Of a stretch of DNA of 64,000 nt, positions 1 to 64,000 are shown one piece after another (the first letter of the stretch is position 1; the number at the start of each line of letters is the position of its first letter). Where the stretch lies: assembly GCA_963668695.2 (NCBI GenBank), contig CAXXLQ010000004.1, positions 2,880,001-2,944,000 on the forward strand. The letters are read 5' to 3'. This DNA is from Vicinamibacteria bacterium (GTDB lineage Bacteria > Acidobacteriota > Vicinamibacteria > Marinacidobacterales > Marinacidobacteraceae). The notes under the pieces were generated by a model that saw only the letters and a program-made list of their open reading frames with translations, was not told where the DNA came from and searched no databases. Position numbers and translations under genes: made by a program.

Positions 1-1
1 G

Positions 2-2107
<2,106 letters not shown>

Positions 2108-2116
2108 GCTCCGGGT

Positions 2117-2311
2117 ATGGCTGGCTTCCTCCTCTGGCTCCTGCTCTTGATCATCTGCTGGCCGCTCGCGCTGCTGGCGCTCCTGCTCTATCCGCTCGTC
2201 TGGTTGCTACTGCTCCCCTTCCGGTTGCTGGGCGTTGCCGTAGACGGGGTTTTCTCGCTGCTCGGCGCGATGCTGCGCCTGCCGGCCCGAGTGCTCGGCG
2301 GGCCCGGGTAA
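2117..2311 (+). CDS. small hydrophobic membrane protein (64 aa)
   Basis: Leu-rich ORF filling the gap between ligA and the amidase on the same strand; TAAGCT lies 6 nt before the ATG. Confidence 0.65.
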   Translation: MAGFLLWLLLLIICWPLALLALLLYPLVWLLLLPFRLLGVAVDGVFSLLGAMLRLPARVLGGPG

Positions 2312-2329
2312 GGCTCGGAGGAGGATTCG

Positions 2330-3949
2330 ATGTCCGAACTCCGGGTGGCCGCCGCCGAGGAGCGCGCCGCAGCCCTCCGGATCGAACTGGAGGCGGTGAG
2401 GCGCCTGCTCGCCGGACTGCCGGATCCTCCGGAGCCGCTCACCTCCGGCGAGCTGGCCGCGCGTGCCCTGGCTCCGGTTGCGAGGCGCCCGATCCGGCAG
2501 ATCCCGATCCGGCAGATGCCGGCCCGGCAGATCCCGACCCGGCAGATCCCCGCACCGCCGGCGGATTCCGCACCCGGGACCATCGCCGCCGCGCGGTCCG
2601 GGCTGGCTGCGGGCCGCATCTCGCCGGTGGACCTGGTGGAGGAGGCGCTCGAACGGGCGCGGGCGTCCGAAGGACTCGGGGCGTTTCTTCTCCTCCGGGA
2701 GGAGGAGGCGCTCGCCGAGGCGCGCCGCGCGACCGAGTCGTTCGCAGCGGTCGGGCGGGGCGAGGCCGGCGCGCGCCCGCTCCTCGGGATTCCGCTCAGC
2801 GTCAAGGACATCGTTGACGTTGCCGGATTGACCACCACCTCGGGGTCGAAGTTCCCGCACGAGGCGACCCGGAGCGCACCGGCCTGGCAGGCGCTCGCCG
2901 ACGCCGGGGCCATTCTGCTCGGCAAGAACAACCTGCAGGAGTTCGCCTTCGGGGTCAGCGGCGACAACCCGACCTTCGGCCGCACGCGAAACCCCCACGA
3001 TCCGGGGCGCATCCCGGGTGGGTCGTCTTCGGGTTCGGCGGTGGCGGTGGCCGCCGGCGTCGGCTACGGATCGGTCGGGAGCGACACGGGAGGCTCCATC
3101 CGGATCCCGGCGGGGCTCACCGGGGTTTTCGGATTGAAGCCGTCGTACGGCGTCGTCTCGCGGGCCGGGGTTACGCCGCTGTCGTGGAGCCTCGACCACG
3201 TCGGGCCGATCGCCCGGAGCGCGGGCGACATCGCCGCCCTCTTCGAGGCACTTTCCGCCGTGCCGGCGGTGCCGCCGCCGAGCCGTGGGCGGGAGGACTC
3301 GCAGCCGCTCGCGGGACTGCGGGTCGGAGTTCCCCTCGATTTCTTCTACACCGACCTGAGCCGGGACGCCCGCCGGGCGGCGGAGAGTGTGGTGGCGGAC
3401 CTCGTCGGGCTCGGTGCCGAACGCATCGAGGTGCGGATCCCGGAAGTGGAACTGGGCGGCGTATGCCGCAACGTGCTCGCCTTCACGGAGGCCGCGGCGG
3501 TGCATCGCGAGCGGCTCGCCGCGCGGCCGGACGACTTCAGCGAGGACGTGCGCCGGCTCCTGGAACTCGGCGGCGTGCTGTCCGCCGGCGACCTCCTCAC
3601 GGCGCTCTGCTGCCGGCGATTCGTCACCGACGCCTTCACCCGGCTGTTCGACACCGTGGACATCCTGGCGGTTCCGACCACGCCCGCGGGGGCTCCGGAA
3701 GCGGGGGAGCCGCTGCTGGCCACCGGGGAAGAGATCCGTCCCGGACTCATCCGGCTGGTCGGCCCTTTCAACTTCACGGGCCTGCCCGCGCTTCAGGTTC
3801 CGGCAGGGTTCGATGCGCTCGGGATGCCGCTCGGGGCGCAGCTCGTTGCCGGCCCCGGGCAGGACGTCACGGCGATCCGGGTGGCGGCGTGGTTGGAAAC
3901 GAGCGGCGCCATCCGGGCGCGCCCGCCGCCCTTCGGAACGTCAATCTGA
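2330..3949 (+). CDS. amidase signature family protein
   Basis: SVKD, GGSSSGSA and GSDTGGSIRIPA motifs (Lys-cisSer-Ser triad); GGAGGAGG SD upstream. Confidence 0.92.
   Translation: MSELRVAAAEERAAALRIELEAVRRLLAGLPDPPEPLTSGELAARALAPVARRPIRQIPIRQMPARQIPTRQIPAPPADSAPGTIAAARSGLAAGRISPVDLVEEALERARASEGLGAFLLLREEEALAEARRATESFAAVGRGEAGARPLLGIPLSVKDIVDVAGLTTTSGSKFPHEATRSAPAWQALADAGAILLGKNNLQEFAFGVSGDNPTFGRTRNPHDPGRIPGGSSSGSAVAVAAGVGYGSVGSDTGGSIRIPAGLTGVFGLKPSYGVVSRAGVTPLSWSLDHVGPIARSAGDIAALFEALSAVPAVPPPSRGREDSQPLAGLRVGVPLDFFYTDLSRDARRAAESVVADLVGLGAERIEVRIPEVELGGVCRNVLAFTEAAAVHRERLAARPDDFSEDVRRLLELGGVLSAGDLLTALCCRRFVTDAFTRLFDTVDILAVPTTPAGAPEAGEPLLATGEEIRPGLIRLVGPFNFTGLPALQVPAGFDALGMPLGAQLVAGPGQDVTAIRVAAWLETSGAIRARPPPFGTSI
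2494..2551 (+). repeat. in-frame 15-bp tandem repeat x4 (CCGGCAGATCCCGAN) encoding RQIPx
   Basis: Visible in DNA and in protein (RQIPI RQMPA RQIPT RQIPA). Confidence 0.85.
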
Positions 3950-3953
3950 CTGC

Positions 3954-4138
3954 TAGCAGCCGGTGGGCAAAGTGACGTGAGCGCCGAGAGCGGTGAGGCG
4001 CCCGGCTGACAAGGCGCGTGAGGGAGGAATACCGGGTGTATTTCGACCGAAGCGCAACGATGAGCGGCGCGAAGCGACGCGTTTCAGCCGGGATGGATCG
4101 CCGCTCGAACGCCGTGTGGGTTTTGCCACAGGCTGCTA
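3954..4138 (-). mobile_element. TA-flanked MITE-like element, main family, reverse orientation; partial internal duplication follows at ~4144-4172
   Basis: Ends TAGCAGCCGGTGG ... CCACAGGCTGCTA; interior is the reverse complement of the copy at ~36860-37007. Confidence 0.85.
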
Positions 4139-4289
4139 AGCAGCGCGTTTCAGCCGGGATGGATCGCCGCTCGCTTCCGGAGCGGGGCGCTAGCACCGCG
4201 GAGACCCCGGAGCGGAAGAGACGGGGGACGGGGCTGCCCGACCCCCATCTCTGCTGGCTCGGGAACGCCGCGTGACCTTGTCTACCGGC

Positions 4290-4298
4290 TGCTAAATT
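4290..4298 (+). promoter_or_regulatory. extended -10-like TGcTAAATT at a MITE-end remnant upstream of fabI
   Basis: TTGTCTACCGGCTGCTA resembles the MITE terminus; hexamer is 9 nt before the GTG. Confidence 0.4.
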
Positions 4299-4307
4299 GG
4301 GAGCAAC

Positions 4308-5105
4308 GTGCTACTGGAAAAGAAACGAGGGCTGATCGTCGGGGTCGCGAACCACCGCTCCTTTGCGTGGGGCATCGCCCGGTCTACGGCGCGCGAGGGC
4401 GCCGAGCTCGCCCTCAGCTTCCAGAACGAGCGGCTCCAGCGCAATGTGGACAAGCTGGCGGCCGGGCTCCCGGGGACCATCACCTTTCCGCTCGACGTCT
4501 CGAGCGAAGAGCAGTTGGAGCGCGCGGTCGAGACCGTCCGGGAACGTTTCGGCGGGCTTGACTTCCTGGTCCACGCCGTCGCCTACGCGCTGCGCGAGGA
4601 CCTCAAGGGCGATTTCGTTTCCACCTCCCGCGAAGGGTTCCGGGTGGCCCACGACATCTCGGTCTATTCGCTGACGGCGCTGGTCCGGCACTTCGCGCCG
4701 CTGCTCGAGGCGGACGGAGGCGGTTCGGCCCTGACCCTCAGCTACCTGGGAGGCGAGCGGGCGGTTCCCCACTACAACGTGATGGGGGTGGCCAAGGCGG
4801 CGCTCGAGTCCTCGGTCCGTTACCTGGCCAGCGACCTGGGTCCGCGCGGCGTTCGGGTGAACGCGATTTCGGCAGGCCCGGCAAAGACGCTCGCCGCCTC
4901 GGGAGTCTCCGGAATCGGAAAAATGGTGGAGCACTACCGCGAATACGCGCCGCTCCGCGCCGGCACCGATCCGATGGAAGTGGGAGACGCGGCGGCGTTC
5001 CTCCTGTCCGACGCCGCGCGCGGAATTACCGGCGAAGTGCTGCATGTGGACAGCGGATTTCACGCGCTGGGCGCGACGATTCCCGGATTGGGCGTTGGGG
5101 CCTAG
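4308..5105 (+). CDS. fabI: enoyl-ACP reductase (NADH)
   Basis: GVANHRSFAWGIA, YNVMGVAKAALES (YxxxxxxK), VNAISAGP, ITGEVLHVDSG. Confidence 0.95.
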   Translation: MLLEKKRGLIVGVANHRSFAWGIARSTAREGAELALSFQNERLQRNVDKLAAGLPGTITFPLDVSSEEQLERAVETVRERFGGLDFLVHAVAYALREDLKGDFVSTSREGFRVAHDISVYSLTALVRHFAPLLEADGGGSALTLSYLGGERAVPHYNVMGVAKAALESSVRYLASDLGPRGVRVNAISAGPAKTLAASGVSGIGKMVEHYREYAPLRAGTDPMEVGDAAAFLLSDAARGITGEVLHVDSGFHALGATIPGLGVGA

Positions 5106-5116
5106 CGGACAAGGCG

Positions 5117-6412
5117 ATGACCGATCCGACCCGGAACGCTGAAGAGCGGGGAGATCCGCGATTTCCGACGGGGAACGGCAACGTTCCCACCACGAAGGCG
5201 CTGATTTACGACTGGAATCGGCCGGATCCCGACAACGCCTGGTTCCCGCCCAAACCGGTCCTGCTGAACGACGAGACGCTCCGGGACGGGCTCCAGAGCC
5301 CGTCGGTCGTGTCGCCCTCGCTCGAGAACAAGGCGAAGGTGCTCCACCTGATGGAGTCGCTGGGGATTCACTCGGCCGACATCGGGCTTCCCGCCGCCGG
5401 CCCGCACGTGGAGGAGCAGGTCCTGCATCTCGCCCGGGAGATCGTGGACAACCGGATGAAAATTCGTCCCAACTGCGCGGCGCGCACGGTCATCTCCGAC
5501 ATCGAGCCGATTGCGCGGGTGGCCGACAAGGTCGGCATACCGATCGAGGTCGCGATGTTCATCGGGTCGAGTCCCATCCGCCAGTACGCCGAGGATTGGA
5601 ACCTCGATCTGCTGCTCCGCCACACCGAAAAGGCGGTGTCGTGGGCGGTCGCCCACGGCGTGCCGCCGATGTATGTGACCGAGGACACCACCAGGGCGCG
5701 TCCCGAGAGCATCCGCCGGCTCTACACGGCGGCGATCGAGGCGGGGGCGCGGCGCGTGGTGGTCTGCGACACCGTGGGGCACGCAACCCCGGACGGAGTC
5801 ACGCGCCTGCTGCGTTTCGTTCGCGGGGTGATCGATGACACCGGAGAGGACGTCCAGCTCGACTGGCACGGGCACCGGGACCGGGGACTGTCCGTCCCGA
5901 ACAGCCTCACCGCGATCGAAGCCGGCGCCGACTGCGTTCACGGGACCGCGATCGGCATCGGGGAGCGCTGCGGCAACGCGCCGATGGATCAGTTGCTCGT
6001 GAACCTGCGCCTCCTCGGGTGGATCGACAACGACCTGACCCACCTGGCCGACTATTGCCAGACGGTTGCCGAAGCCACTTCGACCCGCATCCCGCCCGGC
6101 TATCCGGTGGTTGGGAAGGACGCCTTTCGGACGGGGACCGGCGTGCACGCCGCGGCCATCATCAAGGCGATGGCCAAGGGCGACGAATGGCTGGCGGACC
6201 GCGTCTATTCGGGCGTCCCGGCCGGGGACTACGGCCTCCACCAACAAGTCGAGGTCGGCCCCATGAGCGGCCTTTCGAACGTCATCTACTGGCTGCAAAA
6301 GCATGGACACGAGCCGACCGACGAGTTGAAGCACCGGATCTTTCGCGCGGCCAAGGACGCGCGACGGCTGCTGACCGATGACGAAATCGAGGCGCTGATC
6401 GCGTCCCCCTGA
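5117..6412 (+). CDS. 2-isopropylmalate/homocitrate/citramalate synthase family (DRE-TIM) enzyme without C-terminal regulatory domain
   Basis: DETLRDGLQ, CDTVG, HGHRDRG, GIGERCGN; ends after the post-catalytic helices (431 aa). Confidence 0.85.
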   Translation: MTDPTRNAEERGDPRFPTGNGNVPTTKALIYDWNRPDPDNAWFPPKPVLLNDETLRDGLQSPSVVSPSLENKAKVLHLMESLGIHSADIGLPAAGPHVEEQVLHLAREIVDNRMKIRPNCAARTVISDIEPIARVADKVGIPIEVAMFIGSSPIRQYAEDWNLDLLLRHTEKAVSWAVAHGVPPMYVTEDTTRARPESIRRLYTAAIEAGARRVVVCDTVGHATPDGVTRLLRFVRGVIDDTGEDVQLDWHGHRDRGLSVPNSLTAIEAGADCVHGTAIGIGERCGNAPMDQLLVNLRLLGWIDNDLTHLADYCQTVAEATSTRIPPGYPVVGKDAFRTGTGVHAAAIIKAMAKGDEWLADRVYSGVPAGDYGLHQQVEVGPMSGLSNVIYWLQKHGHEPTDELKHRIFRAAKDARRLLTDDEIEALIASP

Positions 6413-6440
6413 TCGCGTCCCCCTGATCGCGTCCCCCTGA
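6395..6440 (+). repeat. 14-bp tandem repeat x3 (CTGATCGCGTCCCC) spanning the stop codon
   Basis: Exact copies at 6395, 6409 and 6423, plus a partial CTGA. Confidence 0.9.
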
Positions 6441-6477
6441 CGGGACGCGTCGGGTTTGTCCGGCCGGCTATTGCCAC

Positions 6478-7221
6478 TAGTGTCATGTCACATGTGATAT
6501 GTCGTATTTGACGGTAGCCTGCTCGTCGCCCAACGAGGGCGAGGAGGCCGCAATCCCCGCAGGGCAACGCGGACTTCGCGGCGGCGATGGAGCGAGTGCT
6601 GGATGTCTATCGGCGTCCCTACGATGCGGCCTTTCCGGTCGTGTGCATGGACGAGACGCCCCGGCAACTGATCGGGGAGACCCGGGTGCCCATCCCGTCG
6701 GCACCGGGGCGGGCGCTGCGCCAGGACTACGAGTATCGGCGCTGCGGAACCTGCAACGTGTTCATGGCGAGCGAGCCTCTGGCTGGGCGGCGCATGACCA
6801 AGGTCACGGCCCGGCGAACCAAGACCGACTGGGCGCACTTCCTCAACGACATCGCCAAGCGGCACCCCGATGCCAAGCGGATCACGCTGGTGATGGACAA
6901 CCTCAGGCACGCACCGCCCCGGCGCCTTCTACGAGACCTTTCCCCCGGCACGAGCCAAGGCGCTGTGGGACCGCTTTGAGTTCGTCTACACCCCCAAGCA
7001 CGGCAGTTGGCTCAACGTCGCCGAGGTCGAACTCAATGTCCTGATCCGTCAGTGCCTCAACCGTCGCATTGACTCCCTCGAGACCCTGCGCGACGAGGTC
7101 GCGGCCTGGCAGGCGTCCCGAGACCGCATCCAGGCCAAGGTCAACTGGCAGTTCACCACGGACGATGCCCGCGTCAAGCTGAAACGCCTCTACCCGACAC
7201 TTGATGAATGACAGGACACTA
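6478..7221 (+). mobile_element. IS630-family element, internally deleted (740 bp between flanking TAs)
   Basis: TA-GTGTCATGTCA left end (6480-6490) and TGACAGGACAC-TA right end (7209-7219) are inverted repeats with 1 mismatch, both in a CTAG context; DDE transposase remnant inside. Confidence 0.9.
6587..7211 (+). pseudogene. IS630 transposase DDE domain; N-terminal HTH part missing; frameshift near 6905
   Basis: MERVLDVY...VVCMDE...DYEYRRCGT...LVMDNL, then in another frame FEFVYTPKHGSWLNVAEVEL...VNWQFTTDDARVKLKRLYP; stop overlaps the right IR. Confidence 0.9.
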
Positions 7222-8584
7222 GTGCGACATGTTCGGCTCCAACCGAACCCGCTAGAGCGACATGTTCCCGGGCAGATCCTGCTAGTGCGACATGTTCCGA
7301 TCCAGCCGGCCCGGCTAGTGCGACATGTTCCCCCGGGCAGATCCGGCTACTGCGACATGTTCGGCTCCAGCCGATCCCGCTACTGCGACATGTTTCCCGG
7401 GCAGATCCGGCTACTGCGACATGTTTCCCGGGCAGATCCGGCTACTGCGACATGTTCGGCTCCAGCCGATCCCGCTACTGCGACATGTTCCCCCCGTAGA
7501 TCCGGCTATTGCGACATGTTCGGCTCCAGCCGATCCCGCTAGAGCGACATGTTCCCCCCGCCGAACCGGTTAGAGCGACATGTTCGGCTCCAGCCGACCC
7601 CGCTAGAGCGACATGTTCCCCGGGCAGATCCGGTTAGTGCGACATGTTCGCCTCCAGCCGATCCCGCTAGAGCGACATGTTCCCCCCGCAGATCCGGTTA
7701 GTGCGACATGTTCGGCTCCAGCCGATCCCGCTAGAGCGACATGTTCCCCGGCAGATCCGGCTAGTGCGACATGTTCGGCTCCAGCCGATCCCGCTAGAGC
7801 GACATGTTCCCCCCGCAGAACCGGTTAGAGCGACATGTTCGGCTCCAGCCGATCCCGCTAGAGCGACATGTTCCCCGGCAGATCCCGCTAGTGCGACATG
7901 TTCGGCTCCAGCCGATCCCGCTAGAGCGACATGTTCCCCGGCAGAACCCGCTACTGCGACATGTTCGGCTCCAGCCGACCCCGCTAGAGCGACATGTTCC
8001 CCGGCAGATCCGGCTAGTGCGACATGTTCGGCTCCAGCCGACCCCGCTAGAGCGACATGTTCCCCCCGCAGATCCGGCTAGTGCGACATGTTGGGCTCCA
8101 GCCGATCCCGCTAGAGCGACATGTTCCCCGGCAGATCCCGCTAGTGCGACATGTTCGGCTCCAGCCGACCCCGCTAGAGCGACATGTTCCCCCCGCAGAT
8201 CCGGCTAGTGCGACATGTTCGGCTCCAGCCGATCCCGCTAGAGCGACATGTTCCCCGGCAGATCCGGCTAGTGCGACATGTTCGGCCCCGGCCTCCAGCG
8301 GTTAGTGCGACATGTTCGGCCCCAGCCGATCCCGCTAGAGCGACATGTTCCCCGGCAGATCCCGCTAGAGCGACATGTTCGGCTCCAGCCGATCCCGCTA
8401 GAGCGACATGTTCCCCGGCAGGCTAGAGCGACAGCCGATCCCGCTAGAGCGACATGTTCGGCTCCAGCCGATCCCGCTAGAGCGACATGTTCCCCGGCCG
8501 ATCCCGCTAGAGCGACATGTTCGGCTCCAGCCGATCCCGCTAGAGCGACATGTTCCCCCCGCAGATCCGGCTACTGCGACATGT
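7219..8584 (+). repeat. tandem array of 44 units, mostly alternating A (33 bp, YTAnnGCGACATGTT-CGGCTCCAGCCGATCCCG) and B (30-31 bp, CTAGAGCGACATGTT-CCCCGGCAGATCCGG)
   Basis: Counted by hand from the GCGACA core; units 38-39 and 44 are truncated; all begin with YTA (31 CTAG, 7 CTAC, 5 TTAG, 1 CTAT). Confidence 0.95.
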
Positions 8585-8698
8585 CAGGCGTCCCGAGACC
8601 GCATCCAGGCCAAGGTCAACTGGCAGTTCACCACGGACGATGCCCGCGTCAAGCTGAAACGCCTCTACCCGACACTTGATGAATGACAGGACACTAGT
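8585..8698 (+). mobile_element. exact 114-bp duplicate of the IS630 3' end including right IR and TA
   Basis: 8585-8698 is identical to 7110-7223 (offset 1475). Confidence 0.92.
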
Positions 8699-8738
8699 AG
8701 CGGTCCGCCGATCCGGGGATCGCCGCTGTTCGTGGCGG

Positions 8739-9620
8739 CTACCGCCGCGAGAGGACGGTAGCCACGCCCTCGTGGATGAGACGCGCGGCGAGGATCAGCG
8801 TCCGGTGGTCGCGGTCGTCCGGACAAGCCTCCACGACATCCATCCCCAGGAGGCGGCGCCCCGAAGTTGCGATTTCCTTGACGAGCTCGAGCCCCGCCCG
8901 CGCCGACAGCCCGCCCGGAACCGGATGGGCCACCGCCGGGGCGAAGGCCGGGTCGAACCCGTCCATATCCACCGTCAGGTAGATCGCGGCACCCTCCGGG
9001 AGGTGGGACAGGAGCGCCGTTCGCCTCTCCGCCTCCCAGGCCGGAATCTGCGTGACCCGGCCACCCGACGACTCCCGGATCCCGCGCTGCACCGAGGTCT
9101 CGGTACGGACTCCGATCTGGGTGATGCTCGCCACGTGCGGCATTTCCAGCAGGCGGGCGGCAACGCAGGCGTGGGAGTCCGGGTTGCCCTCGAAGTCCGG
9201 ATACATGTCGGGATGGGCGTCCCACTGGACCACCTGGATCGGACCTCGTCCCGCGTAGGCGGCCACCAGCGCGGGGGTGATCGCGTGGTCGCCCCCGAGG
9301 ATGAAGGGAGTCCGGCCCCGTGCGAGTTCCGCCTCGATCGCGGCCCGATACCGCGCGGCGTTCTCCCGGAAACCCGCACCGTCCGGCCCCAGGTCGCCAA
9401 CGTCCGCAACACTCCCCGCGCAGTCCACCCCGCTCTCGGAGACCGGGTTGTAGCAGGCGCCGTCGTAGGCGGCGCGGATCGCGGGCGGCGCCTCGGCGCA
9501 GCGATCGCGGTAGGTGGACTGGGTCGCGTCCATGACGCCGAGCAGGGAGACGGAGGAATGTTCGGCGTCCGCGCCGGCCGCGATCAGACCCCCAAACGGG
9601 ATTCTGGTTGGTTCGTGCAC
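8739..9620 (-). CDS. ureohydrolase (agmatinase/arginase family)
   Basis: LGGDHAI, WDAHPD and TVDMDGFDP metal ligands; start placed at GTG 9620 to avoid overlap with the divergent gene. Confidence 0.9.
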   Translation of the reverse strand: MHEPTRIPFGGLIAAGADAEHSSVSLLGVMDATQSTYRDRCAEAPPAIRAAYDGACYNPVSESGVDCAGSVADVGDLGPDGAGFRENAARYRAAIEAELARGRTPFILGGDHAITPALVAAYAGRGPIQVVQWDAHPDMYPDFEGNPDSHACVAARLLEMPHVASITQIGVRTETSVQRGIRESSGGRVTQIPAWEAERRTALLSHLPEGAAIYLTVDMDGFDPAFAPAVAHPVPGGLSARAGLELVKEIATSGRRLLGMDVVEACPDDRDHRTLILAARLIHEGVATVLSRR

Positions 9621-9662
9621 GCCGGTATGTTGGCAGCACGCGGCATTTAAGCTCCCGGGAAG

Positions 9663-11159
9663 ATGGCTGCTCCGCCGCGCCCCGCCGCGTCCGTGATGCT
9701 CACCCGCGGCGACGAAGTGCTCCTGGTTCGGCGCTCGCCGCGCCTCAAGGCGTTCGCGAACCTGTGGGCGTTCCCCGGCGGGACGCTTTCCGAAGGGGAT
9801 TGGGGGATCCCCGTCAGCGGCGCACCGGATGCCGAGATGGCAACCCGGATAGCGGCCGCGGTGCGCGAGGTGTTCGAGGAGACCGGGGTATTCCTGGGGC
9901 AGGGCAGGAGGCCTCTTTCGGTGTCCGACCGGGACGAACTCCGCCAGGCCCTGCTCGCCGGCGAGATTGGACTCGAGGAGGTCCTCGAAGGCTTCGGTGC
10001 GGAAATCGATGCCTCGCACTTCGCCCCGGTCGAAGAACTCGTGACGCCGGAATCGGCCCCCTTCCGGTTCGACACCCGCTTCTACCGGCTCCCGCTACCG
10101 GACGGCGCCGAACCGTCGGTGTGGCCCGGGGAGATCGTCGATCAGGCCATGCTCCGTCCCGAGGCGGCGCTCGCTCGTTGGCGCGGCGGAGAGATGGCGC
10201 TGGCGCCGCCCATCATTGGCCTCCTGGAGCGGTGGTCTCCCGACGATGGAGTCTTTCGGGATCGCAACCGGGAGGCGGCCCGCCTGCGGCCGGCGGTCCG
10301 CTATTCGCCCGGCATCGCGGTGGTCCCCTGCCGGACGCGCACTCTGCCGCCCGCGACCCACACGAACAGCGTCCTCATCGGCACCTCACGCCGCTACCTG
10401 GTGGACCCTGCCGCGGAAGACCGGGCGGAGCGGCGCGAGCTGTTCGAAATGGTCGACCGGCAGCTCGGACCGGGAGACCGGCTCGAGGCGGTTCTCGTCA
10501 CCCATCACCACCGCGACCACATCGGGTCGGTTTCCGCGGCGTCGTCACGCTATGGGGTTCCGGTCGGGGCCCATCCGGAGACCCTCGCCCGGATCCCGGC
10601 GCCTCCCGGGGGCGTCATCGAACTCGGCGAGGGAGACGCGCTCGACCTCGGAGACGCCCCCGACGGGTCGTCCGGCTGGACGCTCGGGGTGCGGTTCGTG
10701 CCCGGACACGCTCCGGGACATCTTGCCTTCGTGGAGAGCCGCTACGGAGCGATGGTGGTGGGCGACATGGTCTCCTCGCTGTCCTCCATCCTCATTTCGC
10801 CGGAAGACGGGGATCTCGGCCAATACCTGGATTCACTGCGCCGCCTGGCGGCCGAATGCCGGGGGATCGTGTACCCGGCGCACGGGGTACCGGTGGTGGC
10901 CGGCGATGAGCTGCTGGGCGGCCAGCTCCGCCACCGGGAAGCCCGCGAAGCCAGTCTGCTCGCCGCGCTGGAACCCGCGCCCGCCCGCCTTCGGGACATC
11001 GGGCTCAGGGTCTATCCGCCGGCAGAGATTCCCCGCTGGGGTCCCGCCCGCGAGCTGGCGGAGGTCGCGCTCACCTCGGGCCTTCTGAAACTGCAACGCG
11101 AAGGCCGCGCCGCCCACGACGGCGGGCAGTGGCGCCTCAGAGAAGCGGTCAGTCCGTAA
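9663..11159 (+). CDS. NUDIX-domain plus metallo-beta-lactamase-fold (LACTB2-like) fusion
   Basis: WAFPGG...AAVREVFEETG Nudix box; THHHRDHIG, GH..GH, GD and PAHG MBL motifs. Confidence 0.88.
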   Translation: MAAPPRPAASVMLTRGDEVLLVRRSPRLKAFANLWAFPGGTLSEGDWGIPVSGAPDAEMATRIAAAVREVFEETGVFLGQGRRPLSVSDRDELRQALLAGEIGLEEVLEGFGAEIDASHFAPVEELVTPESAPFRFDTRFYRLPLPDGAEPSVWPGEIVDQAMLRPEAALARWRGGEMALAPPIIGLLERWSPDDGVFRDRNREAARLRPAVRYSPGIAVVPCRTRTLPPATHTNSVLIGTSRRYLVDPAAEDRAERRELFEMVDRQLGPGDRLEAVLVTHHHRDHIGSVSAASSRYGVPVGAHPETLARIPAPPGGVIELGEGDALDLGDAPDGSSGWTLGVRFVPGHAPGHLAFVESRYGAMVVGDMVSSLSSILISPEDGDLGQYLDSLRRLAAECRGIVYPAHGVPVVAGDELLGGQLRHREAREASLLAALEPAPARLRDIGLRVYPPAEIPRWGPARELAEVALTSGLLKLQREGRAAHDGGQWRLREAVSP

Positions 11160-11209
11160 AGACGGCGGGTCAGTCCGTAAAGACGGCGGGTCAGTCCGTA
11201 AAGACGGCG
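11147..11209 (+). repeat. 21-bp tandem repeat x3 (GGTCAGTCCGTAAAGACGGCG) spanning the stop codon
   Basis: Exact copies at 11147, 11168 and 11189, between convergent genes. Confidence 0.9.
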
Positions 11210-11222
11210 GGGCCGCCGGGCC

Positions 11223-12560
11223 TTATTCGCCGGCGCTGCCCGGAACCGTGTTCCCCGCGATCACCACCCGGTCGATGGACCTGAGGGCGGCGATGTCCGC
11301 GAGCGGGTCTTCGTCCAGCACGATGAAGTCCGCCCAGTTGCCGGCGGTAAGGGTGCCCACGCCTTCGATGCCGAGACACGCGGCCGCATCTCCCGTCGCG
11401 GAAAGCAGGATCTGCTCGGCGGTGAGGCCGGCCTCCGACATCTCAGCGGTCTCGATGTGCTCGAAGTACCCCTGAAAGCGCCCGGCCGGGCCGGTGTCGG
11501 TGCCGAAGGCGATCTTCACCCCGGCGTCGGCGACGGCCTTCGCATTGGCCATCGCGATGGGATAGTGCTCCCGGTAACCCTGCGCGGAGGGGCTCTCCGC
11601 CACCCGCGCCATCCGCTCCGGATCCTTCAGTTGTTCCAGCACCGCCGGGTCGGCGTCCTTCAGGAAGAACGGGTCCTCGAAGAACTCGGGCACCTCCGAA
11701 TAGACGAAGGTGGAGATCTCCCGGACCAGGGTGGGGACGTAACAGACGTCCTTCTCCTTCATCAGCTCGAGGAACTCCTCATCCACGGGCTGGTCCCGCA
11801 CGCTGTGGGCGATGAGTCCGGAACCCGCTCGCAGCACCTCCTTGGCGTCGTCCAGGTAGAAGATGTGGGTGGTGACGCGCTTGCCGGCTTCCTTCCCCAG
11901 CTCCATCACCTTCTCGATGGTCTCGGAAGAGACCCGCTCGTTGGCGCCGAGGTTGGTGTCCACCCGCATTTTCAGGAAGTCGGCGGGGAGCGCCAGGCTC
12001 CGGGCCGCCGATTCCGCGGCTTCCTCAGGCGTTCCGCTGGCGATCACCTCGCCGGCGATCCAGATCCGGGCGCGGTCCAGATTCTCGTCCTGCTCGTCGC
12101 GCAGTTGCGCTGCCTCGGGACCGTCCCCGCCCAGCGAAGCAACGCTGGTGATGCCGTAGCGGGCGTAGAGGCCGAGTTGACGGATCAGGTTCTCCCGGCT
12201 GTAGTGGCCCGTCTCGAGTCCGATGACGTCGCTCGCGTGCGCGTGGGCGTTGATGAATCCGGGAACGACGATCTTGCCGGAGAGGTCTTCCACCTGGGCG
12301 CCCGGCGGGATCTCCACGTCGCCGGCCGCTCCCGCCGCCGCGATGCGCCCGTGATCCACCACGAGCACCGCGTTCTCCACGGCGGCGCTCCCGGTCCCGT
12401 CCCACAGGGTGGCTCCGGTGAATGCCGTAACGCCGGGGAGCGGCGGCGGTTCGGACCCGCAGCCGCCGAAGGCGAGCAGGACGGCGATCGCGAACGGAAT
12501 GAGGAGGGGCTGCGTCTTCTGCGAGCGGATGATCATGGTCGGTCGGGCCTCCGGAAACAC
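11223..12560 (-). CDS. amidohydrolase family protein, probably exported/lipoprotein (start may be ATG 12538)
   Basis: VPGFINAHAH, IAFGTD, GTLTAGNWADFIVLD; hydrophobic N-terminus ending GGC. Confidence 0.88.
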   Translation of the reverse strand: MFPEARPTMIIRSQKTQPLLIPFAIAVLLAFGGCGSEPPPLPGVTAFTGATLWDGTGSAAVENAVLVVDHGRIAAAGAAGDVEIPPGAQVEDLSGKIVVPGFINAHAHASDVIGLETGHYSRENLIRQLGLYARYGITSVASLGGDGPEAAQLRDEQDENLDRARIWIAGEVIASGTPEEAAESAARSLALPADFLKMRVDTNLGANERVSSETIEKVMELGKEAGKRVTTHIFYLDDAKEVLRAGSGLIAHSVRDQPVDEEFLELMKEKDVCYVPTLVREISTFVYSEVPEFFEDPFFLKDADPAVLEQLKDPERMARVAESPSAQGYREHYPIAMANAKAVADAGVKIAFGTDTGPAGRFQGYFEHIETAEMSEAGLTAEQILLSATGDAAACLGIEGVGTLTAGNWADFIVLDEDPLADIAALRSIDRVVIAGNTVPGSAGE

Positions 12561-12616
12561 CCGAGCATATCGACCTTGGATCGCTGGCTGACCGCCGCCT
12601 GATCTTGACCGCAGGC

Positions 12617-12625
12617 TGCTAGCGT
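12617..12625 (+). promoter_or_regulatory. extended -10-like TGcTAGCGT at a MITE-end remnant
   Basis: CGCAGGCTGCTA resembles the MITE terminus; hexamer is 9 nt before ATG 12635. Confidence 0.4.
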
Positions 12626-12634
12626 TCCCGGACC

Positions 12635-13540
12635 ATGACGACTGCGACGATGGTCTCCGCGCCGACCGAATTGGGGCCGCCCGGAATGTGCGGAAAACTC
12701 CGTCGGGCCCTCCTGATTGGGCCGCGCACCGCCGGCTGGAAGGCTTCGGCCCCGTGGCGGGACCTCGGCTACCTCCATCCGCCGGATCCGGACGCGGCGG
12801 CGCGGCAGCATGCGGAGCTCCGTGCCCACCTGGTTGCCCGCGAGGTCGAACTCGTGGAGCCTGAAGAAGGCCTTTCCGGACTCAGTCCCGACGCGGTGTA
12901 CTGCCACGACGCCTCGCTGCCCGCACCGCGCGGCACGATCCTGATGCGGATGGGCAAGGAAAGTCGGCGGGGCGAGCCCGCGGCGCACGCCCGGATCTAC
13001 GAGGCGCACAAAATCCCGGTGATCGGTGCGATCGAGGCGCCGGGACTTGCCGAAGGCGGGGACCTCGTCTGGCTTGATGAGCGCACCCTCCTGGCGGGAG
13101 AGGGGTACCGCACGAACGCCGCCGGAATCGCTCAACTCCGGGACCTCCTCGCCGGCGATGGGGTGGAAGTCATTGCCGCGCCCCTCCCGTACGGGGACGG
13201 GCCGGACTGCTGCCTCCACCTGATGTCCCTGCTGAGCGCCCTGGACCGGCGGACCATGGTTGCCGACCTGCGCTTCCTCGCGGTCCCCACGTTCCGGCTC
13301 CTGGAGGAGCGCGGCTTCGAACTGATTCCCATCGTGGAGGAAGAGCGGGGGACGATGGCGGCGAACGTGCTGGCGCTCGGGGAACGGACCCTCCTCGCGA
13401 TCGCGGCCAATCGGAGGACCAACGACCGGCTGCGGGAAGCGGGTTTCGAGGTGTTGACCTACGGGGGCAGCGAAATCAGCCAGAACGGCTCGGGAGGCCC
13501 CACCTGCCTTACCCGACCCCTGGTCCGGGAGGCGGCGTGA
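12635..13540 (+). CDS. amidinotransferase/pentein family (dimethylargininase or arginine deiminase-like)
   Basis: PDAVYCHD, AEGGD, GYRTN, CLHL and C-terminal GGPTCLTRP with the catalytic Cys. Confidence 0.88.
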   Translation: MTTATMVSAPTELGPPGMCGKLRRALLIGPRTAGWKASAPWRDLGYLHPPDPDAAARQHAELRAHLVAREVELVEPEEGLSGLSPDAVYCHDASLPAPRGTILMRMGKESRRGEPAAHARIYEAHKIPVIGAIEAPGLAEGGDLVWLDERTLLAGEGYRTNAAGIAQLRDLLAGDGVEVIAAPLPYGDGPDCCLHLMSLLSALDRRTMVADLRFLAVPTFRLLEERGFELIPIVEEERGTMAANVLALGERTLLAIAANRRTNDRLREAGFEVLTYGGSEISQNGSGGPTCLTRPLVREAA

Positions 13541-13812
13541 ACACCCGCATGCGCCGGATCGGCTGGCTCGTTTTCGGCCTTTTCGCCCTGCTCGTCGTCT
13601 TCCTGGTGACTTCAACGCTCACCATGGGCGAGGCGCGCTGCGAAGTGACCATGGAAATGGTGGGTCGCCAGGCCACCGTGACCGCCCGGGGAGCAACGGA
13701 GGCCGACGCGATTCGGGCGGCGGTTACCGGGGCCTGCGCCCGGATCGCGGACGGCCGGACGGCGAACATCCGCTGTCTGGATTCGCCGCCCCGCTCGGTT
13801 CGCTGCGACTAA
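13537..13812 (+). CDS. small hypothetical membrane-anchored protein
   Basis: GTGA overlap with the upstream gene, N-terminal TM helix, several Cys; its TAA is the MITE left end. Confidence 0.65.
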   Translation: MNTRMRRIGWLVFGLFALLVVFLVTSTLTMGEARCEVTMEMVGRQATVTARGATEADAIRAAVTGACARIADGRTANIRCLDSPPRSVRCD

Positions 13813-13971
13813 CAGCCTGTGGTGAAAGCACCCCGCACGAGCCCCAGGAGGTCGCGCGCGGCGAATCCGTCGGTTTGTGTGCGTGCGGGGCGCTTTCCCC
13901 TCCCCACACCCCACCCCCGCGGCGCTGCGCGCCGCGAATGGATGCCTTCCGGGTTTCACCACAGGCTGTTA
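13810..13971. mobile_element. MITE variant with perfect 18-bp TIR and a distinct interior
   Basis: TAACAGCCTGTGGTGAAA ... TTTCACCACAGGCTGTTA. Confidence 0.88.
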
Positions 13972-14298
13972 ACAGCCGGTGGTGGAATCCGGGTCAGCGC
14001 CGAGGCCGGCCAGTTCTTTTGGTGGGGGCGAGGCCCAGTTCTCCCGGTGGGGGTCCGGCTGACAAGGCGCGTGAGGGAGGAGCCCCCACCGGGAGAACTG
14101 GCCCGGGTGTATTTCGACCGAAACGCAACGATGAGCGGCGCGCAGCGACGCGGCTCAGCCGGGATGGATCGCTGGCCGAGCCCCCACCGGGAGAACTGGG
14201 CCGCGTGGGTTCCACCACCGGCTGTTTGGCCGGGATGGATCGCCGGGCGAGCCCCCACCGGGAGAACTGGGCCGCCTGGGTTTCACTACAGGCTGTTA
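13970..14298 (-). mobile_element. main-family MITE (reverse orientation) sharing the TA with the preceding element
   Basis: TAACAGCCGGTGG ... ACTACAGGCTGTTA; interior matches the other copies and carries several CCCCACCGGGAGAACTGG motifs. Confidence 0.85.
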
Positions 14299-14798
14299 AT
14301 TCCCCGCCGCGGCGGCTGCGCCAGGGTGCCGTCCGGACGGACGATGAAAGCCCGGATCGGGCGCTGGAACAGGACCCGGGCGGCAGCCCGGTAGCGCCGG
14401 GCGCGGGCCTCGGCGGCTTCGGCGCCGCCTTCCTGCATCGCGACGACCGTGACCGTGCCGCTCTCGCGCCGGTAGATCAGACTGGGGATCAGGACGACCC
14501 GGCTGCTTCCGTCCCTCCGCCGGAGTCCAACGCGGACGTTCGGGCGCAATTCGCCCTCGAGACGCCCCCCGGGTTTTCGCTCGCCGAGCGCGGCGAGGCA
14601 AAGCTGGTGCGCCCGCTCCGCCACCTGCCGGCGCCCATCCGGCGAGGGGACGAGGCGCTCGTCCGCAAGCCGGAGCGCCGCGTTGGGGTCCGGCTTCCTT
14701 CCGAGCCGGTCGGCGCGGTGAAGAAGCCGGTGGGCCAACACCCGCACCGCCGTCGCCGTGCGGTCCCGACCACCGGGACGATGTTCGCCTTGCTTCAC
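14286..14798 (-). CDS. 170-aa ORF resembling a degenerate AddA/RecB-type nuclease domain (or the frameshifted C-terminus of AddA)
   Basis: GTG overlaps the helicase TGA (GTGA); LIPSLIYRRESGTVTVVAMQEG...RARRYRAAARVLFQRPIRAFIV mirrors the RecB-nuclease layout without the catalytic D/DYK; C-terminus runs into the MITE. Confidence 0.5.
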   Translation of the reverse strand: MKQGEHRPGGRDRTATAVRVLAHRLLHRADRLGRKPDPNAALRLADERLVPSPDGRRQVAERAHQLCLAALGERKPGGRLEGELRPNVRVGLRRRDGSSRVVLIPSLIYRRESGTVTVVAMQEGGAEAAEARARRYRAAARVLFQRPIRAFIVRPDGTLAQPPRRGINSL

Positions 14799-17482
14799 GC
14801 GCCCGGTGTCGCCTCGGCGTCCGCCGCTACCGGCGGGAGAACTTCGATGACGTGCTCCTCCCACGGGAAGCTCGCCCGGCGCTGTTTCGCGGCGAGGGCG
14901 GCCGCCGTCGTGAAGCCCGTAGGGAGATAGCGTGGCCGGTCGCGCCCGTCCGGCGTGCCGTCCTTCGTGAAGCGCGTCTTCCACGAGAGCGTCAGCGTCT
15001 CGCGGGCCCGGGTCATGGCGACGTACATACACCGCCGCTCTTCCGATTCGGCGCGTCCTCCGTCCTTGATCTGCCAGGCGGTGGCGTCCGCCACCAGGGC
15101 GATGTTCCAGACCCCGGGCTCGCTTTCGACCACCCGGGGAATACCGGTGTTCCGGCCGCCGCGCCCGCCACAGTCCACGACGAAGACGTGGTCGAACTCC
15201 AGACCCTTGGCGGCGTGGATCGAAAGGGCCTGGACGGCCCCCTTCGCCTGGACCGCCGCCTGGGTCGCATCGCCATCTGCCGCCTCGGCCAGCCGCTCGG
15301 CGATCCGCTCGAAACCGGTGAAACCTCCGCGCTCGAAGCTGCGCACCAACTGGAGGCCCTTCGCCACGTTCGCGGACTGCTGCCGGGCCTCGTAGCCGTT
15401 CCCGGCGGCCGCCTCGGCGCGGCGCACGTACTGCGTTTCCTCGAGAATCCGGGCGACGGTGCGGGAAGGCGGCAGCCGGCGCGCGAGCCGGACCCAGGGC
15501 GCCACCCGGTCTCCCGCCCGCTGGAGCCGCTCCGCGCGGTCCGAGCCCAGCGAGGGCGGAAGCTCCTGCGCTCCACAACGGAGGAGGTCCGAAAACGGAG
15601 TGGGGGACCCCCTGGCCCGGCGCAGCCGGACGAAGTCGTCGCCGGGGAGCGCAAAGAATCGGGAGCGCAGGAGTTCCACGGCCCGCCGGTCGGAGTGGGG
15701 ACGCGCCAGATAGCGGCAAAGGGCGCGCAGATCGCGGATTTCGCTGGTTTCGAAGAAGTCCGCGCCCTTGAGCAGGTAGGTGGGGATCCCCAACTCCTCC
15801 ACGGCGGTACGGTAGATCGGAAGCCGGGTACCGGCCCGCGCCAGGAGGGCGATCTGCTCGGGTTCGACCCGGTCTTCCTGGACGAGCGCCGCGATCCGCC
15901 GGGCGAGGCGGGCGGCGACGTCCTCGTGGCTCGCGGCCACCCCCACCGCCAGCGCCGATCGTTCCGAGCGCCTTTCCTCCTCCGGGCCCGGCGCTTCGGG
16001 CAGGAGGTCGTCCTCGTCGTAACGGAAGGCCCAGTCGGCGTCGCGATCGGCCTCCGAGCTCTCGGCGATCCGGTGTGAAGCGCGGTTCACGAAGCGGCGC
16101 AGGAGGTGGTGGGAACGGAAGTTCCAGCGGAGCACCACCCGCGGCGAAGCCGTGTCGTCCGGAGCCGCCAGGGAGCCGATCTCCCTCTCGGCCCGCTGCA
16201 GGATCTCCACGCGGGCGTCGCGGAAGCGGTAGATGGACTGCTTGTGGTCGCCCACCACGAAGATGGTCGGCCGCGAGAGCCGGCCCGCCGTAACGCGCTG
16301 CACTTCCTCGGCGGCGAGCCCCATCCCCGCGGCCCAGGGGGCGATGACCGCGCGGAGCAGGTCCCACTGGTGGTCGCTCGTGTCGTGGAACTCGTCGAGG
16401 AGCAGATGGTGATAGCGGGCTTCGAGACGGAAGCGGCTCGCCGAGAACTCTCCGAGACGCGAGAGCAGGTGGGTGGCGGCCAGCGTCAGGTCGTCAAAGT
16501 CCATGACCCCCCGGTCCTGCTTGAGCCGCTGGTATTCCGCCTCGACCGCCCGGAAGAGTCGCCAGACCGGATCGAAGGCCCGCTCGTTCAGGAAGTCGAG
16601 CCAAAGGGATCGGAACGCCTTGACCCGCCCGGCCACGGCGACGTAGTCCTCCTTCAGTTCGCCGGGAAACCCGCGCGGCGGGTTCTTGCGTCTGATGGAG
16701 AAGTAGCTCTCGAGCGCCTCCCGGTCCAGCGCGTCCCGGCTGCTTTCCTGTTCCTCGAGCCGGAGGGCCAGGCGGACCGCCAGCGGCATTTGCAGCGGCA
16801 TTTCCAGCCCCGGAAGCCCGTCGAGCGCTGCCTCCCGGAGACGTTCGCACGCGGGTGCGATCTCACCGAAGAAGGTGCGGAGGCACGGCGGAGAGGTGGG
16901 TTGCCGGTCCTCTGCCGCCGCTTTCTCCTCAAAATACCGCCGCCAGGTGAGTCGCCGGTCGAGGTAGCTGCGGACCGCCTTTACGACCTCGCCGCGGGAG
17001 CGGCCGAGCAGCAGGGGCAGGGAACCCAGCACGTCGCGATCGAAGCCGGTGACTCCGGAGAGGACCCGCCGGATGGCCTCCTCGCGCACCACCGGCATCG
17101 ACCGTTCGTCCAGGACCTCGACGCCGGGGCTCACCCCGGCATCCAGCGGAAACTCGCGGATCAGCCCGAGGGTGAAGGCGTCGAGCGTCGAGATGTTCAC
17201 TTCGGCAATGTCGGTCCGGCCGGCGAGGGCCTGCCGCCGGTGCGCCTTCCCCAGTTCGCCGACGATCCGGTCCTTCATCTCCTGCGCCGCTTTCCTCGTG
17301 AAGGTGAGGGCGAGGATGTTCCGGGGCGGCGTTCCCGCCTCGACCAGCGCCACGTAGCGGTCGGTCAGCACCGTCGTCTTCCCGGTTCCGGCCGATGCCC
17401 GCAGCACGACGTTGCGCCGCGGGTCGGCGGCGGCGCGCCGGGCCTCCAGATCGGGAGGGAAAGGAGCGCGCGAGGAGTTCAT
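14795..17482 (-). CDS. addA: UvrD/AddA-type SF1 helicase (895 aa, no fused nuclease)
   Basis: ASAGTGKTT, LTFTRKAAQEM, LLDEFHDTS, VGDHKQSIYRFR, NFRS, IHAAKGLEF, YVAMTRA; follows the AddB-like gene by 4 nt. Confidence 0.85.
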   Translation of the reverse strand: MNSSRAPFPPDLEARRAAADPRRNVVLRASAGTGKTTVLTDRYVALVEAGTPPRNILALTFTRKAAQEMKDRIVGELGKAHRRQALAGRTDIAEVNISTLDAFTLGLIREFPLDAGVSPGVEVLDERSMPVVREEAIRRVLSGVTGFDRDVLGSLPLLLGRSRGEVVKAVRSYLDRRLTWRRYFEEKAAAEDRQPTSPPCLRTFFGEIAPACERLREAALDGLPGLEMPLQMPLAVRLALRLEEQESSRDALDREALESYFSIRRKNPPRGFPGELKEDYVAVAGRVKAFRSLWLDFLNERAFDPVWRLFRAVEAEYQRLKQDRGVMDFDDLTLAATHLLSRLGEFSASRFRLEARYHHLLLDEFHDTSDHQWDLLRAVIAPWAAGMGLAAEEVQRVTAGRLSRPTIFVVGDHKQSIYRFRDARVEILQRAEREIGSLAAPDDTASPRVVLRWNFRSHHLLRRFVNRASHRIAESSEADRDADWAFRYDEDDLLPEAPGPEEERRSERSALAVGVAASHEDVAARLARRIAALVQEDRVEPEQIALLARAGTRLPIYRTAVEELGIPTYLLKGADFFETSEIRDLRALCRYLARPHSDRRAVELLRSRFFALPGDDFVRLRRARGSPTPFSDLLRCGAQELPPSLGSDRAERLQRAGDRVAPWVRLARRLPPSRTVARILEETQYVRRAEAAAGNGYEARQQSANVAKGLQLVRSFERGGFTGFERIAERLAEAADGDATQAAVQAKGAVQALSIHAAKGLEFDHVFVVDCGGRGGRNTGIPRVVESEPGVWNIALVADATAWQIKDGGRAESEERRCMYVAMTRARETLTLSWKTRFTKDGTPDGRDRPRYLPTGFTTAAALAAKQRRASFPWEEHVIEVLPPVAADAEATPGA

Positions 17483-17486
17483 GCCG

Positions 17487-20400
17487 TCAGGAGTCGAAGG
17501 GGGCTCCGGCGTCCGCCGGGGGCTGCGGCGCCCGCTCGGGAAGGTCCCGGCGGATGACCAGCTGGAAGTCGAAGTTCCCGTCTTTCCCGGGCGCGGGTGG
17601 GAAGGCCCCGGTGGCGAGTTGGTCGCGGATCTCCGCGAGCTGGGCGTCCTGCTCGGCGTCTTTCGGGGTGTCCTCCGGTCCGATCCATCGCCGGCTCCCG
17701 AAATAGGGAATGGCGAAGTCGGTGGGGGCTCCGTCCGCGGCCTCCAGGATGCGCGCGTAGAGCCGGGCCTGGAGGGGCTTTTGATAGAAGCGGCCCGACT
17801 TGTATTCGACCACCCGGCGCGTTCCGTCGGGCCGTTGATCGAGGCGGTCCAGCCGGCCTTCAACCCGCAGACGGGGTGTTCCGGGAGCGGCCGGCTCGGG
17901 CTCGCCGCCGATCCACTGCTCGAACTGCACGGGGAGCGACGGTCCGCGGTCCGCTTCTTCCCGGAGGAACCACTCCATCGCGCCGGGGGTCGCCTCGCCG
18001 CCGAAGAGCCAGCGCTCCTCTCCCCGCCGCTGTGTCGCATCCATTCCCCGGGCGCTGGCGAAGCGCCGGAACTCCTCCCGGAAGAAAGCCAGCAGGTCCT
18101 CCAGCGCGGACTCCCGGACGGCGAGTCCCCGATCGCCCAGGGCCCGGTAACTCTCCTCCAGGAACTCATGGAGGATTTCGCCGCGCTCCGTGGGCGGCGG
18201 GACGTCGGCGAGCTGACGCTCCTCGTCGAGCCGCAGCACGTAGCGGGCGAAGAACTGGGCGGGACTGGCCGCGCAGGTGTCCAGCGCGGTGGGAGAAACC
18301 GGGCGTTCCAGCACGGCGGCGGAAGGAGCGCGCCGATCGAGCGTGGTCGGCAGGGGCTCGCACTCCGCCCGGTCCGGCGGGCCCTCCGTGACTCGGGGTT
18401 CAGGAAACGGGATCCGGGAATGCGCCGGGCTGGCGGCGCCGATCGCTTCGGCCAGCTCGACTTCGAACGGGGAGACGGCTACCGGAAACCCGTCGTCGAG
18501 TTCGGGGCGAGTGAAGAGAGCGGCGGTGCGGGGAAGGCCGGGAATGGCTCGCAGGAGCCGGATCTCCCGCTGGCGGGCCCGCGAATGGCGCGAGCGAGTG
18601 GCTTCCTCAAGGAGGTGGTTGGGAAAGAAGATGTTGCGGGGGCGCGGCCCGGGCCAGTCGGCGTCCGCGACTCCGAGGAGCACCAGGAAGTCGTAGTCGC
18701 CGAAAGGAGCATCGGAGGCGGCGATCAGGGACACCCCCCCGCGATGAATCCCTCCGCCGCCGGTGCCGGTGTCGGGTGGGGGACGCCGTCCGAGCGTGCG
18801 GCCGTTCAGCAGCCGCCGGATGCGCCGGGGGAAGCGACCCGGCCCGCCGGCGAGCGCCCCGGGGGGCGCGGCGGCGGCCGCCTGCCGGAGCGTTTGGAGC
18901 ACGGCTTCCTTGACCTCGCCGTCTCCCTCCGCAGGAGGTTCGAGGCACGTTTCCAGGAAGTCGAGAAGCGCCTCGACTGCCGTCTGGAATCCCGTGCCCG
19001 GATCCCTTACCGGGCGCAGTCTCCCGGCAGCGGAAGCGAGCGTCCGGAGAGCGGCGGCGGCCGTCTCGAGCGACTCCGCCCGCCCGAGCCTTCGCTCGAC
19101 GATCGCCGGGCTGTTCGCGTCGGCCTGCTCCCCGTTCTGAATGTCACGGCGGATTGCTTCCGCCCTCCCATCCAACGGAATGGCGAGGGCGGGGAAGGCC
19201 TCCGGATCGTTCGTGTCCCGCAGTCCCGCGTCCAGCGCCTGTTTCTGGAGGATGTCGGCCGCCCGCGCGGGGGCGCCAGTGAGTTCGGAAGCGAGGAAGA
19301 ACGGGTTGCGCAGCAGGTTCAGGCCGACGGAGATCCGGCCGGGGTGGGCCCCGAACTCCAGGACGTCGGAAACGGCGGCGACCCAGGGTTCGCTGCTCAG
19401 GCGGGAGTCGAGATGCGTGTCGAAGGGGATTCCCAGCCCCGACAGCAGCGTCTCGGCGCTCTCGAGGTACCGGTGGGGCTCCTGGGCCACGAGCGCGCAG
19501 CGTTCGTAGCCCCGAAAGGCCTTTCCGCGGTTCTCCCGGAACCTCAAAATCACCGAAGCCGCCGTCCGGACCTCCGCCTCCCGGTCGGTCACGCGGCAGA
19601 CGAGGCCGCTACCCGACTCGGGGACGTAGATCGCCGGCGGGGTTGGAGTCTCCTTCGGCGGGCCGGCATTCAACGGAGGTGCCGGCACCGGAGGCGCCGG
19701 GAACGGGGCGGAGAAGAGGGTGGGTTGCTTCCGCGGCGGCGACGGGAGCGTGCCGGCAGCCGGGGAACCACCAGGCATCGGGGTCTCCCGAACTTCCAAC
19801 CAGCGGGGCAGCAATCCGCGGGGGAAGGGGGGCGGCGCATCGGCGGGAAGCGCCCACCAGAGGCCACCCGGCGGCAGCAGCGTGGCGAACAACCCGGCAT
19901 CCGCGAGGCGCAGGGCGTCTTCGCCGACGGCGAGCACCCGCGTTCGGAGCAGCATCGGACGGAGCGCCGGCGCGAATCGGAGCAGGCGGTCGCGGAGCGA
20001 ACCCGGATCAACCCGCGCAACCGCTTCGAGCGCTTCCTGGTAGCGGCGATGGGTTCGCCGCAGCCAGCGGGTGAGCGCCAGGAGGCGCAGCGCCCCCTCG
20101 TCCGTTTCCTGCGCTTCGGCAAGCCGCCTTGCGGTCCGCTCGGCGAAAGCCTCGAACGCCGACCCGTCCGGCCTGAGGTGGGCGTCCTTCGCCTGCTCGT
20201 CCAGGAAGGCGAGCAGCGGATCGGCGAGTTGCGCCGGATCCCCGGGAGGGACTTCGGGCTCGGAGGCTCCCGCGAGCAGCGCCTCTTCGATCAGGATTTC
20301 GCGGGTCAGCCGCGGCGCCACCCGGAATGGGGGCTCGAGATCGCCGGCGAGATCGCGCAGCGCGCGGTCTGCCACCCCTATCCAGGGAAGGGGGGAACCC

Positions 20401-20648
20401 TCAAGAAGCCGGGCGCGCAGCATGCGGTCAAACACCCAGGCGGCCCCCGTTCCGGGAACGACGATCTGGAGGCGCTCGCTGGCCGGGCCGGAGACCTGCC
20501 CGGGATCCGCAGGCGAGGCTTCCCCGACGACCCATTCCCGGAGTTCCCCCCAGTTTGGGAACCGCCGGATCTCGATCCGGCGCGGCGACTCGGGTTCCGG
20601 CAGGGAAGAACTCATCAGTCGCAGGATCATACGGAGGGAGCACGCCAT
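17487..20648 (-). CDS. addB: AddB/RexB-like protein with C-terminal PD-(D/E)XK nuclease (exact start uncertain)
   Basis: Degenerate helicase-like body; SPTAL, ERGEILH, GRLDRLD...VVEYKSG, LQARLY. Confidence 0.8.
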   Translation of the reverse strand: MACSLRMILRLMSSSLPEPESPRRIEIRRFPNWGELREWVVGEASPADPGQVSGPASERLQIVVPGTGAAWVFDRMLRARLLEGSPLPWIGVADRALRDLAGDLEPPFRVAPRLTREILIEEALLAGASEPEVPPGDPAQLADPLLAFLDEQAKDAHLRPDGSAFEAFAERTARRLAEAQETDEGALRLLALTRWLRRTHRRYQEALEAVARVDPGSLRDRLLRFAPALRPMLLRTRVLAVGEDALRLADAGLFATLLPPGGLWWALPADAPPPFPRGLLPRWLEVRETPMPGGSPAAGTLPSPPRKQPTLFSAPFPAPPVPAPPLNAGPPKETPTPPAIYVPESGSGLVCRVTDREAEVRTAASVILRFRENRGKAFRGYERCALVAQEPHRYLESAETLLSGLGIPFDTHLDSRLSSEPWVAAVSDVLEFGAHPGRISVGLNLLRNPFFLASELTGAPARAADILQKQALDAGLRDTNDPEAFPALAIPLDGRAEAIRRDIQNGEQADANSPAIVERRLGRAESLETAAAALRTLASAAGRLRPVRDPGTGFQTAVEALLDFLETCLEPPAEGDGEVKEAVLQTLRQAAAAAPPGALAGGPGRFPRRIRRLLNGRTLGRRPPPDTGTGGGGIHRGGVSLIAASDAPFGDYDFLVLLGVADADWPGPRPRNIFFPNHLLEEATRSRHSRARQREIRLLRAIPGLPRTAALFTRPELDDGFPVAVSPFEVELAEAIGAASPAHSRIPFPEPRVTEGPPDRAECEPLPTTLDRRAPSAAVLERPVSPTALDTCAASPAQFFARYVLRLDEERQLADVPPPTERGEILHEFLEESYRALGDRGLAVRESALEDLLAFFREEFRRFASARGMDATQRRGEERWLFGGEATPGAMEWFLREEADRGPSLPVQFEQWIGGEPEPAAPGTPRLRVEGRLDRLDQRPDGTRRVVEYKSGRFYQKPLQARLYARILEAADGAPTDFAIPYFGSRRWIGPEDTPKDAEQDAQLAEIRDQLATGAFPPAPGKDGNFDFQLVIRRDLPERAPQPPADAGAPFDS

Positions 20649-20727
20649 TTCCCGCCACCCTGGGAGTGCCCGCGGGCATCGCGATGGCGCCGGCGTGCTG
20701 CAATTTGCCGGGACGCACGCGCCCAGT

Positions 20728-20808
20728 TGTTGTGAGAATGCAGTAGCGCCGGGACGCCGACAGCCCAGCTGGCGCGCTGCCAGGGAACGCCGGGCAGTTC
20801 TCCCGGTG
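20728..20808. repeat. fragment of a second repeat subtype also present at ~54485-54567
   Basis: Shared ATGCAGTAGCGCC.GGACGCCGACAGCC...TGGCGCGCTG.CA.GGGAACGCCG; ends with a CAGTTCTCCCGGTGG motif. Confidence 0.7.
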
Positions 20809-21000
20809 GAGCCCTTCAGACCGGCACCGCGGCCCGGGGGGCCGCGAAACCGCGTACCGTCGATTGCGAAGAAGCGCGGGGTGTGCAGGCCCCGATCATG
20901 GGGATTTCCCCCCCGCGGTTGGTAGCATCGTCGCCGGACCGGCGCCGGTTTCGCCGACTACCTTGGAACCCGACCCGGCGCTCCCAACGGAAACGGATTT

Positions 21001-22305
21001 TTGGCGCGGCAACCGGCACACGTGTTCCCACTCGGCACTGCGGGGGCAAACGGGGCACACCTTTTCTCCGAGTCCGCGAGATCTCCCGCTCCCCTGGACG
21101 TGGCGGCATTTGAGTCAGAGCTGCGTTCGTTTCGCGACTTCGGAACGCGAACGAGGCTGGTTCCATTTCCCGACCCGTCGGTCCGGCTTCCCGTGTACGT
21201 CAACGAGTTCTGGACCTCGAAGCAGCGGGCGGCCCATTCGCTGCACGAGATTTCGTACCGCGCCTGCTTCAAGCCGCAGTTGCCGCGCTTTTTCATTACC
21301 CGGCTGGCGCGGCCCGGAGACGTGGTGTACGACCCCTTCATGGGTCGGGGCACCACCCCGCTCGAGGCTGCCCTACTCGGGCGCCGAGCCGTCGGATCGG
21401 ACCTGAATCCATTGAGCGCCCGGCTGCTGGAACCCCGCCTGGATCCACCGCAAATCGCCGAGGTGGCCGCACGCCTCGAGTCGCTGGATCTCGAGCGCCC
21501 TTCCGATATCCCGGAGGAACTCCTCGCTTTCTACCATCCGGCCACCCTCCGGCGGGTGGTCAACCTCCGCCGGGAATTGCTCCGTCGCCGCGCGGAAGGA
21601 ACCCTCGACCGGGTGGACGCCTGGATCCAGATGGTCGCGACGAATCGGCTCACCGGGCACTCCCCGGGGTTCTTCTCGGTGTACACGCTGCCCCCCAACC
21701 AGGCGGCTTCGGTCCGGTCCCAGATCCGGATCAACGAGCGCCGGCAGCAGGCTCCTCCGGAGCGGGACGTGAAGGCTCTCATCCTGAGAAAGTCGGGGTC
21801 CCTGCTCGGCCGTTTCGATACCGGTGACGGCGTTCGGTTGGCGGGGGCAGACCCTCTTCTCCTGACCGCTTCGGCCGACTGCACGCCGGAGCTCGAGGAC
21901 GGGTCGGTCCGGTTGGTCGTGACCTCGCCGCCCTTCCTCGACGTCGTGAACTACCGGGCGGACAACTGGCTCCGTTGCTGGTTCAATGGAGTCGATCCGG
22001 ATAAGGTGGCGCTGTGGCACTGGAAGCGCGCGGCGGATTGGCAGGCGGCCATGACCCGGGTCTTCTCGGAGCTCTCCCGGGTCCTGGTCCCGTCCGGGTT
22101 GGTGGCCTTCGAAGTTGGCGAGGTGCGAAGTGGGCGCCTGCTGCTGGAGACCCTCGTGGTGCCGGCGGCCAGGGAGGCAGGACTCGAGCCGCTACTCGTG
22201 CTGGTGAACGATCAGCAGTTCACCAAGACCTCCAACTGCTGGGGGGTGGACAACCAGCGAAAGGGCACGAACACCAACCGCGTCGTGCTGCTCCGAAAGC
22301 CCTAG
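21001..22305 (+). CDS. orphan amino-DNA methyltransferase (N4-C/N6-A); start uncertain
   Basis: Motif I VYDPFMGRGTT precedes motif IV VTSPPF; no adjacent endonuclease. Confidence 0.85.
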   Translation: MARQPAHVFPLGTAGANGAHLFSESARSPAPLDVAAFESELRSFRDFGTRTRLVPFPDPSVRLPVYVNEFWTSKQRAAHSLHEISYRACFKPQLPRFFITRLARPGDVVYDPFMGRGTTPLEAALLGRRAVGSDLNPLSARLLEPRLDPPQIAEVAARLESLDLERPSDIPEELLAFYHPATLRRVVNLRRELLRRRAEGTLDRVDAWIQMVATNRLTGHSPGFFSVYTLPPNQAASVRSQIRINERRQQAPPERDVKALILRKSGSLLGRFDTGDGVRLAGADPLLLTASADCTPELEDGSVRLVVTSPPFLDVVNYRADNWLRCWFNGVDPDKVALWHWKRAADWQAAMTRVFSELSRVLVPSGLVAFEVGEVRSGRLLLETLVVPAAREAGLEPLLVLVNDQQFTKTSNCWGVDNQRKGTNTNRVVLLRKP

Positions 22306-22337
22306 CCCGAGGAAGACCTGACCGGATGGAGAGGCGC

Positions 22338-25250
22338 ATGACGGGCCGCCGGGGAGGTTCGCTGGTCCGGAACCTGTCTGCCTGGTTGCTTCTGCTCGGC
22401 GCGTCGGCCGCGAGTGCGGAGGAGCCCGGAGAAACGGCCCGGCGGGTCCTCGCTGGACTGACGCTCGATCAAAAGGTGGGCCAGGTGCTGATGCCGCGAG
22501 CCCCCGCGGAATTCCGGAACGTGGGAGATCCCGAGCGCCGGGAACTGCTCGAGCTGGCGGAAAGCGGCCGGCTGGGAGGGGTCGTGGTGTTCGCCGGCAG
22601 CCCCGAAGGCACGCGGGGAATCACCGCGGCGCTGCAGAACGTGGCGCCGCTCCCGCTGCTCGTTGCTGCCGACTACGAGTGGGGAACCCCGATGCGCACG
22701 GCCGGCGGCATCCGTTTTCCGCCGGCGATGCAGGCGGCGGCGGCGCCCGATCCCGCTGCTCTCGAACGCCAGGGGCGCATCGTGGCGCGGGAGGCGCGGG
22801 CGGTGGGAGTCCATCTGGTGCTCGCTCCGGTGCTGGACGTGCTCCAGAGCGCCTCGAGTGCGGTGATCGGGACCCGCTCATTCGGTTCCGACCCGGGTCT
22901 CGTTGCGGATCTCGGGGTCGCGTTCCTGCGAGGGATCGAAGCGGGCGGGGCGCTCGCCACTGCGAAGCACTTTCCCGGACACGGCGGAACCGGCACGGAC
23001 TCCCACAACGGGCTCGCCCTGGTCCCCGCGGATCGGGAACACCTCGACGCGGTGGATCTCGCTCCCTTCCGGGCGGCGGTGGCGGCGGGGGTTTCCGCAG
23101 TGATGCCGGGACACCTGGCGGTGCCGGCGCTCGACGGCCGGGACGATCGCCCGGCCATCCTGTCCCCGGAAATGCTCGAGGGGGTGCTTCGCTCGGAGAT
23201 GGGGTTCGACGGGTTGGTGGTGAGCGACGCGCTGGAGATGGAGGGCGCGCGCGCCGGACGCTTCGACGGTGAAGTGGCGGCGCTCGCGCTCGGGGCCGGG
23301 GTGGACGTCATCCTGGTGCCGCGCGATCCGGTGGTGGCCCACGGCGCGCTCGTCCGGGCGGTGCGCGCCGGCCGGCTCGACCCGGAACGGCTCGATGAGG
23401 CGGTGCTGCGCGTGCTGGAGGCGAAGGCGCGCCTCGGTCTCTTCGCCGACCGCACCCCGCCGGAGCCGCTCGCTGAGGCGTTCGGGGATCCGGCCGCCCG
23501 CGACTGGGCGGAGACGCTTTTTGCCCGCGGGTTGACGCTCCTCCGCGATCCGGAGGGGCTGGTCCCCTGGTCCACCCGCCTCACCGGGAAGAGGCCGGGA
23601 GCGTCCGACCTGACGCCCGACCTGCTGCTCGTCGAGATCCATCAGGAAGGTCCCTACGAGCCGGATCGCCGGCCGTTCCGGGAAGCCCTGCGCCGGAGAG
23701 GCGCCCTGTTGTCGAGGATTCCGACGACCCGTCACGGCGCCCTGCCGCTTCCCCGCTTCGCTCGGGATGCCGACCGGGCCGCTGCGGTGGTGGTGGCCGA
23801 TTTCCGGAGAGACGGTCTCGAAATGGCGGATGAGTTGCTGAATGCGGTCACTCCCTTCGCCGAGAAGTTGCTCGTGGTTTCCTTCGGCAATCCGCACGGC
23901 GTCCGGAACGCGCCGCCGGAGGCGGCAATCCTGCTCGCCTGGGACGGCGCCCGCGAGAACCAGGAAGCGGCGGCGGCCGCGCTCTTTGGCGAGAGTGCGG
24001 TGGCGGGACGCCTCCCGATCCCGCTCGAGGGGCAGGCCGCGGGAGCGGGTGTCCCAAAACAGGCGGAGCGCCAACGGCTCCGCGCGGTCCAACCCGGGGA
24101 GGTCGGCATGAGTCCCGAAGGCGTAGAGAACATCCGCGCGGTGATCGAGGATGCCATCGCCGAAGGCGTGACGCCGGGCGCGAGCGCTCTCGTGGTGCAC
24201 CGGGGCAGGGTGCTGTTTCAGGAGGGCTTTGGCCGGCTGACCTACGACGAGGACGCGCCGGCGGTGACTCCGGACACGATGTACGACCTGGCGTCGCTCA
24301 CCAAGGTCGTCGGGACGACAACCCTGGTGATGATGCTGGTTGAAGAGCGCGCGCTCGACATTTCGCTTCCGGTGAGCGCGTACCTGCCGGAGTTCCTCGA
24401 CCAGGCGCCCACCGGGGAAGAGCGGAACCGGCGGTCCGCCGTGACCGTCGCCGATCTGCTGGCTCACTGCTCGGGTCTTCCGGCATGGATCCAGTTCTAT
24501 CTGGAGTTCGACCCCGAGGCCCGCGGTCTGCCGCTCGACGAGGCCAGAAAGCTCGTCTTCGACCGGATCATGGGTGCGGCGTCCGACTACGAACCGCGCA
24601 CCGACACGGTGTATTCCGACAACGGAGTCCTCCTGGTGGGAGAAATCATCGAGCGGGTCTCCGGCAAGACTCTGGATGCACTCGTTCAGGAACGCCTCTT
24701 CGTCCCTCTCGGAATGGTGAACACGCGCTACCGGCCGCCGGCGGAATGGCTCGACCGCATCGCGCCGACCGAGGACAACCCCTGGCGGGGCACCGTGGTT
24801 CGCGGACAGGTGCACGACGAGAACACGGTGGTGCTCGGCGAGGTGGCGGCGCACGCCGGGCTCTTCAGCACCACCGGCGATCTGGGTGTCTTCCTCCAGA
24901 TGCTGCTGAACGGCGGTTCGATGAACGGCCGGCGGCTGCTGCGCGCGGACACCATCGCCCGCTTCACGCGACGCGTGGAACTCGTGCCGGGCAGCAGCCG
25001 GGCGCTCGGCTGGGACACCCCGTCCCGGAGTTCGTCCGGAGGCCCCTCTTCCGCGGGCGACCATTTCTCCGCTTCGTCCTTCGGCCATACGGGTTTCACC
25101 GGCACCTCGATCTGGGTGGATCCGGAACGCGAGCTCTTTGCGGTGCTGCTGACCAATCGCGTGTATCCCACGCGGGAAAACGAGGGAATCTTCCGCCTGC
25201 GTCCGGCCTTTCACGACGCGGTCATCGCGGCGCTCGGGGAAGATCCCTGA
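22338..25250 (+). CDS. exported GH3 beta-N-acetylglucosaminidase (NagZ-like) fused to a beta-lactamase-family serine hydrolase
   Basis: Signal peptide; KHFPGHG..TDSH and VSDAL (GH3); ASLTK, YSD, GQVHDEN, HAGLFST and FGHTGFTG (beta-lactamase fold). Confidence 0.9.
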   Translation: MTGRRGGSLVRNLSAWLLLLGASAASAEEPGETARRVLAGLTLDQKVGQVLMPRAPAEFRNVGDPERRELLELAESGRLGGVVVFAGSPEGTRGITAALQNVAPLPLLVAADYEWGTPMRTAGGIRFPPAMQAAAAPDPAALERQGRIVAREARAVGVHLVLAPVLDVLQSASSAVIGTRSFGSDPGLVADLGVAFLRGIEAGGALATAKHFPGHGGTGTDSHNGLALVPADREHLDAVDLAPFRAAVAAGVSAVMPGHLAVPALDGRDDRPAILSPEMLEGVLRSEMGFDGLVVSDALEMEGARAGRFDGEVAALALGAGVDVILVPRDPVVAHGALVRAVRAGRLDPERLDEAVLRVLEAKARLGLFADRTPPEPLAEAFGDPAARDWAETLFARGLTLLRDPEGLVPWSTRLTGKRPGASDLTPDLLLVEIHQEGPYEPDRRPFREALRRRGALLSRIPTTRHGALPLPRFARDADRAAAVVVADFRRDGLEMADELLNAVTPFAEKLLVVSFGNPHGVRNAPPEAAILLAWDGARENQEAAAAALFGESAVAGRLPIPLEGQAAGAGVPKQAERQRLRAVQPGEVGMSPEGVENIRAVIEDAIAEGVTPGASALVVHRGRVLFQEGFGRLTYDEDAPAVTPDTMYDLASLTKVVGTTTLVMMLVEERALDISLPVSAYLPEFLDQAPTGEERNRRSAVTVADLLAHCSGLPAWIQFYLEFDPEARGLPLDEARKLVFDRIMGAASDYEPRTDTVYSDNGVLLVGEIIERVSGKTLDALVQERLFVPLGMVNTRYRPPAEWLDRIAPTEDNPWRGTVVRGQVHDENTVVLGEVAAHAGLFSTTGDLGVFLQMLLNGGSMNGRRLLRADTIARFTRRVELVPGSSRALGWDTPSRSSSGGPSSAGDHFSASSFGHTGFTGTSIWVDPERELFAVLLTNRVYPTRENEGIFRLRPAFHDAVIAALGEDP

Positions 25251-25396
25251 GTCGATCCGGTCTGCCCCGCGCAGAACCCGGTTGCCGGCGTTCCGGTTTG
25301 GCGGGGGATTGTGGTTCCCGTACACTCATAAGGTTCGGCGCCGCCACGGTGCCGGTGTTTGATATCCGGTCGGGGCAGGAGCTCCGGGAGAAAGAA

Positions 25397-26557
25397 ATGA
25401 AAAACAAGAATCTGGCTCTTGTCCTGATCGCTTTGGGGACGGCCTTCGCCGTCGGCTGTCAGGCTGACGCCGAACGGACGAGCGGCGCACCGATGGACGA
25501 CCCGCACGCGGAGCACGCGGTAATGCCCGAGGTGGATCCGCATTGGCCCATGCTTCCCGACGACTGGCTGATCGGGGAAGTCGCCGGGATCGCGGTGGAC
25601 ATGAACGACCACATCTGGCTCATTCATCGTCCCCGCACCCTGAACGCCGACGAAGCGGGGCTCGCGCAGGATCCGCCCCTCTCCCAGTGTTGCAACCCGG
25701 CGCCGCCGGTGCTGAAGTTCGACGCCGACGGGAACCTGCTCGACAGTTGGGGCGACGCGGGCGGCTATCAGGGCGAGGGCTACGAGTGGCCGGCGAGCGA
25801 GCACGGGATCTTCGTGGACCACCTGGGGAACGTCTGGATCGCCGGCAACGGGCCCGACGACCACCAGGTCCTCAAGTTCAGCGGTGACGGCACCTTCCTC
25901 ATGCAGATCGGGCAGGCGGGCCGCACCGAAGGCAGCAATAACACCGAGTTTCTCGGACGCCCCGCCGACATGGAAGTGGATCCCGAGACCAACGAGCTCT
26001 ACATCGCGGACGGCTACCTCAACAAGCGCGTCATCGTGTTCAATGCCGAGACCGGTGAGTATCTGCGGCACTGGGGCGCCTACGGGCACGAGCCCTCCGA
26101 CGAGGACACCGGCGGGTTCGCCCCGGGCTCCGAGCCGATCCAGCAGTTCCGGAACCCGGTGCACGCCGTCCGGATCGCCAAGGACGGGATGGTCTACGTG
26201 GCCGACCGGGTGAACAACCGGATCCAGGTGTTTCAGAAGGACGGGACCTACGTGAGCGAGATGATCGTGGAAGGGAACAGCCTCGGGAACGGCTCCACCT
26301 GGGACCTCGAGCTCTCGCCGGACGAAGGGCAGGTGGATCTTTACAACGCGGACGGCCAGAACCAGCGGATCCACATCATCAACCGCGCCACGATGGAGAT
26401 CGAGGCTTACTTCGGGCGGCGCGGCCGTTACGCCGGCCAGTTCCACTGGGTCCACAACCTGGTCGTGGATTCGATGGGCAACTTCTACACCGCCGAGGTG
26501 AACCAGGGACGCCGGGCGCAGAAGTTCGTCGTGAGCCACGCGGGTCACGTCCACTGA
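25397..26557 (+). CDS. NHL-repeat beta-propeller lipoprotein (peptidylglycine lyase-like)
   Basis: MKNKNLALVLIALGTAFAVGC lipobox; repeats HGIFVD..GNVWI, LYIADGY.NKRV, VYVADR.NNRIQVF, HNLVVDS.GN.YTAE. Confidence 0.85.
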   Translation: MKNKNLALVLIALGTAFAVGCQADAERTSGAPMDDPHAEHAVMPEVDPHWPMLPDDWLIGEVAGIAVDMNDHIWLIHRPRTLNADEAGLAQDPPLSQCCNPAPPVLKFDADGNLLDSWGDAGGYQGEGYEWPASEHGIFVDHLGNVWIAGNGPDDHQVLKFSGDGTFLMQIGQAGRTEGSNNTEFLGRPADMEVDPETNELYIADGYLNKRVIVFNAETGEYLRHWGAYGHEPSDEDTGGFAPGSEPIQQFRNPVHAVRIAKDGMVYVADRVNNRIQVFQKDGTYVSEMIVEGNSLGNGSTWDLELSPDEGQVDLYNADGQNQRIHIINRATMEIEAYFGRRGRYAGQFHWVHNLVVDSMGNFYTAEVNQGRRAQKFVVSHAGHVH

Positions 26558-26694
26558 TCGCCGCCCGGGTTCGGGAATCCCTGAGAAAGCCCTCCCTGAG
26601 AAAGTCCTGACCCGAAGGCCGTGCGCCTCGCTTCGGGCGAGGCGCACGGTCGTTTTTGTCCTCGCCCGGCGCGAGTCGCGGGCCTGATCGCATC

Positions 26695-28026
26695 ATGCAG
26701 AAGCGCGCCCGAACAGTGGCTTCGCTGCTCGCAGCGACCCTTGTCTTCCTGGCCGTCGTTCCGCGGCCGGCGGTTGCGCATGACATCCCGGACGAGGTCC
26801 GGATCCCCGTCTTCGTGCGCGAGCTGGACGGAGAGCTGCACCTGGTGGCCCGGGTGCCGCTGCTCCTGCTGCTGTCTCTGAACGTGCCCAAGTGGGGCGC
26901 CGGGTTCCTTGATTTCGAGCGCGCGGATCCCGCGCTCCGGCGTGCGGGGGAGGCGTTCGGCGCCGAAGCGCCGCTGTTCCATCCCGACGGCAGCCTCCTG
27001 CCGCCCACGCTGCGGAGCTACCGGATCGCGCTCCCGTGGGACCGCTCCTTCACCTCCTTCGAATCGGCTCGGGAGACGGTCCTCTCCGAGTCGCTGCCAT
27101 CCGATACCCAGATCTTCTGGAATCAGGGTTTTCTGGATCTTTATCTGACCTATCCGGCACCGACCGACGGAAGCGCGTCCATCGAGTGCACGGTCGCACC
27201 CGGTTTTGGCGACCGGGTAGCGCTCGATCTCGTTTACGAGCGGCGTGCCGAGGACGCGGATGACTGGAAGAGCCACCTCTTCCATATCAGCATCCGGGAG
27301 GGGCGGGTGGTTCTCGACCCCTCGCCCTTCCAGGCCTTTTTCGCCTTCGGACGCTCCGGGGTCGAACACATCCTCACCGGCTGGGACCACCTGCTCTTCC
27401 TGATCTGCCTCATTGCTCCCTTCGGACAGCTCGGGCGCCTCCGGCACCTTCTCTTGATCGTGACCGGGTTCACCGTGGCCCACTCGGTGACCCTGGTGGC
27501 GGCGGCGCTCGGCCACGCTCCGACCGCGCTGTGGTTCGTTCCGCTCGTCGAGGGCGTCGTGGCGCTCTCGATCCTCTATACGGCGATCGAAAACCTGATT
27601 TCGGCAAGCGTCGTGCGGCGGGCGGTACTGGCTTTCGGCTTCGGGCTCTTCCACGGCTTTGGCTTCGCTTTCGCGCTCGGCGAATCGCTGGCCTTCGCCG
27701 GCGACCACCTCCCGCTCGCGCTCTTTTCGTTCAATCTGGGAGTGGAGGCAGGCCAGGCCGCGGTTGTCCTCGCGGTCATTCCGATCCTCCATCTGCTGGG
27801 CGGTCGCGAGCGGTCCCGGTTCGCGGTGACGGCCCTGCTCTCGGTGGTTGGCGGTCACGCCGCGTGGCACCTGCTCGAATCCCGCTACTCCGAGCTGACC
27901 CGGGCCTGGGCGATCTCGGGGGGGGCGCCGCCTTCATGGTCCTGGCTGCTTTGGCCGCTCATCCTCGCCGGCGCCGCCGGCTGGGCGGCAGTGGTATGGC
28001 GCCGCCGCGCGCCAAGTCGAGGCTGA
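26695..28026 (+). CDS. HupE/UreJ-family (HupE_UreJ_2) membrane protein
   Basis: AHD N-terminus, GVEHILTGWDHLLFL, FTVAHSVTL, FGLFHGFGFA, FNLGVEAGQ. Confidence 0.88.
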   Translation: MQKRARTVASLLAATLVFLAVVPRPAVAHDIPDEVRIPVFVRELDGELHLVARVPLLLLLSLNVPKWGAGFLDFERADPALRRAGEAFGAEAPLFHPDGSLLPPTLRSYRIALPWDRSFTSFESARETVLSESLPSDTQIFWNQGFLDLYLTYPAPTDGSASIECTVAPGFGDRVALDLVYERRAEDADDWKSHLFHISIREGRVVLDPSPFQAFFAFGRSGVEHILTGWDHLLFLICLIAPFGQLGRLRHLLLIVTGFTVAHSVTLVAAALGHAPTALWFVPLVEGVVALSILYTAIENLISASVVRRAVLAFGFGLFHGFGFAFALGESLAFAGDHLPLALFSFNLGVEAGQAAVVLAVIPILHLLGGRERSRFAVTALLSVVGGHAAWHLLESRYSELTRAWAISGGAPPSWSWLLWPLILAGAAGWAAVVWRRRAPSRG

Positions 28027-28114
28027 CCGCCCCCGCGGGAGGCCACCGGTCCCAGGCGGCGGCGCGCTCAGGCGGGTCGGCGGTACCCAGCGGGCGGGGC
28101 TCCATTCCCGGTGT

Positions 28115-28758
28115 CAACAACCTGTGGTGAAACCCAGGCGGCGTTCAAGCGGCGATCGATCCCGCCGGAATACAACCCGGTATTCCTCCCTCACGCGCCT
28201 TGTCAGCCGGGCCCCCACCGGGAGGACTGGCCCCACCGGGAGAACTGGGCCTCGCCCCCACCGGGAGGACTGGCCGACCTCGGCGCTCACGTGGGTTCCA
28301 CCACCGGCTGTTCACCGCGTCGCTTCGCGCCGCTCATCGTTGCGTTTCGGTCGGAATACACCCGGTATTCCTCCCTCACGCGCCTTGTCAGCCGGGCCCC
28401 CACCGGGAGGACTGGCCCCACCGGGAGAACTGGGCCTCGCCCCCACCGGGAGGACTGGCCAACCTCGGCGCTCACGTGGGTTCCACCACCGGCTGTTCAC
28501 CGCGTCGCTTCGCGCCGCTCATCGTTGCGTTTCGGTCGGAATACACCCGGTATTCCTCCCTCACGCGCCTTGTCAGCCGGGCGCCTCCCCGGCCTCGGCG
28601 CTCCCGTGGGCTCCACCACCGGCTGTTCACCGCGCCGCTTCGCTCCGTTCTGCGTTGCGTTTCGGTCGAAATACACCCGGCATTCCTCCCTCACGCGCCT
28701 TGTCAGCCGGGCGCCTCACCGCTCTCGGCGCTCACCCGGGTTCCACCACAGGCTGTTA
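28115..28758 (+). mobile_element. compound MITE with four head-to-tail modules (first partial, then ~185, ~130 and ~131 bp)
   Basis: Repeated TCGTTGCGTTTCGGTCG.AATACACCCGGTATTCCTCCCTCACGCGCCTTGTCAGCCGGG core; each module ends CCAC(C/A)GGCTGTT; terminal TA at 28757-28758. Confidence 0.88.
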
Positions 28759-28771
28759 GCATGCGGCGCCG

Positions 28772-29857
28772 ATGAGTCCACCCCCCTCTGCGCCCGCGTC
28801 CAGCCCTCCCATCCGCATCGAGCGGGTCCCTGAGTCCCGGCTGCCCCAGGTAGATCTGACGAACGTAGCGTTCGGTCGGGTGTACAGCGACCACATGCTG
28901 AGCGCCCGCTGCCGCGACGGCGGGTGGGACGCCCCGGAGATCGTTCCGTTCGGAGACATCTCGCTCCATCCGGCGACGGCGGTGTTCCACTACGCCCAGG
29001 CCATCTTCGAGGGGATGAAGGCGCACCTGACCGACGACGGCGTTCCGGTGCTCTTCCGGCCGGAGGAAAACTGGCGGCGCTTGAACCGGTCGGCGCGCCG
29101 GATGGTGATGGCCGAGGTCCCGGAGGACATTTTCCTCGGCGGCGTCCGTGAACTCGTCCGGCTCGACCGGGACTGGATCCCCGGAAACGAGTTCGGCTCC
29201 CTCTACATTCGCCCCTTTCTGTTCGCCTCCGATCCCTTCATCGGGGTAAGTCCCTCGCGGGAATACCGGTTCTTCATATTCACCGCCCCGGTCGGCGCCT
29301 ACTACGAAGGCTCGGTGAGCCTCTACGTGACCAGGAAGTGGATTCGCGCTGCCGAGGGTGGCATCGGAGAAGCGAAGGCCGCCGGAAACTACTCCGCGAG
29401 CTACTACGGGATGGCGGAGGCTAAGGAGCATGGCTGCGACAACGTGCTCTGGCTGGACGCGAAGGAACACCGGTTTGTCGAGGAATGCGGCACGATGAAC
29501 ATGATGTTCGTGATCGGCGATCGGGTGGTAACGCCGCCTCTCGGGGGCACCATCCTGCCGGGGATCACCCGGGACAGTGCGATCCGGCTCCTCCGCGAGC
29601 AACTGGGAACCGCGGTGGAGGAACGGCCGGTATCCATCGAGGAAGTGGCCGAGGCGCACGCTTCCGGGACGCTTCGCGAATGCTTCGGGGTGGGAACCGC
29701 CGCGGTCGTGACTCCGGTTGCGCGTTTGACCGGCGGCGGCGTGGAAGTCAACCTCCCGGAGGAAACCCCGATACAGGACGCGTTACGGGATGTGCTGACC
29801 GGGATCCGACTCGGGCGCCGTCCCGATCCCTACGGCTGGGTGGACCGGCTTCTCTGA
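28772..29857 (+). CDS. ilvE: branched-chain amino acid aminotransferase
   Basis: FHYAQAIFEGMKA, LYIRPF, EAKAAGNY (PLP Lys), EECGTMN, ILPGITRDS, GTAAVVTP. Confidence 0.95.
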   Translation: MSPPPSAPASSPPIRIERVPESRLPQVDLTNVAFGRVYSDHMLSARCRDGGWDAPEIVPFGDISLHPATAVFHYAQAIFEGMKAHLTDDGVPVLFRPEENWRRLNRSARRMVMAEVPEDIFLGGVRELVRLDRDWIPGNEFGSLYIRPFLFASDPFIGVSPSREYRFFIFTAPVGAYYEGSVSLYVTRKWIRAAEGGIGEAKAAGNYSASYYGMAEAKEHGCDNVLWLDAKEHRFVEECGTMNMMFVIGDRVVTPPLGGTILPGITRDSAIRLLREQLGTAVEERPVSIEEVAEAHASGTLRECFGVGTAAVVTPVARLTGGGVEVNLPEETPIQDALRDVLTGIRLGRRPDPYGWVDRLL

Positions 29858-29869
29858 CAGTCCGTCGTC

Positions 29870-31135
29870 TTGACGGTTCTCGGAGGCGGCCGGGTCGCGG
29901 CGATCGTTCTGGCAGTTGCCTCGCTTGCCTGCGGGTCTCCGACCGGCGATCCGCTTGCTCCCGGACACGTTCTACCTGGTCTCGACCGGCTCGTTGCCGA
30001 GGGACCCGGGGACCTGCTCGGCAAACGGGTGGGGCTGATCACGAACCACACCGGCCGCACCATCGACGGAAGGTCTGCGGCCACCGCGCTCTTGGAAGCG
30101 GGGGTCCACGTCGAGGTGCTCTTTGGTCCGGAGCACGGCGTCTCGGGATCGGCCGCCGCCGGCGAGGGGGTCGCATCGGGCCGCGATCCGGAGACCGGTC
30201 TTCCGGTGGTGAGCCTCTACGGTGAGCAGCGGATCCCCAGCGAAGCGTCGCTGGCCGGACTGGATGCGCTCGTTTTCGACATCCAGGACATCGGGGTTCG
30301 CTTCTACACCTACATTTCCACCCTCCGGAACTCGCTGGTCGCCGCTTCCCGGGTGGGTCTCGAATTCTGGGTGCTGGACCGGCCCAACCCGAACGGCGGG
30401 GACCGGGTAGAAGGTCCGATGCTGGAGCCGGAGTTCCAATCCTTTGTGGGGACGGACCGGCTGCCCCTGCTCCACGGGATGACGGTCGGCGAGCTGGCCC
30501 GGCTCTTCGCGGCGCGCGAGGGGGTATCGGTGCAGGTGGTCCCGGTGAAGGAGCTGAGCCGCGCCACCCGCTGGGAGGAAACCGGACTGCCCTGGCGGGC
30601 GCCTTCCCCCAACATCCCAACGCTTGAGAGCGCTCGCGTCTATCCCGGTTTCGGATTGTTCGAGGGAGTGATGCTGTCGGAGGGGCGGGGGACCGCGACC
30701 CCCTTCGAGGTCGTGGGGGCTCCCTGGGTGGATCCGGGGGCCTGGCTCTCGGCGCTAGGGGGGCCGCTGGCGGTTCCGGGAGTCCGGTTTTCCGAGGTGC
30801 GGTTCACGCCCCGGCCGCTTGCCGCCGCTCCCAATCCGCGCTTCGCCGGCGAAGAGGCCGCCGGGCTGCGCGTCGAGATCACCGATCCGGTCGCGTTTCG
30901 ACCGGTGAGGAGCGCTCTGGAGGCGATCCAGGCGGTCCGAAGAACCCATCCGGAGGAGTTCGCGTGGCGGATCAGCGGCGGGCGTTACTGGCTGGATCTC
31001 CTGCTCGGAACGGACCGGATCCGCATCGGGATCGAGCGGGGAGAGCCGGTGGCCAACCTCATGGACGACGCGGACGAGGCGGTGCGCCGCTTCCTGCCGG
31101 AGCGCAGCCGCCATCTCCTGTACTCCGAACGATGA
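29870..31135 (+). CDS. DUF1343/NamZ-type exo-beta-N-acetylmuramidase (lipoprotein-like)
   Basis: RVGLITNHTG, LFGPEHG, FDIQDIGVRFYTY, VLDRPNP, HGMTVGELA, PSPNIPT, SEGRGT. Confidence 0.9.
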   Translation: MTVLGGGRVAAIVLAVASLACGSPTGDPLAPGHVLPGLDRLVAEGPGDLLGKRVGLITNHTGRTIDGRSAATALLEAGVHVEVLFGPEHGVSGSAAAGEGVASGRDPETGLPVVSLYGEQRIPSEASLAGLDALVFDIQDIGVRFYTYISTLRNSLVAASRVGLEFWVLDRPNPNGGDRVEGPMLEPEFQSFVGTDRLPLLHGMTVGELARLFAAREGVSVQVVPVKELSRATRWEETGLPWRAPSPNIPTLESARVYPGFGLFEGVMLSEGRGTATPFEVVGAPWVDPGAWLSALGGPLAVPGVRFSEVRFTPRPLAAAPNPRFAGEEAAGLRVEITDPVAFRPVRSALEAIQAVRRTHPEEFAWRISGGRYWLDLLLGTDRIRIGIERGEPVANLMDDADEAVRRFLPERSRHLLYSER

Positions 31136-32115
31136 ACGAAACAGCTGACGGCCGGTTGCCCCGGGAGGAGGCCGTCCCCGGCGAGATCGCGGCTCCTGGC
31201 ATCGCCCCAGCCGTCCGGCGGCCGCGCCTGCTGGTTCCCGTGGCCCTCTTCCTCGCCACCCTCGCCACCACCCTGTGGGTGGGCGGAGCTATCGGGATTG
31301 CCGCCGAATCGCCGGAACTCTTCAGGGAGGGGGCGGACTCGCGGTCCGGACTCGAATGGACGTTGCTCTGGATTCGTCACGGGATTCCGTATTCGTTCTC
31401 CCTGCTGTTGATCCTTCTCTGCCACGAAATGGGGCACTACCTCACCGCCCGGGCCTACCGGGTGGACGCCAGCCCTCCCTACTTCCTGCCGATGCCGTTC
31501 ACCATGGTGGGAACGCTCGGGGCCTTCATCCGGATCCGGTCTCCCTTTCCCAACCGCCGGGCCCTGCTGGATGTGGGGCTCGCCGGACCGATCGCCGGAT
31601 TCCTGGTCTGTCTCCCCTTTCTGGCAGCGGGGGTCGCCTCCTCGCGCGCGGGCCCCATGATCTCCGGAGGACTGCAGTTCGGCGAGCCGATCGTCTTTCG
31701 GCTGTTTGCCTCGGTATTCGGCCCGGCGGTTCTCGACGGCGAGGTGCTCTATCTGAGCCCGATGGGCCTCGCGGCCTGGTTCGGCCTGCTGGTGACCGCG
31801 ATCAATCTCCTGCCGATGGGCCAACTCGACGGCGGACACGCCCTCTACGCACTGCTGCGCGACCGGGCGGCCCGGTTTTCGAAGACCGTGCACCTGCTCA
31901 TGTTTCCGCTGGCCTTGTGGTCCCCGACGTGGCTCGTTTGGGGGCTCCTGTGTCTTGTCCTCGGCGCTCGGCGGCCGCACCCGCCGACGCTCGACGACGC
32001 GGCGCCGCTGGGACGGAGCCGCCGGCTCCTTGCCGGAGTGGGGCTCGCCACCTTCGTCCTGTGCTTCACTCCGGAGCCGGTCGTCATGGATTGGAGCGAG
32101 CTGTTCGGCTCCTGA
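31132..32115 (+). CDS. site-2 protease (M50 family) membrane metalloprotease
   Basis: HEMGH, AGPIAG, NLLPMGQLDGGH; ATGA overlap with the upstream gene. Confidence 0.92.
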   Translation: MNETADGRLPREEAVPGEIAAPGIAPAVRRPRLLVPVALFLATLATTLWVGGAIGIAAESPELFREGADSRSGLEWTLLWIRHGIPYSFSLLLILLCHEMGHYLTARAYRVDASPPYFLPMPFTMVGTLGAFIRIRSPFPNRRALLDVGLAGPIAGFLVCLPFLAAGVASSRAGPMISGGLQFGEPIVFRLFASVFGPAVLDGEVLYLSPMGLAAWFGLLVTAINLLPMGQLDGGHALYALLRDRAARFSKTVHLLMFPLALWSPTWLVWGLLCLVLGARRPHPPTLDDAAPLGRSRRLLAGVGLATFVLCFTPEPVVMDWSELFGS

Positions 32116-32172
32116 GTGGCGGCGCGCGAAGACTCAGAAAACCGGCGGCGTTCCCCGGACGAAGCGAACGCT

Positions 32173-32201
32173 TTGACAGGGACCCTCCCGGGGTCTACCT
32201 T
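32173..32201 (+). promoter_or_regulatory. sigma70-type promoter upstream of leuA
   Basis: TTGACA (32173-32178), 17-bp spacer, TACCTT (32196-32201). Confidence 0.6.
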
Positions 32202-32255
32202 TGCGATACCGGTATTCCCCGGCGTCCCACCCGGTCGTCGGATTTCCGCCGCATC

Positions 32256-32284
32256 AGGCCGCTCCCACGTGGCGCCGGCCTTTT
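32256..32284 (+). terminator. possible attenuator/terminator hairpin in the leuA leader
   Basis: AGGCCG...CGGCCT stem followed by a short T-run just before the start region. Confidence 0.35.
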
Positions 32285-32301
32285 CTCGGGGACAACCCAA
32301 C

Positions 32302-33507
32302 ATGACATCCACCCCTGCATCGGACCGTGTCTTGATATTCGACACGACGCTCCGGGACGGCGAACAGTCACCGGGCTGCAGCATGGGTCTCGAAGGCAAG
32401 CTTCGGATGGCTCGGCAGCTCGCGCGACTTAGGGTGGACATCCTGGAGGCGGGTTTTCCAGCGGTGTCAGAGGGAGACCACGAAGCGGTGCAGGCGATTG
32501 CGCGGGAGGTCGAAGGGCCCCGCATCGCGGCTCTCGCCCGCTGCGTGCCGGGTGACATCGAGGCGGCCTGGGACGCGCTCCGCGATGCGCCGCGGTCCCG
32601 GCTCCACATTTTCCTCGCGACGAGCGCCCTCCACCGCGAATTCAAGCTCCGGATGGCGAAGCGCGAGATCGTGCGCCGTACCGCCGAGTCGGTCGCGGCC
32701 GCGCGGGAACTCACCGAGGATGTGGAGTTCTCCCCGGAGGACGGCTCGCGCACCGAACCGGATTTCCTGGCCGAAGTGGTAGAGACGGCGATCGAGGCCG
32801 GCGCTTCGACGGTCAACATCCCGGACACGGTCGGCTACACGATGCCCGCCGAGTTCAGTGCCCTGATCGGTCACCTGCGCCGGACGGTCCCGAATATCGG
32901 CAAAGCGGTTATCAGTGTGCACTGCCACAACGACCTCGGGATGGCGGTCGCGAACAGTCTCGCGGCGGTCGGCACCGGCGCCCGCCAGGTCGAGTGCACG
33001 GTGAACGGTATCGGGGAGCGGGCGGGGAACGCCTCCCTGGAGGAAGTGGTGATGAGCCTCCGCACCCGGCGCGACCTCTTCACCGTCACCACCGGGATTG
33101 ACACCCGCGAGATCTTCCCGTCCAGCCGGTTGCTCTCCGAGATCACCGGAATGGTGGTGCAGCGGAACAAGGCCATCGTGGGGCAAAACGCATTCGCCCA
33201 CGAGGCAGGTATCCATCAGCACGGAGTGCTGCGGAATCGCGCCACCTACGAAATCATGCATCCGCACGACGTGGGGGTGGCCGGCAACGTCCTGGTTCTC
33301 GGTAAACACAGCGGCCGGCATGCCCTCCGGGCGCGGCTGGGCGAGCTCGGCTTCGCGCCGCAGGACAGCGAGCTGGACGCGATCTTCCGCGATTTCAAGC
33401 GGCTTGCGGACCGAATCCGGGAAGTTGACGACGCGGATCTCACGGCCCTCATGGGGCAGCGAGCGGTGGGAAGATCGGACCGATCGGCAGCCTCTCGGCC
33501 AAACTGA
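32302..33507 (+). CDS. leuA: 2-isopropylmalate synthase, short form lacking the C-terminal regulatory domain
   Basis: [59 protein letters not shown]; 401 aa. Confidence 0.93.
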
Positions 33508-33583
33508 AACGGGACCTGAAGCCGCCCGCACGGGCAGGAAACGCCTCCCCCGGACGGCCGGAGTCGGTTAGGCTCCCCGCCGC

Positions 33584-34123
33584 TTGTCCGTCAAGACCGC
33601 GGGGCTCCGCGCCACCCTCGAAAAACGTCCGCTGAAAGTACTGTCACGACTCGCTCAACTGGAAGATCCAGGCGAGTTGCCGGCGGTGCTTGGCCCGCTG
33701 GTAGCGAAGCGCCATCCCTTCGCCGCCTACCGGAAGGCCGCCCGCGAACTCGTCGCCGAGCGGGCGGAGGCGCGTGCGCGCCGACTGGGCGAGCCGCAGC
33801 TCTCGGAAACCGAGCAGGCGGCGCTCCGCGGCGCCGGGAGCCGGCTTCTTGGCCTGTCGAGCGGCGCTTCGCCACTTGCCGGCTTCTCCGACGAAGCGCT
33901 CGAAGCGGTGCGCCAGGAGCGTGATCCGGGCCGGGTCGCCGAGCGTCTCGGGGAACTGGATCCGGAGGGCGCCTGGGACCAGGTGCCGCGCATGGGGCTT
34001 CTGAACGGATTGGTCCTGGTGGCGGTATCCTCGGAGCAGGAGCGGCGCTGGCGGCTGAAAGAGGTGGAGAACCGGTCGCGCGTCCGCCGCAATCGCGACA
34101 CCGACGGAGGCGCCGGTCGATGA
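33584..34123 (+). CDS. hypothetical protein between leuA and leuC
   Basis: ATGA overlap with leuC; TAGGCT lies 9 nt before the TTG; no recognised motif. Confidence 0.55.
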
Positions 34124-35520
34124 CGAGCCCGCGAACCCTCTTCGACAAGATCTGGGGCACCCACGAGGTCACTCCCGCCGGTCCCGATCATCCGGCGGTG
34201 ATCTACGTGGATACCCATCTGATCCACGAGGTGACGTCGCCGCAGGCGTTCTCCCTGCTCCGGGATCGAGGGCTCGCGGTCCGGCGGCCGGGTCGAACCT
34301 GGGCCACGGTGGATCACTCGATTCCGACCCGTTTCATCGCCGGGGAACCGGCGTTTCTGAATCAGGCCACCCGAAACCAGGTCGCGACGCTCGAGCAGAA
34401 CTGCGAGGAGCACGGGATTCCGCTGTTCCGAATGGGGGATCCGGGTCAGGGAATCGTCCATGTCATCGGCCCCGAACTCGGACTCACGCAGCCGGGACGG
34501 ACGATCGTGTGCGGGGACAGCCACACGAGCACCCACGGCGCCTTCGGCGCCTGGGCCTTCGGCATCGGGACCACCGAGGTGGCGCAGGTTCTCGCCACCC
34601 AGTGCCTGCTGCAGGAGCGTCCCCGCACCCTGGGAATCGAGATTTCCGGCCGGCTCGCCGCCGGCGTCTCGGCCAAGGACCTGATCCTGGGTCTGATCCG
34701 GCGGTTCGGAGTCGCTGCCGGGAGTGGGCACGTGATCGAGTACCGCGGCGCGGCGATCCGGGCGCTCGACATGGAAGGGCGCATGACCGTCTGCAACATG
34801 TCCATCGAGGCGGGCGCGCGCGCCGGCCTGATCGCCCCCGACGAGACCACCTTCGACTACCTCGAGGGGAAGGAGCATGTTCCGGACGGCGAGGCGTTTC
34901 GGGATCTGGTGGCTGACTGGCGGCGGCTGCCGACCGACGACGAGGCCGAGTTCGACCGTTCGCTCTCCTTCGACGCCGGCGCGCTCGAGCCCATGATCAC
35001 CTGGGGTACGAACCCGGGGATGTCCTGCGGGGTCTCCGAAGCCATCCCCGAACCCGAAAGTGCCGAGGAGCGGGCGGCGCTCGAGTACATGGGTATCGAG
35101 GCCGGGCGTCCGCTGCTCGGCCGCCCGGCGGACGTGGTTTTCATCGGCAGTTGTACGAACGCCCGGATCTCCGACCTGCGCGCCGCCGCCCGGGTGCTCA
35201 GCGGTCGTCGCACCAACCCGGCGACTCGGGTCCTGGTCGTCCCCGGTTCCGCCAAGGTGCGGCGCCAGGCGGAGGCGGAAGGACTCGACGAGGTGTTTCG
35301 CAGCGCCGGGGCAGAATGGCGGGCGCCGGGCTGCTCCATGTGCATTGCCATGAACGGGGACCTGCTGTCGCCGCACGAACTCGCGGTCTCCACCTCGAAC
35401 CGCAATTTCGAGGGTCGGCAGGGGCCCGGGGGACGGACGGTCCTCGCGTCGCCGGTGACTGCGGCGGCTTCGGCGCTTGCCGGAGCGGTTGCCGACCCGA
35501 GACCTTTCCTCACCCGCTGA
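34120..35520 (+). CDS. leuC: 3-isopropylmalate dehydratase large subunit
   Basis: [50 protein letters not shown]. Confidence 0.97.
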
Positions 35521-35540
35521 AGAGGAAGAGAGGAATCGGC

Positions 35541-36155
35541 ATGGACCCAGTCGTTCGAATCGCTTCGCGCACCGTGTTGCTCGACGCCGACAACGTGGAT
35601 ACCGATCAGATCATTCCCGCCCGCTTCCTGACCGTGATCTGCCGGGACGGGCTCGGGCCGGGACTGTTCGCCGACTGGCGGCGCGACGCCGGAGGCGCGT
35701 TGCGCCAGGATTTTCCCCTCAACCGTCCCGAGGCTGAAGGTGCCCGCATCCTGGTCGCGGGGGCCAACTTCGGGTGCGGTTCGTCGCGCGAACACGCGCC
35801 CTGGGCGCTCACCGACCACGGATTCGCCGCCGTGGTGAGTCCCTCGATCGCGGACATCTTCAAGGGGAATGCGGTCCGGAACGGGCTCGTGCCGGCGGAA
35901 ATAGGACCGGCGGCGCACGCGGCGCTGGTGGCTCAGCTCCGGGCCGATCCGGGGGCGGACCTCGTGATTGACGTGGCGGCGGGAACCGTGACCCTTCCGG
36001 ACGGTGGAACGGCCGGCTTCCGGCTGTCTCCGTTCGCGCGCCGGTGCCTTTTGACCGGGTTGGGGCCTCTGGACTTCCTGCTCGAACAAGAGCCCGCGAT
36101 CGGGCGCTACGAGGAAGGCACCGAACACCCCGGCGCGCCGGGCCCATCCCGTTGA
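35541..36155 (+). CDS. leuD: 3-isopropylmalate dehydratase small subunit
   Basis: NVDTDQIIPARFL, NFGCGSSREHAPWAL, ADIFKGNA. Confidence 0.96.
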   Translation: MDPVVRIASRTVLLDADNVDTDQIIPARFLTVICRDGLGPGLFADWRRDAGGALRQDFPLNRPEAEGARILVAGANFGCGSSREHAPWALTDHGFAAVVSPSIADIFKGNAVRNGLVPAEIGPAAHAALVAQLRADPGADLVIDVAAGTVTLPDGGTAGFRLSPFARRCLLTGLGPLDFLLEQEPAIGRYEEGTEHPGAPGPSR

Positions 36156-36721
36156 GCGGCCTGCGACGCTGTGGCTGGGCCGAGGGCACGTTCCCTGCGT
36201 ACGTGCGTTACCACGACGAGGAATGGGGCCTGCCGGTGCGCGAGGACCGCACGCAGTTCGAGTTCCTCGTCCTCGAGTCCGCCCAGGCCGGCCTGAGCTG
36301 GGCCACGATCCTGAAACGCCGCGAGGGCTACCGGAAAGCGTTTGCCGGCTTCGATCCGGACCGGGTTTCCCGTTTCCGGAGGCCGCGCATCGAGGGACTC
36401 GTCCAGAACCCGGCAATCATCCGCAACCGCGCGAAGGTCGAGGCCGCGGTGAACAACGCCAAGCGTTTTCTGGAAGTGCAGCAGGAGTTCGGCAGCTTCA
36501 GCACCTACATCTGGGGTTTCGTCGGGGGTTCTCCCCAGGTCAGCCGCTGGGAGCGGGACGATGAGGTGCCAACGACCTCGGGCGAATCCACGGCTCTCGC
36601 GAAAGACATGAAGGTGCGCGGGTTCCGGTACGTTGGGAGCACGATCCTCTACGCTCACATGCAGGCCACCGGACTCGTGAACGACCACCTGGTCTCGTGT
36701 TTTCGGCACCGGGAGGTTTAG
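36152..36721 (+). CDS. tag: DNA-3-methyladenine glycosylase I
   Basis: RCGW...YHDEEWG, ESAQAGLSW, IIRNRAK, MQATGLVNDHLVSC; TTGA overlap with leuD. Confidence 0.93.
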   Translation: MSGLRRCGWAEGTFPAYVRYHDEEWGLPVREDRTQFEFLVLESAQAGLSWATILKRREGYRKAFAGFDPDRVSRFRRPRIEGLVQNPAIIRNRAKVEAAVNNAKRFLEVQQEFGSFSTYIWGFVGGSPQVSRWERDDEVPTTSGESTALAKDMKVRGFRYVGSTILYAHMQATGLVNDHLVSCFRHREV

Positions 36722-37007
36722 CAGCCGGTGGTGAAACCCAGGCGGCGTTCGGCCAGCGATCCATCCCGGCCAAACAGCCGGTAATGAAACCCGCGCGGCG
36801 TTCGGCGGCGATCCATCCCGGCCAAACAGCCTGTAGTGAAACCCGCGCGGCGTTCGGCGGCGATCCATCCCGGCTGAACCGCGTCGCTGCGCGCCGCTCG
36901 TCGTTGCGTTTCGGTCGAAATACACTCGGTATTCCTCGCTCACGCGCCTTGTCAGCCGGGCGCCTCGCCACTCTCGGCGCTCACGCCACTTTGCCCACAG
37001 GCTGCTA
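36719..37007 (+). mobile_element. MITE with three short ~55-bp left modules plus core; left TAG is the tag stop codon
   Basis: TAGCAGCCGGTGGTGAAA ... CCACAGGCTGCTA. Confidence 0.88.
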
Positions 37008-37130
37008 GGGGCGCCGGTTCTCAGACCGGCATCGCCCCGCCAGGCGGGACGATGCCGGCTAGGGCCGGTCTGCGTGAGTGTGGTTCCCGGGAATGAGAGC
37101 GGTAGGCTTCCGAGCGTGCGAATGCAGCGC

Positions 37131-38297
37131 ATGCCTTCGGAAAAATGGTTTCTTCCGGGGTTCGGACTTCTCGCGGCCGCGGTCCTGTTGACCCTTTCCT
37201 GCGGGGGCGGGGAGAACGGCGGTACGCCGGTTGCTCCCACAACGCCGCGGCCCCCGCCGCGTCAGCTCACCGGCCTTGAAGTCTTCGTCGAACGGACACA
37301 AATCCGGGTGGGGCAGGCGGTTGGACCGCTGGTGGCATACGGACAATACGACGACGGCACCACCGGGAGCGTGAACGCCACCTGGACCTCCTCCGATCCG
37401 GCGGTGGCCGAGGTGGCCGAAGACGGGATCGTGACCGGAGTGAGCGCGGGAGTTGTTGAAATCAACGCCACCTTCGAGAGTTTCACCGAGACGGTCGACT
37501 TCGAGGTGGACGGGCCCAACCCCCGGAATACCCGGGATCAACCGGATGACACCTCCGGTCCGCAGATCCATGTGGTGTACGCCTTGCCGAGCGATGTCGA
37601 GGATGGCAACCTCGACCGCTACGGGGATATCGCGAGGTCCTTTGCAGCGATCCAGAACTGGTTGAGCGAAGACATCGGGTACCGCTTGTTGCTTGACACC
37701 TACGGCGGTGATCTTGACGTGACCTTCCTCCGTCTCCCGTTCACCCATCAGGAGGGAGATGGACGAAGCGGGAGCTTGGTGTTCGATCTCGAACAGGCGA
37801 TCAGGGACAGTATCGGGATCGCTCCGAACAAGATTTACGCGGTGTACTACGGGGGGCGGTCCGCGGGAGTCTGCGGAAGCGCCAACCTCGGAGGCCCCGT
37901 GGGAGCCGTCTATGTGCACCGCGACGGATGCAGCAACAGCTCCCCGGGGATGGATCCGGAGGTGGCTTCCACCTACGAGGGGGTGATGGTGCACGAATTG
38001 CTGCACGTCTACGGCGCGGTCGCCCCCTGCGCACCCCACCAGGGAGGTGGGGCCCACGTGCAAGACGATCCCGCGGACGTGATGTACGCGGGAACCGAAA
38101 GGGAGCCTCGCGCTGAGGCGGTAGTCGACGTCGGACGCGACGACTATTTCGGGCACGGCCGGGCGGACTGCCTCGACACGGCGAACAGCCGCTTCTGGGA
38201 GCGGGTGGAATCCCGGCGGGCCTGGTCGCCTGGCAGAAGAAGCTCGCACGTCGATATTCCGGTCGCCGACTGGCCCCTCCGCTGCGAACTGCACTGA
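37131..38297 (+). CDS. lipoprotein with Ig-like (Big_2) domain and HExxH zinc-metallopeptidase-like domain
   Basis: LLTLSC lipobox; ATWTSSDPAVAEV..DGIVTGVSAG (Big_2); HELLHVYG...H...DVMY. Confidence 0.75.
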   Translation: MPSEKWFLPGFGLLAAAVLLTLSCGGGENGGTPVAPTTPRPPPRQLTGLEVFVERTQIRVGQAVGPLVAYGQYDDGTTGSVNATWTSSDPAVAEVAEDGIVTGVSAGVVEINATFESFTETVDFEVDGPNPRNTRDQPDDTSGPQIHVVYALPSDVEDGNLDRYGDIARSFAAIQNWLSEDIGYRLLLDTYGGDLDVTFLRLPFTHQEGDGRSGSLVFDLEQAIRDSIGIAPNKIYAVYYGGRSAGVCGSANLGGPVGAVYVHRDGCSNSSPGMDPEVASTYEGVMVHELLHVYGAVAPCAPHQGGGAHVQDDPADVMYAGTEREPRAEAVVDVGRDDYFGHGRADCLDTANSRFWERVESRRAWSPGRRSSHVDIPVADWPLRCELH

Positions 38298-38347
38298 CCG
38301 GGGCGCGTCGGTCGCGCTGCCAGCCCGCCGGCGCTTCGGTTTCGGTC

Positions 38348-39465
38348 ATGCCCCGGACTGCGCTCATCGTCGGCGCGGGGATCGGAGGCCTTTCGGCAGC
38401 CATCGCGCTCCGGCAGGCGGGTTGGAATGTCCGGATCCACGAACGGGCAGCGTCGAAGCGGGAACTCGGATTCGGACTCCTCCTGGCTCCGAACGCGATG
38501 GCGGCTCTCGGGCGCCTCGGCGTCGCCGGTGCGGTACTCGAGCAGGGATTCGCTCCGACCCTTGGCGAGGTGCGGCGGATGGACGGGACGCTTCTGAAGC
38601 GAACCGAATTTCCGTCCCCGGAAGTGCTTGGTGGGCCGACAGTGGTGGCGCTACGCCCCGCTCTCTTCGATGTCTTGCTCGATGCGGTTCCGGGTGACGT
38701 GCTCCAGCTCGGGAGTGAGGTCACCGAGTTTCGGGAGACAGCAGGCCGGGTGGTTCTTCGGACAGCCGGGGGCGACGATGAAGGAGACTTGCTCGTGGGC
38801 GCGGACGGCGTCGGATCCGTCGTTCGTCGCCTGCTCCATCCGGCGCAGCCGCCGCCCCAATCGAGCGGCATCATCGCCGTCCGGGGGATTGCGTGGGATG
38901 CAATCGGCCGTCTTGGACCGCTGTCCGGCATCTCCTACCTCGGCCCGGGCGTCGAATCGTTCCTGGCCCGAGCAAGTGACACCCGGATCTACTGGGCGCT
39001 TTCCCTGGCGCGGGAACTGGTTCCGGAGAAACCCGGGATCCCGCCGAAATACTGGCGCTGATGTCTCCCCGATTCGATGCGGACTTTCGCGCCGTGACGT
39101 CCGCAACCGAAGAAATGCGCTGTGACGAACTGGTGGACCGCGAGCCGCTCCCGTTCTGGGGAGAAGGCGCCGTCACGCTGCTCGGCGATGCGGCGCATCC
39201 ACTACTGCCACACACTGGCCAGGGTGCCGCCCAAGCGATCGTCGACGCTGTCTCCCTGGCGCGCGCACTGGGTTGGGACGCAAGACTCGAGGACGCCCTG
39301 AGGTCCTACGAACGGGAGCGGCGAAAGAGGACCGGGGTTCGCGTGGGCCAGGGGCGCCGGACGGCGCGCCTCATGCGGGCGACGAATCCGCTCCTCTGCC
39401 GGATCCGGGAAGAAACGGTGCGGCGGATACCTGCGACCCTGCTGGTGAAGTTGTTTGCGAGGCTT
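38348..39465 (+). pseudogene. FAD-dependent monooxygenase; frameshift at ~39030; 3' end runs into a MITE
   Basis: IVGAGIGGL and LVGADGVGS in the first frame; LLGDAAHP..GQGAAQAIVDA in the next frame. Confidence 0.8.
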
Positions 39466-39736
39466 GACAGCCGGTGGTGGGACCCACGCGACGTTCGGCC
39501 GGCGATCCATCCCGGCGAAACAGCCTGTAATGGAACCCGCGCGGCGTTCGGCCGGCGATCCATCCCGGCTGAACCGCGTCGCTACGCGCCGCGCATCGTT
39601 GCGTTTCGGTCGAAATACACTCGGTATTCCTCCCTCACGCGCCTTGTCAGCCGGGCCCCCACCGGGAGAACTGGCCCCACCGGGAGAACTGGGCCTCGCC
39701 GGCCTCGGCGCTCGCGCGGGTCCCACCACCGGCTGT
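39465..39736 (+). mobile_element. main-family MITE copy with imperfect ends
   Basis: GACAGCCGGTGG ... CCACCGGCTGT; same core as the other copies. Confidence 0.82.
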
Positions 39737-39850
39737 GGACCGGCGAGCCGGAACCGATTCCTCGGCCCAGTGACGCGCTCTTCGCTTCGAGTTTTCCACA
39801 GAGCCTGCCCTCGGCGGGAATTTCGCAGTCCCTCTTCCGTCTGAGGGAGT

Positions 39851-41032
39851 GTGCGCAGTCTTGTCAGATGGAGACGCTCCGTGACCGGGCTCGGGGTGGA
39901 CTTCGGGTCTTCGGGAGTCAAGGCGGTAGCACTTTCCAGCGACGGCAGCGGCCTGACCCTCCTCGGAGCCGGACGCGAGGCGCTCGAACCGGGGGCTGTC
40001 CAGGACGGCGCGATCCGGGACCCCGACCCCGTCGGTGCGGCGCTCGGCCGCCTTCTCGCACGACTGGGGGTCCGTTGTCGTCGGGTGGCTCTTTCGATCG
40101 GCGGCAGTTCGGTCCTCGTCAAGAGGTTCCCGGCGCCGGCCGAAGCGGCCCTGTCCGGCAAGGCAGGGGACGGGTTCCGCGACGCTGTTGCACGGGAAGC
40201 GGCCCGACACGTTCCGTTCCATCTCGAATCCCTCGAGTTCGACTACGAGGGGCCGCTGCCGGCACTGGCGGAGCCGGTGCCCGGAGAGCCTGCTCGAAGG
40301 GAGCGCGGGGCCATCGTGTTTGGCGCCGCGCCGCGCGAGACGGTCGACAACCACTGTCGGGCCGTGACCGCGGCCGGGCGGCAGGTGACCCGGATCGAAC
40401 TCGAACCCTACGCGCTCTATGCAGCGGCGGGCCTTACAACTTCGCTCACCTCTCCGGATCGGGAACCCAGCGCCCTGGCCATCGTGGAGATCGGTGCGTC
40501 GCGGGCCGGGGTGCATGTCTTCGGGGGCTCTCCTCCTCCCCATCGCCTGATCCGGGGTAACCATTCCGCGCCGGACCCCGGGGCCGGTGCGGGCGCGCCT
40601 GGCGACCTCCTGGCCAGCATCCCGGCACCCGGAGCGGGGGCACGGGAGGTGGATCGGCCGCCGTTGGATGCGGCCCCTCAATTCGCACCGGCCGGCCGCG
40701 CCGGTCATTCCGAGCGTCAGGAAACGGGCTGGCCGGGACGCCCTACGGACGACGCGGACGTGTTCTGGAACCGCATTGTGGCGACGGCACGGGAGGCGCT
40801 CCGAGAGGCGGACCCGCGCGGTGGGGTTCGGTTGTGCGTAAGCGGCGGCGGAGCGGGCCTGCCCGGAATGCGCGCCCGGCTGGAGGAACTCGAATTGGGC
40901 AAACCCGTGGTCCTCAATCCGTTGGGGCAACTGGGCTCAGGGGACGGGGAGCCGGCGTTCTCGGTCGCAGCCGGTCTCGCCTATCAACAGATTCTTGATC
41001 TGACGGGACCTGCAAACGGACGTCGCTCATGA
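39851..41032 (+). CDS. pilM: type IV pilus assembly protein PilM (divergent)
   Basis: LGVDFGSSGVKAV, VALSIGGSSVLVK, EAARHVPF, VEIGA, VSGGGA, FSVAAGLA; heads the pilMNOPQ order. Confidence 0.8.
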   Translation: MRSLVRWRRSVTGLGVDFGSSGVKAVALSSDGSGLTLLGAGREALEPGAVQDGAIRDPDPVGAALGRLLARLGVRCRRVALSIGGSSVLVKRFPAPAEAALSGKAGDGFRDAVAREAARHVPFHLESLEFDYEGPLPALAEPVPGEPARRERGAIVFGAAPRETVDNHCRAVTAAGRQVTRIELEPYALYAAAGLTTSLTSPDREPSALAIVEIGASRAGVHVFGGSPPPHRLIRGNHSAPDPGAGAGAPGDLLASIPAPGAGAREVDRPPLDAAPQFAPAGRAGHSERQETGWPGRPTDDADVFWNRIVATAREALREADPRGGVRLCVSGGGAGLPGMRARLEELELGKPVVLNPLGQLGSGDGEPAFSVAAGLAYQQILDLTGPANGRRS

Positions 41033-41649
41033 ATCTCCTGCCGGCGGAAGCCCGTCAAGGTCGAATGCTCGGAAAGCGCGCCGGTGCCTCTGCCCACGTT
41101 CGGATTTTTTGGGGCACGCTGCCCATCGCCCTGACGCTGGCGATGATTGGGCTCGACGTGAATGTCCTGCGTACGCGCCTTCAAGGCGCCCGCTCCGACC
41201 GGGACCGTCTGGGGACCCTGATCGCCGAACGGGAGGGGCTGGAGGAGCGTCTCGTGGCGGATCGGGAACGGCTTCGGCAACTGCGCGTGGCCGAAGGGCG
41301 CCTGGCGCGCTGGGACGAAGAGCGGTTTCTACTGCCGGAGCTCCTGCGGGGGCTCTCGGTCGCGGTTCCGGATGCGGTCGTTCTCGAAGAGGTCCGTCGG
41401 GAAGGCCCGGATTTCCGGGTGACCGGGCGCGGGGATTCGGCGTCCGTGGTCGCCAAGGCGGTGGACGCCCTTTCCGGGATGGAGCGAGTGCGCGATCTGG
41501 AGTTGCTCTGGGTCGAGCGGGTGGACGGAGCGGCCGGCGTGGAGGAGCAGCGATTCGCGCTCGCGGGCTCGCTTCGCTTCGCGTCGCGGGAACCTCAGCC
41601 GTTCGAGACGGTTGAGGCCGCACCGCGGGACCGGGAGCGTTATCGGTGA
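41029..41649 (+). CDS. pilN: type IV pilus assembly protein PilN
   Basis: MNLLP N-terminal motif, TM helix, coiled coil, VPDAVVL. Confidence 0.8.
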   Translation: MNLLPAEARQGRMLGKRAGASAHVRIFWGTLPIALTLAMIGLDVNVLRTRLQGARSDRDRLGTLIAEREGLEERLVADRERLRQLRVAEGRLARWDEERFLLPELLRGLSVAVPDAVVLEEVRREGPDFRVTGRGDSASVVAKAVDALSGMERVRDLELLWVERVDGAAGVEEQRFALAGSLRFASREPQPFETVEAAPRDRERYR

Positions 41650-42281
41650 GTTGGATGTCTTCCTGGTGGGCGGTGCTTGGGCCTTTCGTGACGACGGGTC
41701 TCGTCGTTTATGGCGCCTTTCGGTTCGCGGTTCGGCCAGGAATGGTTGCGGAACTCAAACGCGTCGAGGATCAGGTGGCGGAGTTGAGGGTGCGAGTTGC
41801 TACGGACGGGGCGGAGGGTTCGGATCCCGACATCGAGGGATCCGCCGAAGTCGCCGAGGAACTGGTTCGAACCCAGGAGCGGGTCACGGCCCTGGCGGGC
41901 ATCCTGGCGACTCCGAGGGAAGCCGAGGCCGTTCTGGAATCGCTCGGCTTCATGGCCTCGGAGTCGGGAGTCCGATTTCTGCGCTTTGCGCCGGAACCCG
42001 AGTACCGATTGGACGGATATCTTGCCCGCGCCGCTTCGGTGGTGGCCGAAGGGGCGTTCTTCGAAGTCCTGGACTTCTTCGAACGGGTTTCGCTCTCGCC
42101 CCATTTGGTCCTGGTCGAGGACGCTGGGCTCGAGCTGGGCCCGGGCGGCGTCATTCGCTGCCGCTTCGTGGCCGTTACCGTGCGGGTCGCCGGAGTCGGG
42201 CTCGGCTCGCGGCACGAATCAGCCCCGGTCGCGACCGGGGCCGATGCGGCAGGCCTGGGTGGCGGAGAGTCCGGATGCTGA
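41646..42281 (+). CDS. pilO: type IV pilus assembly protein PilO
   Basis: TM plus coiled coil, ESGVRFLRFAP, EGAFFEVLDFF; operon position. Confidence 0.75.
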   Translation: MSWMSSWWAVLGPFVTTGLVVYGAFRFAVRPGMVAELKRVEDQVAELRVRVATDGAEGSDPDIEGSAEVAEELVRTQERVTALAGILATPREAEAVLESLGFMASESGVRFLRFAPEPEYRLDGYLARAASVVAEGAFFEVLDFFERVSLSPHLVLVEDAGLELGPGGVIRCRFVAVTVRVAGVGLGSRHESAPVATGADAAGLGGGESGC

Positions 42282-42736
42282 ATGGTGCATCGCTCCGGAG
42301 AGGAGCCCTGATCCTCTTGCTTGTCGGACTTCCCGGGTTCGCGGAGGGTCGCGAGGGAGGCCCGGCGCATCGCTCGCAGGTCCGGAGAACGCGCGAGGAG
42401 CGAGTTCGCGATCCATTTCAAAAGCCGGCTGAGGGGCCCGACACGGCGCGCCCTCCCGGACTTGCCGGCATCGGGATCATGGAAGCGGTGGTTCGGGGGA
42501 TCGTGCGCTACCAGGAGCCCTCGGGCGGCGAAGAGGAGACCGGAGCATCCGGCTACGCGATTCTCGAGTCACGATCCGGAGGGGGATTCGTTGCCGCGCC
42601 GGGAGGTCGTCTCCTGGACGGAGTTTTGGGCGAGATCGTGGACGGCGGAGTCATTTTCTGGCTTGAAGGCGATCCGCACCGCCCCGTTCATCGGCCCCTC
42701 GCGGCGCCAGGGGCGGATCCCCCGGAGGTCCGATGA
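42275..42736 (+). CDS. pilP: PilP-like protein
   Basis: Signal peptide, RDPF motif, VRGIV, GRLLDG; lies between pilO and pilQ. Confidence 0.65.
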   Translation: MLNGASLRRGALILLLVGLPGFAEGREGGPAHRSQVRRTREERVRDPFQKPAEGPDTARPPGLAGIGIMEAVVRGIVRYQEPSGGEEETGASGYAILESRSGGGFVAAPGGRLLDGVLGEIVDGGVIFWLEGDPHRPVHRPLAAPGADPPEVR

Positions 42737-44547
42737 GATATCCGACGAAGCGCTCGGGATCGCTGCTGCGGTCCGGTTTCGCGCTCTGGGTCCTCGTGGG
42801 CCCGGGCGCGCACCCGGCTTCCGCAGCTGGCGCCCGAACGACGCAGGTTCTGGTCGCCGCATCTCAACCGGCGGTAACCGGGTTACAGGTTCATCCGGGG
42901 GAGGGCGAAACCAGTCTCCGGTTCCTCACCAACGGGAAGTTGCATGCGCCTGCCGCAGTGCGGTTGCAGGACCGATTCCAGGTGCTGATGCCGGGGGTGG
43001 ATCTTTCGGCGGTGGTTGGATCCTGGGGCATTGGAACGCCCGAGATCCTTGAGGTGCGGGTATCCGCGGACGAGACGGAGGGCATCACCGTGGAGGCGGC
43101 TCCCGGGGTTGTCTGCGACCCTTCGCTCTTCGAAGGCGGCCTTGAGATTTCGTGCCTTGCGCCGCCCTCGGAGAGTGAGGAGGGCGGCGCCGATGGCGAG
43201 ACCCCCCGCGGGGTGGCGGGCGCCGGGGAACCGCGGGTCAGTCTCGATTTTCGGGACGCGGATCTCCGGGACGTGCTCCGCGTGCTGAGCGAGGTCAGCG
43301 GACTCGATTTCGTCCTGCAACCCGGGGTGTCGGGCCGGGTCTCGGTCCGGCTGACCGAGATTCCGTGGGACCGGGCGCTGGAGCTGATCCTCCGCTCGCA
43401 GCGCCTCGGACACGTCCTTGAAGGGGGCGTTCTGCGCGTGGGCCCGTCAGCCGAACTTGCGGCCGAACATACGGAACGGCGGCGGCAGGAGGAACAGCGC
43501 GAGCTTGCCGGCGAGCTGATGACCTTCACTCGCAACCTGGCGTACGTGCGCCCGGAAGAGGTCAAGGAACTGCTCGAAAGCCGGTTGAGCGAGAGAGGGT
43601 CGCTCATCGCCGACCAGCGCACGGGGACCGTCCTGGTGGCGGACGTGGAGAGTCGGGTTCGCGAGATCGAATCGGTGCTGGACGTGCTCGACATCCCGGT
43701 TCCCGGGGTGGAGATCGAAGCGCGCATCGTCCTGGCGACCCGGACGCTTACCAGAAGACTCGGAATCCAGTGGGGCGGGGGCCTCCTGCGCGAACAGACC
43801 GGCAAGAAACTGCCCCAGTCCTTTCGAATCGGTGCGGACGCGATCGGAGGAGCCACCTCATCGTTCTCCACGGGTAGCCCGGCCGGTGGCGTGTTGCCCG
43901 CCGCGAACGCTGACGGCGGGCGCCCGGGCTACGGCGTGAATCTCCCCATCAGTGGCGCCCCCACCGGAGCGCTGGGCCTGGCGCTGGGTGCGCTCGGGGG
44001 CGCGGCCCATCTCGACCTGGCGCTGACCGCCGCCGAGCGGAAAGGCGAAGTGAGGATCCTTTCGGCGCCGAGGATCGTCGCGCAGAACGGCTGGCCCGCG
44101 ACAATCAAGCAGGGAGTGACTTTTCCGGTTCAGGTGGTGGCCAACAACACAGTTACCGTGCAGTTCCGGGATGCGGTCCTGGAACTCACGGTAACCCCAC
44201 AGGTGAGTCCCGGGGGCACGGTCCTCCTGGATCTCACCGTGAGCAACGACTCGCTCGATTTCGGCCAGTCTGTCGGAGGAATTCCGAGCATCCTGACCCA
44301 GAGCGCCACGACCCGGATACGGGTCGCAGATGGAGAGACGACGGTGCTCGGAGGTGTCTTCGCCACGCAGGAGGCGCAGGCTCGGGGCCGGGTACCGGGG
44401 CTGCACCGAATCCCGCTGCTGGGGCACCTGTTCCGATCGCGGGAGGAGAACCACCGCGATGAAGAACTGCTCATCTTCCTCACACCGAGAATTCGGTTCG
44501 TTGAGCGTGCCCGTTTGCCTGGCGCCGCCCCTCCGTCTCAGGGGTGA
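42733..44547 (+). CDS. pilQ: type IV pilus secretin
   Basis: VSLDFRDADLRDVLR, PWDRAL, VEIEARIV, ILSAPRI, LELTVTPQ, VPGLHRIPLLGHLFR, ELLIFLTPRI. Confidence 0.92.
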   Translation: MRYPTKRSGSLLRSGFALWVLVGPGAHPASAAGARTTQVLVAASQPAVTGLQVHPGEGETSLRFLTNGKLHAPAAVRLQDRFQVLMPGVDLSAVVGSWGIGTPEILEVRVSADETEGITVEAAPGVVCDPSLFEGGLEISCLAPPSESEEGGADGETPRGVAGAGEPRVSLDFRDADLRDVLRVLSEVSGLDFVLQPGVSGRVSVRLTEIPWDRALELILRSQRLGHVLEGGVLRVGPSAELAAEHTERRRQEEQRELAGELMTFTRNLAYVRPEEVKELLESRLSERGSLIADQRTGTVLVADVESRVREIESVLDVLDIPVPGVEIEARIVLATRTLTRRLGIQWGGGLLREQTGKKLPQSFRIGADAIGGATSSFSTGSPAGGVLPAANADGGRPGYGVNLPISGAPTGALGLALGALGGAAHLDLALTAAERKGEVRILSAPRIVAQNGWPATIKQGVTFPVQVVANNTVTVQFRDAVLELTVTPQVSPGGTVLLDLTVSNDSLDFGQSVGGIPSILTQSATTRIRVADGETTVLGGVFATQEAQARGRVPGLHRIPLLGHLFRSREENHRDEELLIFLTPRIRFVERARLPGAAPPSQG

Positions 44548-44640
44548 ATTGGCGGCCCGCTGACCGGTCGGATTCGGGGAATCGCGCCCGCCCCTTGTGG
44601 TAGCGTTCCGGCCGTTGCGGGCCAAGCCCCGCTGCCACTC

Positions 44641-45108
44641 GTGCCCGCATCTTCGTCCAAAGAGCCGAACCTCGCCGACCTTCTGGAGGCTTTGGATCAG
44701 CTTGCCGGAACGGAATTCCACGAGGTGGATCTCCGCGTCGGAGGCGCCCGCCTGCGCGTCGCGCGGGGGCCGACCACAACCGCCGCCGGAGCGGTACTAC
44801 CGGCTGCGGTTCCCATGGCCCCGGCGGCCGGCGCCGACGACGGAGCGGCGGACGCGGCGGCATCCGGACTCAAGGCGATCATTGCTCCCATGGTCGGGAC
44901 GTTCTACCGTCGTCCCAGGCCCGACGCGGAGCCGTTCGTCAGTGTCGGAGATCGGGTCCGGAAGGGCCAGGTCCTGTGCGTCATCGAAGCCATGAAGCTG
45001 ATGAACAACATCGAGGCTGACGGCAGCGGCGAGGTTGTGGAGATCTTCCCGGAAGATGCCTCACCGGTGCAGTACGGAGACCGGCTCTTTGTGATCCGGC
45101 CCGCCTGA
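44641..45108 (+). CDS. accB: acetyl-CoA carboxylase biotin carboxyl carrier protein
   Basis: APMVGTFYRRP and IEAMKLMN biotinylation motif. Confidence 0.95.
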   Translation: MPASSSKEPNLADLLEALDQLAGTEFHEVDLRVGGARLRVARGPTTTAAGAVLPAAVPMAPAAGADDGAADAAASGLKAIIAPMVGTFYRRPRPDAEPFVSVGDRVRKGQVLCVIEAMKLMNNIEADGSGEVVEIFPEDASPVQYGDRLFVIRPA

Positions 45109-45112
45109 ACGG

Positions 45113-46447
45113 GTGTTCGACAAAGTCCTCGTTGCGAACCGCGGCGAGATCGCGGTCAGGATCCTCGCCGCCTGCCGGGAGCTCGGCCTGCGAACGGTGG
45201 TGGCCTACTCGGACGCGGATCGCCACTCGCTACCGGTGCGACTCGCCGATGAACGGGTGTGCATCGGCCCGGCCGCCCCGAGTGAGAGCTATCTGGATGT
45301 CCCGCGCATCCTGACGGCCGCAGAAATCTCGGGTGCCGACGCCATCCATCCCGGCTACGGATTCCTGGCCGAGAGCCACGCCTTGGCCGAGGTCTGCGAA
45401 GCCTGCCGGGTGACCTTCATCGGTCCGCTACCGGAGAGCATCCGCACCATGGGCGACAAGGCGCTGGCGCGGCGGGTCATGCGGAAGGCCGGGATTCCGA
45501 TTCTTCCCGGGACCGAATCCGGGGTGTCGGGCGCGGAAGAAGCGGCGCGGATTGCCGGCGAGATCGGATATCCGGTCCTGCTGAAGGCCTCCTTTGGCGG
45601 GGGCGGGCGGGGAATGCGGATCGTCACGGCCGAATCCGAGCTGGCGCCGGCGCTGGCGTCCGCCGCCAGCGAGGCCCAGGCGGCGTTTGGGGACGCCGAG
45701 GTGTACGTCGAGCGGTACCTGCCGAGCGTGCGCCACGTCGAGGTCCAGGTCTTCGCTGACGCACACGGCGCCACCGTGCATCTGGGCGAGCGTGACTGTT
45801 CCGTGCAGCGTCGGCATCAGAAGCTCCTAGAGGAAGCTCCGGCGCCGGGCCTGACCGAAACCACCCGGAAGAAGCTCGGGGAAGCCGCGGTAAAGGCGGC
45901 GGAAGCGGTGCGTTATCGAAACGCGGGAACGGTCGAGTTCCTGATGGATCCTGACGGGAACTTCTTTTTCAGCGAAATGAATGTGCGCATTCAGGTAGAG
46001 CACCCGGTAACCGAAATGGTGACCGGACTGGACTTGGTGCGAGAGCAAATTCGGGTGGCTGCCGGCGAACCGCTTTCCTTCTCGCAGGAGTCCGTCCAGG
46101 TTGCGGGGGCCTCGATCGAATGCCGCATCAACGCCGAGGATTCGGAGCGGTTCATCCCGAGCCCGGGGACCATCACTTCCTTCCATAGTCCCGGCGGACC
46201 CGGGGTACGGGTGGACACGGCAGCGTACGCCGGGGCCGTCATCCCGCCCTACTACGATTCCCTGGTAGCCAAACTCATCGTGCACGGCGACGATCGGCCG
46301 CATGCCGTGGCGAGGATGCGGCGGGCTCTCGCGGAGATGGAGGTGGAGGGAATCCACACGACCCTGCCACTCCATCGTCGCATCATGGAGAGCGAGGAGT
46401 TTCTCGTCGGTGGCTTCGACACCGGGTTCATCGGACGTCTCCGCTGA
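45113..46447 (+). CDS. accC: biotin carboxylase
   Basis: KVLVANRGEIA, HPGYGFLAE, GGGGRGMR, ERDCSVQRRHQK, QVEHPVTE, PYYDSLVAK. Confidence 0.97.
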   Translation: MFDKVLVANRGEIAVRILAACRELGLRTVVAYSDADRHSLPVRLADERVCIGPAAPSESYLDVPRILTAAEISGADAIHPGYGFLAESHALAEVCEACRVTFIGPLPESIRTMGDKALARRVMRKAGIPILPGTESGVSGAEEAARIAGEIGYPVLLKASFGGGGRGMRIVTAESELAPALASAASEAQAAFGDAEVYVERYLPSVRHVEVQVFADAHGATVHLGERDCSVQRRHQKLLEEAPAPGLTETTRKKLGEAAVKAAEAVRYRNAGTVEFLMDPDGNFFFSEMNVRIQVEHPVTEMVTGLDLVREQIRVAAGEPLSFSQESVQVAGASIECRINAEDSERFIPSPGTITSFHSPGGPGVRVDTAAYAGAVIPPYYDSLVAKLIVHGDDRPHAVARMRRALAEMEVEGIHTTLPLHRRIMESEEFLVGGFDTGFIGRLR

Positions 46448-46499
46448 TCGGGGCGCGAGCGGGACCTACCCAAGGGCGGGGTCCTGGTGTTCCCGGGCT

Positions 46500-47189
46500 T
46501 TCTTCGCGGCAAGCCCCGTCTATCCCATCGTGGACGCGAGCCTCTTCGGTGACGGAGATCCTGGCCCGGTTCTCCGGGCGCTCGGGGCCGCCGGGATCAG
46601 ACTGGTTCAACTTCGGGGCAAGGGGATGCCGAGCGGAGCCTTCGTGTCCTGGGTATCAGCCGGAGTTCGCGCTGCTTCCGCGCGTGGGGTCCGGGTGCTG
46701 GTGAACGACCGTGCCGACGTCGCTCTGTTGACCGGTGCCGACGGAGTCCACCTCGGGCAGCACGATCTCTCCGCGAGGGCGGCCCGGAGGCTGCTGGGAG
46801 CCCGTGCCGTCATAGGCCTTTCCACCCACAATCGGGAGGAAATGCGCGCCGCCCGGCGCGAACCCGTCGACTATCTTGCCGTGGGACCGGTGTTCGAAAC
46901 CCCGACGAAAGCTGATTCCGCTCCCGTGGTTTCGCTGAAGGGCGTTCGGCAGGCACGGCGCCGCTACGAGGGACCGCTGGTTGCGATCGGCGGGATCAGT
47001 CAGTCCCGGATACGCGCGGTGCTTGCCGCGGGAGCCGACGCGGCCGCGGTGATCTCGGCAGTGTCCGGTTCCTCGCCCCGGGAAATCGCCGCTAGGGCGC
47101 GAGCGCTGCTGGCCGCGGCCGCAGGCGAGCCTCCGCGAGCGGGACCGGGCCGCGTGACTTTGTCCACAGGCTGCCAAGGAGAGTATTGA
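46500..47189 (+). CDS. thiE: thiamine-phosphate synthase (start codon not identifiable; start coordinate approximate)
   Basis: VQLRGK, VNDRADVA, GVHLGQHD, GLSTH, GPVFETPTK, VAIGGI. Confidence 0.85.
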   Translation, partial: FFAASPVYPIVDASLFGDGDPGPVLRALGAAGIRLVQLRGKGMPSGAFVSWVSAGVRAASARGVRVLVNDRADVALLTGADGVHLGQHDLSARAARRLLGARAVIGLSTHNREEMRAARREPVDYLAVGPVFETPTKADSAPVVSLKGVRQARRRYEGPLVAIGGISQSRIRAVLAAGADAAAVISAVSGSSPREIAARARALLAAAAGEPPRAGPGRVTLSTGCQGEY

Positions 47190-48115
47190 TGTCGGGAAGA
47201 ATCCTGGATGGGAAGAGAATCGGTGCCGCGATTCGCGCCGATGCCGCCGAGGCGGCTCGGGAGTTTGCGCGTGGCGGTCGCCTCCCCGGGCTGGCGGTGG
47301 TGCTCGTGGGAGACGATCCTGCCTCCGCGATCTATGTGCGGGGAAAGATCAAGGCGTCGCGGGAGGTGGGGATCATCTCGGAGACTCATCGTCTGCCGGC
47401 GACGACGAAGGCGCCGGAACTGGCCGGACTGCTGGAGCGGCTGAACCAGGACGAATCGGTGGACGCGATCCTGCTTCAGCTCCCTTTGCCGGGGGGGCTC
47501 GATGCGTCGGAGTTCCTGGCCCGGATTCGTCCGGACAAGGATGTCGACGGTTTTCATCCCGAAAACGTGGGCCGGCTGGTGGCCAACCTCCCCGGCCCGA
47601 GCCCCTGTACCCCCGCGGGAATCATGGAGATGTTCCGCCGCGAAGGGATCGAGGTGCGTGGCTCCCGGGCGGTAGTGGTCGGGCGGAGCGACATCGTGGG
47701 CAAGCCCCTGGCGCTCCTGCTGCTGCATCAACACGCCACCGTTACGGTTTGCCACTCGCGGACGCGGGACCTCCCCGCGGTGTGCCGGGAGGCGGACATC
47801 CTCTGCACGGCGATCGGCCGGCCGGCGATGATTGGGGCGGACGCCATCCGCGAAGGTGCGGTCGTGGTGGACGTGGGGATGAACCGCGCCACTACCGAGG
47901 ATGAGGTGCGCGATTTCTTTGGAGACGATGACAAGCGGCTGGCCCGCTTCCGGAGGAACGGGTACACCCTGGTCGGTGATGTCCATCCGGTGGCGATGCG
48001 GGAACGGTCTTCCGCCTACACCCCGGTTCCCGGTGGAGTCGGACCACTCACCATCGCAATGCTGCTGGCAAACACCGTCGCTCTTGCCGCCGCCCGCCGG
48101 GCATCTTGCCCTTAA
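47186..48115 (+). CDS. folD: methylenetetrahydrofolate dehydrogenase/cyclohydrolase
   Basis: KDVDGFHP, PCTPAG, GRSDIVGKP, TPVPGGVGPLTIAML. Confidence 0.97.
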   Translation: MMSGRILDGKRIGAAIRADAAEAAREFARGGRLPGLAVVLVGDDPASAIYVRGKIKASREVGIISETHRLPATTKAPELAGLLERLNQDESVDAILLQLPLPGGLDASEFLARIRPDKDVDGFHPENVGRLVANLPGPSPCTPAGIMEMFRREGIEVRGSRAVVVGRSDIVGKPLALLLLHQHATVTVCHSRTRDLPAVCREADILCTAIGRPAMIGADAIREGAVVVDVGMNRATTEDEVRDFFGDDDKRLARFRRNGYTLVGDVHPVAMRERSSAYTPVPGGVGPLTIAMLLANTVALAAARRASCP

Positions 48116-48121
48116 CAGCCT

Positions 48122-48730
48122 GTGCTTCGGATCGGTCTCACTGGCGGGATCGCCTCCGGGAAAACGACGGTACGCCGGGTTTTCGAGCGCACCGGCATCC
48201 CCATGCTCGATGCGGACGCGCTGACGCACGAGTTCTTTCTTCCTGGCGGCGAACTGGTGGAAGCGATTGCGAGCCACTTTGGTCCCGACGTGATCGCCCC
48301 GGGGGGCGGCATCGAAAGAAAGATTCTGGGGGCTCGAGTCTTTGCCAACCCCGCGGAGCGGGGATGGCTGAACAACGTGGTGCATCCGCGGATCTGGGAG
48401 CGGATCGGCGCTTTTCTGGATGAGTGCGAACGGCGGGGAAGAGGGGTCGCCGGCATCGAGGCCGCGCTCATGGTGGAGACCGGTAGCGCGGCGAACTACG
48501 ACCGGATCGTCGTTGTCGTCTGCCGTCCGGAACAGCAGTTCGAGCGCCTCACGGCCCGCTCCGGGATGAGCCCGGAAGAGGCTCGTCTGCGTCTCGCCGC
48601 CCAGATGGATCCCGTAGAGAAAGCAGGGCAGGCCGATGACCTGGTGGATGCGTCCGGAACCCTGGAGGAGACCGAAGCAGCGGCCGGAGCGCTCGCCCAC
48701 GCACTCCTCGCGCGCGCTGCGGGGGCGTGA
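48122..48730 (+). CDS. coaE: dephospho-CoA kinase
   Basis: IGLTGGIASGKTT, LDAD, VHP, EAALMVE, RLAAQM. Confidence 0.93.
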   Translation: MLRIGLTGGIASGKTTVRRVFERTGIPMLDADALTHEFFLPGGELVEAIASHFGPDVIAPGGGIERKILGARVFANPAERGWLNNVVHPRIWERIGAFLDECERRGRGVAGIEAALMVETGSAANYDRIVVVVCRPEQQFERLTARSGMSPEEARLRLAAQMDPVEKAGQADDLVDASGTLEETEAAAGALAHALLARAAGA

Positions 48731-48747
48731 CCGCCCGCGGGGCCAGC

Positions 48748-49260
48748 TAGCAGCCGGTGGTGAAACCCACGCGGCCCAGTTCTCCCGGTGGGGGCTCGGC
48801 CGGCGATCCATCCCGGCCAAACAGCCGGTGGTGGAACCCACGCGGCGTTCGGCCGGCGATCCATCCCAGCCAAACAGCCGGTGGTGGAACCCACGCGGCG
48901 TTCGGCCGGCGATCCATCCCAGCTGAACCGCGTCGCTTCGCGCCGCTCATCGTTGCGTTTCGGTCGGAAAACACCCGGGCCAGTTCTCCCGGTGGGGGCT
49001 CCTCCCTCACGCGCCTTGTCAGCCGGGCGCCTCGCCCCCACCGGGAGGACTGGCCAACCTCGGCGCTCACGTGGGTTCCACCACCGGCTGTTCACCACTC
49101 CGCTTCGCTGCGTTTTGCGTTGCGTTTCGGCCGGAAAACACCCGGGCCAGTTCTCCCGGTGGGGGCTCCTCCCTCACGCGCCTTGTCAGCCGGGCGCCTC
49201 GCCCCCACCGGGAGAACTGGCCGCTCTCGGCGCTCACCCGGGTTCCACCACCGGCTGCTA
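48748..49260 (+). mobile_element. compound MITE (short left modules plus two core modules); right end supplies the kdsC TAG
   Basis: TAGCAGCCGGTGGTGAAA ... CCACCGGCTGCTA. Confidence 0.88.
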
Positions 49261-49860
49261 ACCCCAGAAGCGGAACAGGGCGTCGTCGAGCAGTCCCCGA
49301 GCGTCGAGGATCCGTTCGATGATCTGCCGAACGGCGCCCCGGCCACCCGGAGCGTCAGCGACGAAGTGGACGCATTCCAGCACCGCCGGGTGGGCGTCGG
49401 CCGGTGCGGCGGCAAACCCTGCCCTCCGGAGGGCAGGTAAGTCCTGAACGTCATCACCCACAAAGGCAACCTGCTCCGGCGTCAGGCCGAAAGCGACGCA
49501 CGCTTCCTCAAAGGCCCGGCCCTTGTCGAAGCAGCCTTCCCGGAGGAAATCCAGAGACAGCTCGGCGGCGCGCCCCCTGACGACACCGGAGCGGCGCCCG
49601 GTCACGAAACCGAGACGTAGTCCGCTCTTCTTGGCCATCACGAGCCCCAGCCCGTCGCGGGAATGGAATCGCTTGCGCTCCGGAACCCCGGCGTCCTCGT
49701 CGCCCGGCTCGAAGGTCCCGTCGGTCAGCACGCCGTCCACGTCAAGCAGCACCGCTTTGATGGCCGCCGCCCGCCGCGCCACCGGATCGTTTCCAGGAGG
49801 CGCGTTGGCCGTGGCGACGGGCTGAGAGGGGTCGGTTCGGCCGGAGTGCGTCCTGGGCAC
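49258..49860 (-). CDS. kdsC: KDO-8-phosphate phosphatase (HAD, KdsC/YrbI)
   Basis: LLDVDGVLTDG, FHSRDGLG, VTGR, FVGDDVQD, GGRGAVR. Confidence 0.9.
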   Translation of the reverse strand: MPRTHSGRTDPSQPVATANAPPGNDPVARRAAAIKAVLLDVDGVLTDGTFEPGDEDAGVPERKRFHSRDGLGLVMAKKSGLRLGFVTGRRSGVVRGRAAELSLDFLREGCFDKGRAFEEACVAFGLTPEQVAFVGDDVQDLPALRRAGFAAAPADAHPAVLECVHFVADAPGGRGAVRQIIERILDARGLLDDALFRFWG

Positions 49861-49874
49861 CGAAGCTCGGCCGG

Positions 49875-51575
49875 TCAGCCGATGGCGGCGGCGGCCGCGA
49901 CTACCGGCAGGTCTTTCGCTACCCGCTGTTCCCGGTTCCGCAGGGCGGCTCCGATGAAATCGCTGAAAAGCGGATGCGGACGGAGCGGGTTCGACTGGAA
50001 CTCCGGATGGAACTGAACCGCGAGGAACCAGGGATGGTCGGGAATTTCGGCGATTTCGTAGAACCCGTCCTCCGTGAGGCCGGTGAACTTCATCCCTCGG
50101 GATTCGACGAGGTCCGTGTAGCCGCGCTCGAATTCGTAACGGTGCCGGTGGCGCTCACTGATGCGGGTTGCGCCATAGGCTCGCGCCGCCAGCGAACCCT
50201 CCCGCAGGATGCAGGTTGCCGCGCCCACCCGCATCGTCCCGCCCATCTGCTCGACGCCTTCGAGACCGCGCAACAACTGGAAGACCTGATGCTCCGCGTC
50301 CGGATCGAGTTCCTGGGTGCTCGCCCCGGCGAGTCCGCATTCGGAGCGCGCGAACTCCACCACCGCCCACTGGAACCCGTAACAGATTCCGAAAAACGGA
50401 ACCCCCTCGATTCGGGCTCTGCCGGCGGCCGCCGCCATCCCCTCGGTTCCTCGAGAGCCGAATCCCCCGGGCACGAGGACGCCGTCGCAGTTATCCAGCG
50501 AGGAAAGATCGCCGTTCTGGAGGCTCTCGGCTTCCACCCAGCGGATTTCCACCCGGGCGGCATGCGGGACTCCTCCGTGCACCAGGGCTTCGCTGAGGCT
50601 CTTGTACGAGTCCGCGAGTTCGACGTACTTGCCCACCACCCCGATCCGGACATCTCGCGTCCCCGCCCCGAGACGCTCCACCAGATCTTTCCAATCGGTC
50701 AGCTCCCGTGCCCGCGAAGGGAGGCGGAAATGTTCGAGGACGCGGCTGTCCACCCCCTCGGCCGCCAGGTTCAGGGGGACTTCGTACACGGAGCCTGCGT
50801 CCACGGCGGTAAAGACGGCGTCGCGCGCGACCGAGGTGTGCAAAGCGATCTTGGCCTTTACGTCGGCGGGCAGCCTCTCTGCGGCGCGGCACAGGAGTAC
50901 ATCGGGTTGGATCCCGATCGCCCGTAGTTCGCGGACACTGTGCTGGGTGGGCTTGGTCTTGTACTCGCCGGCCGTCGCGATCATCGGGACGAGAGTCAGA
51001 TGCAGAAAGCAGACCCGAGTCGGACCCGCGTCCAGCCGGAACTGGCGGGCCGCTTCCAGAAAGGGTTGTCCCTCGATGTCACCCACCGTGCCGCCGATCT
51101 CGATGATGACAACGTCGGCCCCGTCGTCGGCGACCGCAATCACCCGGCGCTTGATTTCGTCGGTGACGTGGGGAATTACCTGCACGGTGGCTCCCAAATA
51201 GCCGCCTTGCCGCTCGCGCTCGATAACGGTCTCGTAGATCTGGCCGCTCGTGACGTTCGAAAGCGCCGAGAAGGCGCTGCCGGTGAATCGCTCGTAGTGG
51301 CCTACGTCAAGATCCGTTTCGGCGCCGTCGTGGGTCACGAAGACCTCGCCGTGCTGGTACGGGCTCATGGTGCCCGGGTCCACGTTCAGGTACGGGTCGA
51401 ACTTGAGGAAAGTGACCGAGTACCCCTGAGATTTCAGCAGCCGTCCGATGGACGCGGATGCGATTCCCTTGCCGAGCGAAGAGATCACCCCACCCGTAAC
51501 GAAGAGAAAGCGCGTCTTGTCGGGGAAGGAGGGGAGACTCAAGGGGTATGACTCCCTTTCCCGAACGCCCGCCAT
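49875..51575 (-). CDS. pyrG: CTP synthase
   Basis: FVTGGVISSLGKG, DPYLNVDPGTMSP, KTKPTQHSV, VPGGFG, GICYG, ERHRHRYE, QFHPE. Confidence 0.97.
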   Translation of the reverse strand: MAGVRERESYPLSLPSFPDKTRFLFVTGGVISSLGKGIASASIGRLLKSQGYSVTFLKFDPYLNVDPGTMSPYQHGEVFVTHDGAETDLDVGHYERFTGSAFSALSNVTSGQIYETVIERERQGGYLGATVQVIPHVTDEIKRRVIAVADDGADVVIIEIGGTVGDIEGQPFLEAARQFRLDAGPTRVCFLHLTLVPMIATAGEYKTKPTQHSVRELRAIGIQPDVLLCRAAERLPADVKAKIALHTSVARDAVFTAVDAGSVYEVPLNLAAEGVDSRVLEHFRLPSRARELTDWKDLVERLGAGTRDVRIGVVGKYVELADSYKSLSEALVHGGVPHAARVEIRWVEAESLQNGDLSSLDNCDGVLVPGGFGSRGTEGMAAAAGRARIEGVPFFGICYGFQWAVVEFARSECGLAGASTQELDPDAEHQVFQLLRGLEGVEQMGGTMRVGAATCILREGSLAARAYGATRISERHRHRYEFERGYTDLVESRGMKFTGLTEDGFYEIAEIPDHPWFLAVQFHPEFQSNPLRPHPLFSDFIGAALRNREQRVAKDLPVVAAAAAIG

Positions 51576-51585
51576 GCGGGACGTG

Positions 51586-51594
51586 ATTCTACCA
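51586..51594 (-). promoter_or_regulatory. extended -10 TGgTAGAAT, 10 nt before the pyrG ATG
   Basis: Minus-strand TGGTAGAATCACGTCCCGCATG. Confidence 0.55.
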
Positions 51595-51807
51595 GAACAC
51601 GCCTTTCCGGCGGATGGCGCCCGGAGGGACCGTCCCAATGGGAGGGCGCGGGGGAGCGTCGGGTGCGGAGCCGTCCCGCTGTACTCCGTTGTTCGGTAGT
51701 GGTCCCGTCGGCGCGCCCAAAGCAATCGGTGGACCAGAACCCGACCCCTATTCGTCCGGCCAGAACTTTGAGAAGAAATCGCTCGCAATCTCGTCTGATG
51801 TCTTGGG

Positions 51808-52935
51808 ATGCCCGACCGACTGCCAGTATCGCCGCCCTCAGATCCATCCGGCCCCCCGGTGGGACTCGCCCGGCTCCTGAAGCACCTCGTGAGTGTCGGC
51901 GGGAGCGATCTTCACCTCAGGCCCGGAGCCGTTCCTCGCCTGCGGATCGATGGTCGGCTCATCCAGGCCGAGGGGGAACCGCTTCCCGCAGGCATGGTGG
52001 AGTCGATGGTCGCCGCCGGAATCCCGGAGCGCCACCGCGCGCTGCTCGAGCAGGGTGGTGAGGCTGACTACTCCTTCACCCTGACCGGGGTCGCCCGCTT
52101 TCGCGGCAGTGTCTTTCGCTGCCGAGGGGCGCTTGCCGCGGTCTATCGGGTGGTTGCTGACGAAGTTCCATCGCTGGATGCGCTTGGGTTGCCGGCAAGC
52201 GCGGCGAAGCTCGCCGCCCTCGGCTCCGGTCTGGTCCTCACTTCCGGTCCGGTCGGGTCGGGGAAGTCCACCACCATGGCGGCCATCCTGGACCGGATCA
52301 ACCGCACGCGCGCGGTCCATATTGTCACCGTCGAGGATCCGGTGGAAGTCATCCACCAGAATCGACGCGCCCTGGTAACGCAGCGGCAGGTCGGAAGCGA
52401 CACCAACTCCTTTCACGCCGCTTTGAGGTCCGTTCTGCGCTCCGACCCGGACGTGGTGATGATTGGAGAGGTTCGCGATCGGGAGACGGTAGACGCGGCG
52501 CTCCGGGTGAGTGAAACCGGACACCTGGCGCTCGCCACGATTCACGCCCGGTCGGCGCTCCACGCGCTGACCAGCGTCGTGGAAATGTTCCCGGCGTCTC
52601 AACATCGCCAGGCCCGTATCCGGCTCTCCGCCTCGCTCGAGACGATCTACTGCCAGCGTCTTGTTCCACGCGCCGATGGACGCGGACGCGTGCTTGCCGT
52701 CGAGCAACTCGCGCCCACGGCTGCGGCGCGCAACCTGATCCGCGAGGACAAGCTGCACCAGCTCTTTGCCGTCATGGATGCGGGCGCGGGGCAGGGAGCG
52801 GTGGTCTCTCTCAACGAGGCGCTGGCTTCGTTGTGCCGCCGGGGCATCGTTACCCGGAGCGACGCCCTCGCCGCATCGAACGAACCGGTGAAATTGACCG
52901 CCGCGCTCCGGTCCGCAACCAACGACCGAGGTTAG
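51808..52935 (+). CDS. pilT: type IV pilus retraction ATPase
   Basis: GSDLHL, GPVGSGKSTT, VEDPVE, DPDVVMIGEVRD, TGHLALATIH, AARNLIRE. Confidence 0.92.
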   Translation: MPDRLPVSPPSDPSGPPVGLARLLKHLVSVGGSDLHLRPGAVPRLRIDGRLIQAEGEPLPAGMVESMVAAGIPERHRALLEQGGEADYSFTLTGVARFRGSVFRCRGALAAVYRVVADEVPSLDALGLPASAAKLAALGSGLVLTSGPVGSGKSTTMAAILDRINRTRAVHIVTVEDPVEVIHQNRRALVTQRQVGSDTNSFHAALRSVLRSDPDVVMIGEVRDRETVDAALRVSETGHLALATIHARSALHALTSVVEMFPASQHRQARIRLSASLETIYCQRLVPRADGRGRVLAVEQLAPTAAARNLIREDKLHQLFAVMDAGAGQGAVVSLNEALASLCRRGIVTRSDALAASNEPVKLTAALRSATNDRG

Positions 52936-53307
52936 CAGCCTGTGGCAAAACCCACGCGGCCCAGTTCTCCCGGTGGGGGCTCGACCGGCGATCCATCCCG
53001 GCTGAACCACTCCGCTTCGCTGCGTTCTGCGTTGCGTTTCGGTCGAAATACACCCGGTATTCCTCCCTCACGCGCCTTGTCAGCCGGGCCCCCACCGGGA
53101 GAACTGGCCCCACCGGGAGAACTGGGCCTCACCGGCCTCGGCGCTCACCCGGGTTTCACCACAGGCTGCCAGGAGCCGGTGGACAAGGTCGCGCGGTCCG
53201 GTTCTCCCGGCGGGGGCTCGAGCGGCGATGCATCCCGACGCAAACACCCCCCACCGGGAGAACCGGACCGCACCATTCTCGGCGCTCACGCCACGTTGTC
53301 CACAGAG
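52933..53307 (+). mobile_element. two adjacent MITE copies (52933-~53170 and degenerate ~53173-53307); left TAG is the pilT stop
   Basis: TAGCAGCCTGTGG ... CCACAGGCTG, then GCCGGTGGACAA ... TTGTCCACAG. Confidence 0.82.
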
Positions 53308-53342
53308 TCCGGGTACCGCATGCGGCCGTTGGAGAGACTTCG

Positions 53343-54455
53343 GTGATCTTCCGATCGGCAGGGCGCGCGAGAACGTCGTCCGGGGTCATTCGCGGGGTTT
53401 CGGGTTGGATTTCCCTGAAGTCCGTCAGCCGCAGGAAGATCGCGGTCACGGTGCGGCAACTGGGAGTCATGGTGGGCGCGGGGCTGCCACTTGCCGAGAG
53501 TCTGTCCGTCCTCCAGCATCAGGAGGAGAACCGGCGGCTGCGGACCACGGTGGAGATGATCGCCCGCGACGTCGAATCGGGTAGTTCGCTTGCCATGGCG
53601 ATGAGCCGCCATCCACGGATTTTCGGCCGGCTCGCGGTGGCTATGACTTCCATCGGAGAGGCAAGCGGGCGCCTTGATCAGAGCCTTCTTCGTCTGGCAA
53701 CGGAACTCGAAAAGGCAGCGGCAGTGACGCAGCATGTCCGTGGAGCGTTCGCCTATCCCCTGGTCGTGGGCGCCATCGGAGCGCTCGTGGTTTCGGTAAT
53801 CCTGTGGCGCGTGGTACCTGTCTTCAACGAGCTCTACGAGGGCCTCGATGCCGAGTTGCCTCTCCTGACCCGTATCGTGGTTGACGCATCCCGATCGTTC
53901 GGGTCGTGGGCGCTCGGAGCGTCGACTGCCGTCGTCGGCATTGCGTTGGGAGTCACCCGAATTCGGCGGACTGAGCGCGGAGGCGCCTTGTGCGACCGCC
54001 TCGCCCTTCGCATCCCGATGCTCGGAGGCCTGCTGCGGCGTGCGGGAATCTCGCGGTTTTGCCGAACCCTGTCGGTACTGACGGGGGCCGGGGTTCCGGT
54101 ACTGGAGGGACTGGACATCGCCCGCCGCGCCGTGGGAAACCGGCATCTCGAAGGAGCGATATCGAGCGTTCGTTCGAGAGTGGAGGCGGGAGCCTCCCTC
54201 GCGATCCCGCTTCGGCAGACCGGACTGTTCCCACCCATGGTGGTGCAGATGGTTGCGGTGGGGGAGCGTACCGGGGAACTCGAAATGTCGCTGGAAAAAG
54301 TTGCGGAGTTCTACGAGGAGGAGGTGCGGCGGACGACCGCAACCATCCTGCCTCTCATCGAGCCCCTGTTGATCCTCGTTCTGGGCCTGGTGGTCGGGGC
54401 GATCGTGATCGCGATGTATCTCCCGATCTGGACGCTCGTCGGCCGTTTGGGGTAA
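53343..54455 (+). CDS. pilC: type IV pilus platform protein PilC (GspF family); start approximate
   Basis: RQLGVMVGAGLPL, GEASGRL, AFAYP, LFPPMVVQMVAVGERTGEL, IEP, AMYLP. Confidence 0.9.
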   Translation: MIFRSAGRARTSSGVIRGVSGWISLKSVSRRKIAVTVRQLGVMVGAGLPLAESLSVLQHQEENRRLRTTVEMIARDVESGSSLAMAMSRHPRIFGRLAVAMTSIGEASGRLDQSLLRLATELEKAAAVTQHVRGAFAYPLVVGAIGALVVSVILWRVVPVFNELYEGLDAELPLLTRIVVDASRSFGSWALGASTAVVGIALGVTRIRRTERGGALCDRLALRIPMLGGLLRRAGISRFCRTLSVLTGAGVPVLEGLDIARRAVGNRHLEGAISSVRSRVEAGASLAIPLRQTGLFPPMVVQMVAVGERTGELEMSLEKVAEFYEEEVRRTTATILPLIEPLLILVLGLVVGAIVIAMYLPIWTLVGRLG

Positions 54456-54567
54456 CAACCGGTGGACAAAGTCGCACGGCGCGGTTGCTGTGCAAATGCA
54501 GTAGCGCCCGGACGCCGACAGCCGGACGCCGACAGCCTGGATGGCGCGCTGGCAAGGGAACGCCGAC
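54453..54567 (+). mobile_element. MITE-related fragment, second interior subtype; left TAA is the pilC stop
   Basis: TAACAACCGGTGGACAAAG end; interior matches ~20728-20792. Confidence 0.7.
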
Positions 54568-54883
54568 CTCTGGCCTCCATCGCGCGGGAGCGCGAAACGA
54601 GCGCCGATGACGTTGCGCCATGCCAAGGTGAGGGCCGCGTCTTTTTGCCGCGTCTTTTTCATGACGGGCGAGGGTGTGCAGGAGGACCCGATCATGGGGG
54701 TTTCTTCCGGTCGGGCCTCGGCGTCCATCCTCTCGGCTACCGGCGGCCGGGGGCAACCACGAAATCCTGCGCTGTCTCTCAGCCTCGCCGTCCCGCCTGG
54801 ACGGGTGCGAGTGGGGCGCCGTTCGCCTGCGGCCTCGTCTCCGCCGGCGCGATCCACGAATCGTCCAAGGAGGACGTATCCTT

Positions 54884-55534
54884 ATGAAACACACCGACTC
54901 CGTCTTTCCGGTCCGGGACTTCCACATGAAAGAGCCACATTCGGGGCCCATCGTCCAGGGGACGAAGAGGCTCGAGGCGTGCTCCCGCCATTCGCCTCCG
55001 TCTGCCGGCTTCACTCTTATCGAATTGCTGATCGTCATTGCGATCATCGGGGTGATTGCCGGAATTGCCATTCCGCAGTTGTTGCGCGCGCGTTTGTCCG
55101 CGAACGAGGCGCAGGCGATCGGAGACTCGCGGGCGGTAATTGCGGCGCAGCAGACCTATGCGGCCTCCAACTGCGGATTCTTCGCCGACCTTACAAACCT
55201 CTGCCGTAACGGCGCCGATTGCGGCGGGGCGATCGGAATTCCCGACTATCCGGACGCCGCCCCGGAATTCGTTGGTGGGGATCTGGGGCGGACGAGTCCG
55301 TACGTGAAAGGTGGATACACCCGGACGCTGACTCCAAACGGGACACCGACTTCCATCCCGGATCACTGTGACCCCGACAGCCTGCTCGACTACTGCTACC
55401 ACGCGGAGCCCGCCGACGTCGGACGCACCGGGGTCCGGTCCTTCTCGGCGACGAGTTCCGGAGCGATTTACAACGATCCGTCCGGAACGGCGATCGCATG
55501 CCCCGTTCCCGCCGCAACCGCGTTCCTCGAATGA
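54884..55534 (+). CDS. type IV pilin (probable major pilin)
   Basis: G/FTLIELLIVIAIIGVIAGIAIP prepilin motif; AGGAGG SD; several Cys. Confidence 0.85.
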   Translation: MKHTDSVFPVRDFHMKEPHSGPIVQGTKRLEACSRHSPPSAGFTLIELLIVIAIIGVIAGIAIPQLLRARLSANEAQAIGDSRAVIAAQQTYAASNCGFFADLTNLCRNGADCGGAIGIPDYPDAAPEFVGGDLGRTSPYVKGGYTRTLTPNGTPTSIPDHCDPDSLLDYCYHAEPADVGRTGVRSFSATSSGAIYNDPSGTAIACPVPAATAFLE

Positions 55535-55544
55535 GTCGGGGCGA

Positions 55545-55625
55545 GCAGCCGGTGGACAAAGTCGCGCGGCCCAGTTCTCCCGGTGGGGCCCTTGGCGCTC
55601 ACGCCTCTCGGTCCACGGACTGCTA
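55545..55625 (+). mobile_element. short degenerate MITE
   Basis: GCAGCCGGTGGACAAA ... GGTCCACGGACTGCTA with an internal CCAGTTCTCCCGGTGGGG. Confidence 0.7.
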
Positions 55626-55627
55626 GC

Positions 55628-56397
55628 TTGGAGATTCGAGCCCGTTCGCTGACCTGTTCCTATCCGGCCCCAGGGCGTTTCGGATTGTCGCTTCGGCGGT
55701 GGGCTGCCGTCCGGGATCTGAGTTTGGTGGTGGCGCCAGGAGAGGTGGTGGCGCTTTGTGGGAAGAACGGATCGGGGAAGTCCACGACGCTGCGACTCCT
55801 CGCGGGACTCCTGATTCCCGACGCGGGCGAAGCGCTTCTCGGTGGAATCCCGGCGGCCAGGAGCGACGCCCGTCGCCGCTTGGGCTACGTTGCTGAAGAA
55901 GATGAATTCCCGCCAAGTCTGCGGGTGTGGGAGATTCTGCGCTACGCCGCGGTGCTCGCCGGACATAGCGGCGCGCGGGCGCGCCGCGAAGCCGAAGTCG
56001 CCGCGGAGGCGGCCGAACTGGGCGGTTGGACTTCCCCGGGATGCGTTGCTCGCGCGGGGTCCGGCGTCTGGTTTCGCTCGCGCAGGCGCTTGTCGGCCAG
56101 CCTCTGGCGCTCGTGCTCGACGAGCCGTTCACCGGTCTCGATCCGGAGGCGCGGGCCCGGTCCATCGCGGCCGTCCGCCGAGCGGCTGGACGGGGAGCCG
56201 CCGTGATCCTGAGCCTCCACGAGGCTGCCGCCATCGAGTCCCTGGCGGACCGACTGATCGTGCTTGCGGCCGGTAGCGTCGCGTCCTGCGGACCGCCCGG
56301 GGACTTCATCGGAAATGGGTGCGGTTCCACTGCTGCTCCCGGTGGTGGCGGCGACTGGCTTCTCGCCGCGTTGGGCGGCGAGAAGCAGATTTCCTGA
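55628..56397 (+). pseudogene. ABC transporter ATPase, frameshifted near 56025 (real or assembly indel)
   Basis: Walker A GKNGSGKST in one frame; degenerate signature CSRGVRR, LVLDEPFTGLD and H-loop SLH in the next. Confidence 0.75.
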
Positions 56398-56400
56398 CTG

Positions 56401-57183
56401 GTGATGTCCGTCGTCCGCCTGGCGGCGACCGCGGTCGTGGCCCTGCGCGGTTTTGTCTCCGAGCGGAGCCTGGTGGCCAGTTTGGCTTTGGTAGTGGTGT
56501 CGCTCGGCATCGGGGTAGCTCTCGCCGATGCGTCGCTTGGTCACGAGGGACGGTTCGAGGCCGACATCGCCTGGGCTTCGGCGGAAGCACTGGGTTGGTT
56601 CCTGGCTCTTACCCAGGGAGCCGGACTTGCCGGCTACCGGGGTGTGCTCGGTGCCTTCGCCCTCGCCAGGCCTGTCCCCGCGAATCTCCTGCTGGCGGGA
56701 CGGTTTCTCGGCCTGGCGGCGGGTCTCTTCCTCTATGCGGCGGCGGTGAGTGTGATCCTGCTCGCGTGGCTGTCCGGCTGGTCGGGAACTGCATCGGTCC
56801 CGGTGCTCGGGTTGGGTTGGTTGTTGTGGTTACGGCTGCTCGTGGTCCTCGCCGTCGCCACGTTCCTGCTGGCGCTTGCACGGCCTTCGGTTGCGGCGCC
56901 CCTGGCGGCCGCGTCTTGCGTCGCGGGCTGGTTCTTCGGGAGTGTCTCGCCGGCTCCGAGCCCCCTCGCTCTGAGACCGTTGTCGGTGTTCGCGACCTTC
57001 GTTCTTCCGGACTTTCCGGTCCTTGACGCTCCGCTCGGAGGCTTGCCGGATGCGCTTGCCGCGGTATCGGTGCTGCTTGCCGGACCTACGCTCTACGCAG
57101 CGCTCTACGCGGCCGCGATGGTTGCAGCAGCGATCGCCATTTTCCCGCGGCGCGCGCGCCGGTTGTTGGCGAGAGTTCCCTGA
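56401..57183 (+). CDS. ABC-2 type permease associated with the pilus locus
   Basis: Multiple TM helices, LARPV...LAGRFLG, VLPDF; follows the ABC ATPase. Confidence 0.75.
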   Translation: MMSVVRLAATAVVALRGFVSERSLVASLALVVVSLGIGVALADASLGHEGRFEADIAWASAEALGWFLALTQGAGLAGYRGVLGAFALARPVPANLLLAGRFLGLAAGLFLYAAAVSVILLAWLSGWSGTASVPVLGLGWLLWLRLLVVLAVATFLLALARPSVAAPLAAASCVAGWFFGSVSPAPSPLALRPLSVFATFVLPDFPVLDAPLGGLPDALAAVSVLLAGPTLYAALYAAAMVAAAIAIFPRRARRLLARVP

Positions 57184-57190
57184 ACATCGG

Positions 57191-58090
57191 ATGCGTCTCC
57201 GTCCCAAGGTTGCTTTCCTCCGGCGCTACGCGGGACGCATCGCTGGCGTCGGGCTGTCGATCGCGTGCCTCGGGGCATCCGAATTCGTGTCGCCGGCGGT
57301 GCAGTCTGCGTCCGGGTCGGCCCGTTGGTGGTCGGGCGCTCACCTCAGCGATGATGGGATCGCCGTCCTCCCGACGGCGATCCGGCGAGTGCTGGCCGAC
57401 ACCTCGTGGCTGCTCGCGATCCAGCACTATGGAAGCCGGAGACTTGAAGGCTCCTCCCATTTCCCGAGCCTCGGCGCACTCATCGACCGGACGCTGCGCC
57501 TGGATCCGGGATTTCGTCCCGCGGCGGTGGTGGGGGCCTTACTCCTGGGGGAGTCCCCGCCATTTGGCGCCGGCGAGCCGCAGCGCGCCGATCGGATCCT
57601 TGCGGAATGGCTGGCTCGGCACCCAGGGGATTTCGATGCGGTGCTGGTTCGGGGACTACTGCATTCCTGGTATCTGAGAGACCTGGACGCGGCCGCCCGC
57701 ATCCTCGAAGCTGCGAGCGCGCGGGACGGCGCCCCCCCGTGGTTCACGGCCCTCACCGCCCGATCCCTGACCGAGACGGGAGATCGCGAAACGGCGCGCA
57801 GGCTGTGGCGCGCCTTGTTGGAGAGAGCAGACGACGGTCGCACGAGGTCCAACGCTTCGACGCATCTGCTGCAGCTGGACGCTTTGGACCAGCGTGATCG
57901 ACTCGTCGCGGCGGTAGGGGAGTACGAGCGCCGCTCGGGACGAAGCCCGGTTGACTGGAACCAGTTGATCGCGAAGGGATTGTTGCCGGGCCGGCCGGTG
58001 GACCCGGCAGGCGCTCCCTTCGTTCTGGACCGCGACGGAATGCCCCGAATAGCCCGTACCTCTCCGCTGGCCGGTTTCCCCGGCCGCTGA
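57191..58090 (+). CDS. membrane-anchored TPR-like pilus-locus protein
   Basis: N-terminal TM, LADTSWLLAIQHYG, LRLDP.F, helical repeats, DPAG.PF. Confidence 0.65.
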   Translation: MRLRPKVAFLRRYAGRIAGVGLSIACLGASEFVSPAVQSASGSARWWSGAHLSDDGIAVLPTAIRRVLADTSWLLAIQHYGSRRLEGSSHFPSLGALIDRTLRLDPGFRPAAVVGALLLGESPPFGAGEPQRADRILAEWLARHPGDFDAVLVRGLLHSWYLRDLDAAARILEAASARDGAPPWFTALTARSLTETGDRETARRLWRALLERADDGRTRSNASTHLLQLDALDQRDRLVAAVGEYERRSGRSPVDWNQLIAKGLLPGRPVDPAGAPFVLDRDGMPRIARTSPLAGFPGR

Positions 58091-58093
58091 CCG

Positions 58094-58858
58094 GTGGCAG
58101 GACCTGAAGCCGGTTTTCCCGGCGCCTTCAGCCTTGTGTTGCTGTTCGTCATGGGACTCATCCTCGGGAGTTTCTTCAACGTGGTGATCCACCGCCTCCC
58201 CATTGGGGAGTCCCTGCTGTTTCCCGGATCGAGGTGCCCTTCGTGCACCGCGCCGATTCGGGTCCGGGACAACCTGCCGGTGATCTCCTGGCTCTGGCTG
58301 CGCGGCCGGTGCCGGGATTGCCGGATCCCGATCTCCATCCGGTACCCGGTGGTCGAACTCCTGACCGGGCTCCTGGTCGTCTTCGCCCTGGGAACGGGCG
58401 ACCCGGCGATGGCCGCGTCCCGGTTCGTTTTCGGGAGTTTGCTGCTCATCCTGGCGCTGACCGATTGGGAGCGCATGGTGCTGCCGGACATTCTCACCCT
58501 TCCCGGTGCTGCGCTCGGCCTGCTGCTCGCGGGACCCCGGGCCGACCTGGACCTCGTGACCTCCTGCATCGGGGCCGCCCTAGGCGGTGGGCTGCTCTTC
58601 TTGTTGCGCGCTCTCTGGTTGAGGTTTCGGGGCGTTGAAGCGGTTGGCCTCGGGGACGTCAAGTTTCTCCTGATGATCGGGACGTTTCTGGGCCCGGTCC
58701 CGACGCTGGGCGCGATCGCCCTCGCGGCGGCAACCGGCGTGGCGGCGGCGGGGCCGCTTCTGCTGCTCGGGAAGATCCGGCGCGACACCCCACTTCCGTT
58801 CGGCACGCTCCTGGCTCTTGGTGCGGCCGTAGCCTTCGGCGTCTCGACCGGCGGCTGA
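58094..58858 (+). CDS. pilD: prepilin peptidase/methyltransferase
   Basis: GSFFNVVIHRLP, SRCPSC, GRCRDC, RYPVVE, D..RMVLPD, GLGDVKF, PFG. Confidence 0.93.
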   Translation: MAGPEAGFPGAFSLVLLFVMGLILGSFFNVVIHRLPIGESLLFPGSRCPSCTAPIRVRDNLPVISWLWLRGRCRDCRIPISIRYPVVELLTGLLVVFALGTGDPAMAASRFVFGSLLLILALTDWERMVLPDILTLPGAALGLLLAGPRADLDLVTSCIGAALGGGLLFLLRALWLRFRGVEAVGLGDVKFLLMIGTFLGPVPTLGAIALAAATGVAAAGPLLLLGKIRRDTPLPFGTLLALGAAVAFGVSTGG

Positions 58859-59008
58859 CGCCCGGCCCGGCACGAGCCGCCGGCGGGAAGGGAAGCCGGA
58901 CGGGCTCCGTCAGGGTTCTTCGGCCTTCGCTTCGACTTTTCCACATTCGGCCCTTTCGCGGGAAAAAAGCGAAGCGATTCCCGTCCTTTCTCTTCATAGG
59001 GAAGAGAC

Positions 59009-59518
59009 ATGGGCAGACCCGATGAACCTCGCCGGACCGTTTGCCGGGCAGGCGAGGAGGGCTTTTCCCTCGTCGAGACGCTGTTTGCCGTCCTCCTCCT
59101 CGTTGTCGCGGGCGGCGGACTCGTCCGGGCGCTCGCCCAGCTGTCCCTGGCCCGGCAGACCGCCGCCTACAGCGGCCTCGCGACCCGGATCGCCCGGGGC
59201 AAGATGGAAGAATTCCGCGCAGCGCCCTTTTCACGCGGGTGGCCGTGGTCCGGATATCACCCGGCCGTTGCTCCGGGCGGGAGCGTCGGGATCGGCGGCG
59301 GGGGCTCTCCGGGGTATTCCGAATACTTCGGCGAGGACGGTCAACCGAGCGATCAGCACTCCGCACTCTATGAGGTGCGGTGGAGGATCGGGGAGTTGAC
59401 CCCGCCGGGCCAGGGCCAACTCGCCAGTCTCCGCTTCGAAGTGGTGGCAATGCCGGCCTCCGGCGGGCGCGGTCCGGTTGTTCGGTTGGAATCTGTTCGG
59501 GTGGCAAACCGTGAATAG
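59009..59518 (+). CDS. minor pilin, PilV-like
   Basis: G/FSLVETLFAVLLL N-methylation motif; GGAAGAG upstream. Confidence 0.75.
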   Translation: MGRPDEPRRTVCRAGEEGFSLVETLFAVLLLVVAGGGLVRALAQLSLARQTAAYSGLATRIARGKMEEFRAAPFSRGWPWSGYHPAVAPGGSVGIGGGGSPGYSEYFGEDGQPSDQHSALYEVRWRIGELTPPGQGQLASLRFEVVAMPASGGRGPVVRLESVRVANRE

Positions 59519-60308
59519 GCTCGGGCCCGAGAGGGGGGCGGCTCTGCCGCGCTCCGGTCAACGGGGCATGGCGCTGGTGATCGCGCTACTGCTTGTGCTC
59601 GCCCTGGCCGGCATCGGGGCGGTGGTGCTGGTATCCGTCGGATCCGACGGCGCGGTGGCGCGCAACGAAGCCTGGACGGAGGCTGCTGCGGCTCAGGCCG
59701 AAGCAGGGCTCGAGTTCGCCAAGGCGGTGCTGGCAGCGCACGTTGAGGAGCACGACAGCTTCGAAATGGCCCTGCCACCGGTCCGTGCCTCGATTCGGGC
59801 CCGGCAGGGGGACCGGTGGGGTGTGGCGCTCCCGCTCGACAGCGCCGCCTGTGACGCTCCGGAGGTTGCTGGTTGCCGCGACTATGAGGTCTTCCGGGAT
59901 GGGCCGATGGCCGGAGCGGACGCGCGCGTCTATGTAGGCCGGGTCTTGCGGGATGTTCGGGGTCGGGCGCTTCAGTTTGATCCGCGAGCCCCGAATGCCG
60001 GTTGGGCTCCGGATCTGGACGGCGACGGGGCACCGGATCTCGCCGGGGTCACGGTCTGGATCCGCCGTCCCGTGGTGGGCGCCTCCGATGCCGGCGCCCC
60101 GCACGACCGGGCGGTGCTCACGGCCGAAGCGCGTCATCCGCCGCCGCAGAGCCCGGAGGAGCCACACGCCGTGAGTCGACTGGAACTGACCGTGCGGCTC
60201 GCCCGGCGCCCGGAGCGGCAAGAAGCCGGAGACGGCGACTACAGCGACGGATTGACGAACTGGGCCAGTCGACAGATTCCGGCACGCGGTGGCGCAACGT
60301 CTCGCTGA
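59511..60308 (+). CDS. minor pilin, PilX-like
   Basis: QRG/MALVIALLLVLAL without Glu5; AEAGLE motif. Confidence 0.75.
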   Translation: MNRLGPERGAALPRSGQRGMALVIALLLVLALAGIGAVVLVSVGSDGAVARNEAWTEAAAAQAEAGLEFAKAVLAAHVEEHDSFEMALPPVRASIRARQGDRWGVALPLDSAACDAPEVAGCRDYEVFRDGPMAGADARVYVGRVLRDVRGRALQFDPRAPNAGWAPDLDGDGAPDLAGVTVWIRRPVVGASDAGAPHDRAVLTAEARHPPPQSPEEPHAVSRLELTVRLARRPERQEAGDGDYSDGLTNWASRQIPARGGATSR

Positions 60309-60344
60309 CCAGGAGTCGGGAATGTTCTCGAAAGGAGGAGATCC

Positions 60345-63300
60345 ATGAAGGAATCGAAGAAGGAATCGAAACTCCGGCCACGCCGCCTCTTTCGGCTGGG
60401 GCTCGCGTTCGGCCTGATGCTTGCCGCAATCCCGTCCGCCGGCGCCGAACAGCCCGCCGTCACGGGAGCCGGGTTTTCGCGTGACGGGGCCCTCGACTCG
60501 CTGGATGAAGCGGGCCGGGATCCGCTGGGGACCCTTCGCACGAGCACCCGCCCCCGGGTCTGGATTCTGTTCGACACCTCCGAGTCCATGGACCTGTCGA
60601 TGGGCGACGGAACCCGGTTTGACACTGCTCGGGAAGTAGTGCGGTGGGCGGTCCGCAATCTTGAGTCGGAATCGGGTGAACCGCTGGTTCAGTGGCGGCT
60701 TGCGGCGTTCCAGCGATTCCGGCAATCGGAAGACGGCAGTTCCCGGCGGGAGATCTGTGCCGACCCCGCGATGGGCGCCGGACTGCCGAGCGGATCGGGG
60801 CTCGGACCGCCGATCAGTCCGGTCCGCTGCGGTGGAGTCCGGATCCTGAGCGACCCCTCCGGATGCGACAGCGAAGCGGCACGTCGAGAGCTGTTGCGGG
60901 AGCTTCCCGATGACGTCAACACGAATCGGACGCCCAATGGGATCGCCCTGTACCAACTCGCAACCCATATTGCCGCGACCGCGATGCACGATCTGGAGGC
61001 CGGCCAACAGAACGTCATCGTGCTGATCACCGACGGACTCGATACCTGCGAGTGCATATTTCATCCCTGGCTCGATTTCAACGAGGGGCCGGCCGGTCGT
61101 GGCGGGGACGACGCGGTGTGGCTCCGAACCGGCCACGCGACTTCCCAGGCGCGCCGCTACCCGGATCCCACCGCGAAGGCGTTTGTCGCCTGGAACGCCG
61201 GGCTCAAGGCCAAGGCTGCGTACCTGGCGCTGAACGGCGGAAATCCGAATGCGGGCCTTGGAGACATCCACGTCGTCGGAGTCGCGATGTCGGACGAAGA
61301 GACGCGCGGCTATACGAATCATCTGGCCTGGATGGCTTCGTACGGTCGGCGCCCGGCAATCCATGCCGACCGGCCCGAGAGTCTTCGGCAAGCCCTCGCT
61401 CAGGTGCTCGGCGAGATCACGCTCCCTCTGGGCGAGGTGAAGCTCTCGGCGCCGCGACTCGCGACGGTCAAGGAACTCGTCGCAGGCTCTCCGACCGCCG
61501 CGTTTCCTGGCAGCGATCCGGCGCTCCGATGGGACGCCCTGGTGGCTCCCACCACCCGTGGGGAGCGTCTCGAAGAAGTGATCCGGCTTCGCGGCGCCTA
61601 CCCGGACAACATCCTGCTGTCGACGAGCGCGGACCTCTCGTCGTTCAAAGGGGGGCTCCGGGCGCTTCCCATTCAGCCAGGGAGCGGAGGAGTTCTGGAT
61701 ACGACACCGGTCTGGGACGCCGGATCGCGCTTGGCCCACCGGGACCCGGACGATCGTCTGGTGCTCTTCAACCGGCCAGGTAGCCGCGAGTTACTGCCCT
61801 TCCGGATCGGCGAGGTGACTCCGCGGGATCTCGGCGTGCACGCGGGCTATCTGAACGAACTGGACGGGGTCGGGGCTCGCACCGCGGAGGACGCCGCTCG
61901 CATCGTGGTCCGGCTGGTTCGCGGTGAGGAACTTGCGGTCCACCCTGAGACGGGGACGATCTACGGCGCGGACGGGGACCTTCACTTCATCGGAGGGCGC
62001 GGTACCTGGAAACTCCGCGAGGGTCTGGCTTCCCCGGTGGTGGTAACGAGTCCGCCCCGTCACCCCGATCGGGTTTCACGGCAAGGCGAGGGCTACCGGG
62101 ACTTCTTTGTGAGGCACGTCAACCGGCGCACCATGGTGTATCTCCCGACCAGCGGGGGCATGGTCCACGCATTCGCCGGCGACAGCGGAGAGGAGGTCTT
62201 CGCGTACATCCCGGATGACATCCTGGGGCCCGCGTCCCCTGTCGGAGACACCGCCGCGCGCGCCTTCCTCCGGGATCTGGCCCTGGCGGGAGTCCGGGGC
62301 GCGGCCGGCCTGCAACGGGGACTCGTCCGCCGCTTCGCGCTTGCAGGTTCGCCGGTCGTCCGCGACGTTTTCCTTGAAGGCTCCCAGGAGTGGCGTACGG
62401 TGTTGGCCCTCGGCCGTTCTGCCGGCGGTCGGTTCGTGACGGCAATCGATGTCTCGAATGTGGGAGACGGTTGGGCGGGCGGCCACCATCCTCCGAGGCC
62501 TTCGATCGGTGGTCCGGGGCTGCCCCGGTTGCTCTTCAACATCGGGAGCCGGGCGGGGAACCCTGGCGGGATCGTTGACGAGCTCGGCGAGACTCCGGAA
62601 CCCCTGATGGCCGAAGTGGCCGCGACTTCCGGGAGCACTTGGCTCACGTTCCTTCCTGCCGGAAGGGGGAGCCCGGACAGCGACTCCGGGGAGTGGTTGC
62701 TGGTGCTCGCGACCGAGGACGGCCGGGTCCGTTCGCGCCATCGTATCGAGCCCGCGCCCTCTCCGCGGATCCGAAAGAACGGCGCCGTCACCTCGGCGGC
62801 GGCCTGGCAACCGGCGTGGGCGGTTTCCGGCGCTCTCGACCTGGTTACCCAGGTGTATCTCGCCGACCTTCACGGTCAGATCCACCGCCTGCGGCTTCTG
62901 GAGCCCAATAACTGGCAATGGGGGGTGGCGCACCGTTTGGGAGGGGAATACCCGATCCTGACCCCACCGGTGGCGTTCCCGTTTCCGGGCCGGGTGGAGC
63001 CGCATTTGCTGGTCGTGACCGGCGGAGATCGTCGCGTTCGGGATATTCCGTCCGACATCGTTCTCCTCCGGGATACGGGGACCAACCTCCAGGAGGTGTG
63101 GCGCACGACGCTCTCCGACGGGGAACTGCCTCAGGGAAAACCAGCGGTCCTGAGGAACGGCTCGGAGATCGAAGTCGTGCTGGCCACCCGTTCGGTTCAA
63201 CGTGAGGAGCTTTCCTGCAACGTAACCACCACCGGGGACGGGGTAGCGCGGCTTCGTGCGTTCAACGGTCTGACAGGCGCAGAGATGGTGGGTGTGGTGG

Positions 63301-63515
63301 ACGCGGCGTCATCCCTGGCGGCGTTTGGCCGAGGCCGCATTCTGGGGATCAGCCTGTCGTCCTCCGGAAACATGGCTTTCAGTGTGAGCGGCGTGGGCGG
63401 CAAGATCGTGGATACCGTCATTGGTGATTTCAAGTTCCGGGTACGCGACAGCGCGCTCGAAAACGTGACCCTCTTCGTCGAGGGTTTCCGCCGTTCCCCG
63501 TTCTGGATCCGCTAG
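60345..63515 (+). CDS. PilY1/PilC-like pilus tip adhesin with vWA domain
   Basis: AGGAGGAG SD, signal peptide, MIDAS ILFDTSESM and VLITDG, GMVHAF...GEEVFAYIP, WRTVL, VYLADLHGQI. Confidence 0.82.
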   Translation: MKESKKESKLRPRRLFRLGLAFGLMLAAIPSAGAEQPAVTGAGFSRDGALDSLDEAGRDPLGTLRTSTRPRVWILFDTSESMDLSMGDGTRFDTAREVVRWAVRNLESESGEPLVQWRLAAFQRFRQSEDGSSRREICADPAMGAGLPSGSGLGPPISPVRCGGVRILSDPSGCDSEAARRELLRELPDDVNTNRTPNGIALYQLATHIAATAMHDLEAGQQNVIVLITDGLDTCECIFHPWLDFNEGPAGRGGDDAVWLRTGHATSQARRYPDPTAKAFVAWNAGLKAKAAYLALNGGNPNAGLGDIHVVGVAMSDEETRGYTNHLAWMASYGRRPAIHADRPESLRQALAQVLGEITLPLGEVKLSAPRLATVKELVAGSPTAAFPGSDPALRWDALVAPTTRGERLEEVIRLRGAYPDNILLSTSADLSSFKGGLRALPIQPGSGGVLDTTPVWDAGSRLAHRDPDDRLVLFNRPGSRELLPFRIGEVTPRDLGVHAGYLNELDGVGARTAEDAARIVVRLVRGEELAVHPETGTIYGADGDLHFIGGRGTWKLREGLASPVVVTSPPRHPDRVSRQGEGYRDFFVRHVNRRTMVYLPTSGGMVHAFAGDSGEEVFAYIPDDILGPASPVGDTAARAFLRDLALAGVRGAAGLQRGLVRRFALAGSPVVRDVFLEGSQEWRTVLALGRSAGGRFVTAIDVSNVGDGWAGGHHPPRPSIGGPGLPRLLFNIGSRAGNPGGIVDELGETPEPLMAEVAATSGSTWLTFLPAGRGSPDSDSGEWLLVLATEDGRVRSRHRIEPAPSPRIRKNGAVTSAAAWQPAWAVSGALDLVTQVYLADLHGQIHRLRLLEPNNWQWGVAHRLGGEYPILTPPVAFPFPGRVEPHLLVVTGGDRRVRDIPSDIVLLRDTGTNLQEVWRTTLSDGELPQGKPAVLRNGSEIEVVLATRSVQREELSCNVTTTGDGVARLRAFNGLTGAEMVGVVDAASSLAAFGRGRILGISLSSSGNMAFSVSGVGGKIVDTVIGDFKFRVRDSALENVTLFVEGFRRSPFWIR

Positions 63516-63528
63516 GAGGGCAGAGACG

Positions 63529-64000
63529 ATGGTGTCCGCTTCCGTACGGTACGGCGCCGGTACCGGGAACCCGCGGAGAGATCGACGCCGGTTGGTCGTG
63601 GGGGTCTCCGCGGACGTGGTACTTGGACGGCGCCTGAGGAAAGGGGACGCGGGTTCTCGGGGGTTCACCATCACCGAAGCCGTGGTGGCGCTCGGTCTCA
63701 CGCTGATGGTCAGTGCGAGCTTCGCGATGCTTTTCCGCCAGGCGCGCATGTCGTTCGACCTGCAGCCGGAACTCGCTGCCATGCGCCAGGACGGCAGCGC
63801 GGTTCTGGATCGTATCGGCGCGGACCTGATGCGGGCAGGGTCCGGGCTTCCGGCAGAAATCCCGGTGTTTGCCGATCTTGACCGGGCCGGTGACCAGAAT
63901 CCGGACGGACTGGACTTCCTGACGGCTCCGGAACGTTTCGCCGATGCCTCGTTCGAACCCGTGGTCGGATTCGATGGGGTCGAAGTGACGCTGGGCCAAT
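63529..64000 (+). CDS. minor pilin, PilW-like, 3'-partial
   Basis: Read manually from ATG 63529: RG/FTITEAVVALGL...LDRIGADLMRAG; open to window end. Confidence 0.75.
   Translation, partial: MVSASVRYGAGTGNPRRDRRRLVVGVSADVVLGRRLRKGDAGSRGFTITEAVVALGLTLMVSASFAMLFRQARMSFDLQPELAAMRQDGSAVLDRIGADLMRAGSGLPAEIPVFADLDRAGDQNPDGLDFLTAPERFADASFEPVVGFDGVEVTLGQ

Follow-up and report, generated by a model that had tools for sequence, protein, structure and literature searches.

A probable composite IS630 transposon with a satellite array as cargo in an uncultured acidobacterium

We analysed a 64,000-nucleotide stretch of DNA (hereafter the window) from the genome of an uncultured, sponge-associated acidobacterium (G000), in which positions 6480–8696 hold a deleted IS630, then a tandem array, then a duplicate of the IS630 right end. 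This block is likely to be a composite IS630 transposon with a satellite cargo, captured after an IS630 had entered the CTAG of an array unit; the IS630 and its spare right end seem to have moved the enclosed non-coding 1.4-kb array as one transposon. Two insertion sites, together with matching empty sites, outline a route by which satellite-like DNA could reach new places in a bacterial chromosome, and in the searches made, the spread of a satellite by a transposon was otherwise found described only for eukaryotes. The long intergenic arrays of this lineage, previously undescribed, are built on a core that looks conserved and are a strong draw for an IS21-like element, and they provide a concrete system in which to ask whether bacterial satellites are neutral, selfish or useful.

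Structure of the IS630-array block

The block and its surroundings can be divided as follows (positions in the window, strand, feature, and in brackets the means by which it was recognized), and TA is present at all three junctions (6478–6479, 7220–7221 and 8695–8696).

5117–6412, plus strand: HMGL-like gene, the left neighbour (Pfam HMGL-like, 1.5e-39; syntenic in the six congeners examined)
6468–6479, plus strand: left flank, formed by the left half of a decayed array unit up to and including the target TA at 6478–6479 (alignment; likeness to a unit judged by eye)
6480–7219, plus strand: IS630-family element with an internal deletion, its terminal inverted repeats both kept (BLAST, Pfam, alignment)
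7220–7221, no strand: inner TA; preceded by the final IS base and followed by a G, it makes the first CTAG of the array (sequence)
7219–8584, plus strand: satellite array, its first CTAG shared with the IS end (Tandem Repeats Finder, unit table)
8585–8694, plus strand: remnant of a second IS630 copy, the final 110 bp including the right terminal inverted repeat (identity to 7110–7222)
8695–8696, no strand: outer TA, completing the target-site duplication (sequence)
8697–8736, plus strand: right flank, the right half of the decayed array unit that received the block (alignment to G008)
8739–10019, minus strand: arginase-family gene, the right neighbour (Pfam Arginase, 7.6e-48; in 15 of 16 genomes of the genus, G000 counted)

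Membership of the IS630 family is indicated by a DDE_3-type transposase with an HTH domain in the full copy, and by terminal inverted repeats (the likeness of the two ends was judged by eye) with a duplicated TA. BLAST located IS630 sequence at only three loci of the G000 genome, and the one in the window alone adjoins an array. The sole full copy, of 1.22 kb (C4:3753705–3754924; HTH_32, 2.1e-16; DDE_3, 1.5e-31), has two reading frames that are split at a run of A. Aligned to this copy, the element at 6480–7219 matches over query positions 1–70 (85% identity) and 78–745 (88%), and approximately 484 bp are absent between its positions 70 and 78. Almost the whole HTH-coding part is lost with this deletion, a frameshift affects the DDE part, and the remaining open reading frame (6587–6979) matches Pfam DDE_3 at 1.2e-16; with these 484 bp lost, any further movement would need a transposase from elsewhere. 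The right end is duplicated without a single difference: 7110–7222 and 8585–8697 are identical at 113 of 113 positions (110 IS bases, the TA and a G). As expected of a composite transposon, the left inverted repeat at 6480 and the right inverted repeat at 8694 are oriented as in a complete element, with a TA at both outer sides. The initial annotation had already read this order (TA, IS630, TA, array, IS end, TA) correctly from the sequence, and both the junctions and the exact duplicate were verified here.

All units of the array have the core CTAGNGCGACATGTTC in common, and units of 33 nt alternate with units of 30–31 nt, giving a 64-bp dimer. Tandem Repeats Finder called a period of 64 at 7251–8584 (21.2 copies, 87% matches, score 1585) and, in a second call on the array, a period of 127 (score 1621). 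The 9-mer core occurs 43 times on the plus strand, between 7224 and 8576, and nowhere on the minus strand of the whole window. Cut at this core, the array falls into 43 units (20 of 33 nt, 19 of 30–31 nt and a few of odd lengths), and unit 38 (8398–8443) contains an extra, internally deleted unit, so that the 44 units first claimed are a fair count; the claim of two mostly alternating tail types also holds in the unit table. At its left edge the array begins at the CTAG formed with the IS end, and at its right edge the last unit ends after 14 nt and runs directly into IS sequence at 8584/8585.

The array family, its targets and its possible roles

Seven clusters of the core were detected in the G000 assembly; contig C1 duplicates part of C4, which leaves six distinct clusters. 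The array family is thereby found at five other G000 loci, none of them beside an IS630, and also in five congeneric species (Ca. Marinacidobacterium). The exact core pair occurs in 6 of 41 related genomes, all of one genus, and in 5 of the 7 assemblies with at most 20 contigs. G004 and G009 carry arrays, and a DNA search of both genomes returned no copy of the window's IS630. Core and 33/31 alternation are the same at the other loci, and the tails are related; the tail sequences vary by locus, and the core looks conserved across loci and species. The longest arrays of the family comprise 86 or more units. The nearest kin of the window array in its own genome is array A5, with 20% of 24-mers in common (other arrays, at most 7%). 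Beyond the arrays, 21 lone 9-mer matches were found without the CTAG prefix, except for one at an array edge, and solitary units therefore do not occur. In a metagenome scan the core pair was found at 46 loci, mostly as single matches, and viral contigs yielded 0 matches. A few metagenomic arrays on low-GC contigs have only the 11-mer query in common with the family and are probably there by search design; single core matches in Nocardioides, Frondihabitans and others were taken as chance.

A preference for CTAG targets is a feature of IS630 itself. The IS630 lineage of the window inserts at CTAG, and each array unit offers one. The full G000 copy is inserted in CCTAGG, three of the four full G008 copies have a CTAG at either end (for the fourth, the BLAST match is trimmed at one end), and the insertion site in the window is a CTAG; at the second locus of G001, described below, it is GTAG instead. 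CTAG is present genome-wide at 0.11 of expectation (1263 sites), and 180 of these 1263 sites fall in arrays, which make up 0.28% of the sequence. Restriction-site avoidance was also considered for ACATGT and rejected, as this motif is not depleted (546 observed vs 326 expected). In G001, 11 of the 14 copies of the IS21-like element sit in such arrays.

We read the arrays as satellite DNA maintained by unequal recombination, with a core that is most likely a recognition site for some protein, the site itself being putative. A function for the host, in which the arrays would offer binding sites to a protein of the chromosome-organising or partition type or serve as precursors of small RNAs, would be compatible with a composite transposon and is conceivable, if on balance unlikely; in that case the link to IS630 would follow incidentally from the CTAG that each unit contains. 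Over 19 and 26 distinct array consensuses, taken from six species, unit positions 1–3 hardly vary, position 5 does not vary in the 33-nt units, and the tails average 1.28 bits. The invariance of core positions 6–15 is partly built in, as these positions served to find the units. The 33/31 alternation is maintained in all arrays examined and several arrays lie at orthologous loci in G001, G004 and G008, whereas arrays are absent from the near-complete congeners G010 and G014 and from the orthologous loci in G009. Folding is somewhat more stable than in shuffles for tails of the 31-nt units (17 of 26; mean −3.55 vs −2.48 kcal/mol) but not for those of the 33-nt units (6 of 19). Further points against a host function are that no recurrent gene family lies beside the arrays, that array orientation relative to replication direction is unbiased (3 against 3), and that 6300–8900 holds no promoter-like sites.

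The suggestion that the array acts as a transposase sink or as a processed small-RNA array gained no support: Rfam 15 covariance models gave 0 matches at E values up to 1 in 6000–9200 on both strands, and by eye the array core resembles the IS terminal repeat in no more than TAGTG and the ACATGT palindrome. RNA folds of one or two dimers reached z-scores of −1.8 to −3.8, which are driven by pairing of neighbouring palindromic cores and were not taken as evidence of structured RNA. In the metatranscriptomes X18 and X19, contigs cover the flanking genes and parts of the IS and none covers 7208–8547; repeats assemble badly and small RNAs are lost in such data, so that the gap carries no information on transcription.

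More speculatively, and with limited confidence on our part, the lineage could run a transposon-satellite cycle like the eukaryotic ones. Arrays with palindromic cores would then be preferred landing sites for at least two IS families (IS630, by way of the CTAG of each unit, and the IS21-like element), and the IS630 composite would carry array DNA to new sites and seed new arrays there. In its boldest form, this cycle would have arrays kept as a sponge for insertions that would otherwise hit genes, CTAG being nine-fold depleted elsewhere.

Insertion at a single TA and a second copy in a close relative

Judged by alignment to the orthologous region of G008, the block is one insertion at a single duplicated TA. 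Window positions 6432–6478 align to 7867–7914 of G008 L091 (score reached by 1 of 500 shuffles) and the right flank aligns to 7916–7952 (score reached by 0 of 500 shuffles). The two alignments are one base apart, which makes the flanks contiguous in G008, and a single TG stands there at the place of the outer TA at 8695–8696. The intergenic region at this locus measures 49–359 bp in G014, G010, G009 and G004, and the array core was not found in it in any of the four. The four flanking genes are FabI-like, HMGL-like, arginase-family and Nudix/MBL by Pfam; neither a cas nor an RT gene is among them, as had been noted from the sequence.

In G001, the closest relative, the same locus (locus 1) contains a 65-unit array with the identical break into an IS remnant, which differs from the window remnant by two bases near its end (by eye). 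Locus 1 of G001 is without the left IS and without 13 flank bases that are common to G000 and G008, and because these two genomes have the bases in common, the G001 state is derived. A second G001 locus (locus 2, C17:3553383–3558870) consists of TA, a full-length IS630, TA, approximately 52 units, the remnant and TA. Its units carry the same two tails and the same array/remnant junction as the window array, its remnant is identical to 8585–8697 at 112 of 113 positions, and the junction is thus common to locus 1 of G000 and both loci of G001, as expected if the enclosed DNA moved as a unit. The left IS end of locus 2 matches the remnant at only 93 of 113 bases, compared with 113 of 113 in G000; because its left IS is of another lineage, the locus-2 copy cannot simply be a duplicate of the block at locus 1. 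A new IS630 may have entered the array and made up a new composite together with the old right end, or else the IS may have been replaced by recombination.

G004 has an empty site for locus 2, where the right flank with the TA matches at 97% over 39 nt and the bases that precede the TA of G001 locus 2 directly precede the matched right flank. Although largely contiguous, this empty site is interrupted a few bases leftward by a copy of a common dispersed repeat, beyond which, at a distance of 222 bp, the remainder of the left flank follows. A clean empty site for locus 2 was not found in G000, where the region is rearranged. Searches for related structures were also negative in five other respects: no donor locus came to light in which an IS630 lies within a native array; no population variant that has the site empty was seen; the IS fragments at G008 C1:716273, G001 C17:2891320 and G000 C4:3225915 do not lie beside arrays, and all five IS630 matches of G008 are away from the arrays listed for that genome; array A1, compared with G009 for an insertion signature, has no duplication and no inverted ends; and the composite junction pattern gave 0 matches in the metagenome collection.

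Could the block have formed in place? A native array might have received two independent IS630 insertions at its edges, followed by a deletion that would have removed the left part of the right IS630 copy, with no movement of a composite at all. The flanks do resemble halves of a decayed unit, G008 and G004 keep two to four decayed units at this locus, which indicates that an old array existed there, and the IS630 of this lineage targets CTAG. We nevertheless regard this course of events as improbable. The outer flanks are contiguous inside one decayed G008 unit, exactly at the TA, so that both edges of a native array would have had to fall on one and the same dinucleotide; moreover, the array/remnant junction recurs at an unrelated TA in G001. 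Both the insertion at a single TA relative to G008 and the second copy at another TA in G001 argue for the composite, and agree with the part of the initial annotation that proposed a non-autonomous IS630 derivative with a satellite cargo. Its other proposal, that the array was generated at the IS end, was not supported.

Proposed history of the composite

Mechanistically, we propose that an IS630 entered the CTAG of a unit in a donor array, which would have created the inner junction of IS end, TA and array. A second copy further along the donor array would have lost its left part, by a deletion reaching from a unit core into the IS. Transposase may then have acted on the outer left end and the distal right end as a pair, mobilizing all the DNA in between. 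The target, in the ancestor shared by G000 and G001, would have been the CTAG of a decayed unit within the intergenic region between the HMGL-like and arginase-family genes. Subsequently, the left IS would have lost approximately 484 bp in G000 and would have been deleted altogether in G001.

The composite history takes the array as pre-existing. A test set beforehand, whether arrays occur elsewhere without an IS630 association, was positive; it refutes an IS-driven origin of the array and leaves the cargo reading untouched. The IS630 evidently is not what made the array, the array family existing in the genus without any IS630. Production of the array by the IS630 end, through repeated aberrant synthesis, template switching or abortive gap repair, would account for an array that begins exactly at an IS end and stops inside IS sequence, yet it is very improbable given the arrays without IS630 at five other G000 loci and in G004 and G009 (no copy by DNA search), and given units that are not IS-derived (by eye, only the two short motifs named above are alike).

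The architecture is present in two separate assemblies. Some features of the data would suit an assembly artefact, in which the 113-bp duplication and the placement of the array came from mis-joined metagenome repeats: the assembly is redundant (the end of C4 repeats C4:143039–148038, besides the duplication of part of C4 in C1), and short-read contigs break within the array. Such an artefact is nonetheless highly unlikely, since the same inner junctions occur in G001 at the orthologous locus and at a second one, the junction between left flank and IS is bridged by short-read contigs of two studies (X1, 6411–7007; X3, 6411–6554), and the 113-bp piece forms a contig of its own at about twice the depth of the flanks (313–319 vs 149–175). 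One contig from an RNA library joins 7109 to 8585 through the 113-bp repeat, which may be an assembly path or an array-less variant.

Comparison with known systems

Several known systems resemble parts of the block or of the array family. Like CRISPR arrays, the units are regularly spaced direct repeats in intergenic DNA; unlike them, they have a 16-nt constant part and two alternating fillers of 14–17 nt, with no unique spacers, and no cas gene is among the four neighbours. The G000 genome has, elsewhere, a separate array with CRISPR-like spacing. REP/BIME clusters of enterobacteria are insertion hot spots for certain IS elements, and BIME units alternate in inverted orientation and accompany RAYT, a Y1 transposase. 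They share with the arrays studied here short intergenic repeats with palindromic cores, alternating types and the attraction of IS insertions, whereas the window units are all direct (43 cores on one strand, without alternating inversion) and the arrays are far longer. A repeat array of Trichodesmium was considered as a parallel and set aside, since its units of 736–973 bp are not comparable (PMC4143802).

The literature on IS630, tandem repeats and bacterial satellite DNA outside subscription journals yielded no transposon carrying satellite DNA in bacteria, and no papers on Marinacidobacterium were found. The pneumococcal RUP is a 107-bp repeat with terminal repeats like those of IS630-Spn1, and is thought to be moved in trans by the transposase of an IS630 (PMC3049150). 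It resembles the window block in being non-autonomous with IS630-type ends; in contrast, RUP is short, high in copy number and without an internal array, while the block, at 2.2 kb (in G001 approximately 5.5 kb), has only one or two copies and contains a long tandem array. Pneumococcal BOX elements consist of boxA, tandem boxB modules and boxC, with mobilisation by an IS transposase proposed (PMC3049150). They are likewise intergenic and have modules at their ends and, between these, a tandem array that varies in copy number, but BOX is a single element with its own fixed end modules, whereas here the array family is independent and is enclosed by IS630 only in the composite.

In eukaryotes, the DTC84 MITEs of a clam (PMC3879986) and Tetris of Drosophila virilis (PMC4079207) are reported to bear satellite DNA or to seed it, and the mariner element Mboumar is reported from within ant satellite DNA (PMC2581405). 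Repeats inside DNA transposons, satellite units that are moved and a Tc1/mariner-type element within a satellite are all features similar to those of the window block, in eukaryotic hosts.

The closest bacterial counterpart is Tn630-NC1 of Nitrosomonas communis, in which two complete 888-bp IS630 copies enclose four protein genes as cargo; its authors state that there was no earlier report of an IS630 composite, which places the first such report, with genes as cargo, only in 2024 (PMC11544213). In both cases the ends of two IS630 copies bound foreign DNA with a TA at the outer sides. Relative to Tn630-NC1 as described there, the window block has one IS cut to 110 bp and the other internally deleted, carries non-coding tandem repeats of a satellite in place of genes, and adds comparative evidence for insertion at two sites.

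An IS630 element and a tandem array combined in one block

The block at 6480-8696 consists of a deleted IS630, a tandem array and a 110-bp remnant of a second IS630 right end. The IS630 copies that bear on it, in the source genome (G000) and in its closest relative (G001), are as follows:

6480-7219: IS630-type element left of the array, with TA on either side
G000 C4:3753705-3754924 (fetched locus L073, 1705-2925): full-length IS630 with HTH_32 and DDE_3, in two frames meeting at a run of A
G001 C17:3553383-3554605: full-length IS630, followed directly by TA, ~52 array units, a remnant and TA

Compared with a 1.22-kb copy elsewhere in G000, the element at 6480-7219 matched at 85-88% and lacked ~484 bp, almost the entire stretch encoding the DNA-binding region, and its remaining ORF matches Pfam DDE_3. 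In ISY100, the N-terminal HTH domain is described as binding the terminal repeats (PMC2170065). The sequences at 7110-7222 and 8585-8697 were identical at 113/113 positions, and the array thus has on each side a copy of the terminal 110 bp of the IS followed by TA, so that the architecture described in the initial annotation (array, IS parts and duplicated end) was borne out. The two full-length copies are 84% identical to each other, and in both the HTH and DDE parts lie in different frames joined at 7 or 8 A, an arrangement more suggestive of frameshifting or slippage than of a break by chance. Separately, one RNA-library contig ran from the IS body (6988-7109) through the 113-bp repeat into the right flank (8585-8855), skipping the array; it could represent an assembly path or an array-less variant.

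Tandem Repeats Finder (TRF) reported the array at 7219-8584 with a period of 64 (21.2 copies, 87% matches, score 1585) and a second period of 127. All 43 occurrences of its 9-nt core in the whole window are on the + strand. Cut at this core, the units are mostly 33 nt (n=20) or 30-31 nt (n=19) long and the two kinds mostly alternate, with CTAGNGCGACATGTTC as their constant part; one unit contains an additional, internally deleted unit, and the final one keeps only 14 nt before it is cut. Neither an Rfam match to the array region nor promoter-like sites within 6300-8900 were found.

The array as a member of a satellite family

Seven clusters of the core were found in the G000 assembly; since part of contig C4 is repeated in contig C1, they represent six distinct ones (17, 54, 86, 40, 64 and 43 cores). 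This assembly has four contigs, with the window at C4:2880001-2944000; the terminal 5 kb of C4 and C4:143039-148038 match at 99.98%, and the ends of C4 thus seem to overlap by ~148 kb, and both C1 ends match C4 (~421 kb; 304-309 kb) at >99%, a redundancy that probably explains the 9.3% contamination figure. The 21 lone 9-mer matches have no CTAG prefix, save one at an array edge, and the unit is thus confined to arrays. The alternative raised in the initial annotation, that the array was generated by the IS end that it adjoins, is contradicted by the five other G000 arrays (A1-A5), at whose edges no IS630 sequence was found.

All arrays keep the 33/31-nt alternation, with tails that vary by locus. 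Among 41 related genomes, the exact core pair was present in six, all of one genus; it occurred in 5/7 assemblies with <=20 contigs (G010 and G014 were without it) and, among nine fragmented assemblies, only in G012, a scarcity that is expected if repeats fail to assemble. A2, A4 and A5 adjoin the same genes in the congeners G001, G004 and G008, and A1 and A3 do likewise in G008; the four fetched regions of G009 and G014 that correspond to A1, A2, A4 and A5 held no arrays, and G009 carries arrays at other places. Beside the arrays lie unrelated genes of housekeeping and defence type, and array orientation showed no correspondence to replication direction. G000 DNA is present in sponge metagenome runs. 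Six metagenome loci (L116, L120, L128, L141, L152 and L155), on contigs of 40-52% GC, hold arrays with periods of 31-32 (one of 16) that have the same 11-nt core and otherwise no likeness to the G000 arrays; given the search design, this shared core is probably due to chance.

Short runs of decayed 31-32-bp units were seen in G008 (L091 7880-8010 and L103 646-709) and G004 (L090 ~8470-8540), at loci with full arrays in other species, a pattern suggesting that arrays dwindle to relics with time. Among the distinct array consensuses compared (19 and 26), positions 1-3 of the unit were nearly invariant and position 5 was invariant in the 33-nt units, the tails averaging 1.28 bits; positions 6-15 served to find the units, and their invariance is therefore partly built in. 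Tails of 31-nt units folded somewhat better than shuffles (17/26), those of 33-nt units no better (6/19), and folds of whole dimers were dominated by pairing of neighbouring palindromic cores. That the core seems conserved and the tails vary points to putative sequence-specific recognition by something, yet arrays are absent from two near-complete congeners, and we accordingly regard the arrays as satellite DNA with a putative recognised core.

A single insertion at the window site

The gene order FabI-like, HMGL-like, arginase-family and Nudix/MBL around the block (locus 1) is kept in the six congeners examined, and in G014, G010, G009, G004 and G008 the HMGL-like and arginase-family genes are separated by 49-359 bp without the array core. 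A perfect 14-bp tandem repeat (6395-6440, 3.3 copies) extends over the HMGL-like stop codon; three copies are present there in G001 and one each in G004 and G008. In G008 (L091), sequence homologous to the left flank of G000 stops at 7914 and sequence homologous to its right flank begins at 7916, with alignment scores reached by 1/500 (left) and 0/500 (right) shuffled controls. Since the flanks are contiguous in G008, 6480-8696 is extra relative to that genome, at one TA that is twofold in G000. By eye, the insertion was into a decayed array unit, at its CTAG, and two to four decayed units are kept at this site in G008 and G004. Locus 1 of G001 holds a 65-unit array that breaks off in a unit core and continues into the same IS remnant as in G000; this locus is without the left IS and without 13 flank bases common to G000 and G008, and the left end was thus lost later there.

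A second copy in the closest relative

With the full IS630 as query, a DNA search found four places in G001. The array that follows the full-length copy on C17 (locus 2) agrees with the window array in its two tails, final two units and junction, and its remnant is identical to that in the window at 112/113 positions. The G004 counterpart of locus 2 matches the right flank including TA at 97% over 39 nt, and directly before this match stand the same bases that precede TA in G001; the remaining left-flank sequence is 222 bp off, beyond a copy of a common dispersed repeat. Two separate TA sites, each with a matching empty site, and a common inner junction are as expected of a transposed unit. 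Together with the single insertion at locus 1, this second site supports the proposal in the initial annotation of an IS630 derivative with satellite cargo. It is a complication that the left IS of locus 2 belongs to another lineage (93/113 at the end and 83% overall against the window copy), reflecting either a fresh IS630 insertion into the array, by which the old right end became part of a new composite, or exchange of the IS by recombination. The dispersed repeat, which has a member at 3975-4130 (within 3850-4300) of the window and BLAST matches at ~486 distinct places of the assembly, also adjoins several arrays and sits in the G004 empty site.

Proposed capture of the cargo

Mechanistically, the inner junction (IS end, TA, G plus core) would be the trace of an IS630 insertion into the CTAG of a unit, and the right remnant may have formed by a deletion that extended from the core of a unit into another IS630 copy. 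No microhomology was seen at the joint of core and remnant. CTAG preference is a feature of IS630 itself, and the lineage here does use this site: CTAG is present at the G000 full copy (within CCTAGG) and clear in 3/4 G008 copies. Genome-wide, CTAG occurs at 0.11 of expectation (1263 sites), and 180 of these sites fall in arrays that make up 0.28% of the sequence. No donor locus for the cargo was found; the window array shares 20% of its 24-mers with A5 and <=7% with the other arrays, and A5 may be a weak pointer to its source.

Further arrays and an IS21-like element

G001 C17 carries 14 near-identical copies of a 2.5-kb IS21-like element (L162-L175), with IstA-like and IstB genes (IstB_IS21 at 2.7e-76 and a Mu-transposase C-terminal domain) and, by eye, TGT/ACA ends and 5-bp duplications. 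Five of these 14 copies lie inside arrays of the window family and six more have related-family units at their junctions (by eye); arrays are well under 1% of the genome. The element hit both G001 composites independently, in opposite orientations, and a remnant of ~130 bp is found in A5 of G000 (C4 ~2554125-2554252). A whole-genome repeat scan of G000 gave several more families of arrays, with periods of 32 and 53 bp, and also repeats with CRISPR-like spacing, for example:

C4:172199-172839, 1173553-1174469, 1487264-1487684, 3551688-3552683 and 3734722-3735519: period-32 arrays
C4:122036-123461, 424121-424748 and 3276749-3278102: period-53 arrays
C4:3280876-3283455: repeats with CRISPR-like spacing, TRF periods 121 and 183

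The periods of the last, which would be 2 or 3 times ~61, belong to repeats unrelated to the window array. One of the additional array families, with a GACGCATGC core and tails related to those of the window-array family, abuts A3.

Comparison with known systems

In the literature searched, which did not extend to subscription journals, we found neither a bacterial transposon with satellite cargo nor publications on this genus. From clam (PMC3879986) and Drosophila (PMC4079207), transposons have been described as carrying or seeding satellite DNA, and a mariner element lies inside ant satellite DNA (PMC2581405). According to the 2024 paper on Tn630-NC1, no IS630 composite had been reported earlier; that element comprises two whole IS copies and four genes (PMC11544213), whereas the block studied here has a deleted IS, an array and a remnant. 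The pneumococcal RUP has IS630-Spn1-like ends, and BOX elements contain an internal run of boxB modules (PMC3049150).
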